NCBI GenBank assembly: GCA_963752475.1 | Contig: CAVVYR010000006.1 | Span: 192,001 to 256,000, forward strand | Reading direction: 5' to 3' | From: an uncultured Chloroflexia bacterium | Lineage (GTDB): Bacteria; Chloroflexota; Limnocylindria; Limnocylindrales; CSP1-4 | DNA: 64,000 bases | In this document: positions 1 through 64,000 of the stretch, piece by piece | Layout of the letters: each line of letters begins with the position of its first letter | Numbering within the stretch: position 1 is the first letter of the stretch | Notes under the pieces: generated by a model | What the model saw: the letters and a program-made list of their open reading frames with translations, nothing else | What the model was told of the DNA's origin: nothing | Database searches by the model: none | Program-made: the position numbers and the translations under genes

Positions 1-2
1 GC

Positions 3-19
3 TGGAAAGGGAGTTTCCA
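3..19. promoter_or_regulatory. Short inverted repeat TGGAAA-N5-TTTCCA upstream of the sugar ABC operon; possible operator
   Basis: Perfect 6-bp arms about 75 nt before the start codon; lies at the window edge, so context is missing. Confidence 0.25.
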
Positions 20-95
20 AGGGACCCCGGCTGAGCCGGGGCGGAACGAGAGTAGGGCCGGACTTGAGAAGGCCCACGACGACATGGAGGAGTCG

Positions 96-1181
96 ATGAA
101 TCGCACACAACGAACCCTGGTCCGCGCCGGCGTGGGCCTCGCAACGGTAGCACTGGCAGCCTCGAGCCTCGGTTCGGCGGCTCTGGCACAGGATGACGAG
201 AAGTACGTCGCCATGCTCCTGCCGGAGAACGTGAACCCGCGCTGGGAGAGCCAGGACGCGGCGTTCTTCGTCGAGCACATGGCCGAGTACGCACCCGACG
301 CGGTGGTCGAGGTCTTCAACGCCAACAACGACACCGCTACCCAGCAGCAGCAGGCCGAGCAGGCCCTGACCAACGGCGCCGACGTCCTGGTGGTCATCCC
401 TATCGACGGTGAGGCCGCGGCGATCATCGCCGACTTCGCCGAGGAAGAGGGCATCCCGGCCCTCGCGTACGACCGCATGATGCAGTCGGAGAACACCGAC
501 TTCTGGGTCCAGGCCTCGATGTTCGAGACCGGGCGCTCCCAGGCACAGCACGTGGTCGACAACACTGCTGAGGGCGATACGCTGGTCCTGCTCAAGGGCT
601 CGCCGACCGACCCCAACGCGGGCGTCATCTTCTCCGGCCAGATGGACGTGCTGCAGCCGCTCTTCGACAGCGGCGAGCGCGTCCTCGGCTACGAGAACTG
701 GACCCAGGGTTGGGACCCGGCCATCGCCCGCCAGTCCATGGACCAGGCGCTGACCGACCTCGACAACGACGTCCAGGGTGTCGTCTCCTCGAACGACGGC
801 AACGCGGCTGCCGCGATCGCCTCGCTCGACGAGCAGGGCATGGCCGGCAGCGTTCCGGTGAGCGGTCTTGACGGCACCGTCCAGGCGCTGCAGCTGATGC
901 TGTTGGGCGAGCAGACCCAGTCGGTCTGGCGCCCATTCGACACGATGGCTGACATCACGGCCCAGGTCGTGGCCCGGCTACTCGAGGGTGAGAGCGTGGA
1001 CGACCTCGTCGACGGCACCGTCGAGAACGCTGCCGGCGCACAGATCCCCTTCGTGCCGATCCCGCACTACTCGGCCGTCGGCGAAGAGGGCGTCGCCTAC
1101 ATCATCGAGAACGATCCCTCGATCACCAAGGAAGACGTCTGCCAGGGCGAGGCCGCTGAGACCGCGTTCTGCCAGGCATAG
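96..1181 (+). CDS. Sugar ABC transporter substrate-binding protein (XylF/ChvE-like)
   Basis: Signal peptide, RWESQD, QQQQAEQAL, AYDRM, SSNDGNA, VSGLDG motifs; GGAGG RBS before ATG 96. Confidence 0.9.
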   Translation: MNRTQRTLVRAGVGLATVALAASSLGSAALAQDDEKYVAMLLPENVNPRWESQDAAFFVEHMAEYAPDAVVEVFNANNDTATQQQQAEQALTNGADVLVVIPIDGEAAAIIADFAEEEGIPALAYDRMMQSENTDFWVQASMFETGRSQAQHVVDNTAEGDTLVLLKGSPTDPNAGVIFSGQMDVLQPLFDSGERVLGYENWTQGWDPAIARQSMDQALTDLDNDVQGVVSSNDGNAAAAIASLDEQGMAGSVPVSGLDGTVQALQLMLLGEQTQSVWRPFDTMADITAQVVARLLEGESVDDLVDGTVENAAGAQIPFVPIPHYSAVGEEGVAYIIENDPSITKEDVCQGEAAETAFCQA

Positions 1182-1200
1182 GAAGGAAGCACACGCTCCG

Positions 1201-2061
1201 ATGACTGCGGAACCGCAGCACCCAGCGGGGACTCGATCCCCGCTGGGTGAGCCGCCGGCGGGGACCTCGTCCCCGCCGCGCGAACCCCACCTCAAGGTGG
1301 CCGGTGTCGTCAAGCACTTCGGTGGTGTCGAAGCGCTGGCCGGAGTCGACTTCGAGCTACGGCGCGGCGAGGTCATGGGCCTCGTGGGGGACAACGGCGC
1401 CGGCAAGTCGACGCTCATGAAGATCCTCGCGGGTGCCCACACGGCCGATGCTGGCCAGTTCTACATCGAGGGCCAGCAGGTGACCATCTCCTCGCCGCAT
1501 GAGGCTTCGGAGTTGGGCATCCAGATCGTGTACCAGGATCTGGCGCTGTGCGAGAACCTCGACGTCACCGCCAACCTCTTCCTGGGCAACGAGCCGGTCC
1601 TCAGTGGCTGGGCCAGGTTCCTGCCCGAGCGGCTTCGTCCGATCGATGGCCTCAACATGGAACTCGAGGCTCTCGCTGCCGTAGACCGCCTCGACGTGCG
1701 TACCCTCAAGTCTGTGCGCGCCAAGGTCGGCGTCCTCTCGGGAGGCCAGCGCCAGGCCGTGGCCATCGCCCGCGCCGTGGGAAGCGAGTCGTCCATCCTC
1801 CTGCTCGACGAACCGACTGCCGCCTTGGGCGTGGCCCAGACCGCGCAGGTCCTCAATGCCGTGCGGCGACTGCGCGAGAGCGACCACGCCATCGTCTATA
1901 TCTCGCACAACCTGGGCGACGTCTTCGAGATCACCGACCGCATCACGGTCCTGCGTCAGGGCACGAACGTGGGTGTCTTCGAGACAGCCCAGACCAACAA
2001 CGACGAGATCGTGGCTGCCATCACCAGCGGCCGTGAGCTGGGGAACGGCAACCGTGGCTAG
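1201..2061 (+). CDS. Sugar ABC transporter ATP-binding protein
   Basis: Walker A GDNGAGKST, LSGGQRQ signature, Walker B LLLDEPT, ISH motif. Confidence 0.93.
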   Translation: MTAEPQHPAGTRSPLGEPPAGTSSPPREPHLKVAGVVKHFGGVEALAGVDFELRRGEVMGLVGDNGAGKSTLMKILAGAHTADAGQFYIEGQQVTISSPHEASELGIQIVYQDLALCENLDVTANLFLGNEPVLSGWARFLPERLRPIDGLNMELEALAAVDRLDVRTLKSVRAKVGVLSGGQRQAVAIARAVGSESSILLLDEPTAALGVAQTAQVLNAVRRLRESDHAIVYISHNLGDVFEITDRITVLRQGTNVGVFETAQTNNDEIVAAITSGRELGNGNRG

Positions 2062-3235
2062 CGCCGCGAACCGCGTACTCAGCGCGCTCGGCACCATGCG
2101 CGAGTCGCGCTTCGGCTCGTTCATCCCAGTCATGGTCGCGCTCGTGGCGATCTGGGCCTACTTCGGGCTGACCGAGCCCAACTTCCTCAGCCCGCGCAAC
2201 TTCCACTTCCTGTTCCTACAGAGCGCGGTCGTGGGCACGCTCGCGGTGGGCATCACCATCGTTCTCCTTATCGGCGACATCGACCTGTCGGCCGCCGCTA
2301 TGGCTGGTGTCTGCGCCGCGCTACTCGCGGTCCTCATCACCAATGAAGGCGTGCCCGTCCCCATCGCCATCGTTGTGGTCGTGGTAACCGGGATCCTGCT
2401 GAGCGGCGCCGAGGGTGTGATCGTGGCGTTCGTCAGGATCCCCTCGTTCGTGGTCACGCTCGCCGGGCTCCTCGTATTCCAGGGCCTGATGCTCAAGGTC
2501 CTGGGCATCCACGGGGCTCTCAACATGCGCGATCCATTCATCCGCGGTCTCACGACCACCGAGCTGCCCAACGAGGTTGGCTGGATGCTGGTGGCCCTGG
2601 GCGTGGTTGCGCTGGCTATCGTCGTCTGGCGCAACCGACGCAAGCGCGCCAGTCTGGGGCTGGAGCTCGACCCCATCTACGCGGATGCGGCCAAGGTGGT
2701 GGGCTTCGGTCTGCTCTCCGGCATCGGCGTGGCCATCCTCAACGGCTACCGCGGCGTGCCCGTCGTGGTTGTCTTGCTGCTGACCGTTACAGCGATCCTT
2801 GGCTGGATCACTACCTCGACCCGCTTCGGTCGCTCGCTCTTCGCAGTCGGTGGCAACACCGAGTCCGCTCGCCGCGTGGGTATCTCCATCACGTGGACCC
2901 GCGTCGCGGCCTTCGGCATCGTCGGCCTCATGGCGGCCTTCGCCGGGATCGTCGGCGCGTCGCGCTTCGCGTCGGTCTCGTACAACGCCTTTGCCGGCGG
3001 CCCGTTGTTGCTCAACGCCATCGGAGCGGCCGTCATCGGCGGTACCTCACTCTTCGGCGGTCGCGGCAGCGTATGGAACGCGATCCTTGGCGCGCTCGTC
3101 ATCGGCTCGGTCGGTAACGGCCTCGATCTCGGCGGTGCCACCGCGGCCGACAAGTTCATCATTTCCGGCGCGATCTTGCTGCTCGCAGTCTCGCTCGACG
3201 CCGTCTCGCGCAGGGGCGCACAACAGACCCGGTAG
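2054..3235 (+). CDS. Sugar ABC transporter permease (XylH-like)
   Basis: Multiple TM helices, IGDIDLS, IPSFVVTL, FGRSLFAVGGN, AAVIGGTSLFGGRG; GTG start overlaps the previous stop region. Confidence 0.92.
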   Translation: MASAANRVLSALGTMRESRFGSFIPVMVALVAIWAYFGLTEPNFLSPRNFHFLFLQSAVVGTLAVGITIVLLIGDIDLSAAAMAGVCAALLAVLITNEGVPVPIAIVVVVVTGILLSGAEGVIVAFVRIPSFVVTLAGLLVFQGLMLKVLGIHGALNMRDPFIRGLTTTELPNEVGWMLVALGVVALAIVVWRNRRKRASLGLELDPIYADAAKVVGFGLLSGIGVAILNGYRGVPVVVVLLLTVTAILGWITTSTRFGRSLFAVGGNTESARRVGISITWTRVAAFGIVGLMAAFAGIVGASRFASVSYNAFAGGPLLLNAIGAAVIGGTSLFGGRGSVWNAILGALVIGSVGNGLDLGGATAADKFIISGAILLLAVSLDAVSRRGAQQTR

Positions 3236-3251
3236 GGGAGGAGTATCGGAT

Positions 3252-4226
3252 ATGAGGACCTTCAGGATCGCCGCTCTGGACAAGCCCATCTCGGTCATGG
3301 GCTTGGGCACGATGATCTTCCATCCCGACACGCAGGAGCGGGACAACAGCCTGCTCGATGCCTTCGTCGAGGGCGGTGGCACCTACATCGACACCGCCGA
3401 AGTCTACGGAGCCGTGGAGGAGCATGGCTACTCCGAGATGGTCATCGGGGAGTGGCTGAGCGCCCGGCCGGGCATGCGCGAGAGGATCGTGCTCACGACC
3501 AAGGGGCTGATTCCGGGCTACTGCGCACCCATCCATCCGGGCGGCGCGAAGATCGACCCGGAGTCCATCCACAAGGCCATCGAGATCTCGCTCGGGAAGC
3601 TGCAGACCGACTACCTCGACATGTGGATGTTCCACCGCGACGACCCGAGCCATCCGGTGGGCCCGCTGGTCGACGCCCTCGACGAGGAGGTCAAGGCCGG
3701 ACGCATTCGCAGCTACGGCGGCTCCAACTGGACAACCTCCCGCATCGCCGAGGCCATCGCCTACGCCCGCGAGAACGGCAAGGCCGAGATGAGCGCGTCG
3801 AGCCCGAACTTCTCGCTGGCCCAGGCCAAGGAACCGTTCTGGCCGGACACCGTAGTGACCGATGGCGCGGATAAGCAGTGGTTCGCCGACAACCAGCTTC
3901 TGCTGGTGGCGTGGTCGGCGCTCGGACGTGGCTTCTTTGCCAAGGCCGATCCGGCTGACCAGAGTGATGCCGATCTGGTGCGCGTCTTCTACTCCGAAGA
4001 GAACTTCGCGCGCAAGGCACGGGCTGAGGAGTTCGGCGCCGCCAAGGGCATGTCCATGTTCGAGATCGCCCTGGCCTATGTCACCAGCCAGCCCTTCCCG
4101 GCAGTGGCGCTCAGCGGTCCCGAGACCGTCGAGCAGGTTGCGTCGTCCATCGCCGCCGGCGACCTTGAGCTGAGCGCCGCCGAGCGCGACTGGCTCGACC
4201 TGACGAGCGACGAGCGACCGTTCTAG
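3252..4226 (+). CDS. Aldo/keto reductase
   Basis: MGLGTM, IDTAEVYG, SLGKLQTDYLD, HRDD, GGSNW; GGAGG RBS. Confidence 0.9.
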   Translation: MRTFRIAALDKPISVMGLGTMIFHPDTQERDNSLLDAFVEGGGTYIDTAEVYGAVEEHGYSEMVIGEWLSARPGMRERIVLTTKGLIPGYCAPIHPGGAKIDPESIHKAIEISLGKLQTDYLDMWMFHRDDPSHPVGPLVDALDEEVKAGRIRSYGGSNWTTSRIAEAIAYARENGKAEMSASSPNFSLAQAKEPFWPDTVVTDGADKQWFADNQLLLVAWSALGRGFFAKADPADQSDADLVRVFYSEENFARKARAEEFGAAKGMSMFEIALAYVTSQPFPAVALSGPETVEQVASSIAAGDLELSAAERDWLDLTSDERPF

Positions 4227-4254
4227 CACCCGCTGATCCTGAGGAGGACCTGAC

Positions 4255-5694
4255 ATGCCAGAAGCCATGAAGATGTACATCGGCGGCGAACTCGTCGATG
4301 CCAAGTCCGGGGCCACGCACGACGTCGTCAACCCCGGTACCGAGGAGGTCGTGGGCTCCATCGCCTGGGCGGGAGCCGCCGACGCGGAGATCGCCCTGCA
4401 GGCCGCGGACGAGGCTTTCGAGAGCTGGTCGCGCACACCGATCGCCGAGCGCACCAAGTGGATGAGCAAGCTGCGTGACGCGGTCATCGCCGACCAGGAG
4501 AAGCTGCGCGAGCTCATCAGCCTCGAGATGGGCAAGAACTGGGCCGGCACGGAGGAGGACTACGAGTCCCTGCGCAACAGCCTCCACTTCTATGCGGAGG
4601 AGATCACGCGCCATCGCCCCGAGGCGCTCGTCGATCGCGACGGGTCGCACAGCCACTGGCTGGTGAACGAGCCGGTTGGCGTGGCCGTGGCCTTCATCGC
4701 CTGGAACTTCCCTCTGCTCAACTTCGCCTTCAAGATCGGCCCGGCCATGGCGGCTGGCTGTCCGACCATCATCAAGCCCTCTGCGGCGTCCCCGCTATCG
4801 GCCTATCGCGTCGGCGAGCTGTGCGCTGACGTAGGCCTGCCGCCAGGCGCCGTCAACATCCTGTGCGGCCCGTCGGCTGAGGTCGGCGACACGCTTTCGG
4901 AGTCCACCATCCCGGCACTCATCACCATCATCGGCTCAGTGGCAACCGGTCGCCACGTGATGCGCGTGGGCGCCAGCTCCATCAAGCGGTACTCGATGGA
5001 GCTGGGCGGCAACGCCCCGGTGCTCGTCTTCGCGGACTCCGATCTCGACCTCGCGGCCGAGATCGTGGGCAACGTCAAGTTCGGCAACGCCGGCCAGATC
5101 TGCGTGACCCCGAACCGCGTCTTCGTGGAGGAGTCCGTGGCGGCGGCCTTCAAGCAGAAGCTCGTCGATCGGGCCAACTCGACCACGGTCGGGTGGGAGC
5201 TGCGTGGTGACGTGGACATGGGTCCGCTGATCGACGCGAAGGCGTGGGAGCGCGTCGACAAACTGGTGCAGGACGCCATCGCCGACGGCGCCAACCTCCT
5301 CGCGGGCGGTGGTCGCCCTGCCGGCCTCGAGAAGGGCAACTACTACTCACCCACGGTCATCGACGGCGTCACGCCCGAGATGCGCATCTACCAGGAGGAG
5401 ATCTTCGGACCGGTCGTCAGCATCATCGACTTCACCGACGAGGACGCTGTGCTCAAGGCAGCCAACGAGACCGATGCCGGGCTGACCGCCTACGTCTTCA
5501 CCCGGGATCTGGCCAAGGCCGACCGGTTGGCGGCCCATCTGCGCTTCGGTGAGGTGCAGATCAACGGTGTGAAGTACGACATCGACCTGCCACACGGCGG
5601 CATCAAGCAGTCCGGCATCAGTTGCGATTGCTCGCACCTGGCCCTGGAGGACTACTTCGCGACGAAGCGGATCTCACGCGGGCTGGTGGCATAG
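4255..5694 (+). CDS. NAD(P)-dependent aldehyde dehydrogenase (SSADH-like; possible anhydrogalactose dehydrogenase)
   Basis: AWNFP, MELGGNAP, NAGQICV catalytic Cys, EEIFGP. Confidence 0.9.
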   Translation: MPEAMKMYIGGELVDAKSGATHDVVNPGTEEVVGSIAWAGAADAEIALQAADEAFESWSRTPIAERTKWMSKLRDAVIADQEKLRELISLEMGKNWAGTEEDYESLRNSLHFYAEEITRHRPEALVDRDGSHSHWLVNEPVGVAVAFIAWNFPLLNFAFKIGPAMAAGCPTIIKPSAASPLSAYRVGELCADVGLPPGAVNILCGPSAEVGDTLSESTIPALITIIGSVATGRHVMRVGASSIKRYSMELGGNAPVLVFADSDLDLAAEIVGNVKFGNAGQICVTPNRVFVEESVAAAFKQKLVDRANSTTVGWELRGDVDMGPLIDAKAWERVDKLVQDAIADGANLLAGGGRPAGLEKGNYYSPTVIDGVTPEMRIYQEEIFGPVVSIIDFTDEDAVLKAANETDAGLTAYVFTRDLAKADRLAAHLRFGEVQINGVKYDIDLPHGGIKQSGISCDCSHLALEDYFATKRISRGLVA

Positions 5695-5704
5695 GACGCC
5701 ACTG

Positions 5705-6871
5705 ATGAAGATCACCGAGGTCGTCAGCCACGTCCTTCGGTACGACCTGCCGGAGGAACTCGGCTACTCGCAGCAGTACTACTCGGCGCGCACCGCGCAT
5801 CTCGTGGAGGTCCGCACCGACGAAGGGCTCGTCGGTTGGGGCGAGTCGTTCGGCCCCGGCAACGTCGCGCTGGCTAACAAGACGATCGTCGAGCGGGTCA
5901 TCCAGCCACTCATCGTGGGCCGTGATCCGCTCGACCGCGAGGTCATCTGGCACGACGTCTACAACCTGCTGCGTGATCACGGCCAGAAGGGCATGCCCAT
6001 CCAGGCGCTCTCCGGGATCGACATCGCGCTGTGGGACCTGTCTGCCCGGATCGCGGGACTGCCGCTATCGAAGATGATGGGCGGTCAGTTCCGCGAGCGG
6101 GTGCCCGTGTACGGCTACGGCATGATGCTCAAGCGCGAGGACACGGCAGCTCACGTCGCCCGCTTCCGTGACGAGGCGGCGGGTATCAAGGCTGACGGCT
6201 TCCGCGCGACCAAGATGAAGGTGGGCCTCGGTATCGCTGACGATATCCGGCTCGCCGAGGCCGTTCGACTGGGCGTCGGAGACGACTTCGACTTCATGGT
6301 CGACGCCAACCACTGCTACACCCTGGGCGATGCCATGCGCGTCGGCCATGCGCTCGATGACCTGGGTGCCTATTGGTTCGAGGAGCCGGTGGCGCCAGAG
6401 GACCAGGAGGGCTATCACGAGCTGCGTGTGGCACTCGACACCAACGTCTCGGGGGGAGAGGTCGAGTACACACGTTGGGGCTGGCGACAGCTTCTCGAAG
6501 GGCGTTGTCTCGACATCGCCCAGCCTGAGGTCTGCGCCCTCGGTGGCATCAGCGAGTTCCTCAAGGTGCTCTCGATGGCACACACGCACCTGACGCCGGT
6601 CGTGCCCCATGTGTGGGGCTCTGCCGTGGCCATCGCCGTCAATCTCCATCTGCTTGCGGCCATGCCGCCGGTCCCCGGGGGCATGTACCCACGCGAGCCG
6701 ATGCTCGAGTTCGACACCACCCACAACCTGTTCCGCGACGAGTTGCTGCAGGAGCCGCTCGACATCCAGGGACAAGTCAAGCGGAACGGTGGCTACGCCT
6801 CGATCCCGACCGGCCCGGGCCTGGGCGTCGTGCCCGACCGCGAATTCATCGCACACTACGAGGTGACGTGA
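5705..6871 (+). CDS. Mandelate racemase/muconate lactonizing (enolase superfamily) enzyme; acid-sugar dehydratase or cycloisomerase
   Basis: GIDIALWD, KMKVG, MVDANH, WFEEP, GGE, PHVWG, PGLG motifs. Confidence 0.9.
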   Translation: MKITEVVSHVLRYDLPEELGYSQQYYSARTAHLVEVRTDEGLVGWGESFGPGNVALANKTIVERVIQPLIVGRDPLDREVIWHDVYNLLRDHGQKGMPIQALSGIDIALWDLSARIAGLPLSKMMGGQFRERVPVYGYGMMLKREDTAAHVARFRDEAAGIKADGFRATKMKVGLGIADDIRLAEAVRLGVGDDFDFMVDANHCYTLGDAMRVGHALDDLGAYWFEEPVAPEDQEGYHELRVALDTNVSGGEVEYTRWGWRQLLEGRCLDIAQPEVCALGGISEFLKVLSMAHTHLTPVVPHVWGSAVAIAVNLHLLAAMPPVPGGMYPREPMLEFDTTHNLFRDELLQEPLDIQGQVKRNGGYASIPTGPGLGVVPDREFIAHYEVT

Positions 6872-6938
6872 CCTCACCGCCACACGCACCGATCAAAGGG
6901 GCGGCTGTCGGATCGACCCCTGACCACAGGAGGACCCC

Positions 6939-7988
6939 ATGAGCCCTGCAGATCAGGAGCGCCCGCTCGTCGTCACGCTCGGCGAGATCATGATGCGGCT
7001 CAAGTCGCCCGGTCATGAGCGCCTGTTCCAGTCGGGTGCGCTGGAGGCGACGTTCGCCGGAGGCGAGGCCAACGTGGCCGTGTCGGTGGCCAACTACGGC
7101 CTGAGGGCGCGCTACGTCACGGCTCTGCCGGCCAACCCCCTCGGTGATGCGGCGGTGCGCGCGCTGCGCACGATGGAGGTCGAGACCGACCACATCATCC
7201 GTCGCGAGGGGCGCCTGGGCATCTACTTCGTCGAGGCCGGCGCCTCGCAGCGGGCCTCCACCGTGGTCTACGACCGGACGGGTGCGGCCATCGCGCAGGC
7301 CGAGCCCCAGGAGTTCGACTGGCAGGCCATCTTCAGCGGTGCTCGCTGGTTCCACATCTCGGGCATCACGCCGGCGCTCTCGGAGACCGCTGCGGCGCTG
7401 ACCGAGGCGGCGCTCAAGGCGGCCAAGGCGGCCGGGGCCACGACCTCGATCGACCTCAACTACCGGGCCAAGCTGTGGAACTACGGCAAGTCGGCACCGG
7501 AGGTCATGCGACCGCTGATGGATCACGTCGATGTGGCCATCGGCAACGAGGAGGATGCCCAGCAAGCGCTGGGGCTGGCGGCGACAGCAGACGTGACCTC
7601 GGGCGAGCTCGATCACTCCGTCTATGAGGCTTTGACGCAGCGCGTCATCGATGAGTTCCCGAACCTCTCGGCCGTGGCCATCACGTTGCGTGAGAGCCGC
7701 AGCGCCGACATCAACGGCTGGTCGGCCTGCCTGCGCGACGCCGACGGCTTCTATCTGAGCCGGCACTACGATATCCACGACATCGTCGATCGAGTGGGCG
7801 GCGGCGACTCCTTCGCCGGCGGGCTCATCTTCGGGCTCGTCGACGGACGCTCGGCGCAGGACGCGCTCGAGTTCGCCGTGGCCGCCAGCTGCCTCAAGCA
7901 TTCGATCCCGGGTGACTTCAACCGGGTCAGCATCACCGAGGTCGAGAAGCTCGCCGGCGGCGACGCCTCCGGCCGTGTCAGCCGCTAG
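6939..7988 (+). CDS. kdgK: PfkB-family 2-keto-3-deoxy-sugar-acid kinase (KdgK-like)
   Basis: [41 protein letters not shown]. Confidence 0.85.
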
Positions 7989-8001
7989 AACGGAGTCCCT
8001 G

Positions 8002-8634
8002 ATGACCGACCGACCACCGATCCCTGACCTGCTGCGCGAGTCGAAGGTCATCGCCATCGGGCGCAACGTGCCGCCCGCGCGGGCGGCGAGCATCGGCGAG
8101 GCCTTCGCCGCGGGGGGCGTGCGCGTGATGGAGCTCACGCTGAACGAACCGGAGGACGAAGCCCTGCGGTCGATCGCCGCACTGGCCGCCGTGGCCGATG
8201 ATCTGGGGGCACTCGTCGGTGCGGGGACCGTGCTCTCGATCGGGGCGGCCAGGCGGGCCGTCGATGCCGGTGCCCGCTTCATCGTGTCGCCGCACACCGA
8301 CGCGGAGCTCATCTCCTGGTGTGCCCTCGGCGGCGTGCCCTGCTACCCCGGTGCCCTCTCACCGACGGAGATCCACACCGCCTGGTCGGCCGGTGCCAGC
8401 GCCGTCAAGCTGTTCCCCGCCGCGGCCGTCGGGACGGGATACCTCAAGCAGATCGCGGGACCGTTCCCCGACATCCCGTTCGTGCCCACCGGTGGTGTCT
8501 CGGCCGAGACCGCCGGTGACTGGATCGCGGCCGGCGCGGTGGCCGTGGGCATGGGCGGCTGGCTCATCGGCGACGGCGAGCCGGCCGGCATCACCGAGCG
8601 CTCGAAGCAGGTCGCGGCCGCCGTTTCGGGCTGA
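8002..8634 (+). CDS. eda: KDPG/KHG-type aldolase
   Basis: ELTL, GAGTV, GARFIVSP, PTEI, VKLFPA, PTGGV. Confidence 0.88.
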   Translation: MTDRPPIPDLLRESKVIAIGRNVPPARAASIGEAFAAGGVRVMELTLNEPEDEALRSIAALAAVADDLGALVGAGTVLSIGAARRAVDAGARFIVSPHTDAELISWCALGGVPCYPGALSPTEIHTAWSAGASAVKLFPAAAVGTGYLKQIAGPFPDIPFVPTGGVSAETAGDWIAAGAVAVGMGGWLIGDGEPAGITERSKQVAAAVSG

Positions 8635-8928
8635 CCCGAGGGGGAAAGTGGCGCCCTCGGACATGACGGTGAACATGACCGAAGGCACCGCCCAAACGGT
8701 AGAGCCGAGTCCACGCCGCGGCAACGACTTTCGCAACGCGAGCCGTGAAATGTCGCCCAGCCGCAAACGAGCTTCGAGATGGTCCGGCCGGGTGGTGTTG
8801 AGAGGTCATGCACATCGACGTGCGCTGGCGCGACGAGGTCGTGCGCGGGGTACCGGCCATCACCGCGCCCATCCCTACGAGCCCGAGCCGCAGTACCGTT
8901 GGTACTACGAAGACGGAGGCGTACCCGA

Positions 8929-9876
8929 GTGGTGAAGACGGAGCTGGCACACCGGATGTGGGGCGACTGGCCCTCGGTCCTGCTCTCGACCGACGCGGTC
9001 GAGCTGGAGGTCCTGAGCGAGGTCGGCGCGCGCGTCGTGTCCCTGCGCGACAAGCGGCGTGACCGCGAGTGGCTGCTGCAGGGTCAGAAGCCGCGTGACC
9101 TCGACTACATGGACTGGGCCGACGAGGACGCCGTCTTCGCCGGACGTGAGTCGTTCGGCTGGGACGAGTGCCTCCCGACGACCGCGCCGTGTGATGACCC
9201 CACCGAGCCCGGTGCGGTCCTGCGCGATCACGGTGACCAGTGGGGCCGCGGCGCGTACCTCCGTCTCGACCACGCCGGGGGAGCCGTCGAGCACAGCTGG
9301 GCTGCGCCTCGCTGGGACTACCGGTTGCATCGCCGTCTCTCCTTCGCCGACGAGTCGACGGTGCTGGCCGAGTACAGGGTCCAAAGCCAGGCCGATCAGC
9401 CGCTGCCGATCCACTGGGCCCAGCATCCGGTGATCCGGCCCGAGCCCGGGAGCTACATCGACCTGCCCGAGGTGCACACGGTGCGCTGTTCGTGGCGCAA
9501 CGGCATCGACCTGCCGGATGAGACGACCTGGCCCAAGGCCACGCTGGGCGACGGCTCCGAGAAGGACCTGGCCTGCGTGGGCAGCGGTGAGGGTTGGGCG
9601 ACCGTGCTCTACGCCGACGCGCGCGAGGGCGCTCGCGTCGTGGCGCCCGACGGGGCCCGGCTGGACTTCGAGTGGGACCACGAGTTCGCTCCGGCCCTGC
9701 GCGTGTGGATCTCCTGCGGGGGCTGGCCGCCCGACGCCGAACCCTCGGAGCAGATCGCGCTCGAGCCCTGCACCTCGATGCATGACCATCTGGCGGGTGC
9801 CATGGCCGACGGGGAGGAGCGGATCCTGCGGCCCGGCGAGAGCCTCCACTGGTGGGTGCGGCTGGCCCTCTCCTGA
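8929..9876 (+). CDS. Galactose mutarotase/aldose epimerase-like protein
   Basis: GARVVSL, GWDECLPT, DHGDQW, WAQHP, IALEP motifs; exact GTG start (8929 or 8932) uncertain. Confidence 0.7.
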   Translation: MVKTELAHRMWGDWPSVLLSTDAVELEVLSEVGARVVSLRDKRRDREWLLQGQKPRDLDYMDWADEDAVFAGRESFGWDECLPTTAPCDDPTEPGAVLRDHGDQWGRGAYLRLDHAGGAVEHSWAAPRWDYRLHRRLSFADESTVLAEYRVQSQADQPLPIHWAQHPVIRPEPGSYIDLPEVHTVRCSWRNGIDLPDETTWPKATLGDGSEKDLACVGSGEGWATVLYADAREGARVVAPDGARLDFEWDHEFAPALRVWISCGGWPPDAEPSEQIALEPCTSMHDHLAGAMADGEERILRPGESLHWWVRLALS

Positions 9877-9927
9877 TCCCCTCGCGGATCGCCGCACGTT
9901 GACGTACAAGCCACTTCGCACGATGAG

Positions 9928-10836
9928 ATGAGGACGATGGTCGACAGGCTCCGGACAGGACGGCTCGAAGACGAGGTCGCCATCGTCACCGGTGGCGGTC
10001 AAGGCATCGGTGCTGCCATCAGCAGGTTCTTTGCGCGCGAGGGCGCACGCGTCGTCATCGCCCAACGCTCGAGCGGGACCGGCGAGGCACAGGCTCAGGT
10101 CATCCGGGCTGATGGCGGTCAGGCACAGGCGATCGCCACCGACGTCACCAGGGCCAGCGATATCGAGGCCCTCGTGGCCGGCACCATCGAAGCCTTCGGA
10201 CCGCCCAGCATCCTCGTCAACAACGCTGGCGTCTCCGTGTACGAGGACCCGCTGAGGCTCGACCGCGAGGCCTGGGATCGGTGCATGCGCGTGGATCTGG
10301 ACGCGGTCTGGTGGTTGAGCCAGGCCGTCCTGCCGCACATGCTGGAGGCCGGCCATGGCGCCATCGTCAACATCGCCTCCTCCCATTCCTTCCAGATCAT
10401 CCCCGGCTGCTTCCCCTATCCGGTGGCCAAGCACGGGCTCATCGGGCTGACGCGAGCGCTGGCTGCGGAGTACGGTGCGCGGGGCGTGCGCATCAACGCC
10501 ATCTGCCCCGGGTACATCGAGACCGATGGGCTGCAGGCCTACCTCGAGTCCTTCCCCGACCCGGCGGCCGAGCGCGAGCGCGTGGGTGGCCGTCACGTCG
10601 TCGCGCGCATCGGTTCACCGGAGGAAGTGGCCGGTCCGGCGCTCTTCCTGGCGTCGTCGGAGGCCTCGTTCATCACCGGCGAGTCGCTCGTCGTCGATGG
10701 CGGGATGACCATCGTGACCAATGGCCACGGACTGCCGTTCGTGCCAGGACAGGGCCCAAGCGGCGTCACATCCGGGGTCGACACCTCGCCACGCAGCGGG
10801 CCCGCCAGGGCCACCGAAACAGGGGGAACCAGATGA
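9928..10836 (+). CDS. SDR-family oxidoreductase
   Basis: TGGGQGIG, LVNNAG, YPVAK (YxxxK), NAICPGYIET, VDGG. Confidence 0.92.
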   Translation: MRTMVDRLRTGRLEDEVAIVTGGGQGIGAAISRFFAREGARVVIAQRSSGTGEAQAQVIRADGGQAQAIATDVTRASDIEALVAGTIEAFGPPSILVNNAGVSVYEDPLRLDREAWDRCMRVDLDAVWWLSQAVLPHMLEAGHGAIVNIASSHSFQIIPGCFPYPVAKHGLIGLTRALAAEYGARGVRINAICPGYIETDGLQAYLESFPDPAAERERVGGRHVVARIGSPEEVAGPALFLASSEASFITGESLVVDGGMTIVTNGHGLPFVPGQGPSGVTSGVDTSPRSGPARATETGGTR

Positions 10837-11951
10837 CGATGAGCCATCGCGACCGTGTCACGGCCGCCCTGCAGCGCGAAGAGCCGGACCGCTGCCCCAT
10901 GCAGATCAGCTTCACGCCCGAGTTCGCCGACCGGCTACGCGAGGACATGGGCGTCCGCGGCGAGCTCAACGTGGCTCGCGGGGGCGAGCACAATCCGCAC
11001 GGCGGCGGCAACACCTACGAGCTGGAGCGCGCCATCGGCTCCGATCTCATCCTGACCTCGGTCGGCTGGGCCAACAACTACTACGCCGACCACGGCACCT
11101 ACACCGACGAGTGGGGTGTGACCTGGCAGGAGCATCCTTACGAGACGCAGTTCGGCACCGGTCACTACACCGAGATGGTGGGCTTCCCCCTGGCCGACGA
11201 CGAGGCCATCGACTCGTACGTCCCGCCCGACCCGAACCGCCCCGAGCTCTACGTCGACTCCGAGCGCGTCATCCGCGAGTACGGCGACGACTACTGGATC
11301 GTGGGCGTGACGGTCACCACCATCTTCGAGACCGCCTGGGCCCTGCGCGGCTACGAACGGCTGCTGATGGACCTGGTCATCAACCCCGAGATCGCCGATC
11401 GCGTCCTCGAGATCCCATTCCGCTACCACCTCACCGCGGCCGAGAGACTGGCCTCGATGGGCGTCGACATGATCTGGACCGGCGACGACATCGGCAGCCA
11501 GAAGGGCATGCTCTTCCACCCCGACACCTGGCGCCGCTTCCTCAAGCCACGCATGGCCGAGCTGGTCAGCCGGGTCAAAGCCATCAACCCGGAGCTCAAG
11601 GTGGCCTATCACACCGACGGCGACGTACGCGAGGTCATCCCCGAACTCATCGACATCGGCATCGACGTGCTCAACCCCGTGCAGCCGGCGTGCATGGACC
11701 CGGCCGAGCTCAAGCGGGACTACGGCGACGAACTCCTCTTCTGGGGCTCGCTCGATGAGCAGAAGACGCTGCCCTTCGGCTCGGCGCAGGACGTGCGCGA
11801 GGAGATCGACCTGCGGCTGCGCACGATCGGCGCGGGCGGTGGACTCATCCTGGGCCCGACCCACCACGTCCAGCTCGACACGCCGCTGGAGAACTTCTGG
11901 GCCATGATCGAGACGATCCGCGAGACGTCGTACCAGTCGCTCGCTCGGTAA
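10833..11951 (+). CDS. Uroporphyrinogen decarboxylase/MtaA-CmuA family protein
   Basis: EPDRCP, DEWGV, GDDIGSQ, YHTDG, LNPVQP, QKTLPFG, GGLILGPTH; ATGA overlap with SDR. Confidence 0.85.
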   Translation: MTMSHRDRVTAALQREEPDRCPMQISFTPEFADRLREDMGVRGELNVARGGEHNPHGGGNTYELERAIGSDLILTSVGWANNYYADHGTYTDEWGVTWQEHPYETQFGTGHYTEMVGFPLADDEAIDSYVPPDPNRPELYVDSERVIREYGDDYWIVGVTVTTIFETAWALRGYERLLMDLVINPEIADRVLEIPFRYHLTAAERLASMGVDMIWTGDDIGSQKGMLFHPDTWRRFLKPRMAELVSRVKAINPELKVAYHTDGDVREVIPELIDIGIDVLNPVQPACMDPAELKRDYGDELLFWGSLDEQKTLPFGSAQDVREEIDLRLRTIGAGGGLILGPTHHVQLDTPLENFWAMIETIRETSYQSLAR

Positions 11952-12124
11952 CGATAACCGGGCGTCCACGCGGCCCGTCCGAATAGGGACCGATGGACCC
12001 CGATTCCCCGCTGCTGGGAACGTAGAATGAGCCTGCTAGGCCTGTAGCCCCCGCGGGTCTCGTTATCGCGCGGGCGGCACCTGGGCCGAGGCCACTCTGA
12101 CCAACGATCCCGAGAAGGGGGCGT

Positions 12125-12616
12125 ATGCCGATCCCGTATAGCAAACCGACTCCGCCGAACGACGACAAGCGATGGAAGATCGTCGCCACGCGGATGCGTC
12201 GCCTGGGTGACCGACCCGAGGCGCTCATCGAAGCCCTGCACGCCGCACAGGAGGCCTTCGGCTTCCTCGACGACGACGCGCTCGAGTTCGTGGGCGACAC
12301 GCTCGGCGTCCCGCACTCCCGCGTCTTCGGCGTCGCTACGTTCTACTCGTTCTTCACGCTCAAGCCCCAGGGCGACCACACCTGCGTGGTCTGCACCGGC
12401 ACCGCCTGCTACATCACCGGTGCGGGCGACATCATCGAGGCCTTCGGTGACCAGCTCGGCGTCAAGCCCAAGGGCACCACCGATGACGGCAAGATCTCGC
12501 TGCTGACGGCGCGATGCATCGGCGCCTGCAGCCTCGCCCCGGCCGTGGTGGTCGACGGTGAGATGAAGGGCAAGGCCCGGATCGATGAGCTTATGGCTGA
12601 ACTGGAGGCGATGTGA
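12125..12616 (+). CDS. hoxE: Bidirectional hydrogenase diaphorase subunit HoxE (NuoE-like)
   Basis: LIEALHAAQEAFG, VATFYSFF, CVVCTGTAC, RCIGACSLAP 2Fe-2S ligands; operon context. Confidence 0.88.
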   Translation: MPIPYSKPTPPNDDKRWKIVATRMRRLGDRPEALIEALHAAQEAFGFLDDDALEFVGDTLGVPHSRVFGVATFYSFFTLKPQGDHTCVVCTGTACYITGAGDIIEAFGDQLGVKPKGTTDDGKISLLTARCIGACSLAPAVVVDGEMKGKARIDELMAELEAM

Positions 12617-14265
12617 GCGACAGCGCAACCGCGGCACGCCCCAAGCGTCACCGCACCATCAAGATCGACGAGAACGCCGGACCGCCGCGCGCGACCGCCC
12701 GCGTCTGCGAGGCCGCGTCGTGTGTCAGCGGCAACGCCAGCGACGTCACCGCGCGCCTGCGTGAGCTGACCAACGAGCAGGATGACGTCGAGATCAAGCG
12801 CGTCGGCTGCCTCGGCCTCTGCGCCGCCGGCCCGCTGGTCGAGATCGCCCAGACCGGCGAGATGGTCGAGCAAGTCGACCCCGAGAACGTCCAGCCGGTG
12901 ATCGACGCGCTGGCCAAGGTCAAGCCGGACTCCAAGCGCCAGGAACAGGCGCCCTTCTTCGAGAAGCAGGTCCGGGTGGCCACGGAGAACTTCGGCAAGG
13001 TCGACCCCGAGAGCCTCGACGACTACATCGCCGCCGGCGGCTTCCAGGCCCTGCGCCGGGTGCTGTCGGAGATGAGCTCGGCCGAGGTTCGCGACGAGGT
13101 CATGGAGTCCGGTCTCCGCGGTCGCGGTGGTGCCGGCTTCCCGACCGGCCTCAAGTGGACCACCGTGGCCAAGGCCAGCGGTGACAAGAAGTACGTCATC
13201 TGCAACGCGGACGAGGGTGACCCGGGTGCGTTCATGGATCGCAGTGTCCTCGAGAGCGACCCCTTCCGGGTGCTCGAGGGCATGGCCATCGGGGCCTTCG
13301 CGGTCCACGCCACCGAGGGCTATGTCTACTGCCGTGCGGAGTATCCGCTGGCGGTGCAGCGTCTGCGTACGGCCATCCGACTCGCACAGCGCGCTGGCTA
13401 CCTCGGTGACGGCATCATGGACACGTCCTTCAGCTTCAACGTGCAGATCCGCCTCGGTGCAGGTGCGTTCGTGTGTGGCGAGGAGACGGCCCTGATCTCG
13501 TCGGTCGAAGGACGTCGCGGCACGCCCCGACCCCGCCCGCCGTATCCCGCGGTGGCCGGCCTGTGGGGCAGCCCCACGCTCATCAACAACGTCGAGTCCC
13601 TGGCCAGCGTGCCCAAGATCGTGCGCGAGGGCCCAGAGGGCTATGCCGAGATCGGCGTGGGCAAGTCGAAGGGCACCAAGGTCTTCGCGCTCGCCGGCCG
13701 CGTAGTCAACACCGGCATGGTCGAGGTCCCCATGGGCATGACCCTGCGGGAGATCATCTTCGATATCGGTGGCGGCATCCCGGAGGGCCGGCCCTTCAAG
13801 GCGGTCCAGACGGGCGGCCCGTCGGGTGGCTGCATCCCCGAGGAGCACCTCGACACTCCGGTCAGCTACGAGACCCTCATCGAGCTCGGCTCGTTCATGG
13901 GCTCGGGCGGCATGATCGTCATGGACGATACGTCCTGCATGGTCGACGTCGCCAAGTACTTCCAGGACTTCTGTCGTGACGAGTCGTGCGGCAAGTGCAC
14001 GCCCTGTCGCGTCGGCACCACCCAGATGTACATGCTCCTCGACCTCATCACCAAGGGTGAGGCCACGGAGCGCGATCTGGCCCAGCTCGAGCGGCTGGCC
14101 GGCATCGTCCAGAAGATGTCCCTCTGCGGCCTCGGCCAAGGTGCCCCCAACCCGATCTTCAGCACGCTGCGCTACTTCCGGGATGAGTACATGGCGCACA
14201 TCGTCGACAAGACCTGTCCCGCCGGCGTCTGTTCCATCTCCAAGCCAGCTGAGGTAGTGGCATGA
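12613..14265 (+). CDS. hoxF: Bidirectional hydrogenase diaphorase subunit HoxF (NuoF-like)
   Basis: SGLRGRGGAGFPTG, CNADEGDPG, GAGAFVCGEETAL, ESCGKCTPCR. Confidence 0.92.
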   Translation: MSDSATAARPKRHRTIKIDENAGPPRATARVCEAASCVSGNASDVTARLRELTNEQDDVEIKRVGCLGLCAAGPLVEIAQTGEMVEQVDPENVQPVIDALAKVKPDSKRQEQAPFFEKQVRVATENFGKVDPESLDDYIAAGGFQALRRVLSEMSSAEVRDEVMESGLRGRGGAGFPTGLKWTTVAKASGDKKYVICNADEGDPGAFMDRSVLESDPFRVLEGMAIGAFAVHATEGYVYCRAEYPLAVQRLRTAIRLAQRAGYLGDGIMDTSFSFNVQIRLGAGAFVCGEETALISSVEGRRGTPRPRPPYPAVAGLWGSPTLINNVESLASVPKIVREGPEGYAEIGVGKSKGTKVFALAGRVVNTGMVEVPMGMTLREIIFDIGGGIPEGRPFKAVQTGGPSGGCIPEEHLDTPVSYETLIELGSFMGSGGMIVMDDTSCMVDVAKYFQDFCRDESCGKCTPCRVGTTQMYMLLDLITKGEATERDLAQLERLAGIVQKMSLCGLGQGAPNPIFSTLRYFRDEYMAHIVDKTCPAGVCSISKPAEVVA

Positions 14266-14978
14266 GCGACGTCTTTACGCTGACCATCGACGGCAAGGAC
14301 GTCGCTGGCAACGAAGGCCAGACCGTGATGGAGGTGGCCGAAGAGAATGGCATCGACATCCCTGGTCTGTGCCACATGGAGGGCATCACCGACCGTGGTG
14401 CCTGCCGCCTGTGCATGGTCGAGATCGCGGGTTCACCCAAGCTCGCGGCCGCCTGCATGACCAAGATCGCCGAGGGCATGGACATCACCGCGCACTCGGA
14501 CAAGCTGCTCGAGTATCGGCAGTCGATCACCGAGATGATGTTCATGGAGCGCAACCACGTCTGCGCCGTGTGCGTCGCCAACAACCATTGCGAACTTCAG
14601 AACATGGCCGACGAGCTTGGTATCAAGCACTTCGACCTGCCCCGTATCAACCCTGACGTCGACATCGACGCCAGCCACAAGTTCTTCGCCATCGATCACA
14701 ACCGCTGCATCCTGTGCCTGCGCTGCGTGCGGGTCTGCGATGAGATCGAGGGCGCACACACCTGGGACGTCATGCACCGCGGTCTCGAGACCCGGGTGCA
14801 GACGGACATGGGCCAGCCCTGGGGCGAGTCCACGACCTGCACCAGCTGTGGCAAGTGCGTCCAGGTCTGTCCCACCGGCGCGCTCTTCGAGAAGGGCCGA
14901 CCGGTCGCAGCCGGTAGCAAGGACCGCCGCCCGTTCCTTCCGTGGCTGAAGGTGGTCCGAGAGGAGCGCGGTCTATGA
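14262..14978 (+). CDS. hoxU: Bidirectional hydrogenase subunit HoxU
   Basis: IPGLCH..GACRLC, HVCAVCVANNHCELQ, RCILCLRCVRVC, CTSCGKCVQVCPTGAL. Confidence 0.92.
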   Translation: MSDVFTLTIDGKDVAGNEGQTVMEVAEENGIDIPGLCHMEGITDRGACRLCMVEIAGSPKLAAACMTKIAEGMDITAHSDKLLEYRQSITEMMFMERNHVCAVCVANNHCELQNMADELGIKHFDLPRINPDVDIDASHKFFAIDHNRCILCLRCVRVCDEIEGAHTWDVMHRGLETRVQTDMGQPWGESTTCTSCGKCVQVCPTGALFEKGRPVAAGSKDRRPFLPWLKVVREERGL

Positions 14979-15514
14979 GTGAGTCAAAGAAGCCAACCGT
15001 CGCGACCGTCTGGCTGGACGGGTGCTCGGGATGCCACATGTCCCTGCTGGACATGGACGAGCGCATCCTCGACATCTTCACCCGGTCGGACCTCGTGTAC
15101 AGCCCGCTGGTCGATTTCAAGGACTATCCCGACGAGGTGGACGTCTGCCTCGTCGAGGGTGCGGTGTCGAGCCAGGACGATCTGGACAAGGTCAAGAAGG
15201 TGCGCGAGCACACCAAGACGATCATCGCCTTCGGCGACTGTGCGGTCACCTCGAACGTGCCCGGCATGCGCAACCCCTTCGGCACGCAGGCCATCCTCGA
15301 CCGCGCCTACCACGAGAACGTCACCGTCAACCCGCAGACACCCACCGAGAACGTGCCGCCGCTGCTGGCGATGTCCAAGCCGGTCCATACGATCATCGAC
15401 GTGGACGTCTTCCTGCCCGGTTGCCCGCCGTCGGCGGACCTCATCTACACCATGCTCGACGACCTGCTCTCCGGCCGCGTGCCGGAGGTCGCCGGCTCGC
15501 GGTTCGGCCGCTAA
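14975..15514 (+). CDS. hoxY: [NiFe]-hydrogenase small subunit HoxY
   Basis: [28 protein letters not shown]; short single-cluster form. Confidence 0.92.
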
Positions 15515-15528
15515 GGGAGCCCCCACCC

Positions 15529-16947
15529 ATGAGCAAGACCATCACCATCGATCCGGTCACGCGGATCGAAGGCCACTCCAAGATCACCATCCAGCTCGAC
15601 GAGGGCGGCCAGGTCACGGACGCCCACTTCCACGTCACGCAGTTCCGAGGGTTCGAGAAGATCGTCGAGGGCCGTCCGGTCCACGAGATGCCCTCGATCA
15701 TGGCCCGTATCTGCGGCATCTGCCCGGTCAGTCACCTCGTCGCCTCGGCCAAGGCCGTGGACGACATCCTGGCCGTGGACCCGCCGCCCGCGGGTGCCGA
15801 CATCCGCCGGCTCATCAATCTTGGCCAGATCGTGCAGTCGAACGCGCTCTCGTTCTTCCATCTCTCCAGCCCTGACCTGCTCTTCGGCTTCGACGCCGAC
15901 ATGTCCAAGCGCCACATCGTGGGCGTGGCCCAGGAGAACCCGCAGCTGGCCAAGGACGGCATCGCCCTGCGCAAGTGGGGCCAGCAGATCATCGAGCGCC
16001 TCGGCGGCAAGCGCATCCATCCCGGCGGGGTCATCCCCGGCGGTGTGGCCGAGCCGCTGACCGAGGAGGTCCGCGACGAGATCCTGGCGGGTGTGCCGGA
16101 GGCCCTCGAGCGCATCACCCGCACCATCGAGTGGTACAAGAGCAAGATGATGGGCTGGGAGGAGGAGGCCACCCACTTCGGTGACTTCCGCTCCGCCTTC
16201 ATGGCCCTCGTCGACGAGAAGGGCAACGTGGACCACTACGGTGGCCGCCTGCGCTTCGTCGATGCAGACGGCTCGGTGCTCGAGGACTTCGACCCCAAGG
16301 ACTTCAACGACTACATCGGCGAAGCCGTGGAGCCGTGGTCCTACCTCAAGTCCACGTACTACAAGCCCATGGGCTACCCCGACGGCATCTACCGCGTGGG
16401 CCCGCTCGCGCGCATGAACGTGGCCGAGGCCTGCGGTACGCCGCGTGCCGACGAGGAGCTCAAGAAGTTCCGCTGGCGCGTCGGCCGGGTGGCGAGCTCG
16501 TCCTTCCACCAGCACTACGCGCGCCTCATCGACCTGCTCCACTGCATCGAGAAGATCGACCAGATCCTCAACAAGCCGGAGATCATGTCGACACATGTGA
16601 CGGCCACCGCGGGCATCAACCGCAACGAGGGCATCGGCTGCTCCGAGGCTCCGCGTGGCACCCTGATGCACCACTACAAGGTGGACGACAACGGCCTGGT
16701 CGAGTGGGCCAACCTCGTCATCGCCACCGGCCACAACAACATGGCCATGAACCGCTCGGTCGCGCAGGTCGCCAAGGCCTACGTCAAGTCCGACAAGATC
16801 GAAGAGCCGATGCTCAACCGGGTCGAGGCGGTCATCCGTTCCTACGACCCTTGCCTCAGCTGCTCGACGCACTCGCTCGGTGACATGGCGCTGGACATCC
16901 AGCTCCTGTCGCCGGAGGGCGAGGTCATCGACCGCATCAAGCGCTGA
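15529..16947 (+). CDS. hoxH: [NiFe]-hydrogenase large subunit HoxH (group 3d)
   Basis: PVTRIEGH, L1 RICGIC, EAPRGTL, L2 DPCLSCSTH plus a cleavable C-terminal extension. Confidence 0.93.
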
Positions 16948-16963
16948 CCCGCTGCCACCGGAC

Positions 16964-17500
16964 GTGAGTCCACTCGAGAGCGCCGCCCCTGGGGGAGGGA
17001 GCGGCGCTCTTGCGCGTTCCGTGCTGGTCCTCGGCTATGGCAACACGTTGCGGCGGGACGACGGTGCCGGGGCCGTGGCTGCGCGCCTGCTGGCGGCCGA
17101 TCCGCGCCTTGCTCGCCCCGAGGTCGAGGTGCGCGAGGCCTATCAGCTGCTGCCGGAGATGTCGATGGACATCGCGGAGGCCACGCTCGTCGTCTTCGTC
17201 GATGCCGACATGCGCGGCCTGCCCGGCGCTCTCGAGATCCACGAGATCGACCCTGGGACCGCAGCGCGTGACGATGCCGATGCGCGAGGCGATCCGGGAG
17301 CGTCATCGCACCACGTCGGAGGTGGCGAGCTGGTGGCGCTGGCCGCGACGCTCTCAGGTCGCGCGCCGGAGGCCGTGGCCATCGGCATCGGCGTGGCCGA
17401 CCTGGAGCTGGGGGAGGGCCTCAGTCCGGCCGTGGAAGCGGCCCTACCCAGGGTCGTCGAGATCGTGGCCGACCTCGTGGAGGAGCACCTCAGCCATTGA
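16964..17500 (+). CDS. hoxW: Hydrogenase maturation protease (HoxW-like)
   Basis: VLGYGNTLRRDDGAG, VFVDA, SSHH, GEGLSPAV; start uncertain. Confidence 0.8.
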   Translation: MSPLESAAPGGGSGALARSVLVLGYGNTLRRDDGAGAVAARLLAADPRLARPEVEVREAYQLLPEMSMDIAEATLVVFVDADMRGLPGALEIHEIDPGTAARDDADARGDPGASSHHVGGGELVALAATLSGRAPEAVAIGIGVADLELGEGLSPAVEAALPRVVEIVADLVEEHLSH

Positions 17501-17556
17501 GGCTGCCAGCTGGAAACCCGGACTCCACAGGCCTGGGATCGACCTCGCTCGGGGTC

Positions 17557-17740
17557 GGGAGCAGCCACCTCGACGGGGCAGCAGCCACCTCGACCGGGAG
17601 CAGCCACCTCGACGGGGACGGCCACCTCGACGGGGCACAGCCACCTCGACGGGGCGCAGCCACCTCGACGGGGAGCAGCACCTCGACCGGGAGCAGCACC
17701 TCGACGGGGCGCAGCCACCTCGACCGGGAGCAGCACCGAC
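17557..17740. repeat. Minisatellite: about 10 tandem copies of an 18-20 bp unit (GGG[A/G]..CAG[C]CACCTCGAC)
   Basis: CACCTCGAC core repeated directly with small indels and no unique spacers. Confidence 0.9.
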
Positions 17741-17983
17741 CGCTCTCGCTGCTGCCGCCGTGTCGCCTCCATCGACACCGCACGCAGCTTGTGGTCAGGC
17801 GTCGCCAGGGCCGACCCTACCGGCCGATCCGGTGGATCCAGATGGACATATGTCGGCGAGGTCGACGGTAGTCCGACGGGCTGGTGGTCCTGGTGGTCGG
17901 ATCGACGTAGACGTGGCGCCGGCTATGCCCAGCCACGCTCGGTGCAGGCCATCGATCGCCTCGATCGGCCGGATCTCGTGACT
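17737..17983. repeat. 247-bp direct repeat, copy 1
   Basis: Matches 19285-19531; two substitutions seen (gcgccggctatg vs gcgctggcgatg). Confidence 0.95.
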
Positions 17984-18053
17984 GCTATGAAGGGGGCCTC
18001 ACTGGTGAGACAGTGGGTTCTCTTCGGAACCAGCACCAGGAGGCCCGGAAGCC

Positions 18054-19086
18054 ATGTTATACGCCGGATTGGACCTGTCACGGAGGAAGCTCGACGTCCA
18101 TGTCCTCGACGAGGACGGGGCCACGGTCGAGGCGCTCGCGGTCCATCCCGATGCCGACGCGCTGCGGACACTCGCGGAGCGCTTCCCCGGGCCCGTGACC
18201 GCGACCATCGAATCGATGAACGGGGCCCGCTTCGTGCATGACGAGCTGCAGGGCCACGGCTGGGACGTGCTCATCGCCGACGCGGCCAGGGTCAAGGGCC
18301 TCGCACCGCTCGCGGCCAAGACCGACGAGATCGACGCGCGGGTGCTCGCGATCCTCGCCTGGCGCGACCTCGTGCCCGCGGTCTGGCTGGTCCACCCGGC
18401 CATCCGTGCCGAGCGCGAGCGTGCCCGCTATCGGCTGTACCTCGTGCGCCATCGCACCTCGATCAAGAACCGGGTCCACGCCACGCTCTTCGCGTTCGGC
18501 CACAGCGTGCCCGCCACGGACCTCTTCGGGGTCCGGGGCCGGGAGCTGCTCGCGGCGCTCGAGGTCCCCGAGCCCTGGGACCGGACGCTCGCAGCGAGCC
18601 TCGCGCGGCTCGACGCGCTCGAGGCCGAGATCCGCGGCTGCGAAGCCGAGCTGGCACGGCTCGGGGCCGACCACGAGTACGTGCCGCTGCTTGCGGACGG
18701 TGCCGGGGGTCGGGCCCATCCTCGCCTACACCATCGCCGCGGAGATCGGCGACATCGGCCGCTTCGCGAGCGCCAAGCGGCTCGTGGGCTACACCGGGCT
18801 CTGTCCCCGGGTCTACCAGTCGGGCGGGACCGACCGGCGCGGGAAGCTGGCCAAGACCGGCCCGAAGTACCTGCGCTGGGCGCTCGTCGAGGCCGCGGTC
18901 CACGCGGCGAGCCATCCACGCTATCGGAGGAAGTACCAACGCACCAAGCGCCGGCTCGGCAAGCAGCGGGGCAGTGGGGTGGCACAGGTGGAGCTGGCGC
19001 GCGAGCTGGCCACCGCCATCTGGTACATGCTCACGCGCCAGGAGCCGTTCCGAGCGGCAGGCCCCCCTCGTAGTCTGGTCGCCTGA
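18054..19086 (+). CDS. IS110-family transposase/recombinase with one +1 frameshift near 18690
   Basis: N-terminal GLDLS..IESMNG..KTDEIDA (DEDD); C-terminal TVPGVG..EIGDIGRF..YQSGG..GPKYLRWALVEAA in the next frame; length 3n+1. Confidence 0.9.
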
Positions 19087-19200
19087 CGACCCTCGTGTGA
19101 CTTGGGCCGCCGCTGTCACCTACCAGCCAGGTCCTCCCAGCAGGAGGCACATAGAGACATGAGACGCGTTACCGCATCCGCTCCACGACCGCCGCCGGCT
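19053..19200 (+). ncRNA. Candidate bridge RNA/seekRNA of the IS element
   Basis: Stem/internal-loop/hairpin fold holding segments that match the target (19067-19075, 19093-19102) and the donor end (19150-19158); boundaries approximate. Confidence 0.75.
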
Positions 19201-19205
19201 TGACG
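19200..19205 (+). promoter_or_regulatory. Outward-facing -35 (TTGACG) of the IS circle-junction promoter
   Basis: In the circular form it lies exactly 17 bp from TATGAA (17986-17991). Confidence 0.7.
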
Positions 19206-19216
19206 ATCTTCATAGA

Positions 19217-19650
19217 GACTACGAGCCCGACTACGGTCGGCTCCAGCGACAGGCGACTACGAGCCTGACTACGGTCGGCTCCAGCGACCGCTCTCGCTGC
19301 TGCCGCCGTGTCGCCTCCATCGACACCGCACGCAGCTTGTGGTCAGGCGTCGCCAGGGCCGACCCTACCGGCCGATCCGGTGGATCCAGATGGACATATG
19401 TCGGCGAGGTCGACGGTAGTCCGACGGGCTGGTGGTCCTGGTGGTCGGATCGACGTAGACGTGGCGCTGGCGATGCCCAGCCACGCTCGGTGCAGGCCAT
19501 CGATCGCCTCGATCGGCCGGATCTCGTGACTACGAGCCTGACTACGGTCGGCTCCAGCGACAGGCGACCACGAGCCCGACGACGGTCGGCTCCAGCGACA
19601 GGCGACCACGAGCCCGACGACGGTCGGCTCCAGCGACAGGCGACCACGAG
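19217..19650. repeat. 38-bp hairpin-forming tandem repeats (REP-like), GACYACGAGCCYGACKACGGTCGGCTCCAGCGACAGGC
   Basis: Copies at 19217-19254, 19255-19288 (partial), 19528-19565, 19566-19603, 19604-19641 and 19642-19650 (partial); interrupted by the 247-bp repeat. Confidence 0.92.
19285..19531. repeat. 247-bp direct repeat, copy 2
   Basis: Near-identical to 17737-17983. Confidence 0.95.
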
Positions 19651-19677
19651 CGAGCGGATCCAGAGTCCATCGGCGGG

Positions 19678-20589
19678 TCAGGACGATGGCGGCGTGTTCG
19701 ATGCGGGCTTCGGCTCGCGGCTGGCCCAGAGCACGGCCACGATACCGGCGGTGGTGACGGCGATGCCGGCGATGTCGATGGGCGAGATGACCTCGCCGAG
19801 CACGATGATGCCGGCGATCACGCCCACCGCCGGCGCGCCCAGGTAGCCGATGCCGGCGGTCAGAGGCCCGAGTGCCCTGACGATCATCTGCGAGGCCCAG
19901 AAGGCGAAGGCCGTCGCGAGCGGGCCCGAGTAGAGCACCGCCAGCAGCGCTGCCAGGTCCCAGCTGATGGCCCCCAGCCGATCGCCCTCGAGCAAGAGCA
20001 TCAGCAGCGTCATCGGTACCAGCGCCACCAACAGCTGCCAGATCTGCGCATCGAAGGGCGTACCTACCCAGGTGTGCATCCGCACGTGCACCATGGCCAG
20101 CGCGCCGGAGCCGGCACCAAGCACCAGCAACAGCGACGCCAGGAGCGCGCCGTCGGCATCCCAGTCGATCGCGGCCGGGTTCAGCAGCAGCACCAACCCG
20201 GCCATGCCCAGCACCAGGCCGACGATCTCCGCGCGCTTGGGCAGCACCCGCGCGACCACGGCCATGATGGGCACGATCCAGAGCGGTGTGGTGTAGGCCA
20301 GGATCGACGAGCGCCCGGCCGGGATGTGCGGCAGCGCCAGGTTCATGGTGATGATCATCAGCGCGACCGCGAGGATGCCGTAGCTCAGGATGATGGGGTA
20401 GTCGCCGCGGATCGGCCGCTTCAGTCGTCCGGTCGCGGCCATGAGTACAGCCAGCGTGGCGATACCGCTCGCGAGCCTGAGCACACCGTAGGTGAAGGCG
20501 GGGATCGTCTCCAGCCCGACCTTGACCACGACCCAGTGGCTGCCCCACACGACCACCAGGGTGACGAGCAGCAGCCAGGCGCGGGTCAC
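19678..20589 (-). CDS. DMT/EamA-family transporter
   Basis: About 10 TM helices, VWGSHW, GRSSILAYTTPLW, VLGEVIS. Confidence 0.88.
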   Translation of the reverse strand: MTRAWLLLVTLVVVWGSHWVVVKVGLETIPAFTYGVLRLASGIATLAVLMAATGRLKRPIRGDYPIILSYGILAVALMIITMNLALPHIPAGRSSILAYTTPLWIVPIMAVVARVLPKRAEIVGLVLGMAGLVLLLNPAAIDWDADGALLASLLLVLGAGSGALAMVHVRMHTWVGTPFDAQIWQLLVALVPMTLLMLLLEGDRLGAISWDLAALLAVLYSGPLATAFAFWASQMIVRALGPLTAGIGYLGAPAVGVIAGIIVLGEVISPIDIAGIAVTTAGIVAVLWASREPKPASNTPPSS

Positions 20590-20634
20590 GGACGACGGTC
20601 GATGGGGGTCACTCGGCGAGGGTAGCCGCGCAGC

Positions 20635-21819
20635 CTAGTACCACGCACCCTCCAGGGCCGTCTCGACGAAGGCCTCGACGTTCGCCATCGGCGTGCCGTA
20701 CTCGAGGAAGTCGGCATTCTGGAGGATGAACCGCCCGCCGGGTTTGCCGGCTGCCATGGCCGCGGCGGTCGCCCGACGCACGTCGTCGACGGTGCCCTTC
20801 CCGATGACGTCGACCTGATCGACGCCGCCGATGATGACGTAGTCGTCGCCGACGAGGCGCACCGCCTCCGCCAGGTCGGCGTCGCCCAGCTTGGGTGGTG
20901 GCGAGAACGGCTCGACGGCTGCCACGCCGAGGCCCTTGTAGGCCTCTACGAGGTCCTGGATCTGACCGCAGTTGTGATAGGCCGCCGGGGTGCCGCCCTG
21001 CTGCGCGACCTCGATCTGCTGACGCTCCCAGCCGAGGACGTGCTGCTCGTAGTTCGGACGGCCGATGAAGCCGCCGGGCACGTTGCCACCGACGAAGAGG
21101 ATGTCCACGCCGGGCGCATCGCAGGCGCGCGTGTACTCCCGGACGCGATCGAGCGAGACCTCCATCAGGCGTCGGTAGTACTCGGGGTCCTCGTAGAAGA
21201 GCGAGTAGAGGACGTCTTCGGTGGTCAGCAGCGAGGCCATGTTGAAGGGCCCGTGCGGGGCCCAGACCCCGACCCAGCCGTCGTCCCCCACGGCCTCGCG
21301 TACGGGCGCCACGGCCCGGGCCAGCCGCTCGGGATAGTCGGGCAGCATCCGCGGTTCGTAGGCGGCCACGAGCTCGAGGTCCGCACGCGAGTGCACCGGC
21401 TTCCGCGTGCACGCGTACATCAGCGTGCCCGGGCGGATCTCGTCGATCGAGTACTCCTGTCGCAGATCGCCTTGGGGCGTGTGGATGAGCGACGAACGGA
21501 CCGTCGTGCGGCCGTCGCGGCGCTCGGTCGTCTCCACCTGCCAGTCGTCGGTCGAGCGGCTGACGTCGAGCCCGCCCAGCAGCATCCACTGGAACTCGCC
21601 CAGGGTGCCGAAGAGGAGGCGCGCCATGATGTCGACCCCGAGCTCGCGCTGCACTTCGACGGTCTTGAGCTGGATCTCGAGCGAGTCCCACGGGTCGATG
21701 TCGGGATAGAGCTGGTTGATGAAGTGGCCCTGGTCCTGGATGAACAGCGTCACCGGGACGCGGTCAGGCAGCTCGCCCCGGAAGACGGCCTCGAAGCGTT
21801 GGCGCCCGGTCATCGTCAT
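20635..21819 (-). CDS. Uroporphyrinogen decarboxylase/MtaA-like family protein
   Basis: LPDRVPV, YHNCG, GGVDQ, GGRFIL, TPMANVEAF. Confidence 0.8.
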   Translation of the reverse strand: MTMTGRQRFEAVFRGELPDRVPVTLFIQDQGHFINQLYPDIDPWDSLEIQLKTVEVQRELGVDIMARLLFGTLGEFQWMLLGGLDVSRSTDDWQVETTERRDGRTTVRSSLIHTPQGDLRQEYSIDEIRPGTLMYACTRKPVHSRADLELVAAYEPRMLPDYPERLARAVAPVREAVGDDGWVGVWAPHGPFNMASLLTTEDVLYSLFYEDPEYYRRLMEVSLDRVREYTRACDAPGVDILFVGGNVPGGFIGRPNYEQHVLGWERQQIEVAQQGGTPAAYHNCGQIQDLVEAYKGLGVAAVEPFSPPPKLGDADLAEAVRLVGDDYVIIGGVDQVDVIGKGTVDDVRRATAAAMAAGKPGGRFILQNADFLEYGTPMANVEAFVETALEGAWY

Positions 21820-22979
21820 CGGTCGAGCCCTCTGTTGTGACGCGAGATGACCTCCCAGGCCTCGAGCCCGGTTCGATGCGAGTCTCGTCGCACCGGCGTC
21901 ACCTGGGCCGTGCCGTAGTGGAGTGCGGTCGCGGCCGCCGGATACGTGGCCACGATGGCGCCCCGTGGCTCGAGTCCCGCGAAGAGGTCAGTGAAGTAGG
22001 CCTCCGGGTCGGTGGGCGTGTAATCGCAGACCATGATGGCGGCACGCTCGCCGATGACGCGCTGGGCCTCGAAGATCTGCTCGAACTCGCCCATGCACCA
22101 GGCGTTCAGGCCCACCAGCCCGGGCGTCGAGAGGTAGTTCTCCAGCTGGTGGTAGGCGTTGCCGCAGTAGTGCAGGGTCCCGCCGCCGAAGGCTTCGAAG
22201 ACGCGCCCGTTGTAGGGCACCACGAACTCACGGTAGAGGTCCGGCGAGAGCACGGTGCTGTCGTCGTCACTGAGCCAGACGCCACCGAAGCCCGGCGGGA
22301 TGGCGATCAGGTGCGGAAAGGCCCCGCCCTCGAGCGGTGCGCCGGCGCGCTCCTTCTGCAGCCGGACCCAGTCGATGAGCACGGTCGTGCAGAAGTCCAT
22401 CAGCTCGTGCACAGCGGTCGGGTGCTCGAACATCCAGATGCAGAGCCGCTCGAGCCCGACGAGGTTGAGCGCGATGTTCAGCGGACCCTGGTTGTCGGTG
22501 AAGCTGATGGGCAGCTCCGATCCGGCGCGGAAGTGATCGATGCAGGCGAGCACCCGGGGCATGAGGCCGTCACGCTCGGGGTCGGGCGGCACGAGCCGGG
22601 CCACGGACGCGGGGTCATCGAGGACGGTCCCTGCTACCGCCGGCTCCTCGCCCGCCTGCAGCAGCACCTCGCAGCCGATGGCCGAGGGCACCACGCCGGT
22701 GCCGTACCAGGGGAAGAGGTAGGGCAGGTAGGCGTCGTCAGCGAGGCCCTCGAGGTGGGTCGTCATCTTCGCGGACTGGAACTCGAGCTGAGTGCCATAG
22801 GCGCCCTCGTCGAAGTAGTGCGGCGGGATCAGCGCCGGGTCTTCCCCGGTGATCCAGTAGTTGACGTCGCCCACCAGCACCGGCACGCGCTCGACCGGCT
22901 CGTGCCGGTAGGCGGCTCCGATGCGCTCGTGGACTGCCCGTGTCCGCGCTGGATCCGGCGTGATCGATGTACTCGGCAC
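21816..22979 (-). CDS. Uroporphyrinogen decarboxylase/MtaA-like family protein
   Basis: DNQGPLNIA, WMFEHPTAVHELM, LSDDDSTVLSPDLYREFVVPY, LHYCG; GTG start with GGGAGG RBS. Confidence 0.75.
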   Translation of the reverse strand: MPSTSITPDPARTRAVHERIGAAYRHEPVERVPVLVGDVNYWITGEDPALIPPHYFDEGAYGTQLEFQSAKMTTHLEGLADDAYLPYLFPWYGTGVVPSAIGCEVLLQAGEEPAVAGTVLDDPASVARLVPPDPERDGLMPRVLACIDHFRAGSELPISFTDNQGPLNIALNLVGLERLCIWMFEHPTAVHELMDFCTTVLIDWVRLQKERAGAPLEGGAFPHLIAIPPGFGGVWLSDDDSTVLSPDLYREFVVPYNGRVFEAFGGGTLHYCGNAYHQLENYLSTPGLVGLNAWCMGEFEQIFEAQRVIGERAAIMVCDYTPTDPEAYFTDLFAGLEPRGAIVATYPAAATALHYGTAQVTPVRRDSHRTGLEAWEVISRHNRGLDR

Positions 22980-23111
22980 TGGCTCCCTCCCGCACTGACT
23001 GTCGGCTGAGCCTCTGGCTCCGAGACAGTGCCGAATGGGGCCCCGAAGCGGGCCGGTGGGTCCGCTGCCTTCGCTATCATCAAATGACGAAGGGGGGCAT
23101 TCCGACTCACG

Positions 23112-23810
23112 ATGGGCCTGATCGGGCGTCCGCTGAGCACACGCCGGGCCTACTTGCCCTGGGTAGCCGCAGCCGCGGCCGCCAGCGTAGGCGCAGGCCT
23201 GCTGCAGCTGGCCGGCTCGACGTCCGACCTGGCCCGCTACCTGGGGCCGCTGCCGCCGGCCGCGACGGTGGCTGCCCTGGGCGCTGCCGGGCTTGGCGCG
23301 CTCGCCCTCCTCGAGCGGCGCGGCTACTGGCGCCGGGCCTGCGACTCGCGCACGGTCAGGGGTCTGGCCCTGGCTACGGTGGCGACGCTGCCCTTCGTGG
23401 CCATCGCCGTCACCGTGGACCTGGCTATCGGCTTCCCCGAAGACACCAACATCACCTGGCCGGCCGCCTGGCTCTTCTACCCAGCCATCGCGGTGGCCGC
23501 GGAGACGGTCTTCCACCTGCTTCCATTGGCCGGGCTGACGTGGCTCTCTGGCATCCGCCTCCAAGGGCGTGGCCTCAGCCGTCGGACCGCAGCGCTGATG
23601 GTGCCCACGGCAGCGGTCGAACCGGCCGCACAGGTGCTGCTGGGCTCGGCCCTACCCGCGTTCGTGATGCCGCACGTCTTCGTCTTCGGGCTGGTCCAAC
23701 TGGTCCTGTTGCGCCGCTACGGGTACGTGCCCATGCTCTGGTTTCGCGTCTGCTACTACCTGCTCTGGCACGTCCTCTGGGGTGCCGCTCGACTGCGACT
23801 GTCGTGCTAG
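23112..23810 (+). CDS. Integral membrane protein (possibly CPBP/Abi-like)
   Basis: Hydrophobic helices, AETVFHLL and YYLLWH motifs. Confidence 0.55.
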   Translation: MGLIGRPLSTRRAYLPWVAAAAAASVGAGLLQLAGSTSDLARYLGPLPPAATVAALGAAGLGALALLERRGYWRRACDSRTVRGLALATVATLPFVAIAVTVDLAIGFPEDTNITWPAAWLFYPAIAVAAETVFHLLPLAGLTWLSGIRLQGRGLSRRTAALMVPTAAVEPAAQVLLGSALPAFVMPHVFVFGLVQLVLLRRYGYVPMLWFRVCYYLLWHVLWGAARLRLSC

Positions 23811-23835
23811 TCCATCGCTCGCCCAGGGCCGGGCA

Positions 23836-24984
23836 TCAGCCGGCGCCGTAGTTGATGGCGGTGTCGTAGGCCGCTTCGATGTTCTCCGGGGGCACGAAGG
23901 CCTGGATGTTATGGACCGTGGCGAAGACGAAGCCGCCACCGGGTGCGAAGTCGTCGATGCGCCGCTTGACCTCATCTCGGACCTCGTCGGGCGTACCGAA
24001 GGGCAGCACCTTCTGGGTGTCGACGCCACCGCCCCAGAAGACGATGTCGTTTCCGTAGGCCGCCTTGAGCCGCGCGGAGTCCATGCCCTCGGCATTGACC
24101 TGCACCGGGTTGACGATGTCCACGCCGATCTCGATGAGATGGGGGATGAGCTCGTAGACCGCGCCGCAGCCGTGGTAGAAGAGCTTGGCGTCGGTGCGGG
24201 ACTTGATGGCCTCGAAGAGGCGCTTCTGGCGCGGCTTGATGACATCCACGTAGGAGTCGGGGTTGATCATCCAGCCCTGCTGCGTGGCCACGTCGTCCCA
24301 GAAGGTGAAGACGTCGATGAGTCCACCGACCTCGGCCAGGTAGCGGTCGACCGCCTCGATATAGATGTCGGTGATGCCGTCGGCCAGCTTGTTGGCGAAC
24401 TCGGGCGCCATCAGCAGCGACATCATGAACGGCTCCATACCCATCACGCGGCACGATTGCTCGAAGATGCCGCCGCCGATGACGCCGGAACCGACGAGTG
24501 CGAAGTCGGTCGTCGCCCGCAGTTGCTCGGCGCGCTCGCGCAGCCCGGCGATGAGCTCGGGCGGATCGGGCTCGGGCCAATCGTATGACTCGAGGCTGGA
24601 CAGCTCCATGTCCTTGATGGGGAAGTCCACCCAGTCGTAGTAGAGGGGCTTCTCCTTGGGCATGCGCATCTTGGCGCCCCAGCGATCCCACATCGCGAGG
24701 TAGTCGCCCTCATCGACGATCTCGACGCCCTTCACGTGCGTCGGGGGCAGCTGCACCATGCGCGTATCGACGCGGAACCGCTCCAACACGTCCTCGCCGA
24801 TGTAGGGCAACTGCTGGACCTCGTCGTAGACCACGATCTCCTCGTCGGGCAGACCCAGATGCTCGCGCAGCGGCTCGTACGCCGCTCTCGTGCAGGAGGT
24901 CACGATCGACGATCCGAGATCGATGGGGACGCGGTCCGGCTCCTGGTGGTTCAGGGCGGCCAGGATGCGCTCGCGTGGTGTCAT
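23836..24984 (-). CDS. Uroporphyrinogen decarboxylase/MtaA-CmuA family protein
   Basis: MTPRERILAALNHQEPDRVPIDLG, WDDVATQ, YHGCG, NPVQ, LPFGTP, GGGFVFATVHNIQ. Confidence 0.88.
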   Translation of the reverse strand: MTPRERILAALNHQEPDRVPIDLGSSIVTSCTRAAYEPLREHLGLPDEEIVVYDEVQQLPYIGEDVLERFRVDTRMVQLPPTHVKGVEIVDEGDYLAMWDRWGAKMRMPKEKPLYYDWVDFPIKDMELSSLESYDWPEPDPPELIAGLRERAEQLRATTDFALVGSGVIGGGIFEQSCRVMGMEPFMMSLLMAPEFANKLADGITDIYIEAVDRYLAEVGGLIDVFTFWDDVATQQGWMINPDSYVDVIKPRQKRLFEAIKSRTDAKLFYHGCGAVYELIPHLIEIGVDIVNPVQVNAEGMDSARLKAAYGNDIVFWGGGVDTQKVLPFGTPDEVRDEVKRRIDDFAPGGGFVFATVHNIQAFVPPENIEAAYDTAINYGAG

Positions 24985-25047
24985 GGAGTTTCCCCTCCGG
25001 GTGTCGTGGCTTCGTTGGTTGGGGTCGTCGTTCGCGGTCGTCTCATC

Positions 25048-26355
25048 TCACATGCCGAAGACCGACCGGGCCAGGTCGGTCCAGGTCCGCAGCCGGGAGC
25101 GGTCGCCGCCGACGTCGTAGACGTCGCGGAAGAGCAGCTCCACGTTGCAGTCGCCCCGCAGCGCCGCGTCGTACGTGCGTCGCAGGTCGGCCTTAGCCTT
25201 GTCCCAGTGAGGCTCGGCGCCGCTGATCGGCACCGGGTCGGGCTTGCGGCTGAAGACGTAGCGGTCGCCCAGCAGTTCCGCGGTGCGGTCGAAGTCGGCC
25301 CACGGCGTGACCGAGACCGAGCGCAGGTTGGGCATGGCCTCGATGATCAGCTCGAGCCGATCGGTCTGGGGCTCGCAGCAGCCGTAGTAGACCAGCCCGA
25401 AGCGGTCGGTCACACGCTTGATGTAGGGCAGCACGAACTCGCTGAACATGGCTGGACTGATGGGCGTCGATTCCTGTGACTCGGCCCAGCACCAGAGGTC
25501 GCTCAGCTTGCCAGGGGCCTGCTCGGTGGAGGGCAGGTCTGAGCAGTAGCCATAGGCCCGCGGCCCCGCGAGCATGTTGTCGGTGTTGGGCACGATGAGG
25601 CCCTGCTCCTCGAGGTAGCCGAACTGGCGCTCGCGGTCCGCGACCATGTACTCCATCAGCTGGTGGATGGTCTCGGGCAATTCGTAGACCCACCTCAGCA
25701 GGCCGTCGTTGCCGATGAAGCGGTAGATCTGCCAGGTCAGGCCGATGAAGTAGTTGCCGGCCCATGACTCAGCGCCCTCGTCGGTCATGAAGTGGTCGTA
25801 GTTCCCGACCACCACCGGCAGGATGTCGCCGAAGGTGTCCTCCAGCAGCTGCAGCTTCGCTTGCGTGCCCTCGCGGTCGAGGCTGAACTGCCGTGGCCGG
25901 AGCGATGCCACATCGGCAGGCGTCTTGATGGGGAAGTTGAAGGTGTAGCCGATGGACGAGCCGTCGGCCGCGGTCGGGCCGGGGATCTGGACCACGTCGA
26001 CGCCCCAGCCGGTGTCCTCGATGTCCCAGCCCAGTCGGAAGTAGGGCTCGAAGACGATGTCGTCACCGACCTCATCGAAGTGGTGGATGTGCTCGAGCAT
26101 CGTGGCCTCGACCGCCCGCAGCACCGGGTGGCTGCACTCGATCTCGTCCGCGCGCACGTACTGGTCGACGGTGCCGACCTCGAAGAGCACCATCGGCCGC
26201 TCCGGTCGCAGGTCGTGGAGGGCGGTCCAGGCGCGCTTGCGCTCGGCCATCGCGGGCAGGGCCGCGATCTCCGCCCAGCGGGAGGCGAGGGCTCGGACGC
26301 GCTCCCGCTCGGTAGCGCTCACGGCGCCGCTTGCCGTGCTGCCATCGGCGTTCAC
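25048..26355 (-). CDS. Conserved hypothetical protein, distant URO-D-fold
   Basis: ESQEST.ISPAMFSEFVLPY, YYGCCEP, SVTPWAD, FSRKPDP; GTGA overlap with the upstream gene. Confidence 0.65.
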   Translation of the reverse strand: MNADGSTASGAVSATERERVRALASRWAEIAALPAMAERKRAWTALHDLRPERPMVLFEVGTVDQYVRADEIECSHPVLRAVEATMLEHIHHFDEVGDDIVFEPYFRLGWDIEDTGWGVDVVQIPGPTAADGSSIGYTFNFPIKTPADVASLRPRQFSLDREGTQAKLQLLEDTFGDILPVVVGNYDHFMTDEGAESWAGNYFIGLTWQIYRFIGNDGLLRWVYELPETIHQLMEYMVADRERQFGYLEEQGLIVPNTDNMLAGPRAYGYCSDLPSTEQAPGKLSDLWCWAESQESTPISPAMFSEFVLPYIKRVTDRFGLVYYGCCEPQTDRLELIIEAMPNLRSVSVTPWADFDRTAELLGDRYVFSRKPDPVPISGAEPHWDKAKADLRRTYDAALRGDCNVELLFRDVYDVGGDRSRLRTWTDLARSVFGM

Positions 26356-27320
26356 GTGCCTGGCTCCCCGAAGGTGTAGGCGGCACCGGGGGTCTTGACG
26401 AAGAGCGTATCGATCTCGGCATCGCCGAAACCGATCTCCGCGCGCATGCGGTCGCTCCACTCGCCCAGCAGGTAGGCCCAGCCGGGCCAGCCGCCGTACT
26501 GCTTCCAATACTTCTGGCGAGCGGCGTCGAGCCCGATGGTGATGTGGTCGAGCAGGCCGTCCTCGGCGGCCCAGGCCAGCAGCTGCAGCGTGCCGTTGGG
26601 CTGGCCCTCCTTGGCCCGCATGTGCTGGTCGTACTCGACGCGTGCGCCGGTGGCGGCGATGTCGCGCATGTAGCCGCGGTCGACGATCTTGTCGGTGTGG
26701 CTGAGCACGATATGTGCGGGGTCGGCGCCGTGCTTCACGAGGAACTCGACCTGCTCGAGCGCGCCGGTGCCGTGCTCGCAGTGGGTCAGGATGGGGCAGC
26801 CGGTGCGGTGCTGGGCCTGGCCCGCGGCCGCGAACACGACCTCGTCGCGCGGGGTCAGCCCGCCGTCGGACCCGGCGATCTTCATGACCCCGGCCTTGTG
26901 TGGCGTCCGCTTGACGATCGGGCCGTTGTAGTCCAGCTCGTCGATGCCTTCTTCGATGTCAGCCACGAAGAGGTCCGCGATCTCGTCGGCGGACAGGCGT
27001 ACCGACCAGTGGCGGTCGTGGTAATAGCGCTCGTGGTGCAGCCCGGATGGAGCGATGACGTTGACGCCGCTGGCCTTGGCGATGTCGGCGAGCATGATCA
27101 CGTCCCGGCCCGCGTCGCAGGGCATGGCGTCGACGACCGTGCGCAGGCCCAGCGCCTGTGCCGGGGCCAGCTCGGCCACGGTCTTGTCGACGTCCGCGAG
27201 GTCGAAGTCCGGCTGGTACTCGATGGGCCGGCCCCCGTGGATGACGAGATGCTCGTGGGCGTAGACGATGCCCATCTCCCCGGTGGGGATGTCGCCAAGG
27301 ACGGTGCGGGCGAAAGACAT
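26352..27320 (-). CDS. Phosphotriesterase-family (amidohydrolase) protein
   Basis: RTVLGDI, HEHL, AGVMK, PILTH, VLSHTD, GLD metal ligands. Confidence 0.88.
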   Translation of the reverse strand: MSFARTVLGDIPTGEMGIVYAHEHLVIHGGRPIEYQPDFDLADVDKTVAELAPAQALGLRTVVDAMPCDAGRDVIMLADIAKASGVNVIAPSGLHHERYYHDRHWSVRLSADEIADLFVADIEEGIDELDYNGPIVKRTPHKAGVMKIAGSDGGLTPRDEVVFAAAGQAQHRTGCPILTHCEHGTGALEQVEFLVKHGADPAHIVLSHTDKIVDRGYMRDIAATGARVEYDQHMRAKEGQPNGTLQLLAWAAEDGLLDHITIGLDAARQKYWKQYGGWPGWAYLLGEWSDRMRAEIGFGDAEIDTLFVKTPGAAYTFGEPGT

Positions 27321-27342
27321 GGGGCCTCCTATCGGGCTGGGG

Positions 27343-28359
27343 TCAGGGCGACGCGGAGCCCGATGCGGGGGCAGCATCGGCGACGGTCTGCATGACGCGG
27401 GCGACGGCGCCGAGGACGCCGGCATGGTCGGAGCGTTCGGCGCGCCGGATGGGGATGATGCGCTCCTTGGGATAGCGGAAGGCGTAGCGGTCGACGTAGG
27501 CCTGGACCTGTGGCAGGAAGTGATCGGCCTGGGCCATGGGGCCGCCGGAGAGGACGACGACCTCGGGATCGTAGGCATGGATCGCGGTGACGATCGTCGC
27601 ACCGAGGTCGCGGCAGAAGTGCTGCATGATCTCGCGGGCCACGCGGTCGCCGGCATCGACCCCTTCGATAAGGGTCCGGAAGGTGATGGCGCCGGGATCT
27701 TGCTGGTAGGCCTCGGTGATGGTGGAGGGCACCTTGCGCGTGACGTAGTCGCGCATGCGGGCCACGACGGCGTTGGCCGAGACCAGCGTCTCCGCGCAGC
27801 CGACGTTGCCGCAGAGGCAGGTCCGTCCGCCGATGGCGATCGTCGCGTGCCCGAAGGAGACGCCGCCCGCGAGGTTCTTGGTGGCCAGCGGCCGACCGCC
27901 GATGATGGCGCCAGCGCCGATGCCGGTGCCGATGGTCAGGCCGACCGCGTCCTCGTGGCCTCGTGCCGCGCCGAAGCGCCACTCCGCGAGGATGGCCGCG
28001 GCCCCATCGTTGACGCAGCGGGCGGGAACGCCGAAGCGCGTTTCGAGTCGCTCGCGGATGGGGAAGTCCTCGATGCCGGGGACCTTGCCGGGCAGGTTGC
28101 GCACCCCGAAGCCAGGCTCCACGAGGCCGGGGGCGGCGACGCCGATGCCGCGCAGCCCATCCTGACCGCGTCGCTCGACGGCCTCGTCGGCGTACGCCAG
28201 GATCTGCCTCCAGACGGCCTCGAAGGGCTGGTGATCGACCTCCACCACGCGAGCGTCGAGGACCTCGCCGTCATCGCTGACGACGCCGACCTTCGTGCGC
28301 GTCCCTCCGACGTCGTAGCCCAGCCACCAACCGATGGTTTCCGTCGTGTGCAGCTCCAT
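27343..28359 (-). CDS. ROK-family sugar kinase
   Basis: GYDVGGT, VNDGAAAILAE, TIGTGIGAG, CLCGNVGCAET; no N-terminal HTH. Confidence 0.88.
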   Translation of the reverse strand: MELHTTETIGWWLGYDVGGTRTKVGVVSDDGEVLDARVVEVDHQPFEAVWRQILAYADEAVERRGQDGLRGIGVAAPGLVEPGFGVRNLPGKVPGIEDFPIRERLETRFGVPARCVNDGAAAILAEWRFGAARGHEDAVGLTIGTGIGAGAIIGGRPLATKNLAGGVSFGHATIAIGGRTCLCGNVGCAETLVSANAVVARMRDYVTRKVPSTITEAYQQDPGAITFRTLIEGVDAGDRVAREIMQHFCRDLGATIVTAIHAYDPEVVVLSGGPMAQADHFLPQVQAYVDRYAFRYPKERIIPIRRAERSDHAGVLGAVARVMQTVADAAPASGSASP

Positions 28360-28389
28360 GGTCAGACGATACCGCCCCGAGACCGCGAC

Positions 28390-29724
28390 TCAGGCAGGGA
28401 GCTCGAGCACGGCCCCGAGGTCGCGCAGTCGGTCCTGCAGGATGGCGGTGTCGACCTCGCGCGGCTCGGCGTCGGACTCGACCGCGAGGGCCGCGGCCGA
28501 TCCCGCAGCCTGGCCCATCGACATCGTCTGGCCCATCGAGCGCACCGAGGCGTGGGCATCGTGCGTCGCGCTGAAGCAGCGGCCGGCGACGAGGGTGTTG
28601 CTGCTGTCTCGCACCACGAGCGTGCGGTAGGGGATGCCCACGACCTCGCCGTCGGGCAGGTACTGCCACTTGGTGTCGGCGCCCGGGTGGTGGTCCTCGA
28701 GGGGCGCGCCACAGAGGCCCACCTCGTCGTCGAAGCGACGAGCGCCCAGGACGTCGTCCCGTGTCAGGCGGTAGTCGCCGAAGACCCGGCGGGTCTCCCG
28801 CACGCCGATCTGCGACGAGAGCGCCACCAGGGAGGCCTCGGCATAGCCCGGGACCTTGTCGATGAGGAAACGGGCGTACTCCATGGCCTGGCGCCGACCG
28901 GCCATCTCCGCCTCGGCCAGCAGGACCGGATCGGTGGCGTTGATGACCTCGCCGTCCTGCTCCCGATACGACGGCAGCCGGGTCATGATCGTGGCGGTCA
29001 TGCCATCGATGGGCGTGATGTGATCCGAGCCCTCGCGTCGGGGCAGGTCGTAGTCGCCCGAGTCCGCGGCTTGGCCCATGAGCGCGTGCATCTCGGCGGT
29101 GGTGATGGCCTTGCGCGCGGGAACGTCGACGTTGACCATGCGGAAGGACGTGGTCAGCGTCTGGGCCGGATCCTGTGCTCCAGCCAGCTCGTAGCCGAAG
29201 CCGGCGTGGTGCGTGAGATCGGCATCGCCGCTGGCGTCGATGAAGACGCGGCCGCCTACGCGAGCGAGCCCGGCCTTGGTGGCCACCAGCAGCTCGTCGA
29301 CCCGCCCGTCGCTCACGCTCACGTCCTGCACGAACGAGTGCAGCAGCACGCGCACGCCTGCGTCGCTGACGAGTCGCTCCCAGACGAGCTTGAGGTGCTC
29401 GGCGTTGTAGGTCACGCCGGTGCCGGCGCCATAGGTGTTGGGTCGCTCGACCACGGGCCCCAGGGCACGCAGGCCGGCAACGACATCGTCAGGCACCCCG
29501 CCGGCGATCTTGAGCGAGCGGCTGCCGGGGGTGTAGAAGCCGTAGAACGTATCCAGCACGGCCGTGCTGGTGCCGCCGAGAAAGGCCTGCTTCTCGATGA
29601 GCACGACCGAGGCGCCGCCTCGAGCGGCGGCGATCGCGGCCGACGAACCGGCCGTACCCGAACCGACGACGACGACGTCGGCCTCGGCCAGCAGCGGGGG
29701 ATCGATGGTCACGCGCGCGCCCAT
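28390..29724 (-). CDS. FAD-dependent oxidoreductase
   Basis: VVVGSGTAG..AARGGA..LIEK..LGG, FIDASGDADL, GVRETRR, IPYRTL, AGRCFS. Confidence 0.88.
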   Translation of the reverse strand: MGARVTIDPPLLAEADVVVVGSGTAGSSAAIAAARGGASVVLIEKQAFLGGTSTAVLDTFYGFYTPGSRSLKIAGGVPDDVVAGLRALGPVVERPNTYGAGTGVTYNAEHLKLVWERLVSDAGVRVLLHSFVQDVSVSDGRVDELLVATKAGLARVGGRVFIDASGDADLTHHAGFGYELAGAQDPAQTLTTSFRMVNVDVPARKAITTAEMHALMGQAADSGDYDLPRREGSDHITPIDGMTATIMTRLPSYREQDGEVINATDPVLLAEAEMAGRRQAMEYARFLIDKVPGYAEASLVALSSQIGVRETRRVFGDYRLTRDDVLGARRFDDEVGLCGAPLEDHHPGADTKWQYLPDGEVVGIPYRTLVVRDSSNTLVAGRCFSATHDAHASVRSMGQTMSMGQAAGSAAALAVESDAEPREVDTAILQDRLRDLGAVLELPA

Positions 29725-30536
29725 CAGGCCTCGTCCCAGGACTCCGGCACCGCGATGGCGCCATCGCCGTCGTAGGCCAGCTGGACGCGCCGGAAGTACT
29801 CCTCGTAGACGTTCTCCAGCTGCCCCGCACCGACATCGTCACCCACGAAGTGCGGGCTGGTCAGCACGGTGGGCACGACCCCGCGCTCGACCATCAGCTC
29901 GGCGGTGCGGGTCTTGAGCGCGTTGACCACGGCGATGGCACCGATGGAGCTCACCGGCCCGACCTTGAAGGGCACGCCCTCGATCTCGGTGACGGCATCG
30001 CCGGGCGGGCTGCAGTTGTCGATGGTGACGTCGGCGATCTCGGCCAGCTTCCTGCCGGACGGATGACGCGAAGGCGTGGCCTCGGTGTGCTGCAGCGAGG
30101 TCACGGCCACGACCTGCAGACCCATGGCCTTGGCCAGCAGCGCGACCTCGACGACGGTGCCGTTGATGCCGGTGGAGCTGAAGATGAGGAAGCTGTCGCC
30201 GGGGTGGATCTTGAACTGCTGCAGGATGATGCGCGCGAAGCCCGGGACCTTCTCCAGGTACATCGCCTGGCGCAGGCCGTTGGGGCCGACGACTCCGACG
30301 TGGTTCGAGAGCGCCAGCTCGGCGATGGGGTGGAAGCCGGGGTAGGAACCGATGCGCGGGAACATCTCCTCGGTGTTCATGCGCGAGTGGCCCGAGCCGA
30401 AGACGTGGACCAGGCGGTCGGCCGCGATCGAGTCAGCGAACACGGTGCTGGCGGCGTCGATGGCCTCGGTCTGGGTCGTGGCGACTTGCTCGAGCACGTC
30501 TCGGGCGGATGCCAGCCAGCGGTCGGATGCGGTCAC
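29724..30536 (-). CDS. SIS-domain (sugar isomerase) protein
   Basis: VFGSGHS, FSSTGIN, VAVTS, SRHPSGRKL, IDNCSPPGDA. Confidence 0.85.
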   Translation of the reverse strand: MTASDRWLASARDVLEQVATTQTEAIDAASTVFADSIAADRLVHVFGSGHSRMNTEEMFPRIGSYPGFHPIAELALSNHVGVVGPNGLRQAMYLEKVPGFARIILQQFKIHPGDSFLIFSSTGINGTVVEVALLAKAMGLQVVAVTSLQHTEATPSRHPSGRKLAEIADVTIDNCSPPGDAVTEIEGVPFKVGPVSSIGAIAVVNALKTRTAELMVERGVVPTVLTSPHFVGDDVGAGQLENVYEEYFRRVQLAYDGDGAIAVPESWDEA

Positions 30537-31343
30537 TCAGTGCCTCCTGATGTTGGTGCTGCCGGGCTCGCGCGAGTACCGGCGCGTGGTGCTGTCAGAC
30601 GCCGTTCGCGAGCGGCGGTCGGTGGGTCTCTCCACCGTGCGCTTGTAGATGTAGCGGGATCGGTCACCGCGCAGCAGGACGTGGCCGAGCGCGACCACGA
30701 CTCCGTTGGCATCGGTCGTGATACGGCGCGTGAGCAGCGCCGTGGTGTGCTGCGGAACCTCCAGCAGTTCGCACTCTCGCGGCGTGAGGATGACCGGCTC
30801 GAGCGTCTCCTGGGCCTCGGCCACGGTGCGGCCGTAATCGGTCTCGAGCACGTCATAGAGCGAGCGCTGCTCGAAGTCGACCGTCTCGACCCCCGGGAAC
30901 AGGTCCGCGCGCAGGTGGGCCGTGTCGAGCACCATGGGCTCACCGTCACCGATGCGCAGGCGCTCGATGAAGACGACCTTCTCACCGGGCAGGCAGGCGA
31001 GGTCCGAAGCGAGCTGTCGGCCGGCCTCGAGGACCTCGACGCCCACGACCCGCGTCGACATCCGGATGCCGTAGGCCTCCATGGCGTCGCGGATGGAGAA
31101 GACGCCCACGATCGGCAGCTGGACCCGCGGCTTGGTCACGAAGGTGCCCCGGCCTCGATGTCGCGTGATCAGGCCCCGCTGCTCGAGCTCGTCGAGGGCC
31201 TGGCGCAGGGTAGCGCGGGAGACGCCGAAGTCGCCACATAGCTGCCGTTCTGCGGGCAACCGGTCGCCCTCCTCCCAGCCACCCGATGAGATGCGGTCTT
31301 CCATCTGGCTGGCGATGAGCGAATAGAGCGGTTCGTCCGGCAT
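30537..31343 (-). CDS. GntR-family (HutC/UTRA) transcriptional regulator
   Basis: [32 protein letters not shown] and a UTRA domain (SLYDVL); AAGGAGG RBS. Confidence 0.92.
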
Positions 31344-31382
31344 TGCACCCTCCTTACGCTCGATCGTAGCATCGATTGGCAT

Positions 31383-31400
31383 GATTGGTCCATACCAATC
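31383..31400. promoter_or_regulatory. Palindromic operator GATTGGT-CCAT-ACCAATC (DasR/NagR dre-like)
   Basis: Perfect 7-bp arms 40 nt upstream of the GntR gene, in the divergent GntR/metH intergenic region. Confidence 0.65.
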
Positions 31401-31484
31401 CGCGCGTGGCACTCCGGCTATCATGCCTGCACGCTGCGGTGGCACGGGGCCAGGGTCGCGGAGACAAGAGGAAGAGCAGAGCAC

Positions 31485-35216
<3,732 letters not shown>

Positions 35217-35261
35217 ACCCAGCCGTGCGCCAGGAGCTGATCGGCTTGGGCAAGCGGCTCG

Positions 35262-36167
35262 TCAGTGACGAGCGACCTGCCCGACAGCGGTCAGGAACCG
35301 GCGGTAGCTGCCGATGGTTGGGTTGTTGGGCGTCAGGATCCAGCTGAGATCTCCGGCGCCCGTGCTGATGATGAGGTGGACCGGCGATGACTCGGCTTCG
35401 TCGGGACCCCAGTCCCAGTCCACCTCGGTGATGTTGCCCAGCGGGAGCCAGGTCTCCGAGCGGCCGTAGACCGACTGCCAGCGATAGGCATAGGGCTGGC
35501 CGCGGTCGATGACCCGCAGCTCACGTCCATCCGAGAGGTGGAGGGACTCCAGCAGCCGCTTGGCCACGAGGCCGAAGAGGAGGCGACGCAAGGGACTCTC
35601 CTCGAGGGCGCCCATGGCTGTGTCCGCCTGCGCAGCCACCGGCTGCATGCCCGAGCCGGCCGCCAGCTCGTCGCGTAGCAGCCGCTCGAAGTAGAAGCTC
35701 AGCTCCGTGGCTGAGACCGGCTCCAGCTCCACAGGTAGCGGATCGGCGCTGGGCAGATAGCGCTCGCGGATGATGTCCACGAGACGCCGCATGATGTCGC
35801 CGGACACGGTGTTGAAGGGCAGGTCGTAGTTCTCCGCCGCGACGCCCAGGTGGACGGTGCCGCGCAGCAGCTCCTCACGCATGGACAGGTGCCGCACGTC
35901 GCGGTAGCGGATCGTGCGCACCCGGACCTCGTGCTCGATCCGCTCGAGTACGACCATGTCCTCCTCGTAGAGGCTGACCATGTAGTCGTACAGGTCCATG
36001 CCCGGGTGCGCTTCACGGCGCGAGATCTTGCGCGGGATCTTGACCGCGAGCAAGGGTGCCTCGCTTCGGTCCAGGTGCGGCACGAAGAGTGGCGGGGGTG
36101 GGTCCTCGTCGCTGATCTCGACGACCCACGGTCCGAAACGATCGTACTCGGGATCACGCTTGTTCAT
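35262..36167 (-). CDS. Hypothetical protein
   Basis: ORF with GC-biased codon usage, ATG overlapping the metC stop, GGAGG RBS. Confidence 0.7.
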   Translation of the reverse strand: MNKRDPEYDRFGPWVVEISDEDPPPPLFVPHLDRSEAPLLAVKIPRKISRREAHPGMDLYDYMVSLYEEDMVVLERIEHEVRVRTIRYRDVRHLSMREELLRGTVHLGVAAENYDLPFNTVSGDIMRRLVDIIRERYLPSADPLPVELEPVSATELSFYFERLLRDELAAGSGMQPVAAQADTAMGALEESPLRRLLFGLVAKRLLESLHLSDGRELRVIDRGQPYAYRWQSVYGRSETWLPLGNITEVDWDWGPDEAESSPVHLIISTGAGDLSWILTPNNPTIGSYRRFLTAVGQVARH

Positions 36168-37315
36168 AGTCCCTCCAAGGCGCTGGCCAAGTCGCCGATG
36201 AGGTCTTCCGGATCCTCCAAGCCTATGTGGAATCGTACCAGCCGCCCCTCGTCCGGCTGGTGGTGGAGCCCGCGACGAGCCTGGGGCACGGCCGGCAGGA
36301 CGAGGCTCTCGAAGCCGCCCCAGCTGGCGCCCAGGCCGAAGAGCTCGAGTGACTCGATGAACCTCGCGTAGGCCGTTTCGTCGCAGGCGCGCAGCTCGAT
36401 GGAGAAGAGACCCGGAGCACCGCTGAACTGCGCTCGCCACAAGCCGTGGTCGGGGTCCGAGGGGAGGGCCGGGTAGAGCACGCGCACGACCTCTGGCCGC
36501 GACTCGAGCCAACCGGCGACCTCGAGCGCATTGGACTGGTGGCGGTCGAGGCGCACGCTCAGGGTGCGCAGCCCGCGCAGGCCGAGCCAGCAGACATCAG
36601 GGGCCGCAGTCGAGCCGAAGTGCACGCACCACTCGCGTGTGGGCGCAAGGGCGTCATAGGTGCCGGTGGTGAGGCCCAGCATCACGTCGCTGTGGCCGCC
36701 GATGTACTTGGTTCCAGCGTGGATCGAGATGTCGATGCCGAGCGCGTGGGCGTCGAAGAAGCGGGGTGTGCCCCAAGTCGAGTCGCAGGCGAGGGGAGCG
36801 CCGACCCGGTGGGCGATCCGAGCCGCTCGTCCGACGTCGATCATGCGCATCGTGCCGGAGGTCGGGACCTCGATGAAGACGAGGCCCGTGTCGTCGGCGG
36901 CGAGGGCGTCGAGCTCCTCGATCGTCTCGAAGAACCGGAGGTCGACGCGGTCGGCCAGCTCCTGCTCGGCGAAGACCCGAGCGGGCTCGTAGACATCGCC
37001 CTGGATGAGCATGCGGCTGCCGGGCCTGGCATGGGCCGAGAGCGTGGCCGCGATGGCCGAGAGGCCCGAGGCGGTGGCGATGCACGACTCGGTGTTGCAC
37101 AGCTCGGCCATGGCCGTCTGCAGCTCGAACTGCGTGCTGGTGCCGTAGATACCGTAGCGCGGCGTCTCGAAGGGTACGTCGCCCCGGGCCTCGCGCAGCT
37201 GATCGAGCGAGTCGAAGAGGATGGTGCTGGCACGGGCCACGGGCGGGTTCACGGTGCGGTGTCCCTGTGCCGATTCGCGCCCGAGATGGGCGAGCTTGGT
37301 GTCGAACCGGGTCAT
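36164..37315 (-). CDS. metC: Cystathionine beta-lyase (Cys/Met metabolism PLP enzyme)
   Basis: VNPPVARASTILF, YGIYGT, SGLSAI, DSTWGTP, AGTKYIGGHSD, FGLGASWGGFESL. Confidence 0.82.
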   Translation of the reverse strand: MTRFDTKLAHLGRESAQGHRTVNPPVARASTILFDSLDQLREARGDVPFETPRYGIYGTSTQFELQTAMAELCNTESCIATASGLSAIAATLSAHARPGSRMLIQGDVYEPARVFAEQELADRVDLRFFETIEELDALAADDTGLVFIEVPTSGTMRMIDVGRAARIAHRVGAPLACDSTWGTPRFFDAHALGIDISIHAGTKYIGGHSDVMLGLTTGTYDALAPTREWCVHFGSTAAPDVCWLGLRGLRTLSVRLDRHQSNALEVAGWLESRPEVVRVLYPALPSDPDHGLWRAQFSGAPGLFSIELRACDETAYARFIESLELFGLGASWGGFESLVLPAVPQARRGLHHQPDEGRLVRFHIGLEDPEDLIGDLASALEGL

Positions 37316-38274
37316 GTGCCCATCCTGACGGGCACCTCGAATCCATGCCATTCGTCGAGCGCTTCCACGAAGCCTCGCCCGCGGCAGATCCGCGACCCCG
37401 CCTCGCACGCCATGGCGGCCGCCTCGCGCGGCTCCCAGCCACGAGCCAGGGCGACGGCGAAGGCGGCATCGAAGGCGTCGCCGGCACCGACGGTGTCGAC
37501 CAGCTCGTCGACCGGAACGGTCGGCGCCGGGACCCATGCGGAAGGCTGGCCGGGACGTGCCAGCAGCACACCGGCTGGGCCGGCGGTGAGCGCGACGGCA
37601 TGTGCGCCTCGTCTCACGATCTCCTCGGCTAGTGCCTCCAAGTCGTCCGCGTCGGCACCGCCGCCGCCGGCCTTGGGATCGAAGCCCAGGCCCGCGAGGC
37701 CCGCGGCCTCCGACTCGTTGGGCGTGACCCAGTCGGCCAGGGGCAGGACCTGGGCACTCACCGACTGGGGCGGAGCCGGCGCTGGGTCGAGGATGGTGGT
37801 GATACCCGCTGCGCGAGCCAGCCGCAACGCTTCGAGGGCTGCTCCGTGGTCGATCTCGAGGCTGATGATGCAGACGTCGGCGGCAGCGATGAGGGGCGCG
37901 TGTGTGCGGACCTGCTCGGGCGTGAGGCGGGCGAGTGCGCCGGGCGCGATGGTGATGCGGTTCTCGCCGGCACGGTCGACCATGACCGCGCCGACCATGG
38001 TGGCCGCGTCAGGCTGGACGATGACCGCGCGGGTGTCGACGCCGTGGACTCGCAGTGGCCCGGTCACCAGCGGCTCGAAGACGTCCGTGCCGACGGCCGT
38101 GATGATGGCCGCCTCCGCCCCGAGTGCGACCGCGCCGATGGCCTGGTTGGAGGCCTTGCCGCCGTTGATGGTGCTGACATCGTCGGCGAAGGCGGTCTCG
38201 CCGGGACCGGCCGGGCGTTCCACATCGAAGACGATGCCGAGGCCGGCTCCACCGATGGTGACGATGAGGGTCAT
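37312..38274 (-). CDS. Ribokinase-like PfkB kinase
   Basis: GGKASNQA, GENRI, ILDPAP, TPNESEA, VDTVGAGDAF. Confidence 0.85.
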   Translation of the reverse strand: MTLIVTIGGAGLGIVFDVERPAGPGETAFADDVSTINGGKASNQAIGAVALGAEAAIITAVGTDVFEPLVTGPLRVHGVDTRAVIVQPDAATMVGAVMVDRAGENRITIAPGALARLTPEQVRTHAPLIAAADVCIISLEIDHGAALEALRLARAAGITTILDPAPAPPQSVSAQVLPLADWVTPNESEAAGLAGLGFDPKAGGGGADADDLEALAEEIVRRGAHAVALTAGPAGVLLARPGQPSAWVPAPTVPVDELVDTVGAGDAFDAAFAVALARGWEPREAAAMACEAGSRICRGRGFVEALDEWHGFEVPVRMGT

Positions 38275-38343
38275 GGATCCATCATCGAAGAAGTGAAGCC
38301 ACGACGAAGCGGCCGATAAGCGGTCATCGGCAGGCTCTTCGGC

Positions 38344-39078
38344 ATGGATGACCTGCGTGTCGGCGCCGCCTTTCGTGCCGTTCGTATCCGTCGGCGCTGG
38401 CGCCAGTCCGACGTTGCCGCCCGTGCCGGCCTCTCACAGTCCCTCGTGTCTCTCGTGGAACGCGGCCACCTCGATCGCGTCTCACTGAGTGTGCTCCGCA
38501 GGCTCGGCAGCGTCCTGGACATCCGGATCGACATCCTGCCTCGCTGGCGGGGTGGGGCCCTGGACCGCATGCTGGCGGCGGGACACTCACTGCTGGCAGA
38601 GGATGTGGCGGCCAGCTTCGCCCGCTATGGCGGATGGCTGCTTGCTCCCGAGGTCTCGTTCTCGATCTACGGCGAGCGTGGGGTCATCGACTTGCTGGCC
38701 TTCCATCCTGCGAGCGGTGCCCTGCTCGTGATCGAGCTCAAGACCACCATCGTCGATGTGAACGAGCTGGTCGGCACGATCGACCGCAAGACCAGGCTGG
38801 CCGCCCGCATCGCCGCCGATCGGGGATGGCAGGCACGCTCAGTGAGCCGGTGGGTCATCGTCTCCCGCGGTTCCACGAACAGCCGACGCATCGCGGCTCA
38901 CCGAGCGGTGCTCGGCGCCGCGTTCCCGGACGACGGTCGAGTGGTACGGAGTTGGCTCGGGTCACCGGGCCGCGCGCTCAGCGCCTTGTCTACCTGGTCA
39001 GTCACCACTGCGAGTGGTCGTAGGCGCACGTCGGGCGAGCGCGTACGGCTGGATCGGCGTGGTTCCGCGACTGGTTGA
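38344..39078 (+). CDS. XRE-family HTH protein fused to a PD-(D/E)XK-like domain
   Basis: RRRWRQSDVAARAGLSQSLVSLVERG HTH; PEVSF..GVIDLLAF..LVIELKT. Confidence 0.75.
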   Translation: MDDLRVGAAFRAVRIRRRWRQSDVAARAGLSQSLVSLVERGHLDRVSLSVLRRLGSVLDIRIDILPRWRGGALDRMLAAGHSLLAEDVAASFARYGGWLLAPEVSFSIYGERGVIDLLAFHPASGALLVIELKTTIVDVNELVGTIDRKTRLAARIAADRGWQARSVSRWVIVSRGSTNSRRIAAHRAVLGAAFPDDGRVVRSWLGSPGRALSALSTWSVTTASGRRRTSGERVRLDRRGSATG

Positions 39079-39243
39079 GCGTGAGACCAGGCGCGACCCG
39101 GACCAACGGAGGCACTCGGAGGTCTTCCGGGTAGCGTCCGAGCGCCTACGACCACCCGGAGTCGTGGTTGAGATAGAAGCGGGGCGCAACGACGATCACG
39201 GGGTGTCGCAGCCCGGAGCACGTGCGTTCCGTACCATCTGGGC

Positions 39244-40482
39244 ATGAACGGGACGCCCACTGACGATCTTGCTCCGCGCCGGGACGAGATCGGCTTCCTT
39301 GCCGACGTCGCTCACCTGGTCGCATCTGCACGCACGTGGGAGGACCTCATGGGCACCGTCATCGACCGTGCCCGCGCCGCCGCCCGTGCGGATGTCTGCT
39401 CGCTCTATCTCACCGATCGCGACGGCAGTGGCCTGACGCTCGCGGCCACCAACGGGCTCGATCAGCACGCGGTTGGCGTGGCCCGCCTTGGGATGGGGCA
39501 GGGCATCACCGGCTTGGCGGCCCAGGCCCAGATCACCATCGTCAGCCCGGACGTCCATGATGACGAACGCTTCGCCTGGATCCGCGGCCTCGACGAGGAG
39601 CGCCTGACCTCGTTCTGCTCGGTGCCGCTGGTGTGGGAGGAGCAGGTGGTCGGGGTGCTCAACGTCCAGACCGCCGAGCATCGCGACTTCCGACCATCCG
39701 ACATCGGGTTCCTCGAGGCGCTCGCGGGTCTGCTCGCCGGCCTCGTCGAGAAGAGCCGGCTCCATGCCGAGGCCGAAGCCCAGCTCGAACAGCTCCGCGC
39801 CATCGACGAAGCGAGAGCCAACCTCGTGGCCGTCGTGACCCACGCGCTGCGGACACCGCTGGCCGTCGTGCGCGCCTACGTGGAGTTGCTCGGCGGCGCC
39901 GCCGCGGGCACCGGCGACGAGCAGGTCGTGAGCTGGGAGAGAGAGGCGCTGACACAGGTCGATCGTCTCGATGAGACCGTCGACAGCATCCTCGACAGCC
40001 TCCGTGTCATGCCCGATGCGCCGACCGAGCTGGTGCCCATCGACCTCGCAGCCGAGGTCAGCGCCGTCGTGAATGAACTGAAGCCGATGCTGCGAGGTCG
40101 CGAACTTCGCGTCTCCGTCCGTGACGAGCCGCTCGTGGCCCTGGCTTCGCCCGAGGAGCTCCACCGGCTCCTGGGCTACCTGCTCGAGAACGCTTCGAAG
40201 TACGCACCCGTTGGTGGTGCCATCGATATCTACGGCTGGCGCGACGGCGATGGTGCGTACGTCGCTGTCACCGACGACGGCCCGGGCATCCCCAAAGAGT
40301 GGCGCGAACGCATCTTCGAACCCTTCGTGCGCCTCGACGACTCTCCCCGCGGCTCCGGCATCGGCCTCTTCGCGGCACGCCGTCTGGGTCGGGCCATGGA
40401 AGGGGAGCTGACCGTCGAGCCGCGGAAGCCGTTCGGCTCGCAGTTCGTGCTGCGCCTCAAGTTCGTCGGTTCCGCCCGCTAG
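39244..40482 (+). CDS. GAF-domain sensor histidine kinase (soluble)
   Basis: GAF (CSLYL..LAATNGL..GQGITG..VPL..VGVLNVQ), H-box THALRTPL, N-box LENASKY, DDGPGI, GSGIGL. Confidence 0.9.
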   Translation: MNGTPTDDLAPRRDEIGFLADVAHLVASARTWEDLMGTVIDRARAAARADVCSLYLTDRDGSGLTLAATNGLDQHAVGVARLGMGQGITGLAAQAQITIVSPDVHDDERFAWIRGLDEERLTSFCSVPLVWEEQVVGVLNVQTAEHRDFRPSDIGFLEALAGLLAGLVEKSRLHAEAEAQLEQLRAIDEARANLVAVVTHALRTPLAVVRAYVELLGGAAAGTGDEQVVSWEREALTQVDRLDETVDSILDSLRVMPDAPTELVPIDLAAEVSAVVNELKPMLRGRELRVSVRDEPLVALASPEELHRLLGYLLENASKYAPVGGAIDIYGWRDGDGAYVAVTDDGPGIPKEWRERIFEPFVRLDDSPRGSGIGLFAARRLGRAMEGELTVEPRKPFGSQFVLRLKFVGSAR

Positions 40483-40557
40483 GCGAGCAACGGCGGCCGG
40501 CGGCACTCGCCGCCCGGGTCGCCCGCGACCGGCAACGCTCGGCCACCCGAGCACAGC

Positions 40558-40593
40558 CGACGGCCCGCGAGTTGGGAGCCTCGCGGGCCGTCG
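40558..40593. terminator. 14-bp perfect hairpin between convergent HK and amt genes
   Basis: CGACGGCCCGCGAG-N8-CTCGCGGGCCGTCG; no U-tract. Confidence 0.5.
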
Positions 40594-40685
40594 TACCGGA
40601 TCCGTGTCGGTCCACCGAGGCGGACTCGACGCGTGTGGTCTCGAGAGGAGCGGTCTCGATCCGACCGACACTCCCTGGTGTCGAT

Positions 40686-41978
40686 CTAGGCGGGCTCTGC
40701 CTCCGCCGCGGCGGCTGGAGCCTGTGGGGCGGCGGTCGCGGCGCTGGTGCCGTCGGCGGTGCCGGCCCACGGGACGTAGGCGGTCTCGCCGTGGACGGCC
40801 ACGTCCAGACCAGCTTCCTCTTCTGCCTGTGGAACGCGCAGGCCGATCACGATATCGATGACCTTGATGATGATGAAGGTCCCGATGGCCGCAAAGGCGA
40901 TGGTGAAGACGGTGGCCACGACCTGGATCACCAGCTGCTCGGCGTTGCCGTCGATCAGGCCGGAGACGCCACCGATGGCGGCGACGGCGAAGATGCCCGT
41001 GCCGACCGCGCCCCACATGCCGCCGACGCCGTGGACGGCGAAGACGTCGAGGGAGTCGTCGATCGAGAGGCGCTCGCGGAGGAGCGTGACGCCGAAGCAG
41101 GCCGCACCGGCGACGAGACCGAGGACCAGCGCCCCGCCGACCTCGACGAAGCCGGCCGCCGGAGTGATGGCGACCAGGCCGGCCACGGCACCAGCGGCCG
41201 CGCCCACGACGCTGACCTTGCGGTTGGCCAGATACGAGGCGCCGACCCAGGTCAGGGTTCCGGCAGCAGCGGAGACGGTGGTGACCATGAGGGCCTGAGC
41301 AGCCAGGCCGTTGGCGCCGAGGGCGGAGCCGGCGTTGAAGCCGAACCAGCCGAACCAGAGCAGGCCGGCGCCGAGGACGGTCATGGGCACGTCGTGCGGT
41401 TCGACATGGTGGCCGCGCATACGGCGACCCATGACCAGCGCGACGACGAGAGCGGAGACGCCGGAGGCGATATGGACGACGGTGCCGCCGGCGAAGTCAA
41501 GGGCACCGAGCTCGGCCAGGATGCCGCCACCCCAGACCATGTGGGCCAGCGGGGAGTAGATGAGCAGCGACCAGGCGATGGTGAAGACGACGAAGGCCGC
41601 GAAGCGCTTGCGCTCGGCGAAGGCGCCGCTGATGAGTGCCGGCGTGATGGCCGCGAACATCATCTGGAACGTGGCGAAGAGGACGAATGGGATGGTGCTG
41701 CCCTCGGCGGGCTCCATGCCCACGCCGCTGAAGAAGATGTACTGCAGCGGATCGCCGACGATGCCGGCTCCACCCAGCGAATCACCGAAGGCGAGGCTGA
41801 AGCCGACGACGACCCAGACCACCGTCACGATGGCGAGGCCGAAGAAGCTGTGCATGATGGTCGAAAGGACGTTGTTGGCGCGCACGAGTCCGCCGTAGAA
41901 CAACGCCAGGCCGGGCAGCATCAGCATCACCAATGCTGTCGACATCAGGATCCAAGCGGTATCGCCAGTGTCGATCAT
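40686..41978 (-). CDS. amt: Ammonium transporter
   Basis: DTGDTAW, PGLALFYGG, FQMMFA, DFAGGTVVH, LLWFGWFGFNAGS, DDSLDVFAVHG. Confidence 0.96.
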   Translation of the reverse strand: MIDTGDTAWILMSTALVMLMLPGLALFYGGLVRANNVLSTIMHSFFGLAIVTVVWVVVGFSLAFGDSLGGAGIVGDPLQYIFFSGVGMEPAEGSTIPFVLFATFQMMFAAITPALISGAFAERKRFAAFVVFTIAWSLLIYSPLAHMVWGGGILAELGALDFAGGTVVHIASGVSALVVALVMGRRMRGHHVEPHDVPMTVLGAGLLWFGWFGFNAGSALGANGLAAQALMVTTVSAAAGTLTWVGASYLANRKVSVVGAAAGAVAGLVAITPAAGFVEVGGALVLGLVAGAACFGVTLLRERLSIDDSLDVFAVHGVGGMWGAVGTGIFAVAAIGGVSGLIDGNAEQLVIQVVATVFTIAFAAIGTFIIIKVIDIVIGLRVPQAEEEAGLDVAVHGETAYVPWAGTADGTSAATAAPQAPAAAAEAEPA

Positions 41979-42181
41979 GAGTTCCCTCCTGCGATGGGTT
42001 TGCCCCTCTCTCCGCAGCGGACATCCGGGGTCCACCGCTCCATGTCGAGAACCGTAGGAAGGCTGGGCAGCGAAGTCAGCGACAGCGAGGTCGGGATGTA
42101 GTGGCTCGGGGGTGCATGTTCGGTTGCGGCCCGGTGTCAGCCACGCCGACCTGCGCGGCCCAAGGTTGCGGCCGAGGACGC

Positions 42182-42907
42182 TTAGGCGTCGAGGCGGTAA
42201 CCCACGCCTCGGACGGCCACGGGCACCGGTGCGCCGGCGTTGACCAGCTTCTCGCGCAGTCGGGCGAGGTGTGGCTTGAGCCAGAGCGGATCGGGGTCGG
42301 GCACGTCCGGCCAGCCCGCGGCCAGCAGTTCCTCGTGCGGCACGACCTCACCCAGTCGCTCGACCATCGCTTGCAGCAAGCGGAACTCGGTCACCGTGGT
42401 GGGCAGGGGCGTGCCCTGCCAGCGGATCTCGTGGCGGCGTCGATCGAGCTCATAGCCCGACGGGTCACCCTTGCCGCGGTCGCCGCGGTTGCCGGCCGCC
42501 CGGCGCGAGACGGCCCGGACGCGTGCCAGGAGCTCGTCGGCACGGAAGGGCTTGCGCACGTAGTCGTCGGCGCCAAGGTCGAGCAGCTCCACCGTGGCGC
42601 CCTGATCACGCTCTCCCGAGACCACGATGATGGGCGTGTCGCTCACGTCACGGATGCGGCGGCAGACGCTTGCACCGTCCATGCCCGGCATGGCCAGGTC
42701 GAGCAACACGAGGTCGGGCTCGTCGTCGCCGAAGCGGCGCAGCGCCTCCTCGCCGTCGTAGGCCGCGATGATCCGGTGACCGGCCTGACCCAGCAGCGCG
42801 CCGAGCGCACCGACCATGGCCGGCTCGTCATCGACCACGAGGATCTTGAGCGGCTCCGCCGCCGGTGTCTCGTGTGCGTTCCCCGGCTCGTCTCCGAGCG
42901 TCGTCAT
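42182..42907 (-). CDS. OmpR/PhoB-family response regulator
   Basis: ILVVDDE, VLLDLAMPGMDG, GADDYVRKPF, wHTH ending VRGVGYR. Confidence 0.92.
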   Translation of the reverse strand: MTTLGDEPGNAHETPAAEPLKILVVDDEPAMVGALGALLGQAGHRIIAAYDGEEALRRFGDDEPDLVLLDLAMPGMDGASVCRRIRDVSDTPIIVVSGERDQGATVELLDLGADDYVRKPFRADELLARVRAVSRRAAGNRGDRGKGDPSGYELDRRRHEIRWQGTPLPTTVTEFRLLQAMVERLGEVVPHEELLAAGWPDVPDPDPLWLKPHLARLREKLVNAGAPVPVAVRGVGYRLDA

Positions 42908-43425
42908 CGTGTGGATCCCTTCATGTGCACGGCCGAGCGCAAGGCCTCGAACCGCTCGAGCCACGCCTCCAGTCGCTCCTCGTCCGCGAAGAGGACGAGG
43001 ATGGTGTTGTCGCCTGCGAGCGTGCCTTCCTGTTCGTCGAAGCTCGATTCGTCGATGGCCTGACCGATGGCGTTGGCTACCCCCGCCTCGGTCCCGAGCA
43101 GGAGCGTGAGCCCGGAACGGCCGATGTGGATCGGATAGTCCGCGAGCACGCGGCGCAGCCGCTCGTCGCTATCAGCCGACGGGATGGACGCCAGATCGGC
43201 GGGCCAAGCGTAGATGTGCTGCCCATCGTAAGCCACCTTCACGAGGCCCAGCTCCGTGATGTCCCGGCTCACGGTCGCCTGGGTCACATCGAACCCTCGG
43301 TCAGCGAGCAGGTCGACCAGCTGGTGTTGGCTGGAGACGGACTGCGCGGAGACGATCTCGCGCACGGTGTGCTGGCGCTCGCGCTTGAGGGCACGCGAAG
43401 ACATCGGTCGGGTGGTGGAGTCCAT
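42904..43425 (-). CDS. argR: Arginine repressor
   Basis: SQ..LV..L...GFDVTQATVSRDITELGLVKV; GTLAGDNTILV. Confidence 0.93.
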   Translation of the reverse strand: MDSTTRPMSSRALKRERQHTVREIVSAQSVSSQHQLVDLLADRGFDVTQATVSRDITELGLVKVAYDGQHIYAWPADLASIPSADSDERLRRVLADYPIHIGRSGLTLLLGTEAGVANAIGQAIDESSFDEQEGTLAGDNTILVLFADEERLEAWLERFEALRSAVHMKGSTR

Positions 43426-43558
43426 CGCTGGTCAGTATACAGCTGCACCGTATCCATATGCAGTCCTGAGCGTGCGTCGCATGAGTATCGCCGAGCAACA
43501 TGCATATATGAGTGCAGGGATTGTACTTTCGACTCGGAGCCTGCTACAGTCCGCCGCG

Positions 43559-43621
43559 ATGAAGCCTCACGGTACTCGCATGGCGATGCCCAAGGCCCCG
43601 CCGGGATGGGCGAGGGCCTGA
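43559..43621 (+). CDS. Putative 20-aa leader peptide MKPHGTRMAMPKAPPGWARA (Met codons 8 and 10)
   Basis: ATG 8 nt after a -10-like TACAGT (43545-43550), with TTGTAC 18 bp upstream; followed by a hairpin; architecture parallels the lys leader. Confidence 0.5.
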   Translation: MKPHGTRMAMPKAPPGWARA

Positions 43622-43665
43622 GGGAGCGCGCCCGAAACCAGCGCTCACCATCAGGACGGATCCCC

Positions 43666-43700
43666 GGGGCCGCGACCAACGAAGCGAAGGTCGCGGCCTT
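43666..43700 (+). terminator. Attenuator/terminator-like hairpin in the thrC-like leader
   Basis: GGGGCCGCGACC / GGTCGCGGCCTT 12-bp stem with a weak T tail; left arm overlaps the alternative pairing with 43594-43600. Confidence 0.55.
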
Positions 43701-43763
43701 CGTGATTCCTGAGCACGCCCCGGCTCCGGTGAGAGCCGGTCATGATCGAGAGGATCCATCCCC

Positions 43764-45116
43764 ATGACGCAGATCGCCATCCGCCCCGCTACCGAGACCA
43801 CCGACACCGCACCGGCCCCCATCGGGGGCAGCACGTCGACCACGACCGACCAGAGCTTCACTCCCGGCTACACCGGTCTGCGCTGTCGCGCCTGCGGTAC
43901 CGAGGCCGCTGACGGCCCGGTCTTCGTGTGCAGCCGATGCTTCGGTCCGCTCGAGCCGCAGTACGACCTCGACGGCATCCGACGGCGCCTCACCCGCGAG
44001 ATCATCGACGCTCGCGATCCCGATATCTGGCGCTGGGCGGAGCTGCTGCCGATCACCGAGCTCCCGACCACCGGCCTCCACGTGGGCCAGTCGCCGCTGA
44101 CCGATGCGCCCCGCCTCGCCGCGCGCATCGGCCTCGACAGGCTCTGGGTCAAGGACGACTCGCGCAACCCCTCGCTCTCGTTCAAGGACCGCCCGGTCTC
44201 GATCGCCGCGGCCCGGGCCAAGGCCTGGGGCTACCACACGCTCGCCTGTGCCTCGACGGGCAACCTCTCGGCCGCCGTGGCCGCGGCGGCTGCTGCTCAC
44301 GGACTGCGCTCGGTCGTCTTCATCCCCGCGGACCTGGAGCCGGCCAAGATCGCGCAGGCCCGCGCGCTCGGCGCCACCGTCGTTCGTGTCGACGGGCCCT
44401 ATGACGACGTCAACCGCCTGTGCCTGGAGCTGACCGACGAGCTCGAAGGATGGGCCGTCCTCAACGTCAACCTGCGCCCGTTCTACGCCGAGGGTTCCAA
44501 GACCATCGCCTTCGAGATCGCTCGGCAACTGGGCTGGCGAGCGCCTGATGCGCTGGTGGCGCCACTGGCCAGCGGGTCCATGTACACCAAGCTCGACCGC
44601 GGCTTCGCCGAGCTGACCGAGACGGGCCTGCTGCACGAGGCAGCGGTGCGCTTCTTCGGTGGCCAGGCCACCGGATGCGGCCCCATCGCCAGCGCCTTCG
44701 AGGCCGGTCAGGACGTCGTGCGCCCGGTCGAGAAGCCGGACACCATCGTGCGCTCGCTGGCCATCGGCTCCCCGGCTGACGGTGGCTACGCCATCAAGCA
44801 GGCTCGTGCGAGCGGCGCGGCCATCCTTGGCGTCGAAGACGAGGCCACCATCGACAGCATCCGCCTGTTGGCCGAGACCGAGGGCATCCTCACCGAGACC
44901 GCCGGCGGCGTGACCCTGGCCGCGCTGCGCCGAGCCATCGACGAGGGCCACATCCAGCGCCAAGAGGAGGCCGTGCTGGTCATCACCGGCAACGGCATCA
45001 AGACGCTCGATGTCCTTGCGAACGACGACGCCAACACGTTGCCCGAGCCCATCGCACCCAGCTTCGACGCCTTCGAGGAGTGGTGGCGGAACACGGCCGA
45101 GGAAGCGGCCGCTTGA
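43764..45116 (+). CDS. thrC: Threonine synthase-like PLP enzyme (possibly O-phosphohomoserine sulfhydrylase type)
   Basis: N-terminal Zn ribbon CRACG..CSRCFGPL, NPSLSFKDR, CASTGN, EGSKT, ETAGGVT, ITGNGIK. Confidence 0.8.
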   Translation: MTQIAIRPATETTDTAPAPIGGSTSTTTDQSFTPGYTGLRCRACGTEAADGPVFVCSRCFGPLEPQYDLDGIRRRLTREIIDARDPDIWRWAELLPITELPTTGLHVGQSPLTDAPRLAARIGLDRLWVKDDSRNPSLSFKDRPVSIAAARAKAWGYHTLACASTGNLSAAVAAAAAAHGLRSVVFIPADLEPAKIAQARALGATVVRVDGPYDDVNRLCLELTDELEGWAVLNVNLRPFYAEGSKTIAFEIARQLGWRAPDALVAPLASGSMYTKLDRGFAELTETGLLHEAAVRFFGGQATGCGPIASAFEAGQDVVRPVEKPDTIVRSLAIGSPADGGYAIKQARASGAAILGVEDEATIDSIRLLAETEGILTETAGGVTLAALRRAIDEGHIQRQEEAVLVITGNGIKTLDVLANDDANTLPEPIAPSFDAFEEWWRNTAEEAAA

Positions 45117-45198
45117 CTCCCGCCGGGGGCGGCGGCGCATCGGCGTCTCCCGAGCTGACTTGACGTCGCCGCCCGACTCCGCGACACTACGCCGCGGA

Positions 45199-45261
45199 AT
45201 GACTCATCTGTATCTTCTCAAGCCGAAGCCCACGCGGCCCTGCCTGGAGGCAGTGGCCTAG
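45199..45261 (+). CDS. Putative 20-aa leader peptide MTHLYLLKPKPTRPCLEAVA (Lys codons 8 and 10)
   Basis: Follows TTGACG-17bp-GACACT (45160-45188); precedes a terminator and the dap/lysA operon. Confidence 0.6.
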   Translation: MTHLYLLKPKPTRPCLEAVA

Positions 45262-45309
45262 ACGGCTTCGCTCGGGAAACCGACTCGGGGCCGCTAGGCC
45301 GGCTCCGAG

Positions 45310-45350
45310 GGCCGCAGACACCGACCAGGGTGACTGCGGTCTTTTTGTTT
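45310..45350 (+). terminator. Intrinsic terminator (attenuator) upstream of dapB
   Basis: GGCCGCAG-A-CACC / GGTG-A-CTGCGGTC stem followed by TTTTTGTTT. Confidence 0.8.
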
Positions 45351-45417
45351 GGCTCGGAGCCAGCTCAGCCGTCTCGTCGGATCGATCACCCAGCCACGAC
45401 GAGGAACCACACCTACG

Positions 45418-46170
45418 ATGCGAGCACTCATCACCGGCAGCGGCAACATGGGCCGTGCCATCGCCAGCGGCCTCGAGGCGCGCGGTGACGACGTGGCGGC
45501 CACGGCCGGCCGCGAGACCGGCTATCCCGCGGCCGCGGAGATCGGCGCCGTCGATGTCGCCTTCGAGTTCAGCCATGACTCCACCCTGCTCGAGCACATC
45601 GACCTGGGGCTCGCCACGGGCTGTCGTGCCTTCGTCGTGGGCACCACCGGCTGGAGTGCCGCTGACGAGATCGGCCAGGCCTTCGCGGCTCGCCTCAGCG
45701 AGAACGGTGCCCGTGCCGTGGTGGCTCCGACGTATAGCCTCGCCGCGGTCCTCTTCGGCGACATCAGCGAGTACGCTGCCCGCCTCTTCGGCGGCTTCGG
45801 CGACTATGACCCCTATCTCTTCGAGCAGCATCGCGCGGCCAAGGCCGACCGACCCTCTGGCACCGCCCTCGCGGTGGCCAACCGCCTGGTCCCACACCTC
45901 AAGGCGAAGCGCGAGGCGCGCCTGGCCACCGACGCGGGCGCGCCCGATCCCGAGGTGTTGGAGATCGTGGCCCTGCGAGCCGGCAGCCACCCGGGCATGC
46001 ACACCGTCGGGTTCGACGGCCCGGGTGAATCGTTGCAGGTCAAGGTCGAAGCCCGAGACCGCTCGGCCTACGTGGCCGGGGCCATCCTCAGCGCCGACTT
46101 CCTCATCGAGCAGCCAGACCGCACCGGCATCACCGCCTTCACCGACCTGGTCCACGAACGGACCGCCTGA
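45418..46170 (+). CDS. dapB: 4-hydroxy-tetrahydrodipicolinate reductase
   Basis: GSGNMG, VGTTGW, EQH..KADRPSGTA, LRAG..PGMH; adjacent to dapA. Confidence 0.88.
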   Translation: MRALITGSGNMGRAIASGLEARGDDVAATAGRETGYPAAAEIGAVDVAFEFSHDSTLLEHIDLGLATGCRAFVVGTTGWSAADEIGQAFAARLSENGARAVVAPTYSLAAVLFGDISEYAARLFGGFGDYDPYLFEQHRAAKADRPSGTALAVANRLVPHLKAKREARLATDAGAPDPEVLEIVALRAGSHPGMHTVGFDGPGESLQVKVEARDRSAYVAGAILSADFLIEQPDRTGITAFTDLVHERTA

Positions 46171-46205
46171 GCAAACGAAACGACATCACCGAAAGGGACG
46201 ATCCC

Positions 46206-47126
46206 ATGAGCAACCCCATCTTCAGCGGTGCCATCACCGCCCTCGTCACACCCATGAACGCCGACGGCTCGCTCGACGAGGAGACCCTCGTGGCCATGGT
46301 CGAGCGCCAGATCGACGCCGGCATCAACGGCCTCGTGCCGGTGGGCACGACCGGTGAGTCGCCGACGCTCTCGGCCGAGGAGGACCAGCGCGTCATCGAG
46401 CTGACCATCGAGACCGTGCGGCGCCGTGGCGTGGCCGAGACCACGCCCGTCATCGCCGGCACCGGCTCCAACGTGACCCAGCACGCCATCGAGTACACCG
46501 AAGCCGCCATGCGCCTCGGTGCCGATGCCGCACTGGTGGTCTCGCCCTACTACAACAAGCCCGACCAACGGATGCTCGAGGCCCACTACCGCACCGTGGC
46601 TGACGTGGGCCTGCCGGTGGTGGTCTACAACGTCCCCGGCCGCACTGGTGGCAACGTCGCTCCCGCCACCCTCATGCGCCTCGCCGAGCACGAGAACATC
46701 GTGGCTGTGAAGGAAGCCTCGGGCAACATGGAGCAGATCATGACCATCGTGCGTGATCGGCCCGACGGCTTCGCGGTCCTTTCCGGTGACGACAGCTGGA
46801 CCCTGCCGATCATGGGCGTGGGCGGCGATGGCGTCATCTCGGTGGCCTCCAACGAGGTGCCCCAGGTGATGGTCGAGCTCTGTGCCGCCGCGGCTCGTGG
46901 TGACATGCAGACCGCCTGGGATATCCACTACCGCTATCTGGAACTGATGCGGGTGAACTTCATCACCACCAGCCCGGCGCCGGTCAAGGCGGCCATGGCC
47001 GAGATGGGCCTCATCACCGACGCCCTGCGCATGCCCATGATGACCCTCGACGAGGCCAACCGGGCCCGCGTGCGCGAGGTCCTGGCCGACCTCGATCTGC
47101 TGCCAACGGCCGAGGCTGCTGCATGA
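46206..47126 (+). CDS. dapA: 4-hydroxy-tetrahydrodipicolinate synthase
   Basis: ALVTP, GTTGESPTL, PYYNKP, YNVPGRTG, VKEASG, SGDD. Confidence 0.95.
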   Translation: MSNPIFSGAITALVTPMNADGSLDEETLVAMVERQIDAGINGLVPVGTTGESPTLSAEEDQRVIELTIETVRRRGVAETTPVIAGTGSNVTQHAIEYTEAAMRLGADAALVVSPYYNKPDQRMLEAHYRTVADVGLPVVVYNVPGRTGGNVAPATLMRLAEHENIVAVKEASGNMEQIMTIVRDRPDGFAVLSGDDSWTLPIMGVGGDGVISVASNEVPQVMVELCAAAARGDMQTAWDIHYRYLELMRVNFITTSPAPVKAAMAEMGLITDALRMPMMTLDEANRARVREVLADLDLLPTAEAAA

Positions 47127-48092
47127 TCGCCGACGCCACGTCCGAGCCGAACGATCCGCGGGGGCCGGCAGCCACCGACTCCCACGTGGCTGCCGCCTCG
47201 TCTGCCCTGGCCGCGCGCATCGCCGCCCTTGACGCGGCCTGGGCCGCAAGCCGCCGGCTCCCCGAGTGAGGACCTCATCGCCGAGGTCCGCGTGGTCGTG
47301 GAGGAGCTGGTGGCGGCGCTCGAGGCCGGCGAGGTCCGTGCGGCCACGCCTGACGCCGGCATCGATGGTGGCTGGCGCGTGGACCCCTGGGTCAAGACCG
47401 GCATCCTCATGGGCTTCCGCCTGCCCGGCATGACCGACCTGCGTGATGGACCGATCCTGGCCGCGCGCGACAAGGCCGCCTACGGGCTGCTCGATCTGCT
47501 CGATAGCGACGCCGCGAACGCGGCCTCGGCCGCCGGGGCTCCGTGGCGCGTGGTGCCGGGCGGCTCAGCCGTCCGCAGCGGCGTGCACCTGGAGCCCGGC
47601 GTGACCATCATGCCGCCGTCCTACGCCAACATCGGTGCCTGGGTCGGCCGCGGCACGATGATCGACTCCCACGTGCTCGTGGGCTCGTGCGCCCAGATCG
47701 GGGAGGACGTGCACCTCTCGGCTGCGGTCCAGATCGGCGGTGTGCTCGAACCCGCCGGCGCACGTCCGGTCATCGTCGAGGATGGTGCCTTCGTCGGCGG
47801 TCAGGCGGGCCTCTACGAGGGCGTCACCATCAGTCGTGGTGCCGTCATCGGCGCGGGCACGATCGTCACCGGCCAGAGCCGGGTCGTCGACCTCGTCCAC
47901 GGCCGCGAGCTGCGCGGGACGGCTGAAGCGCCGGTGGTGATCCCGCCCGACGCGGTCGTCGTTCCGGGCACGCGCCCGGCCGGCTCCGATCTCGCACGTG
48001 AGCAGGGCCTGTCGGTCTCGGTGCCGCTCATCGTCAAGTACCGAGATGCCGGCACGAACGCACGGGTGGCTCTGGAGGACGCGCTGCGGTGA
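47123..48092 (+). CDS. dapD: Tetrahydrodipicolinate N-succinyltransferase; apparent +1 frameshift near 47245-47250
   Basis: WVKTGILMGFR, RVVPGG, MPPSYANIGA, GSCAQIG, GGVLEP; ATG overlapping the dapA stop runs in a different frame, total length 3n+1. Confidence 0.85.
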
Positions 48093-49357
48093 ACGCCGTT
48101 GCAGCGTCGATCGCGGTCGGGGCGACCGTCGCCGGCCTCGACCCCGCGGCGCTGACCGCGGAGTGGGGGAGCCCGCTCTTCGTCTACGACGCCGAGGTGC
48201 TGCGCTCACGGGCGGCCGCCCTGCAGGCTGCCCTGCCCCAGACGGCGGACGTGGCGTTCGCGTGCAAGGCCAACGGCTCGCCCGTGGTGCTGCGTACGCT
48301 GGCCCAGGCCGGGCTGGGCGTCGACGTCGCCTCCGGCGGTGAGCTGCGTGCAGCGCTGCGGGCCGGCTTCGATCCTGCCCACATCGTCTTCACGGGCCCG
48401 GGCAAGACCGATGCCGAGCTGGCCGAAGCACTCGATGCCGGTGTTGGAGCGCTGACGCTCGAGTCGCTCGAGGAGCTGGACGTCGTGGTCGGCTTCGCTG
48501 GGATCGCGAAGGCGGGCCAGGGCTTGATGCTGCGGCTGGCCACCGAAGGGGAGGCCGAAGGGCTGCCCATCATCAGCGCACCCGGCAACGTCAAGTTCGG
48601 GCTCACCGACGCCGAGGCCGAATCGGCCGTCGCCTCCATGCGCGAGGCTGGAGCGCTGGCGCCCGAGGGCCCCTTCGTGCTGCGTGGCTTCCACGCCTTC
48701 GGCGCCTCCAACGTTCGCGATGCCGCCGTGCTCGTCGAGGCTGCTGCCGACCTCGCCGCTCGCGCGGAGCCCATCGCCGCGCGTCATGGGATCGAGCTCG
48801 AGCTGCTCGACATGGGTGGCGGCCTCGGTATCCCCTATGCCCACGATGAGACGCCGCTCGACATCGCGGGACTCGGTGCGGGGCTGGCCGCGGAGATGCG
48901 CTCGTGGGCCGACCGCCCGGCCTTGCGTGAAGCCCGGTTGCTACTGGAGCCCGGCCGGTGGCTGGCCGGACCTGCCGGTGCCTACCTCTGCCGCGTCACG
49001 CGTACCAAGGAGCGTGGCGGTCGGGTCGTGGCCATCAGCGATGGCGGCATCCACCACCTGCTACGCCCGCGCCTGGTGGGCCAGGACCACCGCGTCGTGC
49101 CCGTCGGTGAGGCAGCCGCTCGTGAGGCGGACGTCGAGGTCGATCTCGTCGGGCCGCTCTGCACCGGTATCGACATCCTGGCCTCGGCCGTGCCCTCGCC
49201 GCGCCCCGCAGCAGGGGACCACTATGCCGTCCTCGATGCCGGCGCCTACGGCTACAGCGAGTCGATGCCGCTCTTCCTGGCGCACCCGACCCCGGCCGAG
49301 ATCGTCATCAGCGACGGCGCCGCCACTGTCTCCCGCGACCGCATCGAACCGGAGTGA
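48089..49357 (+). CDS. lysA: Diaminopimelate decarboxylase (group IV PLP decarboxylase)
   Basis: SPLFVYD, FACKAN, DVASGGEL, TGPGK, KFG, DMGGG, EPGR, GPLC, GAYG; operon context. Confidence 0.8.
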   Translation: MNAVAASIAVGATVAGLDPAALTAEWGSPLFVYDAEVLRSRAAALQAALPQTADVAFACKANGSPVVLRTLAQAGLGVDVASGGELRAALRAGFDPAHIVFTGPGKTDAELAEALDAGVGALTLESLEELDVVVGFAGIAKAGQGLMLRLATEGEAEGLPIISAPGNVKFGLTDAEAESAVASMREAGALAPEGPFVLRGFHAFGASNVRDAAVLVEAAADLAARAEPIAARHGIELELLDMGGGLGIPYAHDETPLDIAGLGAGLAAEMRSWADRPALREARLLLEPGRWLAGPAGAYLCRVTRTKERGGRVVAISDGGIHHLLRPRLVGQDHRVVPVGEAAAREADVEVDLVGPLCTGIDILASAVPSPRPAAGDHYAVLDAGAYGYSESMPLFLAHPTPAEIVISDGAATVSRDRIEPE

Positions 49358-49404
49358 TGCGCGTACGCATGAGGACATGCGCTCACGCATGATACGCTGC
49401 GGCC

Positions 49405-49650
49405 ATGCCGAAGACCATCCAGATCCGAGACGTTGACGATGCCGTCTATGCCGGGCTGGCCAAGCGTGCGGCCGAGGCGGGTGTGACGGTGCCCGAGCTG
49501 CTGCGTCGCGAAGCAGCCCGCATCGCTTCGCGGCCGACATTGGATGAGTGGCTCGAGCGTACGAGGCGCCGCCCGTCGGGGATCACGCCCGAAGAGGTCG
49601 TGGCGGCGCTGGATGAGTCACGTGGGCCATGGCCCGATGCTGGTCGTTGA
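49405..49650 (+). CDS. Antitoxin (RHH, FitA/VapB-like)
   Basis: MPKTIQIRDVDDAVYAGLAKRAAEAG RHH pattern; overlaps the PIN gene. Confidence 0.8.
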   Translation: MPKTIQIRDVDDAVYAGLAKRAAEAGVTVPELLRREAARIASRPTLDEWLERTRRRPSGITPEEVVAALDESRGPWPDAGR

Positions 49651-50035
49651 CGCGTCGTGTCTGTACGAGGTCGTGGCTGACGGCACCAAGGGCGAGGTGG
49701 CTCGAGCGCGGATGCGGTCGGACCCGGAACTCGCAGCGCCGCACCTCGTGGATGCCGAGGTCCTCGGAGTGATCCGGCGCGACCTGATGCTGGGCCGGAT
49801 CGACCCGACCACTGCCCACCAGGCTGTCGAGGATCTGCGCGACTGGCCCGGGGAGCGCTTCGATCATCGCGTATTGATGACGCGTGCATGGGGGTTGCGA
49901 GATCGCATTCGCACGTGGGACGCGTTCTATGTCGCGCTGGCCGAGGCGTTGGACGCAACGCTCCTGACGTTCGACCAGAGGCTAGCGCGTGCCGTGGACT
50001 CGCACTGCCACGTGGAGGTGCCTGGCGACTACTGA
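49637..50035 (+). CDS. vapC: VapC-family PIN-domain toxin
   Basis: MLVVDAS, APHLVDAEV, WDAFYVALAE, LLTFDQRL. Confidence 0.88.
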   Translation: MLVVDASCLYEVVADGTKGEVARARMRSDPELAAPHLVDAEVLGVIRRDLMLGRIDPTTAHQAVEDLRDWPGERFDHRVLMTRAWGLRDRIRTWDAFYVALAEALDATLLTFDQRLARAVDSHCHVEVPGDY

Positions 50036-51456
50036 GCCTCGCTGCTCGCCAGGCGCTCCATGGCGGCGTCGAGCTCGGCGTGGACACGGTCGGGGGCGGT
50101 CCCGCCGATGACGTCTGGCCGCGCCAGTGCGTTCTCGAGCTTGGCCGCCGTGCGTAGCTCTCCGGCGACCTCCGGATCCGAAGCGGCGCGCTGGGCCAGG
50201 GGATCGGCAGAGGAGGACAGGACCTCGGCGATGTCGCGATCCGACAGCTCGGTCAACTCCATCTTCGCGGCCTCCGCGCGCGCGACCAGCGAGCCCACGA
50301 TGTGATGGCCCTCGCGGAAGGGCACGCCCAGCTCCACGAGTGCGTCCGCGACGGCCGTGGCGGTGGTGTGGCCGGTGCTCGCCGCGGCCAGCATGCGGGC
50401 TTCATCGACGTGCAGCGTGGCCACCATGCCGGCCATCACGTCGAGCGATGACTCGAGCGTGGCCAGCGCGTCGACGAGGGGCGGCTTGTCCTCCTGCAGG
50501 TCGCGCTGATAGCCACCGGGGATGCCCTTGAGCATCGTGAGCACAGTGACCAGCTGGCCGCTGACGCGAGCGGTGCGGCCGCGGATGAGCTCGGCCGGGT
50601 CGGGGTTTCGCTTGTTGGGCATCATCGATGAGCCGGTGGACCAGGCGTCGTCGGGCCGGATGAAGCCGAAGTTGGGGTTGGTCCACCACACGATCTCCTC
50701 GGCCAGTCGCGAGAGGTGGGCCATGGTCAGGGCGGCGGCGCCGATGGTCTCGACGACCGGATCACGGTCGCCGACCGCGTCGATGGAGTTGTGCGTCACG
50801 CCCTCGAAGCCGAGTGACGCGGCCGTGGACTCACGGTCGAGCCGGAAGCCGGCGCCGGCCAGGGCCCCGGATCCCAGCGGCGAGAGCGAGGCCCGGCGGA
50901 GCGCGTCGGCGAAACGCCCGCGGTCACGCTCGAGCATCTCGACATAGGCCAGCAGGTGGTGGGCGAAGAGGACCGGTTGAGCCGGCTGCACGTGCGTGTG
51001 GCCCGGCATGATCGCGTCGCGATGGTCGTCAGCGAGCCCCACGAGCGCCCGCTCGAGCCCCACGATCGAGCCGTCGATGTCGCCGATCCGGCGGCGCAGG
51101 TAGAGCCGCAGGTCGGTCGCGACCTGGTCGTTGCGCGAGCGACCGGTGTGAAGCTTGCCCGCCACGGGCCCGATACGGCGGGTCAGCTCCATCTCCACGT
51201 TCATGTGGATGTCTTCGTGGGCCGGATCCCACTCGATGGCGCCGTCGCGCACATCGGCCTCGATGGCACGGAGGCCGTCGGCGATGGCCTGGGTCTCCTC
51301 TGGCGTCAGCAGGCCGGCCCGCTGCAGGCCCTCGACATGGGCGATCGAGCCGGCGATGTCTTCGTTCGCCAGCTCGACATCGACCTCGATGGAGCGCCCG
51401 AAGTCGGCCGCGTTCGCATCCGGTTCCGCTGCGAAGCGGCCACCCCAGGCCTTCAT
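50029..51456 (-). CDS. argH: Argininosuccinate lyase
   Basis: WGGRF, EDIH, LHTGRSRNDQ, STGSSMMPNKRNPD, DLQEDK. Confidence 0.96.
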   Translation of the reverse strand: MKAWGGRFAAEPDANAADFGRSIEVDVELANEDIAGSIAHVEGLQRAGLLTPEETQAIADGLRAIEADVRDGAIEWDPAHEDIHMNVEMELTRRIGPVAGKLHTGRSRNDQVATDLRLYLRRRIGDIDGSIVGLERALVGLADDHRDAIMPGHTHVQPAQPVLFAHHLLAYVEMLERDRGRFADALRRASLSPLGSGALAGAGFRLDRESTAASLGFEGVTHNSIDAVGDRDPVVETIGAAALTMAHLSRLAEEIVWWTNPNFGFIRPDDAWSTGSSMMPNKRNPDPAELIRGRTARVSGQLVTVLTMLKGIPGGYQRDLQEDKPPLVDALATLESSLDVMAGMVATLHVDEARMLAAASTGHTTATAVADALVELGVPFREGHHIVGSLVARAEAAKMELTELSDRDIAEVLSSSADPLAQRAASDPEVAGELRTAAKLENALARPDVIGGTAPDRVHAELDAAMERLASSEAQ

Positions 51457-51459
51457 CGG

Positions 51460-52716
51460 CTAGGCCTTGGCGTCGGCCAGCTCGACGGGGAGCTCGCCCA
51501 ACATCGGCTCGGTCCAGGTCCAGGCCAATTCGTGACGGGCGGCCTCGGTCCGCAGCGGCAGACCGAAGATCTTGATGAAGCCGACAGCAGCGGCATGGTC
51601 GTAGGCATCATCCGCATCGTACGTCGCGAGGGTGCGGTCATACAGCGAGTCGTCACTGCGGCGACCGACGACGTAGGCGTTGCCCTTCTCCAGGCGCATG
51701 CGCACCTGGCCGTTGACCACGCGCTGGCTCGAGCGCACGTACTCCCGCAGGTCGCGATGGAGGGCGCTGAACCAGATGCCGTCGTACGTGGCCTGGGCCG
51801 TCTCGTCGGCCACGAGCCGGTTGAAGCGCAGTTGCTCCTTGCTGAAGGTCAGGCCCTCGAGCGAGGCATGCGCGGTGTGCAGGATGGTGGCCGCGGGGGT
51901 CTCGTAGATCTCACGGCTCTTGATGCCCACCAGGCGGTCTTCGACGTGGTCGATGCGGCCGACGCCGTGCACCCCTCCGATGTCGTGCACGCGCTGCACC
52001 AGCTCGACCGGGCCGAGGGCCTCACCATCGAGCGAGACGGGCACACCACCCTCGAAGCCGATGGTCAGCTCGGTCGGGATGTCGGGAGCGTCACCCGGAG
52101 CGACGGTCCACTCGTAGGCGTCGGCCGGCGGCGTCGTCCACGGATCCTCGAGCACGCCGGTCTCACAGGAGCGGCCCCAGAGGTTGACATCGATGGAGTA
52201 CGGCGACTCCTTGGTGATGGGGATGTCGATGCCGCGCGCGATGGCGTAGTCGATCTCCTCGTCGCGCGAGAGGCCCATGCCCACGCGCATCGGGGCCACG
52301 ACCTCGAGGCTGGGATCCAATGCGTGAACGGCTACGTCGAAGCGGACCTGGTCGTTGCCCTTGCCGGTGCAGCCATGGGCCACCGCATCGCAGCGCTCGC
52401 GGTCGGCGACCTCGACGAGCAGTTGGGCGATGAGCGGGCGAGCGAGCGCCGTGGCCAGCGGGTACACGCCCTGGTAGAGCGCGTTCGCCTGCAGGCTGGG
52501 CCACACGAACTGGCGGATGAAACGGTCACGACCATCGATGACGTAGGCACGGCTGGCGCCAGCGGCCAGCGCGCGCTCGGCCACGCTCTCGCGCAGCGAC
52601 TCACCACCGAGGTCGACCGTCAGGGTCACGACCTCGGTGCCGTACTGCTCCTTGAGCCAGGCCACCGCGACCGATGTATCCAGCCCACCCGAATAGGCGA
52701 GCACGACCTTCTTCAC
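51460..52716 (-). CDS. argG: Argininosuccinate synthase
   Basis: KKVVLAYSGGLDTS, HGCTGKGNDQVRF, YSIDVNLWGRS, GIKSREIYE; GTG start with GGAGG RBS. Confidence 0.96.
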   Translation of the reverse strand: MKKVVLAYSGGLDTSVAVAWLKEQYGTEVVTLTVDLGGESLRESVAERALAAGASRAYVIDGRDRFIRQFVWPSLQANALYQGVYPLATALARPLIAQLLVEVADRERCDAVAHGCTGKGNDQVRFDVAVHALDPSLEVVAPMRVGMGLSRDEEIDYAIARGIDIPITKESPYSIDVNLWGRSCETGVLEDPWTTPPADAYEWTVAPGDAPDIPTELTIGFEGGVPVSLDGEALGPVELVQRVHDIGGVHGVGRIDHVEDRLVGIKSREIYETPAATILHTAHASLEGLTFSKEQLRFNRLVADETAQATYDGIWFSALHRDLREYVRSSQRVVNGQVRMRLEKGNAYVVGRRSDDSLYDRTLATYDADDAYDHAAAVGFIKIFGLPLRTEAARHELAWTWTEPMLGELPVELADAKA

Positions 52717-52818
52717 CTTGAACCTCCGAACCGGATCTGTTGGGCACGAAAGGCGCCCGACGCACGTCGGACGCCTCTTGATGTGCGGATCACACAGCGC
52801 AGTCGCGGCTCCCTGTCC

Positions 52819-52862
52819 TGCATTAACATGCGCGTGCTTGTGCAGTATTGCATAGTCATACA
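52819..52862. promoter_or_regulatory. Two ARG-box-like sites upstream of argG
   Basis: TGCATTAACATGCG (52819-52832) and TGCATAGTCATACA (52849-52862) resemble TGCATA-N3-ATGCA; AT-rich in a GC-rich genome; argR is in the window. Confidence 0.6.
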
Positions 52863-53062
52863 GTTGCTGCAGAGGCTCGATGCGATACGTAGCCCACTCC
52901 GGAGGCAGTGCCATGTGGACGGTCATGGACTGGTGTGGCCTGCGGGTACGCGTGGGCCCGGTGCGTCGGTGCACAGTCCCAGATCCGACTAGCGGTATCG
53001 GGCCACTACCCGTACGAGTGGGCTGGCGCTTGACTGGTGCTCAAGCCCGGTACGGAGAGTCC

Positions 53063-55534
53063 ATGTCCATCCTTCACTCCGAGCGCGACAAGCCGAGAGT
53101 GGTCGAGCAGGAGCCACCGCGGTCGGTCCGCTGGCGCCTATGGGCCGCCATGCTCGCGCTGGCCCTCGTGCCCACGATGGCCGGCATCTACCTCACTACC
53201 GCGCAACTGGACGCACCCGATGCGGTGCTCGAGGCCGAGCGTGCACGCGAGACGTCCGAGGCCGGTGCCGATCTCGTGGCGCGCCAGTCGGCCATCGAGG
53301 CCCGACTCCTGGCGGCCGCGTCGGATCCGTCGATCGCCCGGCTCGGCGATGGGGTCAAGGGTGGGTCGGAGAAGCGGGCCGCGTCCGCGCTCGCGAGCTC
53401 GATCCGTGCCGATGACGGCAAGATCATCACCGGGGCCTGCCTGGTGCGTTCCAGCGACGGCAAGCGTGTCCCGCTCACGTCCGGCGAGGCCGGCCTCGAT
53501 GCCTGTGCCGACGACCGGTTGCGCCAGGCGGCCCTCGAGGCTCGCAGCGGCATGGTCGTGCGCTACCGCCCCGGCGGCGACGGCTCATCAGGCCTGATCG
53601 TCGCGACACCTACGCGCTCCGACGGGCGCTTCCGCGGTGTCATCTCGGCCGAGATCGACACGGCGGCCCTCTTCGACCGGGCCCGCTCGCTGGGCGACGG
53701 CGCGATCACTTCGATGCTCGTGGACATGGGAGCGTCAGAGGTCGTCTCGTCGACCGCGAGCACGGGTCCGGCCGATGGCGCCACCGCGGCCGCGCCGGGA
53801 TCCGTGGTGCCCTACCTCGCCGACATCGTGGCCCAGTCAGTGATGGCCGAGCGAGAGCTGAGGGCCATGGGCCTGGCGCCGACGGTCGTCCCGCTGTGGA
53901 GCAACGGCGACGGCTCGCGCATGGGCCTTGTCCAGCTGTGGCCCTACAGCGGCGGCGAGTGGCCGCTCGAGATCCGGCTGGCCCTGATGGCCATGCTGGC
54001 CGGTGCCATCGTCGGGGTCATCTTCGTGGTCCGCTACTTCCTCGATCCCTTCGAGGAGATGGCCGACTCGCGCGCCGAGTTGCAGGCGCTCTACAGCGAG
54101 GCTCGCCACGACGCCCTCGCGGACGGTCTTACCGGGCTGGGCAACCACCGTGCCTTCCAGGAGGAGCTGGGCCACCAGATCTCGACCTTCGAGGACCGCG
54201 GTACGCCCTTCAGCCTCGTGCTCATGGACCTCGACGACCTCAAGATCGTGAACGACCGCGACGGTCATGCCGCCGGCGACGACATGCTGGTCTCGATGGC
54301 CGAGACGATGCGTGAGCTCGCCCGTCGCGATGACCTCCTCTACCGCACCGGTGGCGACGAGTTCGCGATGATCCTGCCTGCCGCGAACATCGACGAGGCC
54401 GCCGCCGTGGCCGAGCGCATCCTGCACTTCTGCAAGCGCCCGCCCAGCGGTGGTCGAGCCAGTCCCTTCTCGTCGGGTGTCTCCGGCGTGCCCTACTTCT
54501 CGCGCCAGCGCGACATCGTCTACCGCCAGGCGGACGCTGCGCTCTACTGGGCCAAGCGTCACGGCCGTGGTTCGGTCGAGGTCTTCGAACCTGAGCGCGA
54601 CCAGCTCCCCGACGAGCTCACCGACGCCACCGCCAACGCCATCGCAGAGGTCGTGACCGGCAAGCTGCTGCGACCGGTGTTCCAGCCCATCGTCAACCTG
54701 CGCAACGGCCGCATCATCGGCTTCGAGGGTCTCATCCGGCCCGCTCCCGAAAGCCCCCTGACCGATACCGGCCGGCTCTTCGCCGCCGCCGCGGCCGCCG
54801 GTCGCACGGTCGAGCTCGACCTCGCCTGTATCGAGGCTGTGGTCGACGGCGCTCGCGCTATCGGCCCCGACCGACTGCTCACGCTCAACCTCTCGCCACG
54901 CACGCTGGAGGTCAAGGACTTCGACCCGGCGTGGCTGCTGTCCGGCCTGGTGCGCAACGGCATCAGCCCCTCGCGCGTGATCATCGAGCTCACCGAACGC
55001 GAAGAGGTCGACGACCTGGGTCGCCTGCAACAGGTGTTCAATCTGCTGCAGCAGTACGGGCTGCGCATCGCGGCCGACGACGTCGGTGCCGGCAACTCCG
55101 GCCTGCGGCTGTTGAGCCAGGTGCAGTTCGACATCGTCAAGATCGACCTGGCGCTGGTGCAGAGCGGCGTGCGCCGCATGGGTGCGCGGGCCGTGCTGCA
55201 GTCACTGCGGGACCTGGCGCTGAGCCAGAACGTGCGCATGATCGCCGAGGGTGTCGAGACTGCGAAGCAGCTGTCGGTCATCCGTGAGCTCGACATCGGC
55301 GCGGCCCAGGGCTTCCTGCTCGGACGCCCGGACGCCTCGGTGGACAAGACGTTCGTGGACGTGCGCCAGCTCGAAAGTGGCGTGGTCGTGCCGCGAGAGG
55401 CGCACCCGGTCATCGCTCCACCGCCCGCCGGCGCGGTCGATGCCGAGGAGATGGAGGCCATCGAGGACGAGCGGCGCTCGGTCTTCCTGCCTCCGGCGAA
55501 GCAGGTCTTCGAAACGAAGCTCGGTCCGGCCTAG
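53063..55534 (+). CDS. Membrane-anchored GGDEF-EAL protein (c-di-GMP metabolism)
   Basis: Two TM segments flanking a sensor domain; DGLTGLGN, RTGGDEF; FQPI, EGL, DDVGAG, KID, AEGVET. Confidence 0.92.
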   Translation: MSILHSERDKPRVVEQEPPRSVRWRLWAAMLALALVPTMAGIYLTTAQLDAPDAVLEAERARETSEAGADLVARQSAIEARLLAAASDPSIARLGDGVKGGSEKRAASALASSIRADDGKIITGACLVRSSDGKRVPLTSGEAGLDACADDRLRQAALEARSGMVVRYRPGGDGSSGLIVATPTRSDGRFRGVISAEIDTAALFDRARSLGDGAITSMLVDMGASEVVSSTASTGPADGATAAAPGSVVPYLADIVAQSVMAERELRAMGLAPTVVPLWSNGDGSRMGLVQLWPYSGGEWPLEIRLALMAMLAGAIVGVIFVVRYFLDPFEEMADSRAELQALYSEARHDALADGLTGLGNHRAFQEELGHQISTFEDRGTPFSLVLMDLDDLKIVNDRDGHAAGDDMLVSMAETMRELARRDDLLYRTGGDEFAMILPAANIDEAAAVAERILHFCKRPPSGGRASPFSSGVSGVPYFSRQRDIVYRQADAALYWAKRHGRGSVEVFEPERDQLPDELTDATANAIAEVVTGKLLRPVFQPIVNLRNGRIIGFEGLIRPAPESPLTDTGRLFAAAAAAGRTVELDLACIEAVVDGARAIGPDRLLTLNLSPRTLEVKDFDPAWLLSGLVRNGISPSRVIIELTEREEVDDLGRLQQVFNLLQQYGLRIAADDVGAGNSGLRLLSQVQFDIVKIDLALVQSGVRRMGARAVLQSLRDLALSQNVRMIAEGVETAKQLSVIRELDIGAAQGFLLGRPDASVDKTFVDVRQLESGVVVPREAHPVIAPPPAGAVDAEEMEAIEDERRSVFLPPAKQVFETKLGPA

Positions 55535-56295
55535 AGGCGGAAGGCGGTGCCGGCGCCTTCGTGCAGTGCGCGATGCAGCGCGCCCAGGGTGCGCCCGTCG
55601 GCGATGACCGATCTTTCCGCGAGCGAGCTTGCACGCAGCGCGCGCAGGGCGGAGCCGACCTTGGGCACCATGCCGCCGGCGATGACGCCCTCGTCGATGA
55701 GGCGCGAGGCCTCGGCCGGCGTGAGCTCCGGGATGCGCTCGCCGTCGGCACCACGGACGCCGTCGGTGTCGGTCAGGAGCACGAGCTCCCCGCCGAGCGA
55801 GGCGCTGACCGCGGCCGCCGCATCGTCGGCGTTGACGTTGCAGATGCGGCCGTCCGGATCGAGGCCCATGGGCGTGACCACCGGCAGGTAGCCAGCGTCA
55901 AGGAGTGCGCGTAGGACCGAGGCATCCGCGACCGGCTCGCTGATGACGCGATCCAGCCCTTCGGCGCGAGGGCCGCGGATCATGCCGGCGTCGATGCCAC
56001 GCGCGCCCACGGCCTTGCCACCGAGCGCCAACAGCGCCTCGGTCAACTCGGCGTTGATGACGCCGCTGATGACTGCGAGGAAGACCTCCAGCGTGGCCTC
56101 GTCGGTGACGCGACGCCCCTGGTTCCACTGGCTTTCGACGCCCAGGCGCTCGAGCCACTCGGTCAGCCGCTTGCCGCCGCCGTGGACGACGACGACCGGA
56201 CGGGCGATGCGCTCTTCCACGACCTCGCGCAGCACGTCCTGTTGCTCGACGATGGTCGTGCCCCCGAGCTTGACCGTGACCGGCGTGACGCTCAC
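55531..56295 (-). CDS. argB: Acetylglutamate kinase
   Basis: VKLGG, VVHGGG, RVTD, NVNADDAA, LTDTDGV, GGMVPK. Confidence 0.92.
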   Translation of the reverse strand: MSVTPVTVKLGGTTIVEQQDVLREVVEERIARPVVVVHGGGKRLTEWLERLGVESQWNQGRRVTDEATLEVFLAVISGVINAELTEALLALGGKAVGARGIDAGMIRGPRAEGLDRVISEPVADASVLRALLDAGYLPVVTPMGLDPDGRICNVNADDAAAAVSASLGGELVLLTDTDGVRGADGERIPELTPAEASRLIDEGVIAGGMVPKVGSALRALRASSLAERSVIADGRTLGALHRALHEGAGTAFRL

Positions 56296-57644
56296 GTGGA
56301 GTACTCCGAGTTCTCGATGACGTACTCCTGCGTCAGGTCGCAGCCGAAGGCCTCGCCGAAGCCGGTGCCCACCCCAAGGTCGACGCGGATGGTGACCTCG
56401 CCGCTCTTCATCCGCTCCGACAGCGCAGTCTCGTCGTACTCGAGCGGGACGCCGGCGAAGACCGGCGTGCCCTCGATATCGATCTGCAGCGAGTCAGGAT
56501 CGAGTTCCACGGGCTGACCGGCGCGTGCCGCCGCAGCCTCGGTCGTGAGTCCGGCGGCCTCGAGCGTCGTGGCCGGGGCGACGATCGCGTTGCCCACGGC
56601 CATGGCGATGCGGCCCCAGTTGGGGTCGGCCCCGTGCACCGCCGCCTTGAGCAGGTCGCTCGAAACGACCGCTCGAGCCGCAGCACGCGCGGCGGCATCG
56701 TCGGCGCCACCGCTGACGGCGCAGGTGATGAGCGTGGCCGCACCCTCGCCGTCGGCTGCCTGCTGGCGTGCCAGCGAGCGGGCCACGGCCTCGACGGCCT
56801 GCTCGAGGGTGGCCAGGGCCTCGGGGTCCTCATCGACCGGCGAGGCACCGGCCGCGCCGGAGGCTACGAGCAGCACCGTGTCATTGGTGGACTGGTCGCC
56901 ATCGACGCTGGTCTGGTTCCAGGTACGCGCCACGATCGGCCGCAGCATGCGGCTGAGCGTCTCGGGCCGCGCGTCGGCATCGGTGAGCACGAAGCTGAGC
57001 ATCGTGGCCATGTCGGGATGGATCATGCCCACGCCCTTGGCCACGCCGCTGACCGTCACCGGCACCTTGCCCCCCTCGGCGGTCGACAGCTCGACGGTGA
57101 CGCTGGCGGCCTTGGCCACCGAGTCGGTCGTGCGCATGGCCTCGGCCACGTCAGCGAAGGCTTCGTCGTCGGTGCGGAAGGAGCCGCTGATCGAGGTCAG
57201 CGCGTTGGCCACGCGCTCGACGGGCAGGCGAGTGCCGATGAGCCCGGTGGACATGGCGATGACGCGCTCAGGCTGAGTGCCGACGTGCGTCGCGAGGGTA
57301 GCCGCGAGGCTGCGCTGGTCGGCCAGACCAGCCTCTCCGGTGGCGGCGTTGGCACAGCCGGAGGTGCACATCATGGCGTCGACCCAGCCATAGCGGCCCT
57401 CGCCCTCTGGTGCGGTGGCCTCGAGATGGGCCTTGTTCATCCGTACCGGTGCTGCCGGCAGCCGGTTCGTGGTGAACGTGGCAGCGATGGCAGCCGGCCC
57501 GTGCTGCACCAACACCACCGCGAGGTCCGGCGCGACCGAGTCCTTGATGCCGGCGGTCGTGCCGAGGGCTTCGAAGCCGCGTGGCAGCCGAGCGACCTGC
57601 TCGGTCTCGGGCAGATGGGAGGGGAGCGGATCGAGTGGCCTCAC
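56292..57644 (-). CDS. argJ: Ornithine acetyltransferase / N-acetylglutamate synthase
   Basis: [56 protein letters not shown]; GTGA overlap with argC. Confidence 0.94.
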
Positions 57645-58738
57645 GGGACGATGGGCAACTGCTCGAGCCCGACCCACTCGGGCAGGCCGAAGACGATGTT
57701 GAAGGCCTGCACGGCCTGACCAGCGGCACCCTTCACCAGGTTGTCCTCGACCGAGATGGTGGTGATGCGTCCGGTGCGCTCGTCGTAGCGCGCGAAGACC
57801 CGCACGAAGTTCGAGCCGCGAACGTGGCCGGTGGCCGGCGGAGCATCCACGACCTCCACGAAGTACTCGTCCTCGTAGGCCTCGCGGTAGATCTCGCCGA
57901 TCTCGTCGTTCGTGACCGCGCGTGTCGGCCGCACGTGGCCGGCGGCGAGGATGCCCCGGTTCATGGGCACGAGGTGCGGCTGGAAGCCGACGGTCTCCCA
58001 GCCTGGGTTCGCCCCAGGCGAGGCGCCGGCATCGCGGATCTCCTGCACCAGCTCGGCGGTGTGGCGGTGGCCGGCCACGCCGTAGGCACTGACCGAGTCG
58101 TTGACCTCCGAGTACATCAGGCCGGCCTTGACCGAGCGGCCGGCACCCGAGACGCCGCTCTTGGCGTCGACGACGACATCGCCGATGAGCCCGGCTCGCG
58201 CCAGCGGGTACAGACCCATCATCGAGGTCGTGGGGTAGCAGCCGGGCGAGGCCACGAGGCGGACGTCAGCACCCTCGAGGGCCTGCAGCTCCGCGCGGTG
58301 CTGCTCGGGCAGGCCATAGACCGAAGTGGCCAGCAACTCCGGGAAGGGGTGCGTGTAGTCGTACCAGCGCTCGTACTCGGCGGGGTCCTTGAGGCGGTAG
58401 TCCGAGCCGAGGTCGATGACCGCGATGCCACGCTCGATGAAGTCAGGAACCAAGGCCGCGGAGGCGCCATGCGGCAGGGCCATGAAGACCGCGTCCATCT
58501 CCGGCAGCGAGGTCTCGATGAAGTGCCCGGTGCGCCCCAGCTGCGGCTGGCTCTCGGCCAGGGGCTGGTGGTCGCGGTCGCGGCCCTGCAAGCCGGCGAT
58601 ACGGACGTGGGGATGGCGCTCGAGCAGACGCACGAGCTCGCCGCCGGCGATGCCGGCAGCGCCGATGATGCCGACGCGGATGGTGGCACTGCCACCGACC
58701 GCAGGGCTGGCGGTACTAGGGTTGCTGGTCTCGGTCAT
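57641..58738 (-). CDS. argC: N-acetyl-gamma-glutamyl-phosphate reductase
   Basis: [46 protein letters not shown]. Confidence 0.95.
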
Positions 58739-58801
58739 GGTCGTCTGACGATACAGGAGCCGTGCCGGGCCCCGCGGCTATGGCATAGTCGGGCGCAGCC
58801 C

Positions 58802-59530
58802 ATGAGTACCCACGACGACGGCTCGCACAGCGAGCTCCCCGACCTTTCGATCCCCAGCGCCGGATCCGTGCTCACCGCCATCGAGGTGCGCGCGACGGAC
58901 GATGCCGACCTGACCGAGCTGCTCGTGCGCCTGCGCGAGGCCGGCGCCGACGTCGTCACCATCAACTCCTTCCCGGCCACCAAGAAGGGCGAGGACGACG
59001 TCATCACGCGCGTCTTCGACATCGAGCTGCGCGACGTCGGGCCGGTCGAAGCGCTGGAGGTGGCCGAGACCGTTCCCGGGGTCACCAGCGCCGGAGCCCG
59101 ACCGACCCTCGGCCAGGTCTTCGGCAAGCGAGTCATCGTCGTCGGCGGCGGGGCCCAGGTGGCCCAGGTCGCGCTCGGCGCCGTCTCGGAGAGCGATCGC
59201 CACAACCTGCGCGGCGAGCGCATCTCGGTCGACACCATGGCCCTCGTGGGCGAGGACGAGATCGCCGCTGCCGTACGCGCCGTGGCCGACCTGCCCCGTG
59301 CCCACATCCTGGTGCTGGCGGGTTCGCTCATGGGTGGTGAGATCACCAAGGCCGTGCGCGAGCTGCGCCACCGCGGCATCCCGGTGGTGGCGTTGTCGAT
59401 GGCCGGCTCCGTCTCGGCCGAGGCCGACCTCGTGGTCAGCGACCCGGTGCAGGCCGGCACGATGGCAGTGATGGCCATCGCCGATACCGCCCGCTTCGAT
59501 CTCGACAAGCTGCGAGGCCGCCGCTACTAG
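58802..59530 (+). CDS. ACT-domain protein of the DUF5612/COG2150 type
   Basis: [54 protein letters not shown] (recognised family motif). Confidence 0.75.
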
Positions 59531-59596
59531 CCCGGCCCGCTCCGCCCCGTCGCGGGGCGCCGCACCGCGCCCGCCGGTGCCCGTATCCTTGCGCCC

Positions 59597-60884
59597 ATGA
59601 CCGACGACACCCGCACCATCCAGGAACGCTCGACCGCCACGCTCTCACCCATCCTCGGCCGCTACTACCAGCAGACCTGGGTGAAGGGCGAAGGCCACCG
59701 TCTCATCGACAGCGACGGGCGCGCCTATCTCGACTTCGCCAACGGCATCGCAGTGACCTCGCTGGGACACGCTCATCCCAGGGTCAATGCCGCCATCCAC
59801 GCGCAGGTCGACGAGCTTATCCATGTGTGCAACGGCCTGGGCCACCTCGATCCGGTCACGAGGCTTGCCGAGATGATCGTCGAAGAGCTGCCCGAGCCGC
59901 TCGACACGGTCTACTTCGGCAACAGCGGCACGGAGGTCGTGGATGGCGCCATGAAGATGGCGCGTCGGGCAACCGGTCGGACCCACATCATCGGTTTCGA
60001 AGGCGGCTTCCACGGGCGCACCTACGGCGCCACCAGCCTGACCAGCTCGAGCCTCAACTACCGCAGCGGCTACGATCCGCTCGTACCGGACGTCCACATC
60101 GCGCCCTTCCCCAATGCCTATCGGGATTTCGACGGTGACGAGGAGCGCGCCAGCGAGGTCTGCCTCGACCACCTCGAACGGCTCTTCCGTACGCAGATCC
60201 AGGCGGCGCGCACGGCCGCCTTCATCATCGAGCCGGTCCAGGGTGAGGGCGGCTACGTGCCCGCTCCGATCCCATTCCTGAAGGGACTCCGCGAGCTGGC
60301 CACCCGCCATGGCGTGTTGCTGATCATGGACGAGGTCCAGGCGGGCTACGGGCGCACCGGCAAGATGTGGGCCTTCGAGCACGCCGACATCGTGCCCGAC
60401 GTGGTGCTCGTGGCCAAGGCCATCGCCAACGGCATGCCTCTTGCCGCGCTGGTCTCGCCGCGAGAGCTGCAGGAGCGCTGGGGCCTGGGCGCTCACGGCT
60501 CGACCTACGGCGGCAACCCGGTCTCCTGTGCAGCCGGCATCGCCGTGCTCGAGGTCATTCGTGACGAGGGCCTCGTGGCCAACGCCGCCGCGCGTGGCGC
60601 TGAGCTGACCGCCGGCCTCAAGTCCCTCCAGGCCGAGGACGCCCGCATCGGCGACGTTCGCGGTCCGGGCCTGATGATCGGCGTCGAGATCGATCAAGGA
60701 TCCCGCGGCACCCGACGTCGCTCTCGGCAGCGCCCTGAGCAGCGCCTGTGCCGAGCGTGGCCTGCTGGTGCTCACCTGCGGTGCCGGCAACGTCGTGCGC
60801 TGGATCGCGCCACTCGACGTCGAGCGCTCCGAGATCGAGGAGGCTCTGGGCATCTTCCAGGAGGCGCTGCTCGCTACCAGCTAG
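59597..60884 (+). CDS. Class III PLP aminotransferase (ArgD/GabT-like); +1 frameshift near 60692
   Basis: YLDFANGIAV..LGH, NSGTE, FHGRT, IEPVQGEGG, DEVQAG.GRTG, AKAIANG, STYGGNP; C-terminus (GLLVLTCG..VVRWIAPL) in a shifted frame ending at TAG 60884. Confidence 0.85.
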
Positions 60885-60962
60885 ACCTTCCATCGAGCGC
60901 CGGCTCCGAGGGTGCCTTCCAGCGAGGATCGATGGCACAACGCTGGCTGACTCGATTGCGGA

Positions 60963-62000
60963 TCAGGTATTCGCCGACTTGGCCTCGTCCACGTGATGGG
61001 GTCGCCCGGTCTCGGCCAGGACGACCGCGAAGATGACCAACGCGCCACCGACGATCTGCAGCGGAGCCAGGCTCTCACCGAAGAGGATGACCGCCAGGGC
61101 CACGGTATAGACCGGCTCGACCGTGCTGATGAGCGAGGCTCTGGCTCCACCGACCCGCTTGACGCCCGCGTAGAACGTCTGGATGGCGATGGCCGTGGCC
61201 ACGAGGCCCAGGCCCAGCACGGCGGGCCAGACGCTGGCGGGCACCGCTGCCGGCGAGAGCGAGCCTCCGCTCGCGAGCAGGAGTACGGCGTAGACGGCCG
61301 CGGTCGCCGTGGTCATCAGAGCGGCCGCCGGGGAGGGGTCGGGAGCGTCATGCTCGGTGGACAGCTCAGCGTCGCCCGGCGGGATCTCCAGTCCGTCCAC
61401 GAAGCGTTCGCCGCCGGCCGGTCGCTCGCCCGCGAGTCGGGCCTGGAGGATGATCCAGGAGGCGTAGATGACGGGGTTGGCGAAGGCCAGCGCGAGGCCC
61501 CACAGCGGCGGTAGCTCGCCCTCCGGGATCCCGCCCACGGTCAGCGCGATCCCGGCGATCGATATGCCCAGCGCGATCCACGCACGACGCCCCTCGAGCC
61601 GCCGCAGGAGACGCGTGGCCATGACCGCGACCATCGCGGGGTAGAGGTACGCGATGATCGAGGCCAGCGAGATCGAGACCACCTGCAGTGAGGCGATGAA
61701 GGCGTAGCTGTTGCCGACGTAGAGCGTGCCCAGCAGGAGCAGCACCAGCACGCGACGCCGCGAGAGCGAGAAGAGCGAGCGCCGCCGCGGCGCGGAGAGC
61801 AGCAGGAAGCCCCAGCCGAAGAGCGCCGCCGTGGTGAAGCGCCAGAAGAGCACGGCCAGCGGCTCCATGCCCTCGTCGTAGAGCGGCTGCACGAACAGCG
61901 CGCCGGACCCGAAGGCGGCCGCCGAGACGAGCACCAGGATGACGCCTACGGCCTGTCCGCCGAGGGGCATGCGCTGGCTCGGATCGGGCTGGTCGGTCAC
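60963..62000 (-). CDS. DMT/EamA-family transporter
   Basis: About 10 TM helices, YLYPAMV, ASLISTVEPV, FGESL; start 62000 (GTG) or 61970 (ATG). Confidence 0.87.
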   Translation of the reverse strand: MTDQPDPSQRMPLGGQAVGVILVLVSAAAFGSGALFVQPLYDEGMEPLAVLFWRFTTAALFGWGFLLLSAPRRRSLFSLSRRRVLVLLLLGTLYVGNSYAFIASLQVVSISLASIIAYLYPAMVAVMATRLLRRLEGRRAWIALGISIAGIALTVGGIPEGELPPLWGLALAFANPVIYASWIILQARLAGERPAGGERFVDGLEIPPGDAELSTEHDAPDPSPAAALMTTATAAVYAVLLLASGGSLSPAAVPASVWPAVLGLGLVATAIAIQTFYAGVKRVGGARASLISTVEPVYTVALAVILFGESLAPLQIVGGALVIFAVVLAETGRPHHVDEAKSANT

Positions 62001-62099
62001 TTCGTCGATGCTAGCGGGCCGTCGTCGCGGAGGTCCCGTCGTCGTCGTTGCACGACCGTCAAAGGACAGTCGCTCGCTGCGCGTTACACTCAGGAGAAC

Positions 62100-63965
62100 G
62101 TGACCACAGAGACAGACCAGCCACCCTCCCAGCCGATCCAGGAGCTCGAGCGTGTCACCATCCGTTTCGCGGGTGATTCGGGTGACGGCATGCAGCTCAC
62201 CGGTACGCAGTTCACCCGCACCGCCGCGGTCTACGGCAACGACATCGCGACGCTGCCGGACTTCCCGGCCGAGATCCGCGCCCCTGCCGGCTCCTTGCCC
62301 GGCGTGTCCGGCTTCCAGATCAGTTTCTCGTCCGCTGACATCCACACCCCCGGTGATCAGCCGGACGTGCTCGTGGCCATGAACCCGGCCGCGCTCAAGG
62401 CCAACGTCGGTGACGTCCCCGCGGGCGGTGCCATCGTGGTCAACGAGGATGCCTTCACGGCCCAGAACCTGAAGAAGGCCGCCTACGAGGAGAGCCCGCT
62501 CAAGGACGGTTCGCTCAACGACTACACGGTCTTCGAGATCCCCATCAGCAAGCTCAATGCGCTTGCGCTCGAGGGGTTGGACATGTCCGCCAAGCAGGTG
62601 GACCTGACCAAGAACTTCTTCGCGCTGGGCATCATGTTCTGGCTCTACGAGCGCTCCATGGAGCCCACGATCAACTGGATCGAGAAGAAGTTCGCCGGTC
62701 GGCCGATCATCGCCGAGGCCAACCTGCGGGCGCTCAAGGCCGGCTACGCCTTCGGTGAGACGACCGAGATCTTCCATACCCGTAACCGGGTCAAGCCGGC
62801 CAAGCTGCCGCCGGGCACGTATCGCAACATCACCGGCAACGAGGCTGCCGCGCTCGGGTTCGTGGCTGCCACCAAGCTGGCCAAGCGTGAGCTCTTCTAC
62901 GGCTCGTACCCCATCACCCCGGCCAGCGAGATCCTGCACCAGCTCTCGACCTACAAGCACTTCGGCGTGCGCACGTTCCAGGCCGAGGATGAGATCGCGG
63001 CCATCGGCTCGGCCATCGGGGCCGCCTTCGGTGGCGCGCTCGCGCTGACCGCCTCGTCGGGCCCGGGTATCGCACTCAAGGGTGAGGCCATGGGCCTCGC
63101 GGTCATGGTCGAACTGCCGCTGGTGGTGATCAATGTCCAGCGTGGCGGACCCTCGACCGGCCTGCCCACCAAGAACGAGCAATCGGACCTGCTGCAGGCG
63201 ATGTTCGGCCGCAACGGCGACGCGCCCATGCCCGTGGTAGCACCGGCCACGCCGGCCGAGTGCTTCGACATGGCCATCGAGGCCTCACGGCTGGCGCTCA
63301 AGTACATGACGCCGGTGGCCTACCTTTCGGACGCCTTGCTGGCCACCGGTTCGGAGCCGTGGCGCATCCCTGAGCCCTCTGACCTGCCCGACATCTCGGT
63401 GTCCAACCACACCGACCCCGACACCTTCCAGCCGTACGACCGCGACCCTGACACGCTGGCCCGTCCGTGGGCCGTGCCCGGTTCACCCGGCATGGAGCAC
63501 CGCATCGGCGGCCTCGAGAGCGCCGATGTCCTCGGTACCGTCAGCTACGACCCTGACAACCACCAGCGCATGACCGACCTGCGCGCACGCAAGGTCGCCG
63601 GCATCGCGGACGACATCCCGGACCTCGAGGTCTACGGTCCCGAGTCGGGTGACTTGCTGGTTCTGGGCTGGGGCTCGACGTACGGCTCCCTGCGCACCGC
63701 CGTCGAGCGGCTACAGCGAGCGGGTCATGCCGTAGCCCACGCCCAGTTGCGTCACCTCAACCCGTTCCCGCGCAACACCGGCGACGTGCTCGGCAGCTAC
63801 AAGCGCGTGCTCATCCCGGAGATCAACACCGGACAGCTGCGGCTGCTCATCCGCGGCCGCTATCTCGTCGACGCCGTGGGCCTCAACCGCGTGCGCGGCA
63901 AGCCCTTCCCGGTACCTGAGGTGATGCGGGCGGCCAAGCTGCTGCTCGACGAGGAGGAGGCCTGA
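62100..63965 (+). CDS. 2-oxoacid:ferredoxin oxidoreductase alpha subunit (gamma-alpha fusion, KorA-like)
   Basis: FAGDSGDGMQ, PAEIRAP, GSYPITPAS, QAEDEIAA, SSGPG, QRGGPSTGLPTK. Confidence 0.93.
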   Translation: MTTETDQPPSQPIQELERVTIRFAGDSGDGMQLTGTQFTRTAAVYGNDIATLPDFPAEIRAPAGSLPGVSGFQISFSSADIHTPGDQPDVLVAMNPAALKANVGDVPAGGAIVVNEDAFTAQNLKKAAYEESPLKDGSLNDYTVFEIPISKLNALALEGLDMSAKQVDLTKNFFALGIMFWLYERSMEPTINWIEKKFAGRPIIAEANLRALKAGYAFGETTEIFHTRNRVKPAKLPPGTYRNITGNEAAALGFVAATKLAKRELFYGSYPITPASEILHQLSTYKHFGVRTFQAEDEIAAIGSAIGAAFGGALALTASSGPGIALKGEAMGLAVMVELPLVVINVQRGGPSTGLPTKNEQSDLLQAMFGRNGDAPMPVVAPATPAECFDMAIEASRLALKYMTPVAYLSDALLATGSEPWRIPEPSDLPDISVSNHTDPDTFQPYDRDPDTLARPWAVPGSPGMEHRIGGLESADVLGTVSYDPDNHQRMTDLRARKVAGIADDIPDLEVYGPESGDLLVLGWGSTYGSLRTAVERLQRAGHAVAHAQLRHLNPFPRNTGDVLGSYKRVLIPEINTGQLRLLIRGRYLVDAVGLNRVRGKPFPVPEVMRAAKLLLDEEEA

Positions 63966-64000
63966 TGACCGATGCCACCGGCCCTGCCACGGCGGTGCAG
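63965..64000 (+). CDS. Start of the probable 2-oxoacid:ferredoxin oxidoreductase beta subunit (truncated by window end)
   Basis: ATG overlaps the alpha-subunit stop (TGATG) with a GGAGG RBS; identity inferred from context only. Confidence 0.5.
   Translation, partial: MTDATGPATAVQ

Follow-up and report, generated by a model that had tools for sequence, protein, structure and literature searches.

An insertion sequence at 17980-19220 (+ strand) of the 64,000-nt stretch of DNA analysed here (the window) is almost certainly an IS110-family element of the IS1111 type, belonging to the RNA-guided DEDD transposases, and its 3' part (at least 19053-19166) would encode a two-loop bridge RNA (seekRNA) on the strand of the transposase gene (tnp), probably cut from the tnp transcript. 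[quoted passage not shown] The architecture matches that of published IS1111 seekRNAs and bridge RNAs and leaves the understanding of the mechanism unchanged; what sets the element apart is solely that the start of the RNA falls within the final codons of its transposase gene. By analogy with the published biochemistry of the family, we infer that cells produce this RNA, that the transposase binds it and that it directs recombination. The first loop would read the insertion site, its 5' strand pairing with the top strand of the core and right flank (AGACTACGAG) and its 3' strand with the bottom strand of the left flank and core (GTGACT). The second loop, with its copy of the right end and core (CATAGAGAC), presumably recognises the ends as they are joined in the excised circle, a junction predicted to read ...CTTCATAGA-GACT-GCTATGAAG....

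The transposase gene (18054-19086, + strand) specifies a DEDD/RuvC-like domain followed by a PF02371 domain, and in the window copy a single additional base disrupts its frame. Both IS110 domains were found with Pfam, PF01548 at 57 bits (cut-off 29) and PF02371 at 93.8 bits (cut-off 21.3), and an intact 343-aa genomic copy scored 236.2 bits (cut-off 140) against NCBIfam NF033542, 'IS110 family RNA-guided transposase'. The stretch GLCPRVYQSG fits the published GL-P----S(t)G motif of IS1111 transposases, whose length is given as 330-350 aa in the text of PMC11187229. An earlier reading of this DNA, made from sequence only, had described a frameshifted gene of a new compact member with a repaired length of about 343 aa. 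The frameshift and the repaired length were right, as the intact copy encodes 343 aa, and membership of the family stands; compactness does not, since 343 aa is usual for IS1111 (PMC11187229).

The extra base, a G at 18689 (+ strand), is missing from the second genomic copy and from a copy reduced to an internal fragment, and also from an identical RNA-library contig of 267 nt. The second copy, a base shorter, matches window positions 17984-19221 (query 25-1262), and that single-base offset is the sole difference inside the element; the third consists of 498 nt from the interior and has four single-base deletions. With its frameshifted transposase the window copy could act only if the intact copy provided the protein, unless the additional base came from faulty assembly. 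The broken frame and the reduced state of the third copy might indicate a dead relic, in which the RNA gene still has an intact sequence and the copy is immobile for want of a transposase. We consider this possible but doubtful: the intact copy, which differs solely by base 18689, could supply protein in trans; the single-base indels of the two imperfect copies resemble assembly errors; and the otherwise identical RNA-library contig lacks the extra base. In any case, death of the window copy would concern the activity of that copy and not the identity of the feature, which we take to be the guide RNA of an IS1111-type element.

The ends of the element are of the IS1111 type. Its unique part (17984-19216) has GACT at each junction, giving a length of 1237 bp when the left end includes GACT. 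The subterminal inverted repeat on the left, TATGAAG (17986-17992, + strand), pairs over 7 bp with CTTCATA (19208-19214), which together with a terminal GA makes up the right end (19208-19216, + strand); in most homologues (e.g., L015) the inverted repeats are about 13 bp, as against 7 bp in the window. With the repeat taken as ATGAAG/CTTCAT, extensions of 7 bp on the left (GACTGCT) and 3 bp on the right (AGA) lie beyond it, and the non-coding end is longer on the right (130 nt after the stop codon) than on the left (70 nt before the ATG). For IS1111 elements, subterminal repeats of 7-17 bp with 7-bp left and 3-bp right extensions have been described (PMC11208160; PMC11187229).

On the left, the target half TCTCGT runs into GACT (17974-17983, + strand); a second GACT stands at the right junction, followed there by the other target half, ACGAG (19217-19225, + strand), and the crossover lies somewhere inside GACT. 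An empty (uninterrupted) paralogous target, TCTCGTGACTACGAG, is found at 19522-19536 (+ strand) within the second unit of a direct repeat of 250 nt (family D3, 17734-17983 / 19282-19531, 99% identical). Within it the 14-nt target is intact at 19523-19536, about 300 nt away, which is its one occurrence in the assembly. Compared with the empty site, the junctions share GACT only, the pattern of IS110 elements, which insert site-specifically without target duplication. The sequence-only reading had named a REP-like repeat junction as the target. Locally this holds, with five copies of a 38-nt palindromic unit at the locus; as a dispersed REP target it was rejected, because besides the single empty 14-nt target the 4.25-Mb assembly (88.8% complete) holds just one distant copy of the palindromic unit. 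The target is thus a low-copy local tandem repeat and not a dispersed REP family, in which respect the element differs from the REP-targeting ISPa11, IS621 and ISPpu9. The right flanks of the window copy and the second genomic copy part after GACTA, and that of the second copy fits the guide only as AGACTA; its left flank is absent, the contig ending there.

The target-binding loop module of the RNA occupies 19053-19114 (+ strand) and consists of an outer stem, two guide strands and an inner hairpin, all of them present where the sequence-only reading had put them. The outer stem, AGCGGC(A)GGCCC / GGGCCGCCGCT (19053-19064 / 19104-19114, + strand), has 11 bp with A19059 bulged. It encloses a 5' guide strand (19065-19076, + strand) complementary to the top strand of GACT and the right flank, an inner hairpin GGTCG/CGACC (19077-19091, + strand) that carries the tnp stop codon TGA (19084-19086) in its loop, and a 3' guide strand (19092-19103, + strand) in the same sense as the left flank and GACT. 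As had been claimed, CTCGTAGTC (19067-19075) is the exact reverse complement of GACTACGAG (19217-19225) at 9/9 positions, or 10/10 when T19076 and A19216 are included, and TCGTGTGACT (19093-19102) agrees with TCTCGTGACT (17974-17983) at 8/10 positions, six of them contiguous (GTGACT). Taken by itself, this left-side match is modest. The segment complementary to the top strand lies 5' of that complementary to the bottom strand, which is the IS1111 guide order; both this order and the location of the RNA at and beyond the 3' end of tnp agree with published seekRNAs (PMC11187229).

In homologues the stems show compensatory changes and the guides covary with the flanking DNA. Of 80 homologous loci that were fetched, 54 parse as having this two-loop RNA; the remaining 26, which have imperfect stems, are truncated or are distant relatives, lie outside the strict parser. 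The hosts represented are uncultured Chloroflexota- and Actinomycetota-like genomes. From an alignment of 49 distinct sequences, RNAalifold gave a consensus with 18 base pairs, 12 of which have compensatory changes on both sides (e.g., CG 26 / GC 19 in the outer stem and UA 38 / CG 9 in the inner hairpin), and such changes also occur in the stem half that lies inside the coding sequence. G-U pairs on the + strand (UA 33 / UG 12) fit an RNA of the sense strand. Both IS copies were hit by a covariance model at 106.3 bits (E 1.9e-25), and the rest of the genome gave no hit, so that no orphan copy of the RNA was found in it by this model.

The guides covary with the flanks on both sides, a check that the sequence-only reading had itself proposed. 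On the right (49 loci, 36 distinct guides), guides matched their cognate flanks at 5.47/7 positions and non-cognate flanks at 3.22, a difference reached in 0/10000 permutations; at least 5/7 positions fit in 43/49 loci, and two loci, L006 (2/7) and L052 (3/7), are misfits. On the left (42 loci, 30 distinct guides), the corresponding values were 3.73/6 and 1.89, again with 0/10000 permutations, and at least 4/6 positions fit in 28/42 loci, with fewer than 4/6 in the other 14/42. Permutation within subfamilies still gave 0/10000 for right and left alike, and elements with identical guides occupy different sites that share the guided bases. Because the stems covary and both loop strands covary with the flanks in relatives, the matches between loop and flank in the window exceed chance. 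The 36 right-guide and 30 left-guide natural variants show which positions are programmable and offer raw material for the engineering of bridge recombinases; more generally, a well-resolved clade from uncultured bacteria of the soil and sediment type joins the IS1111-type RNA-guided recombinases.

A putative donor-binding module (19114-19166, + strand) adjoins the target-binding loop. Its closing stem is formed by TGTCAC (19114-19119) and GAGACG (19161-19166), and between these lie a 5' strand (19120-19132, + strand), a hairpin CCTCC/GGAGG (19133-19147, + strand) whose pairs covary, and a 3' strand (19148-19160, + strand) that contains the right element end plus core. As the sequence-only reading had noticed, the copy of this end at 19150-19158 is identical to 19211-19219. 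Homologues vary the closing stem as CGTCTC/GAGACG, CTTCTC/GAGAAG, GTTCTC/GAGAAC and GAGCAGC/GCTGCTC, while ATAGAGA is near-invariant in their RNAs and the right end reads CATAGA in 50/51 loci (CATAAA in L019). To find a guide for the left element end, the second loop's 5' strand was compared with the expected complements; only the core-adjacent GGTC/AGTC fits (GGTC at 19130-19133 in the window), and this does not fit ATGTCATG-type left ends at all. Judged by its sequence, the donor loop is therefore only half explained, with no strand complementary to the left end beyond GGTC; the sequence-only reading had likewise seen only GGTC as a candidate right-donor guide.

This gap makes it conceivable that only the target loop guides, the protein reading the ends through the subterminal inverted repeats and the end-like segment of the second module being kept for, e.g., RNA processing or protein binding. 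In the text of PMC11187229, IS1111 seekRNAs of 82-96 nt are indeed reported with target matches only, and the ATAGAGA match, being near-invariant, is beyond the covariation test: of three variants, the match to the right end covaries in L019 but not in L038 and L064. We nonetheless think guidance by the target loop alone unlikely. The second module is built like the first, with a closing stem that has compensatory variants, strands of 12-13 nt and a covarying hairpin; its 3' strand ends in the core plus three bases, as does that of the target loop; and donor-binding nucleotides have been reported in IS1111 bridge RNAs by Durrant et al. 2024 (PMC11208160). A bridge RNA with two reading loops is the interpretation that we retain.

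The weakest alternative, that the stop-codon hairpin is a tnp terminator, attenuator or translational signal whose flank matches arose by chance or as carried-over target DNA, has next to nothing to recommend it, for although a stable GC-rich hairpin does stand exactly at the stop codon, no T-run follows it, the only terminator-like site on the + strand in 17800-19400 starts at 17998 (+19) in the left end, and neither the loop-flank covariation over 36 and 30 guide variants (0/10000 permutations) nor the conserved second module would be explained. Folded alone, the 69-nt target module of the bridge RNA adopts the structure described above (-31.7 kcal/mol, z -2.13). Longer stretches were no more stable than shuffles (z -0.41 and z 0.17), so thermodynamics alone provides no evidence. 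A search of 17500-19800 against Rfam 15 at E values up to 10 gave no matching family, the GRIK4 3' UTR (E 0.53) and CRISPR-DR53 (E 7.7, in a 19-nt tandem repeat) being discarded as chance matches, and a sigma-70 scan gave no + strand promoter upstream of the RNA. In RNA libraries, four runs from three studies contain small shares (0.05-0.18) of the words of the element, in contigs with a depth of 2-6, which is too low to show transcription. One 166-nt RNA-library contig of a relative spans 19031-19167 and differs at guide positions, a hint at most.

The RNA overlaps the last 11 codons of tnp (RAAGPPRSLVA), in which lie the 5' guide strand and the 5' arms of both the outer stem and the inner hairpin. 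That the target-binding loop doubles as the last codons of the protein, as the sequence-only reading had it, proved general among relatives, the stop codon lying in the hairpin loop in 50/54 loci. At least three independent loop-strand lengths (11, 12 and 14 nt) keep the reading frame through compensating changes in the length of the stem region. Full-text literature searches and term look-ups in the running text of PMC11187229, PMC12288879 and PMC13604230, whose figures and supplements may report an overlap between RNA and gene, turned up no mention of one. The position of the stop codon and the maintenance of the frame hint that the overlap is functional and not mere compaction, such that a transcript could not be translated as tnp and fold into the guide at the same time and the terminating ribosome would release the protein at its own guide RNA. 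We rate this as improbable. The NF033542 profile ends at residue 331, just ahead of the start of the RNA, and the C-terminal tail may therefore be passive read-through. Were the overlap functional, it would provide a translation-dependent switch between 'messenger' and 'guide', or loading of the RNA co-translationally in cis, and as a side effect each retargeting would rewrite three to four C-terminal residues. Irrespective of function, a guide RNA gene can extend into the transposase coding sequence, and annotation confined to the 'non-coding ends' would clip such an RNA short.

The overlap appears to be specific to the clade of the window element. Distant relatives from an Acidobacteriota MAG (L075, L077 and L078; 37% identity) have the same end motifs, ATGAAAAC / GTTTTCATAGAAG, and a guide, TTGTCATCCTT, that is complementary to the right flank in 2/3 copies; this guide starts 18 nt past the stop codon, with no overlap of the gene. 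The window transposase aligns over 96% of its length (residues 5-334) with the transposases of IS4321/IS5075, IS1111-family elements of enterobacterial plasmids, and the long right non-coding end is shared; identity is 26% to IS5075, the sole named IS1111-type transposase compared. An IS5075 copy (L086) has the stop codon followed by an AT-rich non-coding region.

Among well-described systems, Hiraizumi et al. 2024 reportedly dealt with the bridge RNA of IS621, a member of the IS110 group. IS621 resembles the window element in having one RNA with two internal loops that read the target and the joined ends, with one strand per DNA strand in each loop and a shared core dinucleotide; it differs in that its RNA is encoded ahead of the gene, in the left end, its guide order is reversed and its subterminal repeats are of 2-3 bp (PMC11208160). 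Compared with IS621, the window element is without an identifiable partner guide for the left end. Closer counterparts are ISEc11, ISPa11, ISKpn4 and ISPst6, whose seekRNAs were described by Siddiquee et al. 2024 (PMC11187229). According to the text of that paper, they have the same transposase size (330-350 aa) and motif, subterminal repeats with 7/3-bp extensions, a longer non-coding region downstream of tnp, the same guide order with segments that overlap at the insertion point, and no target duplication. In contrast to these, the final 34 nt of the gene in the window element contain the 5' side of the outer stem of its RNA, the 5' guide strand and half of the inner hairpin. Bridge RNAs had already been predicted in 93% of the IS1111 elements in ISfinder (PMC11208160).

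Two further features lie near the ends. A -35-like hexamer, TTGACG (19200-19205, + strand), of which TTGAC is kept in relatives, would sit 17 nt from the left-end TATGAA in the circular junction, an arrangement for which ISEc11 offers an analogue (PMC11187229). A junction promoter of this form (TTGACG/17-nt spacer/TATGAA) fits the subgroup of the window element, but in relatives with 13-bp repeats another 7-8 nt separate the two hexamers, and we do not claim it. In the 5' UTR, a hairpin (17994-18046, + strand; -32.9 kcal/mol, z -2.38) pairs a Shine-Dalgarno-like AGGAGG with the left end. The hairpin is putatively functional, and its sequence pattern recurs in homologues.

The RNA-like region overlapping the 3' end of the transposase gene tnp has the anatomy proposed in the sequence-only reading, and all of the features listed there were present at the positions given. 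In the target module (19053-19114), the outer stem (19053-19064 / 19104-19114, with A19059 bulged) encloses an inner hairpin (19077-19091) whose loop contains the tnp stop codon TGA (19084-19086). CTCGTAGTC, the 5' loop strand, is perfectly complementary to the right-junction sequence GACTACGAG, and with T19076 and A19216 the match extends to 10/10; the 3' loop strand agrees with the left junction at 8/10 positions, six of them contiguous (GTGACT). In the second module (19114-19166), a CCTCC/GGAGG hairpin is followed by CATAGAGAC, which is identical to the right end of the element. The first module (69 nt) folds as drawn (z -2.13); longer stretches were no more stable than shuffled sequence, and the case therefore rests on relatives rather than on energy.

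Scanning one genome per species yielded 80 homologous loci (protein identity 34-87% over the best aligned segment), most of them from MAGs of uncultured Chloroflexota, Actinomycetota and related groups. A strict parser, which tolerated no mismatch in the 5-bp arms or the 5-bp outer stem and needed a stop codon in the loop, left 54 loci with the same target module once two false matches (L048 and L053) were dropped. The 26 loci that failed are truncated, distant (34-44% identity) or imperfect in the stem; several show the same pattern by eye. On an alignment of 49 sequences, the window plus 48 distinct homologues, RNAalifold predicted the inner and second hairpins as well as the outer stem, with compensatory double changes in 12 of 18 pairs (e.g., CG 26 / GC 19, UA 38 / CG 9 and CG 23 / UA 15). 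Compensatory variants also occur in the stem that closes the second module: CGTCTC/GAGACG, CTTCTC/GAGAAG, GTTCTC/GAGAAC and GAGCAGC/GCTGCTC. The G-U pairs seen on the tnp strand (UA 33 / UG 12) are in line with a sense transcript. Within the genome, a covariance model derived from this alignment matched only the two copies of the element (106 bits).

The decisive check set by the earlier reading, that the loop strands covary with the flanks, came out favorably on both sides. Element ends were located via conserved motifs, and seven 5'-strand guide positions were compared with the right flank and six 3'-strand positions with the left. On the right (49 loci, 36 distinct guides), guides matched the flank of their own locus at a mean of 5.47/7 positions versus 3.22 for non-cognate flanks; on the left (42 loci, 30 distinct guides), the means were 3.73/6 and 1.89. 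In neither case did any of 10000 permutations reach the observed value. Because relatives can have guides and targets in common by descent, the permutations were rerun within three large subfamilies, with the same outcome (right, 5.42 vs 3.72, 0/10000; left, 3.88 vs 2.68, 0/10000). At least 5/7 positions agreed in 43 of 49 loci on the right, where L006 (2/7) and L052 (3/7) were misfits, and at least 4/6 in 28 of 42 on the left. Identical guides were also found at different sites that have only the guided bases in common.

The putative donor loop is half explained. Its 3' strand carries ATAGAGA plus one base, corresponding to the right end plus core (nine identical bases in the window). Both this RNA sequence and the matching right end are near-invariant across the clade, so covariation is poorly testable in this module; among the variant loci, judged from printed sequences, L019 covaries (ATAAAGA in both), and L038 and L064 do not. 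Apart from GGTC/AGTC adjoining the hairpin, no complement of the left end was found, in keeping with the initial impression that a right-donor guide is not clearly identifiable.

As had been suggested, the target-binding loop doubles as the last codons of the transposase. The NCBIfam profile stops at residue 331 and the outer stem starts at codon R333. The last 11 codons (RAAGPPRSLVA) correspond to the outer stem together with the 5' guide strand and the 5' hairpin arm. Ahead of LVA, three to four residues vary freely with the guide among relatives. Of the 54 loci, 50 have the in-frame stop inside the hairpin loop; the other four are frameshifted or rearranged copies. In distant relatives (Acidobacteriota MAG), by contrast, the right-flank-complementary guide starts 18 nt past the stop, which makes the overlap a trait of the window's clade. 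No mention of it was found in the running text of the publications covered.

In protein size and motif, inverted repeats and extensions, RNA position, guide order and two-loop plan, the element agrees with published IS1111-type seekRNA/bridge RNA systems. By these sequence comparisons it is a new, cleanly readable system of that type with a predicted RNA, the gene-RNA overlap being a modest structural twist on the known plan. In PMC11208160, predictions of bridge RNAs already cover 93% of the IS1111 elements in ISfinder.

RNA-library sequences were low-depth contigs and were not counted as evidence of transcription. One contig of 166 nt, assembled in a sediment oligo-dT RNA library (run X4), covers a relative's two-loop RNA near-exactly (19031-19167); of its eleven differences, eight were placed: four in the two target-guide strands, three in the second loop's 5' strand and one in the loop of the hairpin. 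At a depth of 2.6, it is only a hint.

In the window copy, the DEDD transposase is split over two frames, with open reading frames matching PF01548 in 18054-18689 and PF02371 in 18688-19083. Pairwise comparison showed that a second copy, on another contig, is the same throughout the element, bar one extra G in the window at 18689; this copy encodes an uninterrupted 343-aa transposase that matches the NCBIfam model NF033542 ('IS110 family RNA-guided transposase') with 236 bits. The extra G is absent from an otherwise identical RNA-library contig. A third copy, at G000:C6:98861-99358 in the source assembly, is an internal fragment of 498 nt, 99% identical, that lacks the ends and has lost single bases at four places. 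Single-base indels in the imperfect copies look like assembly errors.

The two full copies set the unique part at 17984-19216, with GACT at each junction. Given this, and an uninterrupted paralogous site, TCTCGTGACTACGAG (19522-19536), within the downstream copy of a direct repeat of 250 nt, insertion occurred within GACT without duplication. When GACT is counted to the left end, the extensions beyond ATGAAG/CTTCAT are 7 bp left and 3 bp right, as are those that PMC11187229 gives for IS1111-family elements. The contig bearing the second copy (G000:C26:102013-103249) stops exactly at the left end; the right flank there, GACTAGATGAGCCTG, fits the guide only through GACTA and resembles the GAGCCTG part of the 38-nt repeat unit at the target locus.

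The insertion site is intergenic. Translations suggest a NiFe-hydrogenase large-subunit-like ORF (motifs RIEGH ... DPCLSCSTH) and then a maturation-protease-like ORF upstream (15022-17500), and a membrane-protein ORF downstream on the opposite strand. The site lies where a short array of palindrome-containing 38-nt units begins. A REP-like repeat had been proposed as the target; the 14-nt target, however, has a single further occurrence in the 4.25-Mb assembly, and five of the six occurrences of the 38-nt unit are at this locus, counts low enough to rule out a dispersed REP family. The 250-nt direct repeat (17734-17983 and 19282-19531, 99% identical) has a start-to-start distance of 1548 nt, equal to the IS plus 311 nt; the target region is duplicated in tandem over 311 bp, and the IS lies in the first copy only. 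Directly 3' of the maturation-protease-like ORF lies a tandem array (17557-17734) of ~9.5 copies of the 19-nt unit GGGAGCAGCCACCTCGACG, whose match to CRISPR-DR53 is at chance level (E 7.7).

The genome has at least four other transposase genes of the IS110 family that score above the NCBIfam cut-off, two with identical scores; these include C6:36059-37186, C6:353408-354535, C1:212144-213139 and C6:339374-340333, among others. Thirteen matches were to other IS110-family genes of this genome, none with the RNA type modeled here.

At the left end, a hairpin (17994-18046; z -2.38) pairs the AGGAGG ahead of the tnp start with left-end sequence, a pattern kept in homologues that may block translation of read-through transcripts originating outside the element. 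In a circular junction, 17 nt would separate TTGACG (19200-19205) near the right end from the left-end TATGAA (17986-17991), a possible junction promoter by analogy with ISEc11; TTGAC is kept in relatives, yet the spacing there is unsuited to the same -10.

Follow-up and report, generated by a model that had tools for sequence, protein, structure and literature searches.

Two short leaders in the window (the whole 64,000-nt stretch of DNA analysed), one preceding a thrC-like gene and the other preceding the lysine operon dapB-dapA-dapD-lysA, are probably both ribosome-mediated (leader-peptide) transcription attenuators and paralogues of one scaffold of the class Limnocylindria. Each combines promoter-like elements, a short upstream open reading frame (uORF), a hairpin within the uORF (P1) and a terminator, the base of which is complementary to a segment of the uORF called region 1 (Table 1).

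Table 1. Features of the Met and Lys leaders and of the genes that follow them, in window positions.
Feature	Position	Strand	Description
Met-leader promoter-like elements	43521-43550	+	-35 TTGTAC 43521-43526, 18-nt spacer, -10 TACAGT 43545-43550
Met leader uORF	43559-43621	+	ATG 43559, 20 codons, TGA 43619-43621, peptide MKPHGTRMAMPKAPPGWARA
Met sensor codons (putative)	43580-43582, 43586-43588	+	ATG at codon 8 and codon 10, sequence reading
Met hairpin P1, within uORF	43594-43618	+	region 1 GGCCCCG 43594-43600 pairs with AGGGCC 43613-43618
Met region 3	43665-43671	+	CGGGGCC, complementary to region 1, base of terminator 5′ arm
Met terminator stem	43666-43677 / 43689-43698	+	GGGGCCGCGACC / GGTCGCGGCC, part of 43665-43707
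Met terminator tail	43699-43707	+	TTCGTGATT, poor U-tract
thrC-like PLP enzyme	43764-45116	+	preceded by Met leader; N-terminal Cys-rich, zinc-ribbon-like stretch
Lys-leader promoter-like elements	45160-45188	+	-35 TTGACG 45160-45165, 17-nt spacer, -10 GACACT 45183-45188
Lys leader uORF	45199-45261	+	ATG 45199, 20 codons, TAG 45259-45261, peptide MTHLYLLKPKPTRPCLEAVA
Lys sensor codons (putative)	45220-45222, 45226-45228	+	AAG at codon 8 and codon 10, sequence reading
Lys region 1	45234-45241	+	GCGGCCCT, antiterminator 5′ arm
Lys hairpin P1, within uORF	45236-45258	+	overlaps region 1
Lys region 3	45308-45315	+	AGGGCCGC, complementary to region 1, base of terminator 5′ arm
Lys terminator stem	45310-45322 / 45329-45341	+	GGCCGCAGACACC / GGTGACTGCGGTC, GC-rich
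Lys terminator U-tract	45340-45350	+	TCTTTTTGTTT, strong U-tract
Conserved segment 3′ of Lys U-tract	45351-45361	+	GGCTCGGAGCC, sequence reading
Operon dapB-dapA-dapD-lysA	45418-49357	+	preceded by Lys leader
dapB	45418-46170	+	DapB_C 75.5 bits (over threshold); TIGR00036 94.5 bits, below its 122 cut-off
dapA	46206-47126	+	over cut-off
dapD	47229-48092	+	over cut-off
lysA	48089-49357	+	263 bits, below 297.9 cut-off

In both leaders, a TTG-type -35 element lies 17-18 nt upstream of a -10-like hexamer, and the sequence places the ATG of the uORF 8 nt (Met, TACAGT) or 10 nt (Lys, GACACT) downstream of that hexamer. The same arrangement was found at other loci of the genus, with TTG.../.A...T pairs 6-9 nt 5′ of the start codon at 30 orthologous Met loci, and conserved TTGAC/TTGC and.A...T hexamers 8-10 nt 5′ of the ATG at 30 Lys loci. 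A consensus promoter/terminator scan called the elements of neither leader, the Met terminator included, and because the generic sigma-70 scan was negative, the Met promoter call is based on conservation and carries no consensus score. In the preliminary description, both uORFs were said to start just after a -10-like hexamer and a CGCCGCG motif; CGCCGCG is indeed present in both spacers here, but varies among orthologues.

Both uORFs have exactly 20 codons, and the amino acid of the pathway can be read directly at codons 8 and 10 (Met/Met and Lys/Lys), as had been reported. Across the genus, the Lys uORF runs from an ATG at 30/30 loci, with 20 codons in 28 and 21 in 2, and K-x-K stands at codons 8/10 in 29 of these and at 9/11 in 1, three of them being K-K-K; the DNA of the Lys leader is present in 43/49 genomes of the genus. 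The Met uORF starts exactly 7 codons 5′ of the first sensor position at 30/30 loci (29 ATG, 1 GTG), has Met at codon 8 in 28/30 and at codon 10 in 30/30, and is 20 codons long in 27/30, with one orthologue having a stop at codon 12. The residues P11, P14, A18 and A20, described earlier as shared, are common to this pair but are not all kept among the orthologues, where P11 varies and A20 alternates with V in the Lys uORF, and A18 and A20 vary in the Met uORF.

A genome-wide scan for further leaders of the X-x-X kind, proposed in the preliminary description, recovered both leaders but no third member: three scripted scans and both covariance models gave no family member in this genome beyond the two. 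One ORF upstream of the gene for a sugar-binding protein reads M-P-M at codons 8-10 but starts with GTG and was judged a chance match, a His-rich ORF before a MetRS-like gene is probably the tail of a larger ORF, and two more matches fell inside coding regions. Because both uORFs keep their frame and length across the genus, and because, besides the one GTG chance match, they are the only places in the genome where -35/-10 elements, a start codon and one residue repeated at codons 8 and 10 precede a gene, the two leaders go beyond what chance would give.

Region 1 can take part in two alternative pairings. In the local one its partner is the 3′ half of the uORF, which gives P1 and would free the downstream terminator, and its long-range pairing with the base of the terminator 5′ arm (region 3) would constitute an antiterminator; in the Met leader, GGCCCCG thus doubles as the antiterminator 5′ arm. 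This arm begins at nt 36 of both uORFs, in agreement with the earlier observation that it lies 14 nt past the first base of codon 8. The Met P1 has 8 pairs, of which pair 42:55 shows one two-sided change in the genus alignment, and 12 pairs of the Met terminator are preserved in 30 sequences, with the weak U-tract TTCGTGATT being typical of the Met leader in this genus. The Lys terminator is the top-scoring hairpin of the genome according to a hairpin finder. At the genus level, covariation was almost nil in both leaders because the sequences are too conserved; many GC-rich alternative helices arise by chance at that level. Shuffle controls were inflated by the relatedness of the sequences. 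At the family level, P1 was paired in 86-93% of the alignment cells, the six basal pairs of the terminator were canonical in 98.2% of the cells across 101 sequences, four of these pairs showing two-sided changes, and the antiterminator was likewise 98.2% canonical (98-99% of the cells), with one strongly covarying pair; pair 44:176 occurs as CG (54), UA (18), UG (14), AU (1) and GC (1). The terminator and antiterminator share four columns and are therefore mutually exclusive.

The organism of the window belongs to the class Limnocylindria of the Chloroflexota and not to the Actinobacteria. A broader covariance model (R2) was run over 151 genomes of this class, and matches were found in 68/151, with 1-3 copies each (66/149 when G182 and G216, which are among the 68 and flagged as unpublished, are left out). 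A model built from Met leaders retrieved leaders of the Lys, Met and Cys types from further genera, which is where the Cys-type relatives (C-x-C, CCC) occur, and among the family matches in class genomes there was no sensor type besides K, M and C. There was no convincing match in 135 other Chloroflexota genomes, where a single weak match was rejected as the end of a coding region. The nucleotide sequences of the two leaders had been described as otherwise dissimilar, which is wrong, as they align with invariant cores and models of one type find the other type. On this sequence evidence, the Met and Lys leaders of the window derive from one scaffold as paralogues and are not independent look-alikes.

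The suggestion of a lineage-wide, near-leaderless design re-used for several amino acids is borne out by these homologous Lys, Met and Cys leaders, and by the start codon being located 6-10 nt past the -10-like hexamer in 75/80 leaders with a recognised promoter; MMSM-type relatives seem, from their sequences, to have a leader of approximately 20 nt. The two-codon blueprint holds within the genus but is not general elsewhere, where most Lys leaders have three sensor codons, and 20 codons with positions 8/10 proved to be specific to the genus rather than a general rule, the uORFs of other genera having 16-36 codons and frequently K-K-K. Across the family, the spacing between the three sensor codons and an invariant GGCCC is fixed, and residues beyond the sensor vary freely. 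As judged from the alignments, the conserved constant is the distance from sensor codon to antiterminator arm, not the codon numbers or the 20-codon length.

The identity of the sensor codons follows the downstream pathway in a census of 100 parsed family matches. DapB was downstream of K-type leaders in 39/39, and one further K-type leader, outside that count, also precedes DapB. The 49 M-type leaders precede MetY (39), a ThrC-like protein (5), an OsmC-like protein (2), an unknown 183-aa protein (2) or none (1), and the 10 C-type leaders precede CysE (7), a CysK/CBS-like protein (1), MetY (1) or none (1). It was found that dapB is never preceded by an M- or C-type leader, and that there is no Lys/sulphur cross-case. 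When reading frames were compared (criterion: a start codon 3-15 nt past a -35/-10-like pair, with the frame open through the sensor), such a start was present in the sensor frame of 80/100 leaders and in 0/100 for each other frame, which suggests that the sensor triplets are read as codons. The length changes of the uORFs, too, are in frame. The downstream RNA core, in contrast, is read in frames that differ by subtype (RPRR, APPG, RPC), and is therefore conserved as RNA, whereas the sensor is conserved as codons.

These data also bear on two readings in which the uORF would not be a sensor of the amino acid. The RNA might be a riboregulator, for instance a riboswitch not yet recognised, in which a bound ligand or protein chooses between terminator and antiterminator and the small ORF is incidental; the 3′ half of the leaders is conserved in nucleotides far past the needs of a 20-residue peptide, and riboswitch control is usual for Lys and Met pathways in other phyla, according to Seliverstov 2005 (PMC1262725). 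We regard this as very unlikely, since one core is common to three pathways and the difference lies in the identity of three in-frame codons, the start codon near the -10 element is confined to the sensor frame, and neither leader matched an Rfam family (L-box, SAM riboswitches and known leaders) by covariance model; at E up to 10 across 42500-46500, the only match was a weak, unrelated one inside dapA. It is more improbable still that the uORFs encode small functional or drug-responsive arrest peptides. The K-x-K of the Lys peptide is like the +X+ macrolide arrest motif, but the M and C versions have no such motif, the non-sensor residues vary freely, one orthologue ends at codon 12, the C-terminal half is in differing frames between subtypes, and the genes downstream are for biosynthesis, not resistance.

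In the attenuation mechanism that we propose, the uORF would be translated, and its start codon would lie at the transcription start or no more than a few bases from it. Region 1 follows the putative sensor codons, which are Lys in the leader of dapB-dapA-dapD-lysA and Met in that of the thrC-like gene, at a distance of 6-14 nt. The presumed kinetics would be as follows: when the cognate aminoacyl-tRNA is plentiful, ribosomes would translate as far as the stop codon, and their passage through the 3′ half of the uORF would either keep this half occupied or let P1 re-form, such that the terminator forms and transcription halts. Under a shortage of that tRNA, the leading ribosome would stall at the sensor codons near the 5′ end, and the naked 3′ half of the uORF would pair with the segment upstream of and including the terminator base to give one long rod, upon which RNA polymerase would read through into the biosynthetic genes.

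The folding of the leaders with the ribosome in different positions was compared with this scheme. When folding was constrained by a ribosome placed over the first of the sensor codons, the nascent RNA gave one rod; the antiterminator core was present in 91/96 leaders, and the 3′ half of the uORF contributed 4 or more nested pairs in 86/96. The median penalty for the antiterminator in the full leader was 8.5 kcal/mol without a ribosome, 3.3 kcal/mol with a ribosome at the sensor and 4.8 kcal/mol with a ribosome on the stop codon, the last two values being close to each other. Equilibrium folding separated the ribosome states poorly: the terminator of the Met leader was predicted in every state, and in shortened transcripts the antiterminator was favoured even without a ribosome (median 0.98). 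Because of this poor discrimination, the direction of the switch, namely read-through on scarcity, is suggested by pathway logic and by analogy.

Alternatively, the uORFs could be translated with an opposite or non-specific logic, in which arrival at the stop codon promotes read-through and the leader is a general translation gauge or a starvation shut-off. A stop-bound ribosome would mask the 3′ arm of P1 while region 1 stays available; read-through in plenty could then be favoured, which is a point against our scheme. With a stop-bound ribosome, the antiterminator probability in shortened transcripts was 0.87 (Lys) and 0.37 (Met). Moreover, the Met-leader gene scores as thrC, and such a logic might fit a true threonine synthase in competition with methionine synthesis. 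The genome has a separate, better-scoring thrC, however, a ribosome at the sensor gives the smallest antiterminator penalty, and the sensor tracks genes for the same amino acid (dapB, metY, cysE), where starvation induction is the only sensible logic; we therefore consider the opposite logic unlikely. Two features of the window's leaders are further points against attenuation as proposed, namely the poor U-tract of the Met terminator and the presence of only two sensor codons.

The mechanism itself is textbook ribosome-mediated attenuation. As in classical attenuators (E. coli trpL, hisL and thrL, and the M. tuberculosis ilvB1 uORF, PMC13236596), codons of the amino acid under regulation occur in a short leader ORF, which is followed by an intrinsic terminator before the structural genes and a mutually exclusive antiterminator, with ribosome position as the presumed selector. 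Unlike these, the leaders described here start at or near the predicted 5′ end of the transcript without a Shine-Dalgarno sequence, have 2-3 sensor codons only, use the 5′ arm of the first hairpin rather than its 3′ arm for the antiterminator, which extends as a long collinear rod, and have Lys, Met and Cys specificities that all come from one diversified scaffold.

Another parallel is the mycobacterial 'Cys ribulon' of polycysteine, leaderless short-ORF attenuators, for which Canestrari et al. (bioRxiv 10.1101/834739) predicted the existence of other such regulons. There, as in the scheme proposed here, a leaderless sensory short ORF is first in the transcript, few sensor codons are enough and one amino acid coordinates several operons. 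In contrast, the characterised case of the Cys ribulon is translational, by unmasking of a ribosome-binding site, whereas here the terminator/antiterminator is conserved; its short ORFs arose independently at each locus, whereas the leaders here are homologous; and the present family is in a different phylum and includes Lys and Met versions. The window's leaders differ from the Cys-ribulon type in having Lys or Met sensing codons and terminators, not consecutive Cys codons. The trpL/rnTrpL of Sinorhizobium meliloti (PMC10117765) likewise has a leaderless leader-peptide ORF with its AUG at the 5′ end of the attenuator, as predicted here, but is Trp-specific, a single locus of Alphaproteobacteria and a different RNA.

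The L-box (lysine) and SAM riboswitches have the same task of premature termination ahead of Lys or Met genes, but the leaders here match neither in sequence or structure by Rfam models, and the proposed sensor is the translating ribosome, not a ligand pocket. A lysine cluster of Thermus thermophilus was reportedly found by Tsubouchi et al. (J Biol Chem, 2005) to be subject to attenuation through a short leader reading frame that carries Lys codons in tandem; that leader is said to serve the aminoadipate pathway in another phylum and to be unrelated to those described here. In the literature searched, we found no description of a comparable leader peptide for Lys or Met, and among the matches listed there was nothing on attenuators, leader peptides, leaderless genes or riboswitches in Limnocylindria. 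No earlier account appears to exist of the specificity for Lys and Met, of the leaderless layout or of a paralogous scaffold with swapped codons.

With somewhat less confidence than for attenuation itself, we favour the view that duplication of an ancestral leaderless scaffold, followed by the exchange of nothing but its 2-3 sensor codons, created new targets and gave a Limnocylindria Lys/Met/Cys regulon that replaces riboswitches, with Lys assigned to dapB, Met to metY or the thrC-like gene, and Cys to cysE/cysK. If so, the family would be a natural codon-swap experiment in which the specificity of attenuation is fully modular, and Lys, Met and Cys synthesis would be controlled in a whole class by means other than the riboswitches, T-boxes or repressors known from other lineages. 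The family is a rare case of homologous attenuators with little more than the sensor codons to tell them apart, so that a direct test of how modular ribosome-mediated attenuation is becomes possible, and the scaffold could serve in synthetic amino-acid sensors. Leaderless sensory short ORFs would be extended past mycobacteria and cysteine, and such leaders draw attention to short ORFs that stay unannotated in metagenome-assembled genomes because gene callers overlook them. Regulon membership would also be a functional clue for the OsmC-like protein, the 183-residue unknown protein and the zinc-ribbon thrC paralogue, the last of which would belong to the methionine pathway, perhaps as a homocysteine synthase of the MetM kind.

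As for its own sequence, the thrC-like protein scored 247 bits with TIGR00260 (over the cut-off) and matched PF00291, and threonine synthases are its best solved relatives; the second thrC elsewhere in the genome scores higher than the gene at 43764. Seven short, low-depth RNA-library contigs were found, which as single 151-nt pieces are uninformative on ends, strand and level; one (43654-43804) bridges the Met terminator into the thrC-like gene and another (45211-45361) spans the Lys leader. The metY of this genome sits after a metA-like gene without a leader of its own. The ilvB gene has a different leader, consisting of a Shine-Dalgarno-led, ILV-rich ORF of 61 codons and a terminator.

The preliminary description reported two 20-codon ORFs, each beginning just after a -10-like hexamer and carrying the residue relevant to its own pathway at codons 8 and 10. 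Reading the sequence, we found both ORFs exactly as claimed, in a genome with a G+C content of 68%. The distance from the -10-like hexamer to the uORF start is 8 nt in the Met leader and 10 nt in the Lys leader, and a TTG-type -35 element lies 17-18 nt 5′ of each hexamer. A GC-rich hairpin follows each uORF, with a good U-tract in the Lys leader and a poor tail in the Met leader. The anti-terminator arm of 7-8 nt that had been placed at a fixed position in both leaders is likewise present: it starts at nt 36 of each uORF and is complementary to the base of the terminator 5′ arm. The folding stability exceeded that of shuffled sequences (z = -3.2 and -3.7 for the two leaders), and an Rfam search of the two leaders gave no family match. 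The observation is confirmed, with corrections.

Features of the window around the two leaders
Feature	Position	Strand	Remark
argR	42904-43425	minus	
Met leader uORF MKPHGTRMAMPKAPPGWARA	43559-43621	+	20 codons, in front of the thrC-like gene
thrC-like gene	43764-45116	+	
Lys leader uORF MTHLYLLKPKPTRPCLEAVA	45199-45261	+	20 codons, in front of the dapB operon
dapB-dapA-dapD-lysA operon	45418-49357	+	dapB encodes a divergent DapB

Within the genus, the Lys leader DNA was found in one copy each in 43 of 49 genomes, and the thrC-like gene in 42 of 49. The Lys uORF started with ATG in all 30 loci read, with 20 codons in 28 and 21 codons in 2; Lys-x-Lys fell at codons 8 and 10 in 29 of them and at codons 9 and 11 in one, and three read Lys-Lys-Lys. 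In the 30 Met loci read, the start codon was always exactly seven codons ahead of the first sensor position; all 30 carried Met at codon 10, 28 carried it at codon 8 as well, and the uORF had 20 codons in 27. Codons 2-7 are free to vary, and the 3′ halves of the uORFs are nearly invariant as nucleotides in the genus loci. One Met-uORF orthologue has a stop at codon 12, so that the peptide's C-terminal half is dispensable.

A pattern taken from the Lys leader core, with the outer two Lys codons fixed and the middle one left open, matched at least 119 records in a species-level genome collection, and nearly all of the matches listed were Chloroflexota MAGs (Limnocylindria, Limnocylindrales or uncultured Chloroflexia), which sets the lineage apart from the Actinobacteria. 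By our rule, 74 of 80 loci fetched from the listed matches had an ATG-started uORF, of 18 to 26 codons. The proposed 20-codon design with X-x-X at codons 8 and 10 holds in the genus but not elsewhere, the commonest Lys form among these 74 (42/74) being 26 codons long, with codon 11 as its first Lys.

The covariance model R1, built from the genus Met leaders alone, found leaders in other genera with the sensors Met-Cys-Met, Met-Ala-Met or Met-Met-Ser-Met, Cys-x-Cys and also Lys. The two leaders had been described as otherwise dissimilar in nucleotide sequence; this is refuted, as they belong to one family with two invariant, mutually complementary cores in the 43-sequence alignment of all types, namely GGCCC in region 1 (the antiterminator 5′ arm inside the uORF) and GGGCC(G)C at the terminator base. 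The broader model R2, made from these 43 leaders, matched 68 of 151 genomes of the class Limnocylindria in one to three copies each (66 of 149 without G182 and G216, which are flagged as unpublished and on which nothing else depends). By family, there were matches in 47/69 genomes of the window's own family, 19/52 and 1/21 of two others, 0/7 of a small-genome family and 0/1 of a fifth. Among 135 Chloroflexota outside the class, R2 found no convincing leader; its single weak match was rejected as the end of a coding region. In the window's genome, the covariance models and three scripted scans found no members beyond the two leaders. One Lys leader (L075, genome G008) has the tail ATCGTGATTCCTGGAGC in place of the usual U-tract, resembling TTCGTGATTCCTGAGC of the genus Met leaders, a further sign that the Lys and Met types share ancestry or exchange parts.

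In 100 parsed R2 hits, the sensor was taken as the run of three codons spanning positions -16 to -8 relative to GGCCC; in the genus Met leader it starts at -14 because of a 2-nt deletion. The first homologous gene downstream was DapB for all 39 K-type (Lys) sensors, with DapB scoring below its own NCBIfam cut-off. For the 49 M-type (Met) sensors it was MetY (above cut-off) in 39, ThrC-like in 5, OsmC-like in 2, an unknown 183-aa protein in 2 and none in 1, and for the 10 C-type (Cys) sensors it was CysE (above the EpsC but below the cysE cut-off) in 7, CysK/CBS-like in 1, MetY in 1 (sensor Cys-Ile-Cys-Met) and none in 1. Two hits were left unclassified by the rule, one of them K-type before DapB. 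No M- or C-type leader stood before dapB and no K-type leader before a sulphur gene among the 100. A two-codon sensor fits the window leaders, whereas 20 of 40 K-type sensors of the family read Lys-Lys-Lys. With these corrections, the interpretation of a lineage-wide attenuator family re-used for different amino acids is supported, the K, M and C sensors following the pathway in the parsed hits.

Four M-type leaders (L203, L227, L220 and L223) have as first gene an OsmC-related protein or a protein of 183-198 residues with no NCBIfam match; these proteins are candidates for unrecognised sulphur amino-acid roles.

In 80 of 100 leaders, the sensor frame has a start codon 3-15 nt past a -35/-10-like pair and stays open through the sensor; each of the other two frames gave 0/100. 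The spacing from -10 to start was 6-10 nt in 75 of those 80, which fits a predicted transcript start on the uORF start codon or no more than about four bases 5′ of it. The reading frame of the RNA core 3′ of the sensor differs from one subtype to another. With the start-codon counts, this is indirect evidence that the sensor triplets may be conserved as codons and the rest of the leader as RNA. The MMSM-type members before metY (L209, L210, L215 and L216) have no in-frame ATG other than those of the sensor (ORF MMSMPGRPRSAEDGV), with the nearest -10-like hexamer some 30 nt further 5′; they are apparently not leaderless and seem to use the first Met as initiator.

In 101 model-aligned sequences, the six basal pairs of the terminator were 98.2% canonical, with four pairs changed on both sides. 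The eight pairs of the antiterminator, which is not part of the model, were also 98.2% canonical, and one of them occurred as CG 54, UA 18, UG 14, AU 1, GC 1 and other 9 times. The two helices have four columns in common, and the 43-sequence alignment gave the same picture. P1, the hairpin of region 1 with the uORF 3′ end, was less regular, with 86% of cells paired. Relatedness inflates the shuffle controls for these helices; slid-partner controls, with about 37-55% paired, give the fairer baseline.

Folding of the nascent leader with a modelled ribosome occupying the first sensor codon gave one long rod, in which the entire uORF 3′ half is in collinear pairing with the terminator base and the stretch immediately 5′ of it. 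Of 96 leaders, 91 formed the antiterminator core and 86 had four or more nested pairs. The median cost of the antiterminator on the full leader was 8.5 kcal/mol without a ribosome, 3.3 with the ribosome at the sensor and 4.8 with it on the stop codon. Region 1 can pair with either of two partners, the 3′ end of its own uORF (P1) or the base of the terminator, and these folding results and costs led us to a two-state proposal. If the amino acid is plentiful, ribosome traffic across nt 36-63 would prevent the rod, and the terminator would form. Under scarcity, stalling of a ribosome close to the 5′ end would also keep further ones from loading, leaving the uORF 3′ half bare, so that the rod would form and the polymerase would read through. 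We infer the direction of this response from pathway logic. In equilibrium folding, the Met terminator was predicted in every ribosome state, and the antiterminator was already favoured in truncated Met transcripts without a ribosome.

Several further pairings were observed. In the genus Met leader (43683-43705), the terminator loop end CGAAGG pairs with the conserved tail CCTTCG in a hairpin that excludes the terminator 3′ arm (8 pairs, 3 changed on both sides, alignment columns 152-171) and might lock the read-through conformation. The P1 loop holds a Shine-Dalgarno-like GGAGG in family members such as L201, L219, L097 and L103, and many leaders of the M, C and K types have a complementary CCTCC/CTCCG 3′ of the U-tract, which hints at a second, translational layer (anti-SD/anti-anti-SD). 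The post-terminator GGCTCGGAGCC of the window's Lys leader has a different pairing partner, GGCTCCGAG at 45300-45308.

The window's genome has a second thrC elsewhere that scores better (321 bits vs 248 for the thrC-like gene), and Met-type leaders of the same family stand before metY in sister genera. Together, these suggest a role for the thrC-like gene in methionine synthesis. In the accessible part of GapMind 2026 (PMC13759103), MetM, a ThrC homologue of Streptomyces, is listed as a homocysteine synthase. AT-rich palindromic motifs (TATACAG, TATGCA and TGCATAT) at 43425-43520, between argR and the Met-leader promoter, recur in orthologous loci and may be ArgR operators; since they adjoin the Met-leader -35, the thrC-like gene might answer to ArgR too.

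The principle is that of classical attenuation, and a Lys leader peptide has reportedly been described in Thermus thermophilus. Mycobacteria have leaderless sensory short ORFs for cysteine; in the accessible text the studied case is translational and the ORFs are of independent origin (10.1101/834739). S. meliloti has a leaderless trpL (PMC10117765, available portion) and M. tuberculosis a uORF attenuator of ilvB1 (PMC13236596, available portion), and the accessible text of Seliverstov 2005 (PMC1262725) reports that no RNA elements were found ahead of actinobacterial Lys or Met operons. We found neither the family nor its Lys member described in the literature, supplements aside, and likewise no report of homologous attenuators that differ in sensor codon. 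That the Limnocylindria leader family would represent a known mechanism in a new form is well supported by the comparative evidence.

Elsewhere in the same genome (G000:C7:380700-380850), a very His-rich ORF end (HHYHHHH ... HLHAMHSPFHLRPHH) lies just 5′ of a MetRS-like gene whose HIGH motif is degenerate and is followed by a terminator-like hairpin; it was set aside as a leader, being probably the tail of a metal-binding protein. On the window's contig, outside the window (G000:C6:278930-279275), a Shine-Dalgarno-led 61-codon ORF before ilvB has an Ile/Leu/Val-rich run whose codons are unusually rich in A and T; with the terminator and U-tract that come after it, this is a different, more classical leader design.

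What the first reader, a model, noticed from the sequence alone, without database searches (positions are those of the whole stretch)
45160..45350. Candidate lysine-sensing ribosomal attenuator of dapB-dapA-dapD-lysA
Seen: TTGACG-17bp-GACACT; uORF MTHLYLL-K-P-K-PTRPCLEAVA (AAG at 45220 and 45226); GCGGCCCT (45234-45241) pairs with AGGGCCGC (45308-45315), overlapping the left arm of a strong terminator (45310-45341 plus TTTTTGTTT); an intervening GAAA-capped hairpin (45256-45299) brings the two arms close. Predicted logic: stalling at Lys frees the arm and allows read-through, while full translation masks it and allows termination. Established: Lys biosynthesis genes are typically controlled by lysine riboswitches, T-boxes or LysR rather than leader peptides.
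Basis: partly seen in the sequence, partly recalled or inferred. Interest (0 to 1): 0.8.

Follow-up and report, generated by a model that had tools for sequence, protein, structure and literature searches.

The report
Lysine-codon leader-peptide attenuator before dapB
A 20-codon mini-gene with two lysine codons, overlapping RNA hairpins that can either stop or allow transcription, sits before the lysine-synthesis operon of an uncultured Chloroflexota lineage and most likely lets the ribosome itself report lysine shortage.

Summary
One 8-nt complement is not significant alone: 184 of 2000 shuffled 8-mers also find a partner. Conservation makes the case.

- **Distribution:** the leader recurs before dapB-dapA in 33 of 36 same-genus genomes, 67 of 108 genomes of the family, and at least 119 public Chloroflexota (Limnocylindria) records.
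- **Reading frame:** 29 of 30 same-genus loci keep a 20-21 codon uORF with K-x-K. In-frame ATGs outnumber the other frames 179 to 17 and 30. TGA, TAG and TAA interchange as the stop.
- **Lysine codons:** the search pattern fixed one AAG, yet 116 of 119 loci have at least two Lys codons there.
- **RNA switch:** terminator and antiterminator helices are both kept, and one base covaries with both of its alternative partners.
- **Codon swap:** lower-scoring copies on the same scaffold carry Met-Cys-Met at the same position, mostly before metY-type genes.
- **Riboswitch:** no lysine riboswitch or T-box match.

Verdict: a lysine-sensing ribosome-mediated attenuator. The mechanism is textbook, and I found no report of it for this pathway and phylum in the held library. 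No experiment supports it yet.

The parts
45160..45188 (+). Promoter-like element: -35 TTGACG (45160-65), 17-nt spacer, -10 GACACT (45183-88). It ends 10 nt before the uORF ATG, so the mRNA would be leaderless or nearly so. There is no Shine-Dalgarno sequence before the uORF.
   Evidence: Sequence. The position is conserved in 30 same-genus loci. Similar -35/-10 pairs lie 6-10 nt before the ATG in most of 108 loci, but this came from a best-of-many scan. The simple promoter scan did not call it. No transcription start site data.
45199..45261 (+). Leader ORF (uORF), 20 codons plus TAG: MTHLYLLKPKPTRPCLEAVA.
   Evidence: 29 of 30 same-genus loci keep a 20-21 codon ORF. Two indels are whole codons. 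L028 carries one extra base that breaks the frame.
45220..45228 (+). Sensor codons AAG-CCG-AAG (Lys-Pro-Lys). Both AAG are invariant. The middle codon varies (Pro, Arg, Lys or Ser in the genus; also Ala, Gln, Thr elsewhere).
45224..45270 (+). Helix h1 (45224-30 with 45264-70), enclosing hairpin h2 (45236-44 with 45249-58). h2 sequesters the antiterminator 5' arm. h1 contains the second Lys codon.
   Evidence: Minimum-energy folds. h2 is 93.3% paired with a covarying pair (GC 19, GU 6, AU 3). h1 is only 82.1% paired with no compensatory change, and is poorly kept in the more distant same-genus loci.
45234..45249 (+). Antiterminator 5' arm: GCGGCCCT (45234-41), a GCC bulge, then TGGAG (45245-49).
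45255..45300 (+). Long GAAA-capped hairpin a2. It is mutually exclusive with h1, with the base of h2 and with h4. The uORF stop codon lies in its 5' arm.
   Evidence: -34.2 kcal/mol, z -6.0. It is in the minimum-energy fold of nascent transcripts. 88.7% paired in the genus.
45284..45309 (+). Hairpin h4. It competes with a2 and ties up the antiterminator 3' extension.
   Evidence: Minimum-energy fold. 83.5% paired.
45303..45315 (+). Antiterminator 3' arm: CTCCG (45303-07) plus AGGGCCGC (45308-15). It overlaps the terminator 5' arm.
   Evidence: The core is 100% paired and the extension 97.9% in 28 distinct same-genus rows, with one pair GC 24, AU 3, GU 1. The core is 98.7% paired across genera.
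45310..45350 (+). Intrinsic terminator: hairpin 45310-45341 and U-tract 45342-45350.
   Evidence: -23.4 kcal/mol, 0 of 200 shuffles as good. 100% paired in the genus. 5 pairs show compensatory changes across genera, on an alignment fitted to the model. At least 5 U in the 9 nt after the stem in 92 of 106 loci.
45301..45361 (+). Helix a3 (45301-08 with 45354-61). It encloses the terminator and can form only on read-through RNA. Role unexplained.
   Evidence: 96.8% paired. It is in the minimum-energy fold of the read-through transcript.
45372..45404 (+). Possible hairpin sequestering the dapB Shine-Dalgarno sequence (45372-79 with 45397-404).
   Evidence: -11.1 kcal/mol but z only -0.61. Per-sequence folds pair CCUCG:CGAGG in some loci and GUCCC:GGGAC in others. 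RNAalifold found no consensus pairs. Weak.
45418..49357 (+). Regulated operon: dapB 45418-46170, dapA 46206-47126, dapD 47229-48092, lysA 48089-49357.
   Evidence: Pfam and NCBIfam. DapB_C matches at E 5.6e-21. DapB_N scores 23.9 bits, below its 25.6-bit cut-off.

Best explanation
This is a ribosome-mediated (leader-peptide) transcription attenuator that senses charged lysyl-tRNA and controls dapB-dapA-dapD-lysA.

A promoter 10 nt upstream gives an mRNA that begins at or just before the AUG of a 20-codon uORF, with no Shine-Dalgarno sequence. The inferred logic has three cases.

1. **Untranslated RNA, or RNA whose ribosome has finished and left.** It folds into h1+h2 (which hides the GCGGCCCU arm), then h4, then the terminator, and transcription stops at 45342-50.
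2. **Lysine scarce.** The ribosome stalls with AAG (45220 or 45226) in its A site and covers the 5' strand of h1. The strand around the stop codon is then free to form the long hairpin a2, which prevents h4 and undermines the base of h2. GCGGCCCU plus UGGAG can then pair with CUCCG plus AGGGCCGC, taking the 5' arm of the terminator, and RNA polymerase reads into dapB.
3. **Lysine plentiful.** The ribosome runs to the stop codon inside the 5' arm of a2, blocks a2, then leaves, and the terminator forms.

Shown here: the anatomy, its conservation, and the coding character of the uORF. Inferred: the order of folding, the stalling and the regulatory outcome.
For: **Context.** dapB, dapA, dapD and lysA follow directly.
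- dapB lies downstream in 29 of 30 same-genus loci; the exception, L017, is cut by its contig end.
- dapB and dapA lie downstream in 26 of 26 other-genus loci.
- dapB lies downstream in 107 of 119 pattern hits. Of the 12 without it, 9 have under 400 nt of sequence after the motif.
- thrC lies upstream in only 19 of 30 same-genus loci, so the element travels with dapB.

**The uORF behaves as coding.**
- The ATG aligns in 30 of 30 loci and the frame is kept in 29 of 30. Two indels are whole codons.
- Among 119 public loci, ATGs 9-60 nt upstream of the fixed AAG fall 179 in frame against 17 and 30 in the other frames. 112 of 119 loci have an in-frame ATG. A stop follows within 48 nt in frame 0 in 116 of 119 loci, against 1 and 2 for the other frames.
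- TGA, TAG and TAA interchange at the same position.

**Sensor codons.**
- In the genus the motifs are KPK 21, KRK 3, KKK 3, KSK 1, KKSK 1 and one frameshift.
- The scan pattern fixed a single AAG, yet 116 of 119 loci have at least 2 Lys and 78 have at least 3 in the five codons ending there.

**Switch.**
- The antiterminator core is 100% paired and the terminator 100% paired in the genus. Window position 45237 changes G to A together with both of its alternative partners: h2 shows GC 19, GU 6, AU 3, and the antiterminator shows GC 24, AU 3, GU 1.
- A full partner for the arm was found in 106 of 113 loci, against 9.1% for shuffled arms.

**Modelling.** A ribosome mask at the first Lys codon shifts the antiterminator-minus-terminator energy from a median of +8.7 to +2.9 kcal/mol, in the expected direction in 86 of 98 loci. 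In the window, a2 then a1 are the minimum-energy structures of the nascent RNA.

**Codon swap.** 18 lower-scoring copies on the same scaffold carry other sensor codons at the same 8-nt distance from the arm: ATG-TGY-ATG in 15, ATG-CAG-ATG in one (L062), and Cys-rich variants in two. Downstream ORFs were PF01053 Cys/Met enzymes in 7 of 10 tested. The CVCMC leader precedes sulfite reductase and the MCPC leader a rhodanese. One of the 10 had no family.

**No riboswitch.** Rfam gathering scan of the window gave 0 matches. The E-value scan of 45000-45500 gave only three chance-level hits at E 3.2-8.3. RF00168 has 0 matches in the whole genome, while the control rings in 4 known genomes.
Against: - No transcription start, termination or expression data exist. 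The RNA runs hold only contigs of relatives.
- Only two Lys codons here. A stall at the second one would cover the first bases of the antiterminator arm with a +13 or +14 nt mask.
- At equilibrium the terminator wins in every ribosome state: -71.1 against -68.0 kcal/mol with the ribosome at Lys-1. The model therefore depends on folding kinetics I could not simulate.
- Modelling does not separate 'stalled at Lys' from 'ribosome at the stop' (53 of 98 loci).
- Helix h1, which the model needs, is only 82.1% paired and is poorly kept in the more distant same-genus loci.
- The antiterminator is almost invariant, so covariation rests on one pair within the Lys class plus the difference between classes.
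- One of 30 loci (L028) has a frameshifted uORF.
- The genomes are related, so the counts overstate independence.
Confidence: 0.8

Rival explanations
1. The conserved RNA is a metabolite- or protein-binding switch, such as a new lysine riboswitch, with a terminator/antiterminator expression platform. On this view the short ORF is incidental.
For: Loops and third codon positions of the 3' half of the uORF are very highly conserved at the nucleotide level. Several stable hairpins are present. Lysine genes are usually riboswitch-controlled (general knowledge).
Against: - No Rfam family matches.
- A riboswitch does not need a start codon at a fixed distance from the promoter, a kept frame, interchanging stop codons or whole-codon indels.
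- The poorly conserved 5' part still keeps Lys codons.
- The same scaffold carries Met/Cys codons before metY-type genes.
- The high nucleotide conservation is explained by each segment having two alternative partners.
Confidence: 0.05
2. The uORF does gate the terminator, but it reports general translation capacity or ribosome coupling, not lysine specifically. The Lys residues would matter for the peptide, or as a basic +X+ type slow motif.
For: There are only two or three Lys codons. [quoted passage not shown] The modelling distinguishes only translated-and-stalled from untranslated.
Against: The sensor codons change with the pathway downstream: Lys before dapB, Met-Cys-Met before PF01053 enzymes, Cys-rich before sulfite reductase and rhodanese. 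The residue between the two Lys is free (P, R, K, S, A, Q, T).
Confidence: 0.08
3. The hairpin and U-tract are simply the terminator of the upstream thrC gene. The promoter-like hexamers, the ORF and the complement would then be coincidental.
For: There is no other terminator between the thrC stop (45116) and the hairpin. thrC lies upstream in 19 of 30 same-genus loci.
Against: The element is kept where thrC is not upstream: in 11 of 30 same-genus loci, and in 25 of the 26 other-genus loci, where only L041 showed thrC within the flank. It always precedes dapB. The conserved block starts at the uORF, 83 nt after the thrC stop. The terminator may still also end thrC read-through, so a dual role is not excluded.
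Confidence: 0.03
4. The main output is translational or RNA-stability control of dapB, through the hairpin that pairs with its Shine-Dalgarno sequence and helix a3, and not premature termination.
For: Per-sequence folds pair an upstream segment with the Shine-Dalgarno region, with different sequences in different loci. a3 is 96.8% paired and forms only on read-through RNA. Some relatives have weak U-tracts: 14 of 106 loci have 4 or fewer U in 9 nt.
Against: The Shine-Dalgarno hairpin is no better than shuffles in the window (z -0.61) and has no consensus in RNAalifold. The terminator stem and U-tract are the best-conserved part.
Confidence: 0.04

Closest known systems
Classical leader-peptide transcription attenuators of amino-acid operons (E. 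coli and Salmonella trpL, hisL, pheL, leuL, thrL, ilvL); general knowledge
   Same: A short ORF carries codons for the pathway's end product. The terminator and antiterminator are mutually exclusive. An intrinsic terminator lies before the first structural gene. The terminator is more stable than the antiterminator, so kinetics decide.
   Different: The sensor is lysine. The uORF has no Shine-Dalgarno sequence and starts within about 10 nt of the -10 element. The switch is a longer chain of alternative helices (h1/h2, a2, h4, a1, terminator, a3). The host is a Chloroflexota lineage. No Rfam family reached its gathering score anywhere in the window.
Polycysteine leaderless short-ORF attenuators of mycobacteria (bioRxiv 10.1101/834739; I saw only the search listing and the start of the abstract)
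   Same: A leaderless short ORF is the first cistron of an operon, and its codons match the pathway's amino acid. The Cys-rich sister copies found here (L073, L074) look analogous.
   Different: The amino acid is Lys, not Cys. Here an explicit terminator/antiterminator pair is conserved. I did not read that paper's mechanism, so I cannot compare further.
Sinorhizobium meliloti leaderless trpL attenuator, and SEP5, an sORF with six Thr and three Lys codons in the 5'-UTR of an aspartate dehydrogenase gene (PMC10117765; passages read)
   Same: The leader peptide ORF is leaderless. Those authors also suggest a leader peptide with Lys codons before an aspartate-family gene.
   Different: SEP5 is Thr-dominated, lies before a different gene, and is only a suggestion in that paper. 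There is no sequence or structural relation to this element.
Lysine riboswitch (L-box, Rfam RF00168)
   Same: It controls lysine biosynthesis genes through a terminator/antiterminator platform.
   Different: There is no match in the window or the genome. Here the sensor is a translated ORF, not an aptamer.
Leader-peptide attenuation of the Thermus thermophilus lysine (alpha-aminoadipate pathway) gene cluster. This is recalled from memory (J Biol Chem, about 2005) and was not found in the held library.
   Same: If recalled correctly, it is a lysine-codon leader peptide controlling lysine biosynthesis by attenuation, so lysine-sensing attenuators have a precedent.
   Different: The pathway (AAA, not DAP), the phylum and the scaffold all differ. 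Nothing about it was checked here.
T-box leaders (general knowledge)
   Same: One conserved scaffold is re-targeted to different amino acids by changing a few specifier nucleotides at a fixed place.
   Different: A T-box reads uncharged tRNA directly. Here the ribosome reads the codons. No T-box match was found.

Membership tests
Ribosome-mediated (leader-peptide) transcription attenuator | A short translated ORF lies in the 5' leader of a biosynthetic operon | tested here: met
   The ORF is conserved by comparative criteria: frame 29 of 30; in-frame ATGs 179 against 17 and 30; stop-codon interchange. Translation itself was not measured.
Ribosome-mediated (leader-peptide) transcription attenuator | Codons for the pathway's end-product amino acid are concentrated in the leader ORF | tested here: met
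   There are 2 Lys codons in 20 here. 116 of 119 loci have at least 2 Lys and 78 have at least 3 in a five-codon window. The downstream genes are dapB, dapA, dapD and lysA.
Ribosome-mediated (leader-peptide) transcription attenuator | An intrinsic terminator lies between the leader ORF and the first structural gene | tested here: met
   Hairpin at -23.4 kcal/mol plus UUUUUGUUU. 100% paired in the genus. At least 5 U in 9 nt in 92 of 106 loci. The simple scan missed it.
Ribosome-mediated (leader-peptide) transcription attenuator | An antiterminator helix excludes the terminator, and its 5' arm lies just downstream of the regulatory codons | tested here: met
   45234-49 pairs with 45303-15. The core is 100% paired, with a covarying pair. 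The arm starts 8 nt after the first base of the last Lys codon in all pattern hits, though the pattern fixes this. A partner was found in 106 of 113 loci.
Ribosome-mediated (leader-peptide) transcription attenuator | A ribosome stalled at the regulatory codons favours the antiterminator, while completed translation or no translation favours the terminator | tested here: inconclusive
   Masked folding shifts the balance towards the antiterminator relative to free RNA in 86 of 98 loci, but relative to a ribosome at the stop in only 53 of 98. No kinetic simulation or experiment.
Ribosome-mediated (leader-peptide) transcription attenuator | Read-through responds to supply of the amino acid or its charged tRNA | not testable with these tools
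   The lineage is uncultured. The RNA runs hold only assembled contigs of relatives.
Lysine riboswitch (RF00168) | A match to the L-box covariance model | tested here: not met
   0 matches at gathering score in the window. None at E up to 10 in 45000-45500. 0 in the whole genome, with the control positive in 4 named genomes.
T-box leader | A match to the T-box model (specifier loop plus T-box sequence) | tested here: not met
   The Rfam scans returned no T-box hit.
Leaderless short-ORF attenuators (mycobacterial type) | The transcript starts at or within a few nucleotides of the uORF start codon, with no Shine-Dalgarno sequence | tested here: inconclusive
   The -10-like hexamer ends 10 nt before the ATG here, and 6-10 nt before it in most of 108 loci. 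No Shine-Dalgarno sequence is visible. No transcription start site data.

The most novel reading that the evidence does not exclude
One ancestral attenuator scaffold in the class Limnocylindria is 'programmable'. Two to five sensor codons sit at a fixed 8-nt distance from the antiterminator arm. They have been swapped to re-target the same RNA switch to different pathways:
- AAG-x-AAG or AAG-AAG-AAG before dapB-dapA(-dapD-lysA);
- AUG-UGY-AUG before metY-type genes;
- Cys-rich versions before sulfite reductase and rhodanese.

This would be a ribosome-read counterpart of T-box specifier swapping, and it could be re-coded at will.
Probability: 0.6. Interest if true: 0.75.

Novelty: new member of a known kind. 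Interest (0 to 1): 0.6.

Why it matters
- **A gap in the textbook list.** Lysine biosynthesis by the diaminopimelate pathway is the standard example of riboswitch or protein control. A conserved ribosome-read lysine sensor adds lysine to the amino acids known to be sensed by attenuation.
- **A lineage with no genetics.** It shows how an abundant, uncultured soil and freshwater Chloroflexota class regulates amino-acid synthesis.
- **A natural mutagenesis series.** The class offers over a hundred natural variants: K-x-K, KKK and KxKxK leaders, and Met/Cys versions on the same scaffold.
- **A testable design rule.** These variants suggest that the sensor codons sit 8 nt before the antiterminator arm. 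This could be tested in vitro and used to build amino-acid-specific synthetic switches.

Tried and rejected
- Searches used 45419, not 45418, as the dapB start, which is out of frame, and returned no family. One search, on the in-frame ORF 45349-46170, gave DapB_C and DapB_N.
- **Simple scans.** The promoter and terminator scans found nothing in 44000-50000. Their thresholds exclude this -10 hexamer and this interrupted stem.
- **RNAalifold on the stretch between the terminator and dapB.** It gave 0 consensus pairs on 28 sequences, on a poor alignment. The Shine-Dalgarno hairpin idea therefore rests only on per-sequence folds and is not significant in the window.
- **Exact 8-nt complement search.** It found a partner in only 46 of 113 loci. 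I redid it allowing G-U pairs because most genera have GGGGCCGC (a U-G closing pair), and found 106 of 113.
- **RNA evidence.** 15 runs on record as RNA hold small shares of the stretch. I laid four of them. Only Logan contigs of relatives lie on the stretch: a 154-nt contig at 45215-45358 that ends there, a 235-nt contig at 45215-45447, and a 426-nt contig over 45178-45379. Contigs show no transcript ends, and DNA carry-over cannot be excluded. I use none of this as evidence.
- **Met/Cys-type copy in this genome.** None was found by pattern with up to 2 mismatches or by the covariance model. The genome is 88.8% complete.
- **Literature.** Six searches found no lysine leader-peptide attenuator for the DAP pathway or for Chloroflexota in the held library. 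PMC12612679 and PMC3556520 were opened for passages and proved irrelevant. The Thermus precedent could not be retrieved and is recalled only. Supplementary files were not consulted.
- **Family f2.** The single hit in the small-genome sister family (G085, locus L077) looks like a plain terminator after a gene end, with no uORF. I treat it as a false positive.
- **Pattern hits without dapB.** L096, L176 and L178 lack both dapB and a Lys cluster and look like chance matches.
Full report
**What is there**

The finding lies in the 301-nt gap between a threonine-synthase-like gene and dapB. The upstream gene spans 43764-45116 (TIGR00260, 247 bits). dapB spans 45418-46170; DapB_C matches at E 5.6e-21, and DapB_N scores 23.9 bits, below its cut-off. 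dapA (46206-47126), dapD (47229-48092) and lysA (48089-49357) follow.

- TTGACG at 45160-65, a 17-nt spacer, and GACACT at 45183-88;
- an ATG at 45199 opening a 20-codon frame, MTHLYLLKPKPTRPCLEAVA, that stops at TAG 45259-61, with AAG at 45220 and 45226;
- GCGGCCCT (45234-41), the exact complement of AGGGCCGC (45308-15);
- a hairpin at 45310-41 followed by TTTTTGTTT at 45342-50.

The terminator hairpin folds at -23.4 kcal/mol and the GAAA-capped hairpin 45255-45300 at -34.2 kcal/mol. Both beat all 200 shuffles. The whole leader folds at -80.5 kcal/mol, z -4.84.

The uORF frame is open upstream as far as an ATG at 45010, which lies inside thrC in another frame. In relatives the open stretch upstream of the conserved ATG varies from a few codons to hundreds. 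The conserved unit therefore begins at the ATG at 45199.

**Is it more than chance?**

In a single GC-rich sequence, not by much. A shuffled 8-mer of the same composition finds a full partner (G-U allowed) in 184 of 2000 trials in the window, and in 9.1% of trials over 113 loci. The simple consensus scans called neither the promoter nor the terminator. The case rests on comparison.

**Conservation**

- A DNA search of 60 relatives found the leader in 33 of 36 genomes of the same genus and in 0 of 24 of a small-genome sister family. The block conserved in the most distant hits is about 45217-45361.
- A covariance model built from 29 same-genus sequences (I left out L017, which is cut by its contig end) hit once in the window's genome.
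- It hit 69 of 151 genomes sampled from the order: 67 of 108 in the family, in 21 of 27 genera.
- In a phylum-wide sample of 151 genomes it hit only genomes of the same class. It hit 3 of 3 in the family and 2 of 10 in a second family, and none in the families of other classes. The two second-family loci again read K-S-K and precede dapB-dapA.
Almost all the record titles shown name Chloroflexota, Limnocylindria or Limnocylindrales MAGs. Four records labelled as other phyla (L085, L132, L137, L140) lie on short contigs; all four have dapB downstream, and three also carry the uORF (L132 lacks an in-frame ATG). One hit in an alphaproteobacterial isolate (L096) lacks both the uORF and dapB.

The element travels with dapB:
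- dapB is downstream in 29 of 30 same-genus loci, while thrC is upstream in only 19 of 30;
- dapB and dapA are downstream in 26 of 26 other-genus loci;
- dapB is downstream in 107 of 119 pattern hits, and 9 of the other 12 have under 400 nt of sequence after the motif.

**The short ORF behaves as a coding sequence**

- In the genus the ATG aligns in 30 of 30 loci, and 29 of 30 keep a 20-21 codon frame. Two indels are whole codons (L024, L027). L028 has one extra base that breaks the frame.
- Codons 2-7 vary freely: MTHLHVL, MQYQYVL, MTRSLVL and so on.
- Among the 119 public loci, ATGs lying 9-60 nt upstream of the fixed AAG are in frame 179 times, against 17 and 30 for the other frames. 112 of 119 loci have an in-frame ATG.
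- A stop follows within 48 nt in frame 0 in 116 of 119 loci, against 1 and 2 in the other frames.
- In other genera the peptide is longer (for example MNRRIFSTGSKKKLWRPCREARALGL), and TGA, TAG and TAA interchange at the same place.
- The 3' half of the uORF (RPCLEA...) is conserved at the nucleotide level, third positions included. It tolerates non-conservative changes in the hairpin loop, Leu to Arg or Pro. That part is therefore constrained as RNA, not as peptide.

**The lysine codons**

- In the genus the motif is KPK in 21 loci, KRK in 3, KKK in 3, KSK in 1, KKSK in 1, and one frameshift. Both AAG are invariant columns while the codon between them is not.
- The public-collection pattern fixed only one AAG. 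Even so, 116 of 119 loci carry at least two Lys codons and 78 at least three in the five codons ending there. ESKKK, EAKKK, VLKPK, ALKAK and KPKSK are the commonest forms.
- Pairing of this stretch (helix h1, 45224-30 with 45264-70) does not explain the invariance. h1 is only 82.1% paired, shows no compensatory change, and does not include the first AAG.

**The switch**

These helices are mutually exclusive:
- h2: 45236-44 with 45249-58;
- a2: 45255-45300;
- h4: 45284-93 with 45300-09;
- antiterminator a1: 45234-41 with 45308-15, extended by 45245-49 with 45303-07;
- terminator: 45310-41.

In 28 distinct same-genus rows, a1 is 100% paired in its core and 97.9% in its extension, the terminator is 100% paired and h2 93.3%. 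Most pairs never vary, which says nothing either way. The exception is window position 45237. It changes G to A together with both of its alternative partners: h2 shows GC 19, GU 6, AU 3, and a1 shows GC 24, AU 3, GU 1.

Across genera the a1 core is 98.7% paired, and a1 was not part of the model that made that alignment. The terminator has five pairs with compensatory changes, on an alignment fitted to it. In 106 of 113 loci with enough sequence, the arm has a full partner overlapping the 5' arm of a hairpin of median -25 kcal/mol. At least 5 U follow in the next 9 nt in 92 of those 106.

A further helix, a3 (45301-08 with 45354-61), encloses the terminator and is 96.8% paired. It can form only on read-through RNA, and I have no explanation for it.

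**How it most likely works (inference)**

Masked folding of the window gives the following picture.
- The free nascent RNA first forms h1+h2, then h4, then the terminator.
- With a ribosome holding the first Lys codon in its A site, h1 is impossible. a2 appears as soon as its 3' arm is made (3' end at 45292). a1 is the minimum-energy structure from 45316 until the terminator 3' arm emerges.

At full length the terminator remains more stable in every state:

| Ribosome state | Forced antiterminator (kcal/mol) | Forced terminator (kcal/mol) |
|---|---|---|
| Free RNA | -70.3 | -77.6 |
| Lys-1 in A site | -68.0 | -71.1 |
| Stop in A site | -46.8 | -58.0 |

The outcome must therefore be kinetic, as in classical attenuators (general knowledge).

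Over 98 orthologues, the median antiterminator-minus-terminator energy falls from +8.7 kcal/mol (free) to +2.9 (first Lys) and +2.0 (last Lys). The shift is in the expected direction in 86 of 98 loci. The state with a ribosome at the stop codon (+4.1) is not clearly different (53 of 98).

A ribosome at the stop would cover the 5' arm of a2 and the a1 extension, not the 45234-41 arm. My reading is that after release the RNA reverts to the free, terminating fold.

With a +13 or +14 nt mask, a stall at the second Lys codon covers the first bases of the arm. The first Lys codon is therefore the better-placed sensor.

**The strongest single argument: the same scaffold with other codons**

The model also gave lower-scoring hits (23.8-55.5 bits) at second sites in other genera. 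I fetched 20 such places.
- One (L080) is that genome's own dapB leader, reading K-R-K.
- One (L077) is a plain terminator.
- The other 18 have the same layout (GCGGCCCC arm, GGGGCCGC partner, terminator, U-tract). Exactly where the dapB leaders have AAG-x-AAG, 8 nt before the arm, 15 of them carry ATG-TGY-ATG, as in MNHTCLSWDMCMRWRPRRSEDGV. One carries ATG-CAG-ATG (L062), one C-V-C-M-C (L074) and one M-C-P-C (L073).
- 17 of these 18 have a full partner for the arm. The closing pair is C-G in 16 and G-C in one, against U-A or U-G in the lysine class.

Of ten downstream ORFs tested, seven are PF01053 Cys/Met PLP enzymes (metY/metB type). The one after the C-V-C-M-C leader is a sulfite reductase, the one after M-C-P-C a rhodanese, and one had no family. 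Sensor codons that change with the pathway are what a ribosome-read attenuator predicts. A lysine riboswitch does not predict this.

**Exclusions**

- Rfam gave no match at gathering score in the 64-kb window.
- The permissive scan of 45000-45500 gave only three chance-level hits, at E 3.2-8.3.
- RF00168 has no match in the whole genome (88.8% complete), while the control found it in four named genomes.

**Comparison with what is known**

The element works like the classical trp, his, phe, leu, thr and ilv leaders. In being apparently leaderless, it resembles the S. meliloti trpL attenuator (PMC10117765, passages read) and the mycobacterial polycysteine short ORFs (bioRxiv 10.1101/834739, listing and start of the abstract only). 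PMC10117765 also suggests a leader peptide with six Thr and three Lys codons before an aspartate dehydrogenase gene.

Six full-text searches found no lysine leader-peptide attenuator for the diaminopimelate pathway or for Chloroflexota in the held library. From memory only, a lysine-codon leader peptide has been reported for the Thermus thermophilus aminoadipate-pathway cluster. I could not retrieve that paper.

Earlier notes of this scan describe the same family in other genomes. They agree with this report but are not independent evidence.

**Verdict**

This is a new member of a well-known kind of control, with strong comparative support and no experimental support. The re-use of one scaffold for Lys, Met and Cys sensing is the more unusual aspect.

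**Limits**

- The genomes are related, so the counts overstate independence.
- E-values from the model are rough.
- Some alignments are fitted to the model.
- No transcription start, termination or translation data exist. The RNA runs contain only assembled contigs of relatives.

Noticed in passing
Loci L061-L076, L078, L079 (other genera of the same family); for example L064:201-366 and L065:3580-3743 (minus strand): Sister attenuators on the same RNA scaffold whose leader peptides carry Met-Cys-Met (one carries Met-Gln-Met) where the dapB leader has Lys-x-Lys. 7 of 10 tested downstream ORFs are PF01053 Cys/Met PLP enzymes. None was found in the window's own genome or, among the five other genomes of its genus in the order sample, as a second hit.
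   Followed up: partly
L074:3570-3735 (minus strand) and L073:3634-3779 (minus strand): Cys-rich variants of the same leader. MSHQPRACVCMCRRPRRPEDGV precedes a sulfite reductase (NIR_SIR). MRHASMCPCRSAALRPPDGA precedes a rhodanese.
   Followed up: partly
window 45301-45308 with 45354-45361: Conserved helix a3 (96.8% paired in the genus). It encloses the terminator and places the U-tract in an internal loop. It can form only on read-through RNA, and its role is unknown.
   Followed up: partly
window 45372-45404: A segment upstream of dapB pairs with its Shine-Dalgarno sequence, and relatives use different sequence pairs (CCUCG:CGAGG or GUCCC:GGGAC). This may add a translational layer. It is not significant in the window alone (z -0.61).
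   Followed up: partly
window 45117-45198: No terminator lies between the thrC stop (45116) and the attenuator. Read-through from thrC would meet the attenuator's terminator with an untranslated, non-leaderless uORF, so the hairpin may also serve as the thrC terminator.
   Followed up: no
window 40299-43767: Three long plus-strand ORFs (40299-42101, 42101-43063, 42865-43767) gave no Pfam family. Only one gave a weak NCBIfam hit, UrtD at E 9e-4. The frames may be miscalled in this GC-rich DNA, or the genes may be uncharacterised.
   Followed up: no
L085, L132, L137, L140 (public records titled Methylomirabilota, Binatia, Verrucomicrobiia, Saccharimonadales): Short contigs (2.5-21.6 kb) with the conserved leader core before dapB, in bins labelled as other phyla (three also carry the uORF; L132 lacks an in-frame ATG). 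Binning errors seem more likely than true occurrence.
   Followed up: no
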